Of a stretch of DNA of 32,000 nucleotides, positions 1 through 32,000 are shown one piece after another. Both the position numbers and the translations under genes were made by a program. The notes under the pieces were generated by a model, which was not told the DNA's origin, searched no databases, and saw only the letters and a program-made list of their open reading frames with translations. The stretch comes from Patescibacteria group bacterium (GTDB lineage: Bacteria > Patescibacteriota > Patescibacteriia > UBA2591 > UBA6264). Positions within the stretch are counted from its first letter, which is position 1. Each line of letters opens with the position of its first letter. The stretch spans positions 1 to 32,000 of the forward strand of contig JAQTOB010000004.1 in NCBI GenBank assembly GCA_028713575.1. The letters are read 5' to 3'.

Positions 1-8135: not shown

Positions 8136-8172
8136 ATGGAGACCTTCATTTAATGATGGTCTCCATTTTTTT
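8136..8172. terminator. Bidirectional intrinsic terminator between convergent genes
   Basis: Imperfect 15-nt inverted repeat ATGGAGACCTTCATT / AATGATGGTCTCCAT, followed by T7 (8166..8172) and preceded by an A-run. It lies between stop 8115 (+) and stop 8185 (-). Confidence 0.7.
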
Positions 8173-8184
8173 GCATTTTGTTTT

Positions 8185-9615
8185 TTATTTTTCTAAAATC
8201 AGTTTTTTACGAACCGTTGCCTGGTCCGTAGACAACTGGTAGATGTATGCGCCGCTGGCGACAAAGTTTCCTTTGTCGTTTTTTCCGTTCCAGATTAACG
8301 CATAACCTCCCGGCTCTTGAAAGCCGCAAAAAAACGTCTTAACAATTTTACCAGTGATATCGAAGATAATGATTTGCACAAATGTTCTTTTAGGAATCCA
8401 ATACTCAATTGTTGTTGCCGAATTAAAGGGATTTGGAAAATTCTGTTTTAAGTCAACGTTTTTTGCCAGGGTAGGAGGGGGGAGAGGATTTTTGATGTTT
8501 GCGTTTTCAGGCACGGCGATCTTAATAGCCCAGGGAATGCCCCTTCCGCCGCTGATTAACAAAAATTTGTCTTGCGTTAAAATAGCGTTACCTGTTTCCA
8601 ATTTTTCCCATTTTTTTTGGTATATTAAATTACCAGAGGCGTCCATTTTGACAACATGTAATTCTTCCCAGCTTGAGTAGGGCTTTGAAAGCCTACCTTT
8701 TATCACTCCGATATACTCATTATTTTTTTCCCAACAACCGAGCATCCCGGCAGGAGACGTTTCACTATTTAGAACATCATTATTCTGCCAAACAACACTT
8801 CCCTGTTTATCAATTTTTATCAGTCCGGCGCAATAAGGTCCGGAGTTATAATTATGTCTTGACATACCGGAGATCAGATAGCCATCTTTTGTAACAGTTA
8901 AATGCGATTCTGCTCCCATTATTTCGTGTTCTGGGTATGTTTTTTGCCAAACAAGATTTCCTTCCCCGTCAAGTTTTATCAAGCCGCCTCTATACCCGGC
9001 AAACTGACCATGAATTCCGCCAAAAAGAACATAATCATCATCATCCTTACCTATTGTTATTCCGCAAACGTCTCCTTCCTTTGGGAGATAAGCTTTTTCC
9101 CATAGAATTTCCAGATTCTGGTCGAATTTTACCAAACAAAAATACCCACCGTCTTCACTTTTTAGAAATCCTAAGGCCGTATAGGTACTGTCTCCGTTTT
9201 CAACTGCGTCAGTCAGGCCTCCCCACGTATAGTTATCTGGCAACCAGGTATTCCTTTTTAATTCATTTCCCAAATTGTCGGTAATTAATAACAAATGGCC
9301 ATTATCAGTACCTCCGATTATTAATAATTTTTCGTCCGCCAGTGTGAAGATTTTATTGGGGTGTGTATAGCCAGTGATGCGGTGCTCTTGATGCCAGATA
9401 ATTTCACCATTTTCTTTTTTTATTTTTAATAAACTCATTTGACCTTGGCACCCTAGGTTGGCGTAGACATAGCCATTTTCCATTTCACCGATTGTCTGAA
9501 TACTAAAATCTGATTCAATAAGTTCCGGATATTCTTTGTCCCATTCTTGGGCGCTTACATTTTGAAAAAATATAAGCGATCCCAACAAAACACTGATAAA
9601 ATATTTTGTTTTCAT
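8185..9615 (-). CDS. Secreted repeat (beta-propeller-like) protein with a T9SS-type / FlgD-Ig-like C-terminal domain
   Basis: Signal peptide MKTKYFISVLLGSLIFFQNVSA|QE. Recurring ...LIKLD..G..VW.K.Y units. C-terminal 86 aa QNFPNPFNSATTIEYWIP...IIIFDITGKIV...GGYALIWNGKNDKGNFVASGAYIYQL...KKLILEK. Strong Shine-Dalgarno sequence. Confidence 0.85.
   Translation of the reverse strand: MKTKYFISVLLGSLIFFQNVSAQEWDKEYPELIESDFSIQTIGEMENGYVYANLGCQGQMSLLKIKKENGEIIWHQEHRITGYTHPNKIFTLADEKLLIIGGTDNGHLLLITDNLGNELKRNTWLPDNYTWGGLTDAVENGDSTYTALGFLKSEDGGYFCLVKFDQNLEILWEKAYLPKEGDVCGITIGKDDDDYVLFGGIHGQFAGYRGGLIKLDGEGNLVWQKTYPEHEIMGAESHLTVTKDGYLISGMSRHNYNSGPYCAGLIKIDKQGSVVWQNNDVLNSETSPAGMLGCWEKNNEYIGVIKGRLSKPYSSWEELHVVKMDASGNLIYQKKWEKLETGNAILTQDKFLLISGGRGIPWAIKIAVPENANIKNPLPPPTLAKNVDLKQNFPNPFNSATTIEYWIPKRTFVQIIIFDITGKIVKTFFCGFQEPGGYALIWNGKNDKGNFVASGAYIYQLSTDQATVRKKLILEK
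8188..8445 (-). other. C-terminal sorting-type domain (T9SS type-A CTD / FlgD Ig-like fold pattern)
   Basis: Pattern N(F/Y)PNPFN-x-x-T-x-I-x-Y ... I(F/Y)D-x-x-G-x-x-V ... G-x-x-x-x-x-W-x-G ... SG-x-Y-x-Y ... KK-x-x-L-x-K at the extreme C-terminus. Confidence 0.65.
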
Positions 9616-9620
9616 GATTT

Positions 9621-9625
9621 CCTCC
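9621..9625 (-). promoter_or_regulatory. Shine-Dalgarno GGAGG (context AAGGAGGAAATC-ATG)
   Basis: The reverse complement of 9616..9628 reads AAGGAGGAAATC immediately before the ATG at 9615. This is the only full AGGAGG-type site seen upstream of any gene in the window. Confidence 0.7.
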
Positions 9626-9669
9626 TTTTTTGTTTTTTTGTAAAGATCGAATTTATCTTATCTGTTAAT

Positions 9670-9698
9670 ATTAAAGCACATTTTTGCCCTTTTGTCAA
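9670..9698 (-). promoter_or_regulatory. Sigma70-like promoter for the 8185..9615 gene
   Basis: On the minus strand: -35 TTGACA (9698..9693), 17-nt spacer, -10 TTTAAT (9675..9670). Confidence 0.4.
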
Positions 9699-9711
9699 TA
9701 CCCTGTAAAAA

Positions 9712-9761
9712 TCCACCCATAATAGTACACATCCTGTGCAAGTCCACCCATAGTATTACAC
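9712..9761. repeat. Two 19-nt direct repeats TCCACCCATA-N-TA-N-TACAC (17/19 identical), 31 nt apart
   Basis: Copies at 9712..9730 and 9743..9761, just upstream of the putative -35 of the minus-strand gene. Confidence 0.6.
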
Positions 9762-9840
9762 CTTAGTTTTAACAAACTCATTTACGAGATTATCTACGAG
9801 GCGAGACCTCGTAGATCGTAGATTTTGATCATTACATCCT

Positions 9841-9947
9841 GGGGTCTGACCCCATAAACATTCCTTCTAAAACCCTTATCAACAAAGGATTATATGACAA
9901 AAATTTCAATTTGGTGTGATTTTGATTAAATTTTTTTATCTACGAGG
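9841..9947 (+). repeat. 107-bp repeat element, copy A1, starting with the palindrome GGGGTCTGACCCC
   Basis: Identical base for base to 10036..10142 by manual alignment. Confidence 0.9.
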
Positions 9948-10035
9948 CGAGACCTCGTAGGAGGCGTATCTACGAGGCGAGACCTCGTAGATTGTAAATT
10001 TTTTATGGGGCTTGGGGTCTGACCCCCTGGGGTCT

Positions 10036-10142
10036 GGGGTCTGACCCCATAAACATTCCTTCTAAAACCCTTATCAACAAAGGATTATATGACAAAAATT
10101 TCAATTTGGTGTGATTTTGATTAAATTTTTTTATCTACGAGG
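10036..10142 (+). repeat. 107-bp repeat element, copy A2
   Basis: Identical to 9841..9947, with a 195-bp period. Extra palindrome cores lie at 10014..10026. Confidence 0.9.
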
Positions 10143-10201
10143 TTATCTACGAGGCGAGACCTCGTAGATTGTACCTCGTAGATTGTAAATTTTTTAAAGA
10201 A

Positions 10202-10210
10202 TGTTAAAAT
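10202..10210 (+). promoter_or_regulatory. Extended -10-like element TGTTAAAAT, 7 nt upstream of ATG 10218
   Basis: Lies inside the 22-mer shared with 2193..2214. There is no Shine-Dalgarno sequence and the spacing implies a leaderless mRNA. Confidence 0.4.
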
Positions 10211-10217
10211 AAAAAAC

Positions 10218-11720
10218 ATGAACGCGATAAAAGCAAAAAAAGAAAAAATATTTTTTATTATTATTTTGGTTTTAGTTTCTGTTTTTTTTGTATTATTGCC
10301 CCGTTTCAGTTACGGCCGGCTGTCAGAAAGCCCTTATAGTTCTTTCTACACCTATCCCCTGCACACCGACGAATGGCAGCATTATACTATTAGCATGTCT
10401 TTGGAAGAGAATTTTTTTCACCCCCACGTTTTTTATTATGAGAATTATGAGCCCTTTATTGACGGCAGTCCCTTTTTTCATGAAATTATTTTTTTTGCCC
10501 AAAAGTTGGGTCTTTCTCCAGACAAGTTCTTTGTTTTGCCCATTTTACAAGGAATTTTTTTTGTTTTGATTTTTTTCTTTTTTTTAAGTTTATTTTTTAA
10601 CCCTTCAGTTAGTTTTATTGGCAGTTTGTTGGTTTTTTCCCTCCAAAGCGATGTTAGGATTTTAGGGTTGGTATTTTTTAAGCCCTTTGTTTTGGGTTTT
10701 TGTTTTCTTCTCTTGGCCCTTATTATTTTCCAACGGAAAAAAAGAGTTTCTTTTGCTTTTGTGATTTTCAGCTTGATGTCATTTTTTTGTTATCCGCCCT
10801 TAGTTTTGTTATTAATAATTTATGTTTTTGTTTATGGTTTGGTCAACAAAAAAATTGACAAAAAATATTTATTTTACATTGGTTTTTTGATTGTCCTGGC
10901 ATTACTCTTCGGCTTAATTATTTTTAAAAATAACGCTTCTTTTTTAATGGATAAAATAATTTATAAAGGTTATCTTAGCGGTCAAGACAGGACCGCTGTC
11001 CCTGAATATTTAAATATCTTTTTAGTTGTTTTAGGGTTGCTAGGATTTTTAAAGACGATAAAAAAGAAAGAATTTTGGCCTTGCCATAGTTTGTTTATTT
11101 TTTTGTTGCTGGATTTTATTTTAGCCACGATTTTTAGATTTAGTTTGGGTTTTCACTATATGAGGATTATTTATTTTATCGGCATTTTTCTCGGCGTTTA
11201 TGTTGCTTATATTTTAGTCTATATTTTCAAAAATTTCAGTTTTTTTTCAAAAAGAAAAACATTGGCCACAGTTTGCCTTTTTTTGATTGTTCTGGCGATT
11301 TTGGTTCCTAATTTTAAATTTTATGCCCGGTCCCTTTCCTCCTTTAATCCGGCTGTTCATGCTCGGTGGTTGGGTCAAAATAATTTGCAGGTTCTGGAAT
11401 ATTTGAAAGAAAGAAACAATAAAGAGGCAAAACTTTTGCATCTGCCTTATTTGGGCGCGGTGATTACTCCCTTGACCGGGTTTAAGGCTACGGCCGTATT
11501 TTCCGCTTTTACCGGAGGGAAAAAAAATAAATATGACGAGATATTCAACTCTCCCAAGGACTGCCAAAAAATAAAAGAAATTATTGACGAAGAGAATTAT
11601 AATTTATTATGGATGAAACGAAAAATTGATTGCCCTTTTTTAGAGTTAATTTTTAACAATAATTTCAATTTTATTTATCAATATAATCCAACAATTTATA
11701 ATTTGGGGCCTGGGGTCTGA
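10218..11720 (+). CDS. Polytopic membrane protein, possibly a GT-C-type glycosyltransferase or polymerase (weak call)
   Basis: 500 aa with more than 10 hydrophobic Phe/Leu-rich segments, an early acidic loop (HTDEWQHY) and a soluble C-terminal ~130 aa. It neighbours a glycan cluster. There is no diagnostic motif, so the function is tentative. Confidence 0.55.
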   Translation: MNAIKAKKEKIFFIIILVLVSVFFVLLPRFSYGRLSESPYSSFYTYPLHTDEWQHYTISMSLEENFFHPHVFYYENYEPFIDGSPFFHEIIFFAQKLGLSPDKFFVLPILQGIFFVLIFFFFLSLFFNPSVSFIGSLLVFSLQSDVRILGLVFFKPFVLGFCFLLLALIIFQRKKRVSFAFVIFSLMSFFCYPPLVLLLIIYVFVYGLVNKKIDKKYLFYIGFLIVLALLFGLIIFKNNASFLMDKIIYKGYLSGQDRTAVPEYLNIFLVVLGLLGFLKTIKKKEFWPCHSLFIFLLLDFILATIFRFSLGFHYMRIIYFIGIFLGVYVAYILVYIFKNFSFFSKRKTLATVCLFLIVLAILVPNFKFYARSLSSFNPAVHARWLGQNNLQVLEYLKERNNKEAKLLHLPYLGAVITPLTGFKATAVFSAFTGGKKNKYDEIFNSPKDCQKIKEIIDEENYNLLWMKRKIDCPFLELIFNNNFNFIYQYNPTIYNLGPGV

Positions 11721-11791
11721 CCCCCTAAACATCCCTTCTAAAATTGGGTTGGGGCCTGGGGTCTGACCCCCTAAACATCCCTTCTAAAATT
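11705..11791 (+). repeat. Tandem 41-bp direct repeat GGGGCCTGGGGTCTGACCCCCTAAACATCCCTTCTAAAATT (x2, 46-bp period)
   Basis: 11705..11745 equals 11751..11791. The first copy contains the last six codons and the TGA stop of the upstream gene. Confidence 0.9.
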
Positions 11792-11850
11792 CGCATCAAT
11801 AAAGGGTTATAGAGCAAAAATTTCAATTTGGTGCGATTTTGATTGATTTT
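11758..11850 (+). repeat. Diverged copy (B) of the GGGGTCTGACCCC element
   Basis: Aligns along its length with copies A1/A2 at roughly 85% identity by eye. The 3' block AAAAATTTCAATTTGGTG(T/C)GATTTTGATT is conserved. Confidence 0.8.
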
Positions 11851-12036
11851 AATATCGCAGCAATATTGCAGGCGAAACTTGTAATATTGACACTTAATAT
11901 GAGTCCAAGATATTGCCCTTTACGATTTTTCCGAATGGTTTTATAATATAAACATAAATAATTAATAAAATTTATAGACCCTGTTAGAAATTTTAAGTAA
12001 ATAGAATTTTTAATCGGGACCAAGAGAACAAAATTT

Positions 12037-12696
12037 ATGGAAAATTCTAAAGAAATAAAAAAAGCTTGGTTAATCGTCGTTGCCCTGATTTTAATCGTTT
12101 TGGTTATTGTTTTTTTTGGTAAAACAAAAACAGCCCCAACTGAAGAAATTCTTTCTAATGAGGGCGAGGTTTTAGAACCAGTCGTGGCGGTTACTGAAAT
12201 AACAGAAACAGAAACAGGTCCTTCTGAAGGAGAACAGGCAATGGAAGGACAAAAAGCCCTTGAGTCGGCAAAAACTTTGGCTTTAAATATGAATCAAGTG
12301 TCAGCCGAGGGCGTGGTTTTAACCACCAATGGTTTGCCGGCGGACAATTCTGCCTTGCCTGGCTCATTTGCCGCGCCTTACCAATCGGAAGTTTTAGAGG
12401 AAAATGAAATTCCTCGTGGAGCCATAAGATTAAAAATTTCAGTTGATGGTTTTGAGCCAAAAGAAATTAGCGCCGTCGCGGGAAAAGCCGTGATTATCGC
12501 CTTGACTTCAATGGATGAAAATGTTCATATTCTGCGGTTTGAAGACGAATCCTTACGAGGAATAAGAATCATTGTTTCTCCGGAAGAAACCCGAGCCATT
12601 GTTTTTAATGCGCCGGAAAAAGGGGACTATGCTTTTTATTGTGAAGCGGAAGGCCATCAGGAGCGCGGCGAAAGCGGCACGATGCGTGTAAAGTAA
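12037..12696 (+). CDS. Membrane-anchored cupredoxin-like domain protein (paralogue 1)
   Basis: N-terminal TM helix, acidic linker and a C-terminal domain ending FYCEAEGHQERGESGTMRVK. Cys-x4-His-x8-Met plus the upstream His in VHILRF gives a type-1 copper ligand pattern. It is clearly paralogous to 18591..19169. Confidence 0.75.
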   Translation: MENSKEIKKAWLIVVALILIVLVIVFFGKTKTAPTEEILSNEGEVLEPVVAVTEITETETGPSEGEQAMEGQKALESAKTLALNMNQVSAEGVVLTTNGLPADNSALPGSFAAPYQSEVLEENEIPRGAIRLKISVDGFEPKEISAVAGKAVIIALTSMDENVHILRFEDESLRGIRIIVSPEETRAIVFNAPEKGDYAFYCEAEGHQERGESGTMRVK

Positions 12697-12849
12697 ATAA
12701 AAAAGCGAAATTTTAGGCTTAGTTTTGCTTTTTTAATTTTTGTTTTAGACATTCCACAAAAGTTTTTAATTAACGAAAAGTTTTACGGAGGAAGTCTTAG
12801 GAAATTTTACGACCGGAGATATGTTTGGGATTTATAAAATCAAATAAAA

Positions 12850-13959
12850 ATGGAAACAGAAAATAAAAAAATAGCAGTTATTTATACTTCTATGGACAAC
12901 ATCGGCGGCGCTGAAATCGTCGGCTTAACTTTGGCTCGGGAATTAAAGGCAGATATTTATACCACTAACATTGACGAAGATAAAATTAAAAAAATGGGTT
13001 TTACTAATATTAATTTAAAATCCATTGGTCAAGTGCCTATTAACGCCCCTTTTCGTCATCAAATGATTTTGCAAAAATTTCGTAAACTTAATTTGGGAAA
13101 TCAATACGATTTTTACATTATTGACGGGGATTGGGCTATATCCGCTGTTGTCAATAATAAGCCGAATTTATGGTATGTCCATTCACCAATAAGAGAGATA
13201 TGGGATCTTTATAAATATACGAGAAAAAATATTGTTCCCTTTTATTTTCGACCAATCTTTGATTTTTGGGTAAAATATAATCGGCAGTTAAACAGAAAAT
13301 ATGCTGAAGACGTGGGAATTTTTGTTTGCAATTCAGAAACTACGCAAAAAAGACTAAAAAGATACCTGAATAAGAATGCGACGGTGATTAATCCTCCGAT
13401 TGAAACCGCCGATTTTTATTATCGTCAAAACGGCGATTACTGGCTTTCTGTCAATCGTTTGATTACCCATAAAAGAGTGGACTTACAGGTTAAGGCCTTT
13501 GCCAAATTACCTGAGAAAAAATTAATTATCGTCGGCAGTTATGAAAAGTCTAAACATTTTCAGGCTTACGCAAATTATATTAAGAAATTGAAAACAAAAA
13601 ATATCACCATTTTAAGCTGGGTGGATAGGCCGCAACTGATTGACCTCTACGCTAATTGTAAAGGATTTATTACCACTTCTAAAGATGAAGATTTTGGTAT
13701 GACGGCGGTTGAGGCAATGGCCGCGGGAAAGCCGGTTATTGCTTCGGCCGAAGGCGGTTATAGGGAAACAGTGATTGATAATATTACCGGAAAATTGATT
13801 GATAATATTAACGTTGATAAATTAATTGAGGCAATAAAAGAAATAGAAGAGGGTCCGGAAAAATATAAAGACGCCTGTCTAAAACAAGCAAAAAAATTTG
13901 ACACCAAGATTTTTATTGGAAAAATAAAAGAGCAGATGAAAAAATACTCAAAAGAATAA
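12850..13959 (+). CDS. Glycosyltransferase family 4 (GT-B fold)
   Basis: Motif EDFGMTAVEAMAAGKPVIASAEGGYRETV (E-x7-E type). Length 369 aa. Confidence 0.85.
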   Translation: METENKKIAVIYTSMDNIGGAEIVGLTLARELKADIYTTNIDEDKIKKMGFTNINLKSIGQVPINAPFRHQMILQKFRKLNLGNQYDFYIIDGDWAISAVVNNKPNLWYVHSPIREIWDLYKYTRKNIVPFYFRPIFDFWVKYNRQLNRKYAEDVGIFVCNSETTQKRLKRYLNKNATVINPPIETADFYYRQNGDYWLSVNRLITHKRVDLQVKAFAKLPEKKLIIVGSYEKSKHFQAYANYIKKLKTKNITILSWVDRPQLIDLYANCKGFITTSKDEDFGMTAVEAMAAGKPVIASAEGGYRETVIDNITGKLIDNINVDKLIEAIKEIEEGPEKYKDACLKQAKKFDTKIFIGKIKEQMKKYSKE

Positions 13960-13980
13960 GAGCGAAAAAAAATAAACAAA

Positions 13981-14835
13981 ATGAGACTTATTGAAAAAAA
14001 ATTTCCCGGAAATATTAAATTAAAATTTAAAGTTGAGACGACAACCGATGAAAAAAGGGTTCTGGAAATGTGGGCAATCAGGGATTATTTTAAAAAAAGA
14101 TTGGTCATCCAAAATAAAGATATAGTTATTGATATTGGAGCGCATATTGGAACATTTACTGTTTATGCGGCAAAATTGGCTAAAGAAGGTATGGTCTATT
14201 CTTTTGAGCCGCATTCAGAGAACATAAGATTACTAAAAGAAAATTGTGAATTAAATAATTTAAAAAATGTTAAATTATTCAGATACGGAGTTTGCGGAAA
14301 AAGAAGAAAGGTTAAATTATTTATAGATGAAAATTATACTGGTCGCCATAGTCTTTATAAAAAATCCCAAAAGTTTATTTTTATAGAATGTATAACCCTT
14401 AAGGAAATTTTTGATGCCAATGAAATTGGACATTGCAATTTTCTTAAGTTAGATTGTGAGGGAGCGGAATATGATATTTTATTTAATACACCTCAAGATT
14501 ATTTTGATAAAATAGATAAAATCGTTTTAGAATATCATGATTATCTTCATCAAGAAAGAATATGGCCTCAATTAGCGAGATTTCTTCATCAACGGGGATT
14601 TAAAATCATAATTGACCCTTACTCGGAAAATCAGGGATTAATTTACGCCAAAAATATTTGGCGGAAAAAATCAATCGGGTATCATTTGAATTTAGCGGCA
14701 AATTTAATAACGGCTAAAAGTAAAATTTTTATTCCCTCCATATTTATAAAGACAGAAAAAGGCTTTAGTTTTTTGGGGCTTTTTTTGAAAAAATATTTTT
14801 CAGGATTGTATTCCGTGTTAAAGAAATTAAAATAG
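13981..14835 (+). CDS. FkbM-family SAM-dependent methyltransferase
   Basis: DIGAHIGTFTVYAAK (SAM-binding glycine loop), FEP..N...L..N, LKLDCEGAEYDIL. Confidence 0.8.
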   Translation: MRLIEKKFPGNIKLKFKVETTTDEKRVLEMWAIRDYFKKRLVIQNKDIVIDIGAHIGTFTVYAAKLAKEGMVYSFEPHSENIRLLKENCELNNLKNVKLFRYGVCGKRRKVKLFIDENYTGRHSLYKKSQKFIFIECITLKEIFDANEIGHCNFLKLDCEGAEYDILFNTPQDYFDKIDKIVLEYHDYLHQERIWPQLARFLHQRGFKIIIDPYSENQGLIYAKNIWRKKSIGYHLNLAANLITAKSKIFIPSIFIKTEKGFSFLGLFLKKYFSGLYSVLKKLK

Positions 14836-14836
14836 A

Positions 14837-15904
14837 ATGGGAAAAGCAAAGAACAAAAAAAATTTACTTGTAACATTGGCGGACAAAAATTATGTGGAAC
14901 CGGCCAAACAGCTTTTTTCCAGTGTTTATTGGAATGCCGGATGGCGGGGCGATTATATGTTACTTGCTCATGAAATCTCCGAAAAAAAATTAGAGTGGTT
15001 TAGGAGAAAAGGAATTTTAATTAAGAAGTGTGAACCCCTCTATCGCGGTAAGGTTGGGGGGTGGAGGCCCGCAACTCACACAAGTAAGTTTTATCTATTT
15101 GCCCCTGAGTTTAAGAAATGGGACAATGTGGTGTATTTAGACGGGGATATAATTGTAAGAGGCTCCTTGGACGAACTGACAGAAATTAATGGTTTTGGCG
15201 CGACACTTGACTTGTGGAATAGCAAATTGTCCGAACAAATTATAAATGTTAGGCTTATGAAAGAAAGGAGGGTGGATAAAAAAATTTTTATTAATCTTTC
15301 AAACGAGCTTATAAAATATTATGATTTAAAAGAAGATGCATTTAATTCAGGAGTAATGGCTTTTAGCACAGATATAATAAAAAAGGACACTTTTTCAAAA
15401 TTATATAATATCTTTAAAAAATACGAAAAAATTGGCGTTGGCGGAGACCAGTTGATATTTAATATATTCTTTTATAAGAATTGGATAAAATTGTCCCCGC
15501 TTTATAATATTTGGCCTATTTTTATGAGGAGCATTTTCAATATTGAAGATGAAAAAATTAAAGGAATAATACTGCATTTTGTGGGAATATGGCAAAACGA
15601 TAAACCATGGATTGTAAATAATTATTTTTATAAAGAATGGACAAATAATTTGCAAAGAGCCGAATTGATTAATTTCAAAAAAATCCCGCCTCCTTTAAAA
15701 AAATGGACTAAACCGGAAATTGAAAAATATTCTTTTTATTTGAAATCCAAACGCGTATATCTAAAAAAAATATATTTGAAAACCAAAGAGAACATTGAAT
15801 TTACATATAAGCTTGCGCTCAGACACATTAGTAGATTTATTGGAATTGCGGGGTTATTCCTAAAAAAGCATTTTCCAAAATTATATTTTAAATTAAAAAA
15901 ATGA
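14837..15904 (+). CDS. Glycosyltransferase family 8 (retaining, LPS glycosyltransferase-like)
   Basis: VYLDGDIIV (DxD), FNSGVM, GDQ, HFVG....KPW motifs. Confidence 0.75.
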   Translation: MGKAKNKKNLLVTLADKNYVEPAKQLFSSVYWNAGWRGDYMLLAHEISEKKLEWFRRKGILIKKCEPLYRGKVGGWRPATHTSKFYLFAPEFKKWDNVVYLDGDIIVRGSLDELTEINGFGATLDLWNSKLSEQIINVRLMKERRVDKKIFINLSNELIKYYDLKEDAFNSGVMAFSTDIIKKDTFSKLYNIFKKYEKIGVGGDQLIFNIFFYKNWIKLSPLYNIWPIFMRSIFNIEDEKIKGIILHFVGIWQNDKPWIVNNYFYKEWTNNLQRAELINFKKIPPPLKKWTKPEIEKYSFYLKSKRVYLKKIYLKTKENIEFTYKLALRHISRFIGIAGLFLKKHFPKLYFKLKK

Positions 15905-16761
15905 AAAATCCTAAAGTTTCCGTTATTATTCCGGTTTATAATCGGGGAGAAAAATTAAAGGGATGTTTAAAATCTGTTTTAAATCAGACTTATAAAGATT
16001 ATGAGGTTATTGTCGTTGATAATAATTCCACGGATAACACCAAGGAAACAATAAAAGAATTTCAAAAAAAAGACAAAAGGGTGAGATATTTATTTGAACC
16101 GAAAAGGGGCGCGGCGGCCGCCAGATATTTAGGCGAAATAAATTCACAAGGAGAAATAATTTTAATGACTGATTCTGATTGCATTGTTAAGGAAAATTGG
16201 GTGGCGGAAATAATTGAACCCATTGTCAAACGCGGCGCCGTGGCGGTACAGGGCGTTAAAAGGGCCGCGATTAAGAATTACTGGACTTTACATATGGAAG
16301 AGGACGAGAGAAGGAATACGGCGGGAAGAGTCAAAGATAAAAAAATGGGTTTGTTGGATACGGCAACCTTTGCGATTAAAAAATCCGTTTTGGAAAAAAT
16401 CGGCCTTACCAACCCCCGGCTTTCAATCGGTCACGACACTGAACTGGAGGCCAGATTTAAAATTCAAGGGTATGAGATTTTTTTAAAACAAGTTGAAGTA
16501 TTGCATTATTATGCGGATAATGCAATAAAATTATTTAAAAAAATGTTTATTAGGGGCTATTGGAATGCGAGAATTACAAAAACATATGGAGCTTATAAAA
16601 AAATTTTTTTCATTCAAAGTAAAATGGAACATTTGCGTTATTTTATAAGAGTTGGTCTTGAATTATTATATTTACATAAAAATTTTAAGTATGATTTAGT
16701 CGCGGGCGTGGGTTGGAGGATAGGATTAGTTTGCGGTTATATATGGAAAAAAATAAAATAA
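15901..16761 (+). CDS. Glycosyltransferase family 2
   Basis: KVSVIIPVYNRGEKLKGCLKSVLNQTYKDYEVIVVDNNSTDNT and the DSD motif. There is a 4-nt ATGA overlap with the upstream gene. Confidence 0.85.
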   Translation: MKNPKVSVIIPVYNRGEKLKGCLKSVLNQTYKDYEVIVVDNNSTDNTKETIKEFQKKDKRVRYLFEPKRGAAAARYLGEINSQGEIILMTDSDCIVKENWVAEIIEPIVKRGAVAVQGVKRAAIKNYWTLHMEEDERRNTAGRVKDKKMGLLDTATFAIKKSVLEKIGLTNPRLSIGHDTELEARFKIQGYEIFLKQVEVLHYYADNAIKLFKKMFIRGYWNARITKTYGAYKKIFFIQSKMEHLRYFIRVGLELLYLHKNFKYDLVAGVGWRIGLVCGYIWKKIK

Positions 16762-16853
16762 AAATAAATTTCTAAAAAGTGTATTAGAAAAAAAATATAC
16801 GACAGGTATAAAATTTTTTGTCGTTTTATTCCTAAATAATTTTTCAATTTATA

Positions 16854-16880
16854 AAAAGACGCTCCAGCGAAGCGTTTTTT
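16854..16880. terminator. Putative bidirectional terminator between convergent genes
   Basis: AAAAGACGCT-CCAGCGA-AGCGTTTTTT. The stem contains one G-U pair, with an A-tract on one arm and a T-tract on the other. Confidence 0.4.
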
Positions 16881-16927
16881 GGTTTATGAAATTTTGTAGG
16901 GAATAATATGTGAAAATAGATAAAGAT

Positions 16928-17656
16928 TTAATGTTGTTTTAGGTATTCTTCAACAACATCTTCAGGGTTCCCCTGTTTGATAATTTTTCCTTTATTAACC
17001 CAGATAACCCTGTCACAATATTTTTTAATTATTGGAAGCCTATGGCTTACAAGTAAGGCGCTTGCTCCGTTTTTAATCAATTCTTTCACCTTATTGACGC
17101 TTTTATGTTTAAATTCTTCATCGCCCATTTCAAAAACTTCGTCTAAAATTAAAATATCGGGATTGCAATGAACGGCAATTGAAAAAATGAGCCTTTGTTT
17201 CATTCCGTCTGAAAATTGATAAATTTTAGTATTAACAAAATCTTTCAAATCAGAGAATTCAATAATGGAATTAATTTTTTCTTTGATTTCTTTTAGGGAC
17301 AACCCTAAAAGCAGAGAATATAGATATATATTATCTCTTAATGTTAATCTTTCCTTTAGGCCGTTGTTTAAATTTATTAGAGAAATTATTTTTCCTTGAG
17401 TATTGATTCGGCCTTTTTCTTTATCATATATTCCGGCGATAATTCTAAGCAATGTGCTTTTACCTGAGCCGTTTTTGCCGATAATTCCGACAATTTCTCC
17501 GGCGTTAACATAAAAAGAAATATTGTCTAAAACCTGGATATTTTTTTTTGTTTCTTTTCCGGAAAAAAGCGAAATAAATCTGGCTAAAATTCCCCGGTTT
17601 TTTTCAAAACCGATTTTAAATTTTTTTGACAAATTTTCAACAATTATTCTTTTCAT
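16928..17656 (-). CDS. ABC transporter ATP-binding protein, polysaccharide/teichoic-acid export type (Wzt/TagH-like, short form)
   Basis: Walker A GKNGSGKST, signature variant FSDGMKQRL, Walker B ILILDEV. Paired with an ABC-2 permease. Confidence 0.9.
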   Translation of the reverse strand: MKRIIVENLSKKFKIGFEKNRGILARFISLFSGKETKKNIQVLDNISFYVNAGEIVGIIGKNGSGKSTLLRIIAGIYDKEKGRINTQGKIISLINLNNGLKERLTLRDNIYLYSLLLGLSLKEIKEKINSIIEFSDLKDFVNTKIYQFSDGMKQRLIFSIAVHCNPDILILDEVFEMGDEEFKHKSVNKVKELIKNGASALLVSHRLPIIKKYCDRVIWVNKGKIIKQGNPEDVVEEYLKQH

Positions 17657-18477
17657 TAAATTAGTTCTGCGAATTTATACTTTAATTTATTAAAGACACA
17701 TAAACCGACGATTAAAAACAGTAAACTGTAAAATATTGCCCCTAAAACCATCCAGGTTTCAGGGGATTTTGCGTATATCATTAAATCTCGGGCCATAGTG
17801 ATAAAATAGTAGATAGGATTTAATAAGTTTAGTTTAAATAACCAGCTTTGATTTTCAATTGTATAGAAAATGGGCGTTCCAAACCAAATTAAAAAAGAAA
17901 TGAACAGCCATATATTGAATAGGTCAATAAAATAAACGGTTAGGGCCGCCAAGATAAGAGAGGCGCCGTAAATAAAAAGGCAAAATAAAAAAAGAATTAA
18001 AGGGTAAAAAATAATTCCTTGGGTTGAAACATTAAAAATAAAAAGAAGTATAACAAAAAGAATTATTTCAAATATATGCGAAAATAAAGTTTTTAAGGTG
18101 AGTGAAGCGACCAGGCATTCGCGGGGGAAGTTTATGGATTTAATAAGCCAACGGTTTTCGTTTATTACTTGGGTGGATTCTATGGTGGTTTGGCGAAAAA
18201 AATTAAACATAATTATGCCTAAGAGCAGGTAAAGCGAATAATGTGGAATATTATTGCTGAATTTATTGGCAAAAACGACCAAAAGGACAAGAAATGTTAA
18301 GGTCGGATTGAGCAGATACCAAAAAATTCCTAAATAACTTCCTTCGTTTCTTAATTTAAATTCAGCCTTAGCTAAGGCAAGACTTTTGTTTAGGGTGTTT
18401 TTTAACGTAAAGAAAAATTTTTGGGCCTTGTTCGTCACAAATATAGCGTTAACAAATTTATTTTTTAAATATGCCAA
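17656..18477 (-). CDS. ABC-2 type transporter permease (Wzm/TagG-like)
   Basis: 273 aa, six hydrophobic segments, a 1-nt overlap with the ATPase gene and a TTG start in the track. Confidence 0.8.
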   Translation of the reverse strand: MAYLKNKFVNAIFVTNKAQKFFFTLKNTLNKSLALAKAEFKLRNEGSYLGIFWYLLNPTLTFLVLLVVFANKFSNNIPHYSLYLLLGIIMFNFFRQTTIESTQVINENRWLIKSINFPRECLVASLTLKTLFSHIFEIILFVILLFIFNVSTQGIIFYPLILFLFCLFIYGASLILAALTVYFIDLFNIWLFISFLIWFGTPIFYTIENQSWLFKLNLLNPIYYFITMARDLMIYAKSPETWMVLGAIFYSLLFLIVGLCVFNKLKYKFAELI

Positions 18478-18590
18478 AATAAAAGGACTTTGTCAATTTA
18501 TTTGTCCAGCTTCCCCTTTACGATTTATTTTGTTATTATATAATATATTAGTGATAATCAATAATTAATAATCATTAATCAGCCAATTTT

Positions 18591-19169
18591 ATGACGCAAA
18601 AAAATACTACTCGGATAATCATTGCCGTGATTATCTTGGTTGTTCTCGGTTTAATTTTATTAACCGCGCCAAAAACTACGCCAAAACCGGAAACAAATTT
18701 AGGAGAAGAGCTGGAAACAGATAAAGAAGCAACTTCAATTGAATTGGAAAGTTTGGTTCCGGGAGCCAGTCCGGTTTCGGAAAAAGGCGAAGTTTTGACA
18801 ACCGAAGGCAAAGCGACCGACAACGCGGCCATTCCCGGTTCGCCGGACGCGCCTAAGCAATCTGCTTCTTTAAAAGAGGAAGAAATTCCAGAAGAAGCAG
18901 TTAAAATTTCCGTTTCTACCAACGGCTTTACTCCTAATGAATTTAAAGTTAAAGCCAAAAGCGCGATTACTCTTTCTCTTACTTCCACAGATATGACCCA
19001 TGTTTTCAAATTTGATGACCCGGTTCTGCAGGCCATTGCCATCGGTGTGGGAGGTAAGGAAACCCGAGCTATTACTTTCAATGCGCCTTCAGCTGGCGAC
19101 TACACTTTTTATTGCGATGTGCCTGGTCATCGTGGTCGTGGCGAAACAGGCGTGATGCATGTTGAATAA
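18591..19169 (+). CDS. Membrane-anchored cupredoxin-like domain protein (paralogue 2)
   Basis: Ends FYCDVPGHRGRGETGVMHVE and aligns over ~130 aa with 12037..12696. The antisense ORF 18575..19081 is rejected. Confidence 0.8.
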   Translation: MTQKNTTRIIIAVIILVVLGLILLTAPKTTPKPETNLGEELETDKEATSIELESLVPGASPVSEKGEVLTTEGKATDNAAIPGSPDAPKQSASLKEEEIPEEAVKISVSTNGFTPNEFKVKAKSAITLSLTSTDMTHVFKFDDPVLQAIAIGVGGKETRAITFNAPSAGDYTFYCDVPGHRGRGETGVMHVE

Positions 19170-19182
19170 GTATTATTGTTTT

Positions 19183-19225
19183 GAGAACAAAAATATCCCG
19201 GATTAACCGGGATATTTTTGTTCTC
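19183..19225. terminator. Bidirectional intrinsic terminator
   Basis: Perfect 19-bp stem GAGAACAAAAATATCCCGG / CCGGGATATTTTTGTTCTC with loop ATTAA, between stop 19169 (+) and stop 19235 (-). Confidence 0.75.
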
Positions 19226-19234
19226 AGTAATTTT

Positions 19235-20704
19235 TTACGGACCAATCAAATTATTGGCGATTATCTTATAATCTTGATCATAAATAAATATGCTTAAGGC
19301 GATACTTTGACATTGCTTTGGTAAAAGAAGACTATCTTCAGTCGTTTTATCAAGACAGATTAACGGCTTTTCATTCACCAAAATATCCCGAGAAACAATA
19401 ACAATTATTTTTTGATTTTTATATTCTTTTTTATCCCGCAGTGATAATTGATTGTTTTCTTTAGATACCGAAAGTAGATGATTTCTTAATTGATGATAAT
19501 GAAAATCAAATGATTGTTGAAAGCCGGAAACGATTTTTTGATTATCAGTAATAAACGCGCTTTCATCATTATTATAATTGGCTAAAAGGCTCCAATTATT
19601 AGTGCCAAAAAGCGCAGTTTTCCCGTCTATAATCAGAACATGATGATGAAGAAAAGAATTAAAAATTTCTTCGCCAATAGAACCTGGTATTTCATCATTA
19701 AAATCAAAAGTTCGCCAAACGTCGTCTAAGATTTCAAGATTGTCTATTTTTTTTCTCCATTTTTCATAAAGAAGCAAGTTAAAAGCGGAATCAGGTTTCC
19801 AAAGATTAAAGTCGTCAGTGATGATTTTAATATTTATTCCTTGTTCTGCTTTTTGCAAAATAGCTTTAGCGATTTTTCTATCCGTGAGTTGCCAAATCAT
19901 TATTTCTATGTCTTTTTCCGCTTCCTTGATTAAATCAATGATTTTTTCATTAAGAGAATTAGTTTTGAATCCCGGACTCCACCAAAGGTCAAAAAAACAA
20001 TCGTTAAAATTTATTCTTTTTGCCCAGGGCCGATAGCCGTTTTCCCCCAGTTTTTTGATGCCGCTTAATCCGTTTTTCAATCTAATAAATTCATGATAAT
20101 AAGTTTTAATAATTTCTTCTTCATTGGTGGTAAAAAGAAAACTGGGGTCAAATTGTTCCTGCCAGTCTGTCCAATTAAGGGACTCAACAATTAAATTTTG
20201 ATTATTTGTCCCCTCATCAATAATTAGAAATTTATGATGCATATAGCCGAGATCGGTATTAGCGTCTATTCTTTTAATACCCGAGGGCAAGTCGTAAAAA
20301 ACAAGATTATGTTGTTCTTCTTTTTCTTTGTCAAAAATCATGGTTATCTTTACGCCCCTTTGTTTTGCCCGATAAAGCTCTTCTTTAAAACCTTCTAAAT
20401 TAAAGGAATACATGGCCAGATCAATGGTTTTTTTTGCATTTTTAATTTTTTTTATAATAATTTCAGAAAACAAATTGGTCTTGAATTCATTATTGAAATA
20501 TATTTCGCCTCTAAAGTCGTTTTTTGATTCAACTTCCTGATGAGAAATGTATTTTGGCAATTTGAAATTAAATAAATTCCAAGCGGTTATTTTTTTAGAA
20601 ACAAGAACAAGAAAAAAACAAAGAAAGAAAAAAATAATCAAACCAAGGGTAATAATTTTAAATTTTTTCAACCCCTTTTTGGAATAGAAAATATTTTTTA
20701 TCAT
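19235..20704 (-). CDS. Membrane-anchored phospholipase D superfamily protein (two HKD-type motifs)
   Basis: N-terminal TM helix (IITLGLIIFFFLCFFLVLV). Motif 1 is MHHKFLIID (aa 155-163). Motif 2 is LHHHVLIIDGKTALFGTNNWS (aa 352-372), with His at the Lys position. Confidence 0.8.
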   Translation of the reverse strand: MIKNIFYSKKGLKKFKIITLGLIIFFFLCFFLVLVSKKITAWNLFNFKLPKYISHQEVESKNDFRGEIYFNNEFKTNLFSEIIIKKIKNAKKTIDLAMYSFNLEGFKEELYRAKQRGVKITMIFDKEKEEQHNLVFYDLPSGIKRIDANTDLGYMHHKFLIIDEGTNNQNLIVESLNWTDWQEQFDPSFLFTTNEEEIIKTYYHEFIRLKNGLSGIKKLGENGYRPWAKRINFNDCFFDLWWSPGFKTNSLNEKIIDLIKEAEKDIEIMIWQLTDRKIAKAILQKAEQGINIKIITDDFNLWKPDSAFNLLLYEKWRKKIDNLEILDDVWRTFDFNDEIPGSIGEEIFNSFLHHHVLIIDGKTALFGTNNWSLLANYNNDESAFITDNQKIVSGFQQSFDFHYHQLRNHLLSVSKENNQLSLRDKKEYKNQKIIVIVSRDILVNEKPLICLDKTTEDSLLLPKQCQSIALSIFIYDQDYKIIANNLIGP

Positions 20705-22382
20705 ATTTTAATAAAGAATTATCTTGACCGGAAAGAACGATAAAAATTGATTCTTTCAGCTGATTGGTTAAAATTTTGAAGACTTTGTTCGTTATTTCGT
20801 TATTTAGGTCAGCATAAATAGCGTCCACGATTATTAACAAAGGCTTTTTTATCAGGCAATAAGCGGCCTGCAAAGAAAAAAGTTCCGTTAAATTCATTTT
20901 CATTGATTGAAAATCATGACCCATGAATTTGCTTAATGACATAATAAAATTAAATTCTTTAAAGGGAGAAAGTGTTTGAAATGTTTTTTCAACATCTAGG
21001 GGCGTAATGTCTTCTTTATTTTTTCCTGTTAAAATTTCACCGATTTTTTTTTCCGTTGACAAATCGTTTTTGATAAAATAAGCGGGAAAAGAGGCTTGCT
21101 GCCAATGTTTGTAAAAAAATCTTTTACCATTGATTTTTACTATCCAGCTGGAAATATTGAATTGACCTTGACCGGAAAAAATAAGACCTAACTGATTTTT
21201 ATTTGGATTTTTCCCAAAAATGAGAATTTTTTCACTTTTTTTGAATTCAAATTTTAGATGATGCGAATATCCGTCTGATTTTATTAATTTTGTTTTTTTT
21301 GCATTAAAGGAAATGGTTTGGAAATTTTTGAAATTGATAAATCGGCGCTTATTGGTTTTAGATTTAGGAACAGAGAGGATTAGCCCCAGCTTGGTAGGCA
21401 ATGAATAAAATCCGATTTGTAAACTGGTGTAGAGTAAGCGAGTGAGATAAAAGATAATGATGCCAGAAAGAAATAGATTGCCAATTTCTATTTGCAGAAA
21501 AAAAGAAGGAAAATATATTTGCAAAATATAAAATATTCCGGCCAAAAGAATTAAAAGAGCGAAAATTACCCGTGGTCCGAAATTGAGCCAAAGATTTCGG
21601 CGGATGCGAAAATAAGTGTCAATTTTTACTAAATCATCAAGTTTTTTCAAGCTTTTTTCTTCCAAGCGATGGCTTTGAATAAAGGGCAATTCATAAAGGT
21701 CGGTTACAATATTTTTGATTATTTCCGAATACAAAGTGGTTTCCTTGGTAATGTAGTTTTTTGCAATGAAATAGCCAATAACTCCAATGGCGATGTTTAT
21801 AGGAATGAAGGCAAGAACAATGATTAAAAGTTTTGTGTTATAGAAAAAAGTGATGGAGATTAGTCCTAAAATATAAAGAATCCAACGCATTGAACCAATA
21901 AGGCTTTTTTCAACCCCCATTTGTAGCAAAGGAAGATGATATGATATTTTGGCAATTAAAGAGGCCTTGTTTTGACTTTTTGTTTTGAAAAAGGGACGAT
22001 GCAGGAAGATTTTAAACCAACCCCTTCTCAAATCGTTTAATAAATAAACAATTAGGGTTTTTTCTATTTTTAAACCAATAAAAGAACAAACAAGATAAAT
22101 CATTACTCCGGCGGAGAGAATAAAAAAAACGATTGGCATTTTTTTGCGGATTAAAAGAGCGCTGAATTGGGAAATAAAACTGTGGCTAAACAAAGACAAA
22201 ATAACTTCTAAAATAACCAGAAAGAAAATAAGCAAAATCATGATTTTTACTTCTTTTTTGTGTTTTTTTATAAAACGCAAAAGGTATTGGAAATGAAAAT
22301 TTTCCAATTTCAGTTGATGGATGTTTTTTTTAATTTTTTCCCTTTGTTGATACAAAGAGATCTGATAGTTTTTTTCTTCCAT
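20658..22382 (-). CDS. ABC type-I exporter homologue (6 TM + NBD-like domain) with degenerate ATPase motifs
   Basis: TMD pattern FQYLLRFIKKHKKEVKIMILLIFF..., LNDLRRGWFKIFLHRPFFKT. In the NBD-like region, Walker A is GKNPNKNQ, the signature is LTELF and Walker B is LLIIVDA (no catalytic Glu). ATG 22382 is preferred over the tracked TTG 22394 because GAGGT lies 5 nt upstream. Confidence 0.75.
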   Translation of the reverse strand: MEEKNYQISLYQQREKIKKNIHQLKLENFHFQYLLRFIKKHKKEVKIMILLIFFLVILEVILSLFSHSFISQFSALLIRKKMPIVFFILSAGVMIYLVCSFIGLKIEKTLIVYLLNDLRRGWFKIFLHRPFFKTKSQNKASLIAKISYHLPLLQMGVEKSLIGSMRWILYILGLISITFFYNTKLLIIVLAFIPINIAIGVIGYFIAKNYITKETTLYSEIIKNIVTDLYELPFIQSHRLEEKSLKKLDDLVKIDTYFRIRRNLWLNFGPRVIFALLILLAGIFYILQIYFPSFFLQIEIGNLFLSGIIIFYLTRLLYTSLQIGFYSLPTKLGLILSVPKSKTNKRRFINFKNFQTISFNAKKTKLIKSDGYSHHLKFEFKKSEKILIFGKNPNKNQLGLIFSGQGQFNISSWIVKINGKRFFYKHWQQASFPAYFIKNDLSTEKKIGEILTGKNKEDITPLDVEKTFQTLSPFKEFNFIMSLSKFMGHDFQSMKMNLTELFSLQAAYCLIKKPLLIIVDAIYADLNNEITNKVFKILTNQLKESIFIVLSGQDNSLLKYDKKYFLFQKGVEKI

Positions 22383-23568
22383 GATGGACCTCAAGATAAT
22401 ATTTATATAAAGAAGGGATTTTAATATTTTTCAAATCCTTTTTTAGTTTTTTTTGTAATCGGGGAGAATAAGAACCGTAAAAATATTTAGTAATGATGCG
22501 GAAAAAAGTTTCAGACAAATTTTTAATTTGTTGTTCGTCATTAACTAAGATTTTTTGGCTGATAATTTGCAATAATTGGTTATTTAAAGAATTCTCTTTT
22601 TTATAAAGAAGTTGGGAAAAATGTTTCATTTTATTTTTTGGCTTAAAAGAAAGAAGTGACGTCCGCCAATAACTTATGGTTTTTTTAACAAATGAGTCCT
22701 CTAAACTAATTAAACGGTCATGGAAACAATAGCCTAAAAAATTAAATTTTTCTTTTCCATTTATCAATCTGGTTTTTTCTTTTTTAATTTCTAATTTTAA
22801 TTCTTTAAGGTGTTGATATAAATATTTTTCAATTTCTTTAAGTTTTTTTAGACTTGGGTCAAAGGCGATTAAATCGTCGCCGATGCGACGATAAAGGCAA
22901 ATTTTTGGCCCCAAGTATTTGTCTAGGTCGTCCAAATAAAGATTAGTAAAAAGGGCGATTAAAGGCACGCCTTGAATAACGCCGATTTTTGGCTGATAAA
23001 TTTTTTTATCCTTATAAACCGCATTTTTAATGAAAAGTTTAAGGATTTCCATCAGCGGTTTTTCAGAAATAGTTTTTTCAAGTTTGGTTATTAAAATATC
23101 TTGGTCAATGTAATCGGAATAATTTTTAAGGTCGGCAATCAGAATAAAATCTTTATCATAATAACGTTGATAGCGTCGCGCCACGCTACGACTGGCGTAA
23201 AAACTGCTATGAGAAGAACGATAAGAGAATAGATAAGGCGAATAAAGATTTTCAAAAATTGGCTCTAAAACCCGATAAATAGCTTGAGCTTTAATTCGGG
23301 CTCTAACTGAATAAACATATATGTCTCTTAAAGAACCGTCTTTTTTTGGAATGTAATGGCAAATAGCTGGCGCCAAAGGAGTAATTTCAATTAATTCTTT
23401 CCTCGCTTTTTGGCAGAATTCTTCTGCCTGAGATTTAACGTCGTTTAGGCCAAGTCCTTCAATGCCGACGTATCTTGCCGTTAAGGATTTTTGGTCAAAT
23501 TTTTTAGCCAAATCCAAATAGGCCTGCCGAATGTTTTTAATGTCAATTATTTTTTCAAAAAGTTTCAT
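22330..23568 (-). CDS. Stand-alone reverse transcriptase (group-II-intron-like / retron-like RT fold, unclassified)
   Basis: RT motifs IPKKDGSLRDIYVYSVRARI, FILIADLKNYSDYID, GVIQGVPLIALFTNLYLDDLD, LYRRIGDDLIAF, LEIKKEKTRL, FNFLGYCF. There is a ~125-aa C-terminal thumb-like region and no nuclease domain. Confidence 0.85.
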   Translation of the reverse strand: MKLFEKIIDIKNIRQAYLDLAKKFDQKSLTARYVGIEGLGLNDVKSQAEEFCQKARKELIEITPLAPAICHYIPKKDGSLRDIYVYSVRARIKAQAIYRVLEPIFENLYSPYLFSYRSSHSSFYASRSVARRYQRYYDKDFILIADLKNYSDYIDQDILITKLEKTISEKPLMEILKLFIKNAVYKDKKIYQPKIGVIQGVPLIALFTNLYLDDLDKYLGPKICLYRRIGDDLIAFDPSLKKLKEIEKYLYQHLKELKLEIKKEKTRLINGKEKFNFLGYCFHDRLISLEDSFVKKTISYWRTSLLSFKPKNKMKHFSQLLYKKENSLNNQLLQIISQKILVNDEQQIKNLSETFFRIITKYFYGSYSPRLQKKLKKDLKNIKIPSLYKYYLEVHHGRKKLSDLFVSTKGKN

Positions 23569-23578
23569 TTTTATATCA

Positions 23579-23618
23579 AGCCCCGTATTTCAAAAACAAA
23601 ATACGGGGCTGTTTTTTT
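23579..23618 (+). other. Strong hairpin with a T7 tract on the plus strand, 10 nt upstream of the RT start codon
   Basis: AGCCCCGTATTT-CAAAAACA-AAATACGGGGCT followed by G-TTTTTTT. The stem is 12 bp and perfect. It has terminator geometry only in the plus orientation, where there is no upstream plus-strand gene. Confidence 0.6.
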
Positions 23619-23832
23619 ACCATAACATGGCAATGCCCAACGGCGAGCCATTAATCAAGTCAAATTGAGATAACAGTGCTAAATAGGTTTTTTTTATTTT
23701 TTTTATTATTTCACTTGCTGTTTTGGTATTAGGCGGTTTTATAACAACAAGCCGGATAATTTTTAATACCCCTTATTTAAAGAGTGGTTATGGTTTTAAT
23801 TTAATTGAAATTTTTATTTGAACAGCAATTAT

Positions 23833-23844
23833 TGGAAATTTCCA
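23833..23844. promoter_or_regulatory. 12-bp perfect palindrome TGGAAATTTCCA (possible operator)
   Basis: Self-complementary and located in the divergent intergenic region between the RT cassette and the LamG protein gene. Confidence 0.3.
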
Positions 23845-23926
23845 TTCAACTACATTTTAACACGGATTTTAAAAAATTGATATGCTTGTCTTGTGGAAAA
23901 GTTTTTAAATTAATTGAAGTTTTTAA

Positions 23927-23955
23927 TTGTTATTTTCCCCTTTTTATACTATAAT
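23927..23955 (+). promoter_or_regulatory. Sigma70-like promoter for the LamG-repeat protein gene
   Basis: -35 TTGTTA (23927..23932), 17-nt spacer, -10 TATAAT (23950..23955). It lies inside the tracked TTG-initiated N-terminal extension. Confidence 0.45.

Positions 23956-32000: not shown

Follow-up and report, generated by a model that had tools for sequence, protein, structure and literature searches.

The reverse transcriptase (RT), ABC-like, and PLD genes found in the window, i.e. the whole 32,000-nt stretch of Patescibacteria DNA analysed here, form one conserved, self-contained, and always-linked unit of CPR/Patescibacteria. Our data largely establish this cassette as a four-component, horizontally mobile accessory unit specific to these bacteria, comprising a structured ncRNA gene, an RT, an MsbA-fold ABC half-transporter, and a membrane-anchored HKD phosphodiesterase. 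It is apparently a so far undescribed RT system with an output acting at the cell membrane. On the minus strand, a gap with no ORF is followed by the RT, ABC-like, and PLD genes, with consecutive genes overlapping, and by a terminator (Table 1). A preliminary description of this DNA had reported three minus-strand genes with overlaps of 53 nt (RT/ABC) and 47 nt (ABC/PLD), a GAGGT ribosome-binding site for the ABC-like gene inside the RT frame, and a perfect 19-bp terminator; the coordinates were reproduced, the GAGGT motif was located 6 nt before ATG 22382, and the inverted repeat, which is common to the cassette and a convergent cupredoxin gene, was verified.

Table 1. Features of the cassette in the window, in the direction of the minus strand
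Feature	Position	Strand	Remarks
Presumed promoter region upstream of the ncRNA	23794..23913	-	by inference
ncRNA core	23620..23793	-	sequence conservation, covariance model (CM), covariation
ncRNA P1 closing helix	23787-23793 with 23620-23626	-	
ncRNA P2 hairpin	23769-23784	-	
ncRNA pseudoknot	23764-23770 with 23725-23731	-	GGUAUUA with UAAUACC
ncRNA P4 long hairpin	23705-23760	-	
ncRNA A-rich variable region	23686-23704	-	
ncRNA conserved single strand	23650-23669	-	CUCAAUUUGACUUGAUUAAU
ncRNA P6 hairpin	23627-23651	-	
GC-rich 12-bp hairpin, between ncRNA and RT ATG	23579..23610	-	AGCCCCGUAUUU...AAAUACGGGGCU
RT gene	22330..23568	-	stand-alone RT, 412 aa; ORF call, Pfam, structure model
ABC-like gene	20658..22382	-	574 aa from ATG 22382; alternative TTG start, 20658..22394
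PLD gene	19235..20704	-	489 aa; ORF call, two PLDc_2 domains
Bidirectional terminator-like element	19183..19225		GAGAACAAAAATATCCCGG-ATTAA-CCGGGATATTTTTGTTCTC; perfect 19-bp inverted repeat, 5-nt loop

Among genome loci found through the RT, the ABC-like gene was present in 59/59 and the PLD gene in 56/56 of those with a contig long enough, in the same order and on the same strand and mostly overlapping. In metagenomes, the ABC-like protein as bait led to loci with the RT upstream in 28/28 cases and the PLD downstream in 26, the contigs of L069 and L093 ending before the PLD position. Three PLD-found contexts were looked up, two of which (P0349 and P0354) showed RT, ABC-like, and PLD genes in order; the third (P0373/L100) was rearranged and is the sole exception to strict linkage, whichever protein was used as bait. 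Recurrence in at least 87 independent loci excludes chance as the origin of this arrangement. The co-occurrence in 59/59 and 28/28 loci bears out the earlier proposal of a self-contained unit around a stand-alone RT and refutes its alternative, in which the RT was an adjacent passenger; the RT was never found without its partners, nor the ABC-like gene without the RT. Because the catalytic residues of the PLD are invariant and the P-loop, the D, and the "DNxWxD" of the ABC-like protein are conserved, all parts are under purifying selection.

The RT matched Pfam RVT_1 (69 bits), and its structure model, with fingers, palm, thumb, and C-terminal domain, could be aligned from end to end with the group II RT GsI-IIC (TM 0.79). 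Against PDB sequences, GsI-IIC scored 126 bits, G2L4 38 bits, and the Ec86/Ec78 retron RTs 24-31 bits, and the NCBIfam group II RT/maturase model TIGR04416 gave 146 bits, below its cut-off of 300. The next-best structural matches were the ncRNA-dependent DRT9 (second-best, TM 0.64-0.69) and G2L4. In PADLOC, only generic (139 bits), UG26 (119 bits, positions 47-344 of 398 covered), and CRISPR-RT profiles matched, within a range of 113-139 bits, whereas retron RT models reached at most 30.7 bits (top RT_II-A). The catalytic motifs are invariant across homologues, with VGDD at the active site and Ser/Thr at the steric-gate position, which is F143 in GsI-IIC; the RT has no En domain and no integrase. 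No group II intron RNA was found with Rfam (Intron_gpII, group-II-D1D4) at gathering thresholds and at E<=5, and the stop codon of the RT lies inside the next gene; both place the RT outside a group II intron. By sequence and modelled fold, the RT is thus best regarded as group-II-intron-like without intron RNA and, from its profile scores, as lying outside the retron and, probably, the UG/Abi lineages that have proven defence roles. The pattern of similarity scores fits the free-standing G2L RTs, which branch with group II and CRISPR RTs, although the score of only 38 bits means that it is not G2L4 itself. Other assignments were considered and rejected, namely a DGR (no TR/VR pair in 11 loci, with the DGR RT only a mid-rank fold match), a CRISPR-associated RT (no array and no cas genes in the window), and a retron-clade RT (retron models at <=31 bits versus 139 for the generic RT and 126 for group II).

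The 345-nt gap upstream of the RT (23569..23913) had been described as a non-coding leader, and no ORF was indeed found there, but it holds a conserved structured ncRNA that the description had missed. This RNA spans about 175-290 nt across the family and is built around a four-way junction with a pseudoknot; it also carries a hypervariable arm, which is cut down in the window to an A-rich stretch. The nucleotide sequence of the window ncRNA is kept, with compensatory changes, in comparison with loci whose RTs are only 58-74% identical. In 34 sequences, 90.0% of cells were paired, compared with 40-43% in slid controls, and double-sided changes were seen in 54 of 57 pairs; the pseudoknot helix, which had been left out of the CM, was 97.5% paired and covaried at 6/6 pairs. 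The model R1 matched directly upstream of the RT in at least 45 of 61 loci, also in independent loci. R1 was built from a subclade other than that of the window, where it matched 23618..23800(-) weakly (17.2 bits, E 0.79) but at the exact expected place, and its E values on the close relatives L060, L001, and L002 were 5e-5 to 8e-7. No Rfam family matched, and the covariation supports the ncRNA as a new RNA family.

In L040 and L076, the ncRNA lies ~2 kb from the RT with other genes between, and tandem ncRNA copies differ in the central arm only; the separation and the tandem copies both suggest that the RNA is a gene in its own right, with a region that confers specificity or serves as template. 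In L040, the ncRNA is embedded among pilin paralogues. The linker after the P1 5' strand shows a conserved AAAAC and no conserved G. In most loci, the P1 3' strand (…CUUGGGGGUGAUUUUUAAAAUAUG) includes what is probably the SD of the RT and stops 3-12 nt short of the RT ATG, and because this strand holds the SD-like GGGGGUGAU in most members, the ncRNA probably acts in cis as well, as a brake on RT translation. In the window clade, P1 and the RT ATG have a hairpin and about 50 nt between them. The 12-bp hairpin is kept in structure and varies in sequence among relatives, and it is followed by a U-run in L001 and L002; in the window, the U-run stands on the plus-strand side only, which makes it doubtful that the hairpin there is a terminator or attenuator for the minus strand. 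Inspection by eye showed, in many related loci, a TGnTATAAT-like box that precedes the ncRNA 5' end by 10-20 nt, and a promoter scan of the window itself scored no better than shuffles. A search of the ncRNA for a stop-free frame (Neo-like template) found none, no TR/VR partner was found for the variable arm, and in 11 loci the only repeats of the ncRNA region elsewhere were tandem ncRNA copies and low-complexity A-runs. By pure inference, the variable arm might serve as a template for the RT.

The ABC-like protein fell just short of the Pfam ABC_membrane cut-off (27 versus 28 bits), and neither ABC_tran nor anything in PADLOC matched it. Its AF2 model (pLDDT 75.7) nevertheless aligned at full length to MsbA, BmrCD, and TM287/288 (Foldseek E 1e-14 to 1e-12, about 570 aligned columns), which points to a 6-TM domain-swapped MsbA-type TMD followed by a C-terminal NBD fold. 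The family comprises 90 clusters at E<=1e-30 among 1.84 billion representatives, is well separated, the next matches being ordinary ABC exporters at about 55 bits, and is confined to the cassette. The window protein had been described as carrying a dead ATPase site, and across 52 homologues the family indeed has Asn or Ala in place of the catalytic Glu, within the motif hhhhDNxWxD, and neither an LSGGQ signature nor an H-loop His. As to Walker A, the description had overgeneralized from one copy: GxxxxGK[ST] is present in about 45 of the 52 homologues, and the degenerate form (GKN-PNKNQ) is peculiar to the window copy. Because this copy is without a GK[ST] P-loop, nucleotide binding cannot be essential in every member.

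The PLD protein contains two PLDc_2 domains fused in one chain, with HKD1 at H156/K158/D163 and HKD2 at H353/H355/D360 in the window. The earlier account of an anchored PLD with two HKD motifs holds for the presence of two motifs and for the anchor, which is predicted; HKD1 is invariant in 53/53 sequences, but the second motif is an HxHxxxxD variant, invariant as HxH(x)4D...GTxN, with His replacing Lys in 53/53. The nearest solved relatives are Zucchini/MitoPLD, NucT, and Nuc, with a score of 87 bits for NucT versus 30 bits for cardiolipin synthase, and DrmC was matched in PADLOC at the domain level only. Source annotations call the protein "cardiolipin synthase-like". Judged by these similarities, it belongs to the Nuc/NucT/Zucchini clade of phosphodiesterases, with nucleic acid or phospholipid as putative substrate. 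The TM helix has more K/R on its N-terminal than on its C-terminal side in 46/53 sequences, and the protein is predicted to be N-terminally membrane-anchored, N-in/C-out, with an outward-facing catalytic domain. Since this domain would be extracytoplasmic, the classic logic of an intracellular nuclease effector is not directly applicable, and the PLD sits poorly with a simple breakdown of phage DNA in the cytoplasm.

The cassette is patchily distributed among CPR/Patescibacteria, its flanks show no synteny and unrelated contexts, and some genomes harbor 2-3 diverged copies, the co-resident copies all being at 36-43% identity, each measured to the window RT and not copy-to-copy. This patchy spread, together with the unrelated flanks and multiple copies, fits an accessory or conflict module. 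By Pfam, the flanking genes are mostly housekeeping or surface genes, with pilin-like genes upstream in 14 loci. In the window, the cassette has a LamG giant surface protein as its neighbor and, at a distance of about 4 kb, an IS200-type Y1 transposase. Neither the ncRNA nor the cassette showed flanking repeats. PADLOC revealed no enrichment of defence families in the 145 nearest flanking genes, with generic helicase-type matches in at most 4 proteins, and the Cas3-model matches in the flanks were generic DEAD helicases. The preliminary suggestion of a new RT-based defence therefore stands for the undescribed system, whereas the defence part is by analogy; in flanks without a defence-island signal, defence is plausible but unproven.

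We put at about one in two the probability that the cassette is, jointly in identity and mechanism, a four-part system in which the RT and ncRNA control a membrane module. By analogy with retrons and class 2 DRT systems, the RT would bind its cognate ncRNA through the core of the four-way junction and pseudoknot and either use the hypervariable arm as template or keep it as a specificity element, to yield an RNP in the cytoplasm and perhaps a cDNA. Through contact with the pseudo-ATPase domains on the cytoplasmic side of the ABC-like dimer, this RNP would control the state of the ABC-like/PLD membrane pair, which could be switched when the RT, the RNA, or the product is perturbed, most likely by a phage or other invader. 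The TMD would then open or translocate and the PLD cleave phosphodiesters of nucleic acid or phospholipid at the outer face, leading to invader exclusion or growth arrest.

The same parts could instead constitute a machine for nucleic-acid export and surface processing, in which an ncRNA-derived product, or nucleotides, would pass through the ABC-like dimer to be processed by the PLD at the surface, or in which the PLD may process environmental DNA, with a use in episymbiosis, in taking up DNA, or in scavenging nucleotides, and not in immunity. The kinship of the PLD to secreted or membrane nucleases (NucT, Nuc, Zucchini) and its predicted orientation, the modelled full exporter fold, the pilin-like, pilin-paralogue, and LamG neighbors, the lack of a defence-island signal, and the unusual VGDD and steric-gate Ser of the RT all speak for this possibility, which we nevertheless consider unlikely: ATP-driven export is hard to reconcile with an NBD without catalytic Glu, signature, and H-loop, patchy and multi-copy genes misfit a core nutritional function, the neighborhood signal is weak because CPR genomes are rich in pilin and surface genes anyway, and we know of no ABC exporter that moves nucleic acid. 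Very unlikely, but of interest for the invariant RdRP-like VGDD and the Ser/Thr at the steric gate on which it is based, is that the RT may copy the variable arm into RNA or a mixed polymer, which a hydrolysis-dead ABC conduit would pass on to be trimmed outside by the HKD nuclease. If true, this would be an RT-driven device for nucleic-acid secretion or surface display, used by episymbiotic CPR toward hosts or competitors; to our knowledge, no such RT-driven machine has been described.

Group II RTs bind an RNA hairpin covering their own RBS, and the position of the RT SD in the P1 3' strand, 3-12 nt before the ATG in most loci, could accordingly be read as that of a purely cis-regulatory leader (DIVa-like autoregulation or a riboswitch), with an RT role that is template-independent or directed by host RNA. 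It is distinctly unlikely that this is the whole function of the RNA, given its ~2-kb distance and the intervening genes in L040 and L076, the hairpin and about 50 nt before the ATG in the window clade, the -10-like box that immediately precedes the RNA in many loci, and tandem ncRNAs with distinct central arms, which are hard to explain for a simple leader. A mobile retroelement with cargo genes, be it a degenerate group II intron or a retrotransposon of a new type, would account for an RT nearest to those of mobile group II introns, for several copies in some genomes and variable contexts, and for the Y1 transposase near the cassette, yet we find it very improbable because intron RNA domains, an En domain, an integrase, and detectable flanking repeats are all missing, the co-resident copies are diverged paralogues and not recent insertions, and the operon genes are under purifying selection. 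Scarcely credible, finally, is a lipid flippase paired with a phospholipase or cardiolipin synthase for membrane remodelling, with the RT as an unrelated neighbor: CPR bacteria do depend on scavenged lipids, the TMD resembles that of the lipid flippase MsbA, and the source annotation of the PLD points the same way, but the linkage with RT and ncRNA is strict and overlapping at every locus bar L100, the PLD scores favor the nuclease clade, and the ABC family occurs only in the cassette. Within the model of RT-ncRNA control of a membrane module, the PLD may nevertheless have a lipid substrate.

The cassette adds a new branch to the systems built of RT, ncRNA, and effectors, such as retrons and DRTs, with an RT from the group-II-intron-like lineage, in which most free-standing members still lack an explanation, and it does so in CPR/Patescibacteria, of whose repertoire for immunity and conflict very little is known. 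A complete ABC-exporter fold as a pseudo-enzyme and a predicted outward-facing HKD phosphodiesterase are unprecedented as partners of an RT and would link reverse transcription to a membrane or surface event. The ncRNA is the most informative part and provides a handle for in vitro RT assays, structures, and possibly programmable RT tools, and the invariant VGDD and steric-gate Ser raise a testable question of RT sugar selectivity.

No named system matches the cassette, in agreement with the preliminary view of the trio, for which PADLOC gives nothing beyond the generic, UG26, and CRISPR-RT matches of the RT and the domain-level DrmC match of the PLD. Retrons share with it a structured ncRNA just upstream of the RT and effector genes in the same operon, an RNA with a long terminal closing helix and a variable hairpin arm, effectors that are ATPase-like and nuclease-family pairs or membrane proteins, and a patchy distribution; examples are type I-A Ec78/Eco7 (PtuA ATPase, PtuB nuclease) and type IV Ec48 (2-TM effector). 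In contrast to retrons, the cassette RT is of another lineage (Ec86 31 bits versus group II RTs 126), its RNA has AAAAC and not a conserved branching G after the 5' strand of the closing helix and folds with a four-way junction and pseudoknot unlike msr-msd, and its effectors are an ABC exporter fold and a predicted outward-facing PLD. Class 2 UG/Abi RTs (DRT2, DRT9/UG28, DRT10/UG17, UG26) are likewise stand-alone with a structured ncRNA upstream, and depend on this cognate RNA, a dependence that the cassette RT may share by analogy. Separate effector genes are, however, usually absent from these systems, the cassette RT scores higher with group II (146) and generic (139) than with UG26 (119 bits) models, and a Neo-like stop-free template was looked for with a negative result. 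A YcjD-like endonuclease accompanies 9/35 UG26 members (Mestre et al. 2022, PMC9226505), whereas the cassette lacks this partner and carries the ABC and PLD genes instead. Group II/G2L RTs show the best similarity in sequence and fold, with the same domains and no En, but have YADD or YIDD where the cassette has VGDD, and GsI-IIC has F143 where the cassette has Ser/Thr; the cassette RT, moreover, has no intron RNA but comes with an ncRNA of its own and two partners at the membrane. The ABC-like protein has its full-length fold in common with type IV MsbA/ABCB exporters, including the degenerate-site TM287/288 and BmrCD, from which it would differ as a homodimer with both sites devoid of Glu, LSGGQ, and H-loop His. 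The PLD shares its PLDc_2 HKD fold with the Nuc/NucT/Zucchini clade and DISARM DrmC, and its N-terminal membrane anchor with Zucchini, bacterial Nuc and NucT being extracytoplasmic; it is set apart from Nuc, Zucchini, and DrmC by its fused two-domain chain, the invariant HxH second motif, and the coupling to RT and ABC genes. Together, these comparisons place the cassette as a system of the ncRNA, RT, and effector kind that is restricted to CPR bacteria.

The RT, the ABC-like gene and the PLD gene constitute an obligate cassette. An RT-profile search in which each GTDB species was represented by a single genome returned 59 loci, across which RT identity is 35-60%. In every one of them the RT is followed by the ABC-like gene and, in all 56 with a long enough contig, the PLD comes after that, sharing its strand and in most cases overlapping it. 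When the ABC-like protein was the bait, 28 metagenome loci were recovered from a separate collection; the RT lies upstream in all of them and the PLD downstream in 26, and L069 and L093 stop before reaching it. Wherever the contig allows, the gene order reported in the preliminary description recurs in both sets. About 83 proteins make up the PLD family, beyond which scores fall sharply, and two of the three contexts examined with the PLD as bait show the same order. The third, the divergent contig L100, is rearranged: one strand carries an RT and an ABC-like gene, which diverge across a 470-nt spacer from a second ABC and PLD pair on the other, the second ABC having a true ABC_tran match in Pfam, and a search of this stretch with CM R1, the covariance model of the upstream ncRNA, found none. 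Because the linkage is obligate with RT, ABC-like and PLD baits, this rearranged exception aside, the earlier suggestion that the RT is a mere adjacent passenger is refuted. Of 1.84 billion representatives searched with the ABC-like family profile, only 90 clusters match at E ≤ 1e-30; below these come ordinary ABC exporters, at about 55 bits. The number of loci is in each case a minimum, since sensitivity is limited by the bait patterns.

Wherever a record names a phylum, the hosts of the RT-bait loci are CPR/Patescibacteria lineages; about half of the records are titled "uncultured Gammaproteobacteria", in our view a placeholder, and a single record is titled Flavobacteriaceae. The cassette is patchily distributed and sits in unrelated genomic contexts: several genomes carry two or three diverged copies, no flanking-gene synteny is shared among the loci, and the genes most often found nearby encode pilin-like proteins (upstream of the cassette in 14 loci), cupredoxin-like proteins, sigma factors and housekeeping functions. 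A cassette with an RT protein identical to that of the window is present on the seven contigs examined (five places shown), the window itself being found in a Patescibacteria MAG (GCA_028711035.1) and in JGI 3300037067. A phage-borne element was considered and rejected, with one match in 2.9 million viral contigs and phage GenBank matches that never exceeded 29% identity nor covered 80% of the RT. There is also no universal fourth protein gene, one candidate occurring in only about 11 loci. In these, a protein with a TM anchor, some 195 aa long and without a Pfam match, is encoded directly 3' of the PLD on the same strand (median gap, 76 nt); it occurs in one part of the family and may be a subclade-specific fourth protein.

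Coordinates of the cassette, of neighbouring features in the window and of features in related loci from other genomes or metagenomes (L-numbers)
Feature	Locus	Position	Strand	Remarks
RT	window	22330..23568	-	412-aa ORF
RT motif C, RIGDD	window	22873..22887		
RT S151	window	23116..23118		aligned with GsI-IIC F143
ABC-like	window	20658..22394	-	likely start ATG 22382, preceded by GAGGT
PLD-family protein	window	19235..20704	-	489-aa ORF
Inverted repeat	window	19183..19225		perfect, 19 bp
Hairpin between ncRNA and RT	window	23579..23610		intrinsic terminator by scanner on + strand only; GTTTTTTTAC after hairpin
LamG-domain protein	window	23914..27699		1261 aa; between RT and Y1 transposase gene
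Y1 transposase gene, IS200/IS605-type	window	27963..28661	+	about 4.4 kb upstream of RT start
Cupredoxin-like proteins	window	18591..19169; 12037..12696	+	membrane-anchored
Repeat units	window	9832..10193; 11703..11864		units of 109-195 nt; GC palindromes GGGGTCTGACCCC, CGAGGCGAGACCTCG
ORF between repeats	window	10218..11720		500 aa; without Pfam match
Hint-domain protein	window	2872..8115	+	1747 aa; pretoxin-HINT/intein-like domain at residues 1213-1352
ORF beside Hint-domain protein	window	8185..9615	-	FlgD-Ig/Por_Secre_tail C-terminus
Rearranged locus	L100	1-6198		
ABC-like, two ORFs	L097	3324-5029		210 + 352 aa
Pilin-like genes with ncRNA	L040	4794-7992		ncRNA 5802-5981
Distant ncRNA	L076	153-371		RT at 2174
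Tandem ncRNAs	L012	921-1189; 1227-1508		
Tandem ncRNAs	L059	7390-7655; 7694-7984		
Tandem ncRNAs	L024	7516-7702; 7819-7998		
Tandem ncRNAs	L032	7632-7801; 7805-7997		
Tandem ncRNAs	L091	3380-3558; 3566-3776		
Protein of about 195 aa	L020	12110-12727		
Protein of about 195 aa	L013	12189-12788		
Protein of about 195 aa	L018	12189-12764		
Protein of about 195 aa	L016	12166-12732		

In the window, ORF calling agrees with the three minus-strand genes first described, which overlap by 53 and 47 nt, and the inverted repeat closes the cassette. Pfam finds RVT_1 in the RT, ABC_membrane near threshold and no ABC_tran in the ABC-like protein, and PLDc_2 twice in the PLD. The 345-nt stretch ahead of the genes is free of ORFs, as the preliminary description had it, but its reading as a mere non-coding leader overlooked a conserved structured ncRNA, revealed by alignment and a covariance model. 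Read as a + strand terminator, the hairpin between this ncRNA and the RT is antisense to the cassette; the equivalent hairpin in L001 and L002 has U-runs on the cassette strand.

The RT is group-II-like without an intron: by sequence it comes closest to group II intron RTs (GsI-IIC, 126 bits) and CRISPR-RTs, Rfam detected no intron RNA around it, and its score against TIGR04416 is 146 bits, for a cut-off of 300. A CRISPR-RT was likewise rejected, array and cas genes being absent. Other scores are 119 bits for UG26, 65-74 for DRT9, 54 for DRT2, 38 for G2L4 and 31 for retron Ec86, and in structural comparison the whole AF2 model (pLDDT 89.9) aligns best with GsI-IIC (TM 0.79), followed by DRT9 and G2L4. 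All catalytic blocks are invariant, and motif C reads Y-x-R-(V/I)-G-D-D, not YADD/YIDD, in all 60 sequences of the L001-L059 family alignment, G230 being present in each. The residue aligned with GsI-IIC F143, which corresponds to Y115, the steric gate in HIV-1, is Ser/Thr in 57/60, with an invariant Tyr/Phe just before it; together with VGDD/IGDD, this substitution may alter sugar selectivity. Several of the RT homologues carry a precomputed Pfam RdRP_1 match.

The ABC-like protein is predicted to adopt the full MsbA/BmrCD/TM287-288 fold. Its ABC motifs had been described as degenerate throughout, and for the signature, the catalytic Glu and the H-loop this holds family-wide: neither LSGGQ nor the H-loop His occurs in 52 sequences, and Walker B reads hhhhDNxWxD, so the catalytic Glu is absent. 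The loss of Walker A does not extend to the family, since about 45 of the 52 retain GxxxxGK[ST], the window copy being an exception. From these motifs the protein is most likely a nucleotide-binding, hydrolysis-poor pseudo-transporter. The ABC-like gene of L097 appears as two ORFs, the result of either a gene split or a frameshift; this organism is widely sampled, its PLD (P0349) appearing in 85 blocks of the collection, of which 24 contigs were examined. Interrupted ABC-like ORFs also occur in L047, L057, L010 and L025. In the PLD, HKD1 is invariant and HKD2 is an invariant HxH variant; the nearest solved structures are Zucchini/MitoPLD, NucT and Nuc, and NucT models score 87 bits vs 30 for cardiolipin synthase. 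The single TM helix has on average 5.0 K/R on its N-terminal side and 2.2 on its C-terminal side (N > C in 46 of 53 sequences), from which the positive-inside rule predicts an outward-facing catalytic domain.

Comparison of the window leader with loci whose RTs are 58-74% identical revealed conserved nucleotide blocks with compensatory changes, and on inspection one architecture is common to all upstream regions. nhmmer with a four-sequence seed recovered the window clade only, and on iteration 32 loci; it was insufficient to join the ncRNA subfamilies, which the covariance model did. Built on 19 sequences from a subclade other than that of the window, CM R1 matches directly upstream of the RT in at least 45 of 61 loci and in most independently collected loci, with E-values of 5e-5 to 8e-7 in the window relatives L060, L001 and L002; in the window itself the match (23618..23800, minus strand) is weak (17.2 bits, E 0.79), exactly at the expected place. 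The window ncRNA is unambiguously homologous to these CM-positive relatives. Covariation supports the fold: in a 34-sequence alignment, 90.0% of cells are paired (40-43% in slid controls, the null comparison), 54 of 57 pairs show double-sided changes (27-31 in controls), and the covariation score is 0.68 (0.12-0.13 in controls). A six-pair pseudoknot helix is 97.5% paired, with covariation at all six pairs; its absence from the model means that it had no influence on the alignment. The window clade alone gives 94% pairing vs 31-46% in slid controls, for a structure derived from those same sequences. The ncRNA of about 13 divergent loci (L003-L008, L027, L035, L039, L044, L049, L052) was assigned by eye. 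A home-made pseudoknot descriptor proved too permissive (56 loci vs 37 expected from shuffles) and was discarded as a statistic. Rfam contains no family matching the ncRNA.

From 5' to 3', the ncRNA consists of a long closing helix P1, an AAAAC linker, hairpin P2, a 6-7-nt strand pairing with the apical loop of the long three-part hairpin P4, a hypervariable arm P5 ranging from long hairpins to an A-rich stretch (A-rich in the window), a conserved CUCAUUGGAUUUAAU-like single strand, hairpin P6 and the 3' strand of P1, which in most loci also serves as the SD-like GGGGGUGAU of the RT. In L040 and L076 some 2 kb, containing other genes, separate ncRNA and RT: in the former it sits among three tandem paralogous type IV pilin-like genes upstream of the RT, and in the latter a gene for a 468-aa secreted protein intervenes on the opposite strand. 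Five loci carry tandem ncRNA copies ahead of a single RT; in L012 and L059, where the pairs were aligned, the 5' and 3' domains are nearly identical and the central variable arm differs, its stems preserved by compensatory changes. A DRT2-like template for a de novo gene was rejected, the ncRNAs having no consistent stop-free frame or strand, as was a DGR-like TR/VR pair, for which a repeat search found none.

Membrane-anchored cupredoxin-like proteins recur beside the cassette. One of the two window genes converges on the terminator shared with it; five flanking genes of other loci encode such proteins, and Cupredoxin_1, with 5 matches, tops the Pfam families detected in 145 flanking proteins. 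Farther away, the 500-aa ORF has two identical repeat copies upstream, at 195-nt spacing, and, downstream, tandem repeats of 46 nt together with a 77% copy, which may represent a mobile or regulatory element, and the domain content of the 1747-aa protein suggests a polymorphic-toxin-type surface protein.

The cassette has four components, the ncRNA and three proteins, all under purifying selection. We propose that the RT binds the ncRNA core and uses or presents the variable arm; that the resulting RNP, perhaps with cDNA, would control the ABC-like/PLD pair through its cytoplasmic pseudo-NBDs; and that a perturbation, most plausibly infection, would switch the membrane module. To this reading, a retron/DRT logic moved onto a G2L RT with membrane partners, for which all support is computational, we assign a probability of about 0.5. 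The main rival, unlikely in our judgement, is that the RT product serves a surface or export function; the predicted outward orientation of a nuclease-type PLD, the exporter fold of the ABC-like protein, neighbourhoods rich in surface genes and the missing defence-island signal around the cassette all speak for it. We give less credence to a purely cis-regulatory role of the ncRNA, consider a mobile retroelement improbable, and find a lipid-handling pair with a passenger RT, as first entertained for the window, scarcely credible given the obligate linkage.

PADLOC matched the cassette to no named defence system, returning generic or domain-level matches for the RT and the PLD and none for the ABC-like protein, in line with the initial impression that the trio belongs to no named type. 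Searches of the open-access literature on RT + PLD + ABC combinations, CPR RTs and UG26 turned up no description of the three-gene cassette or its ncRNA. In its working mode the cassette may be likened to retrons and class-2 DRT systems, but by lineage its RT appears to belong to neither, and its likeness to G2L RTs comes from similarity searches. Altogether, we regard the cassette as a system of the ncRNA + RT + effector type, whose RNA family is new and whose two kinds of effector had no earlier association with RTs.
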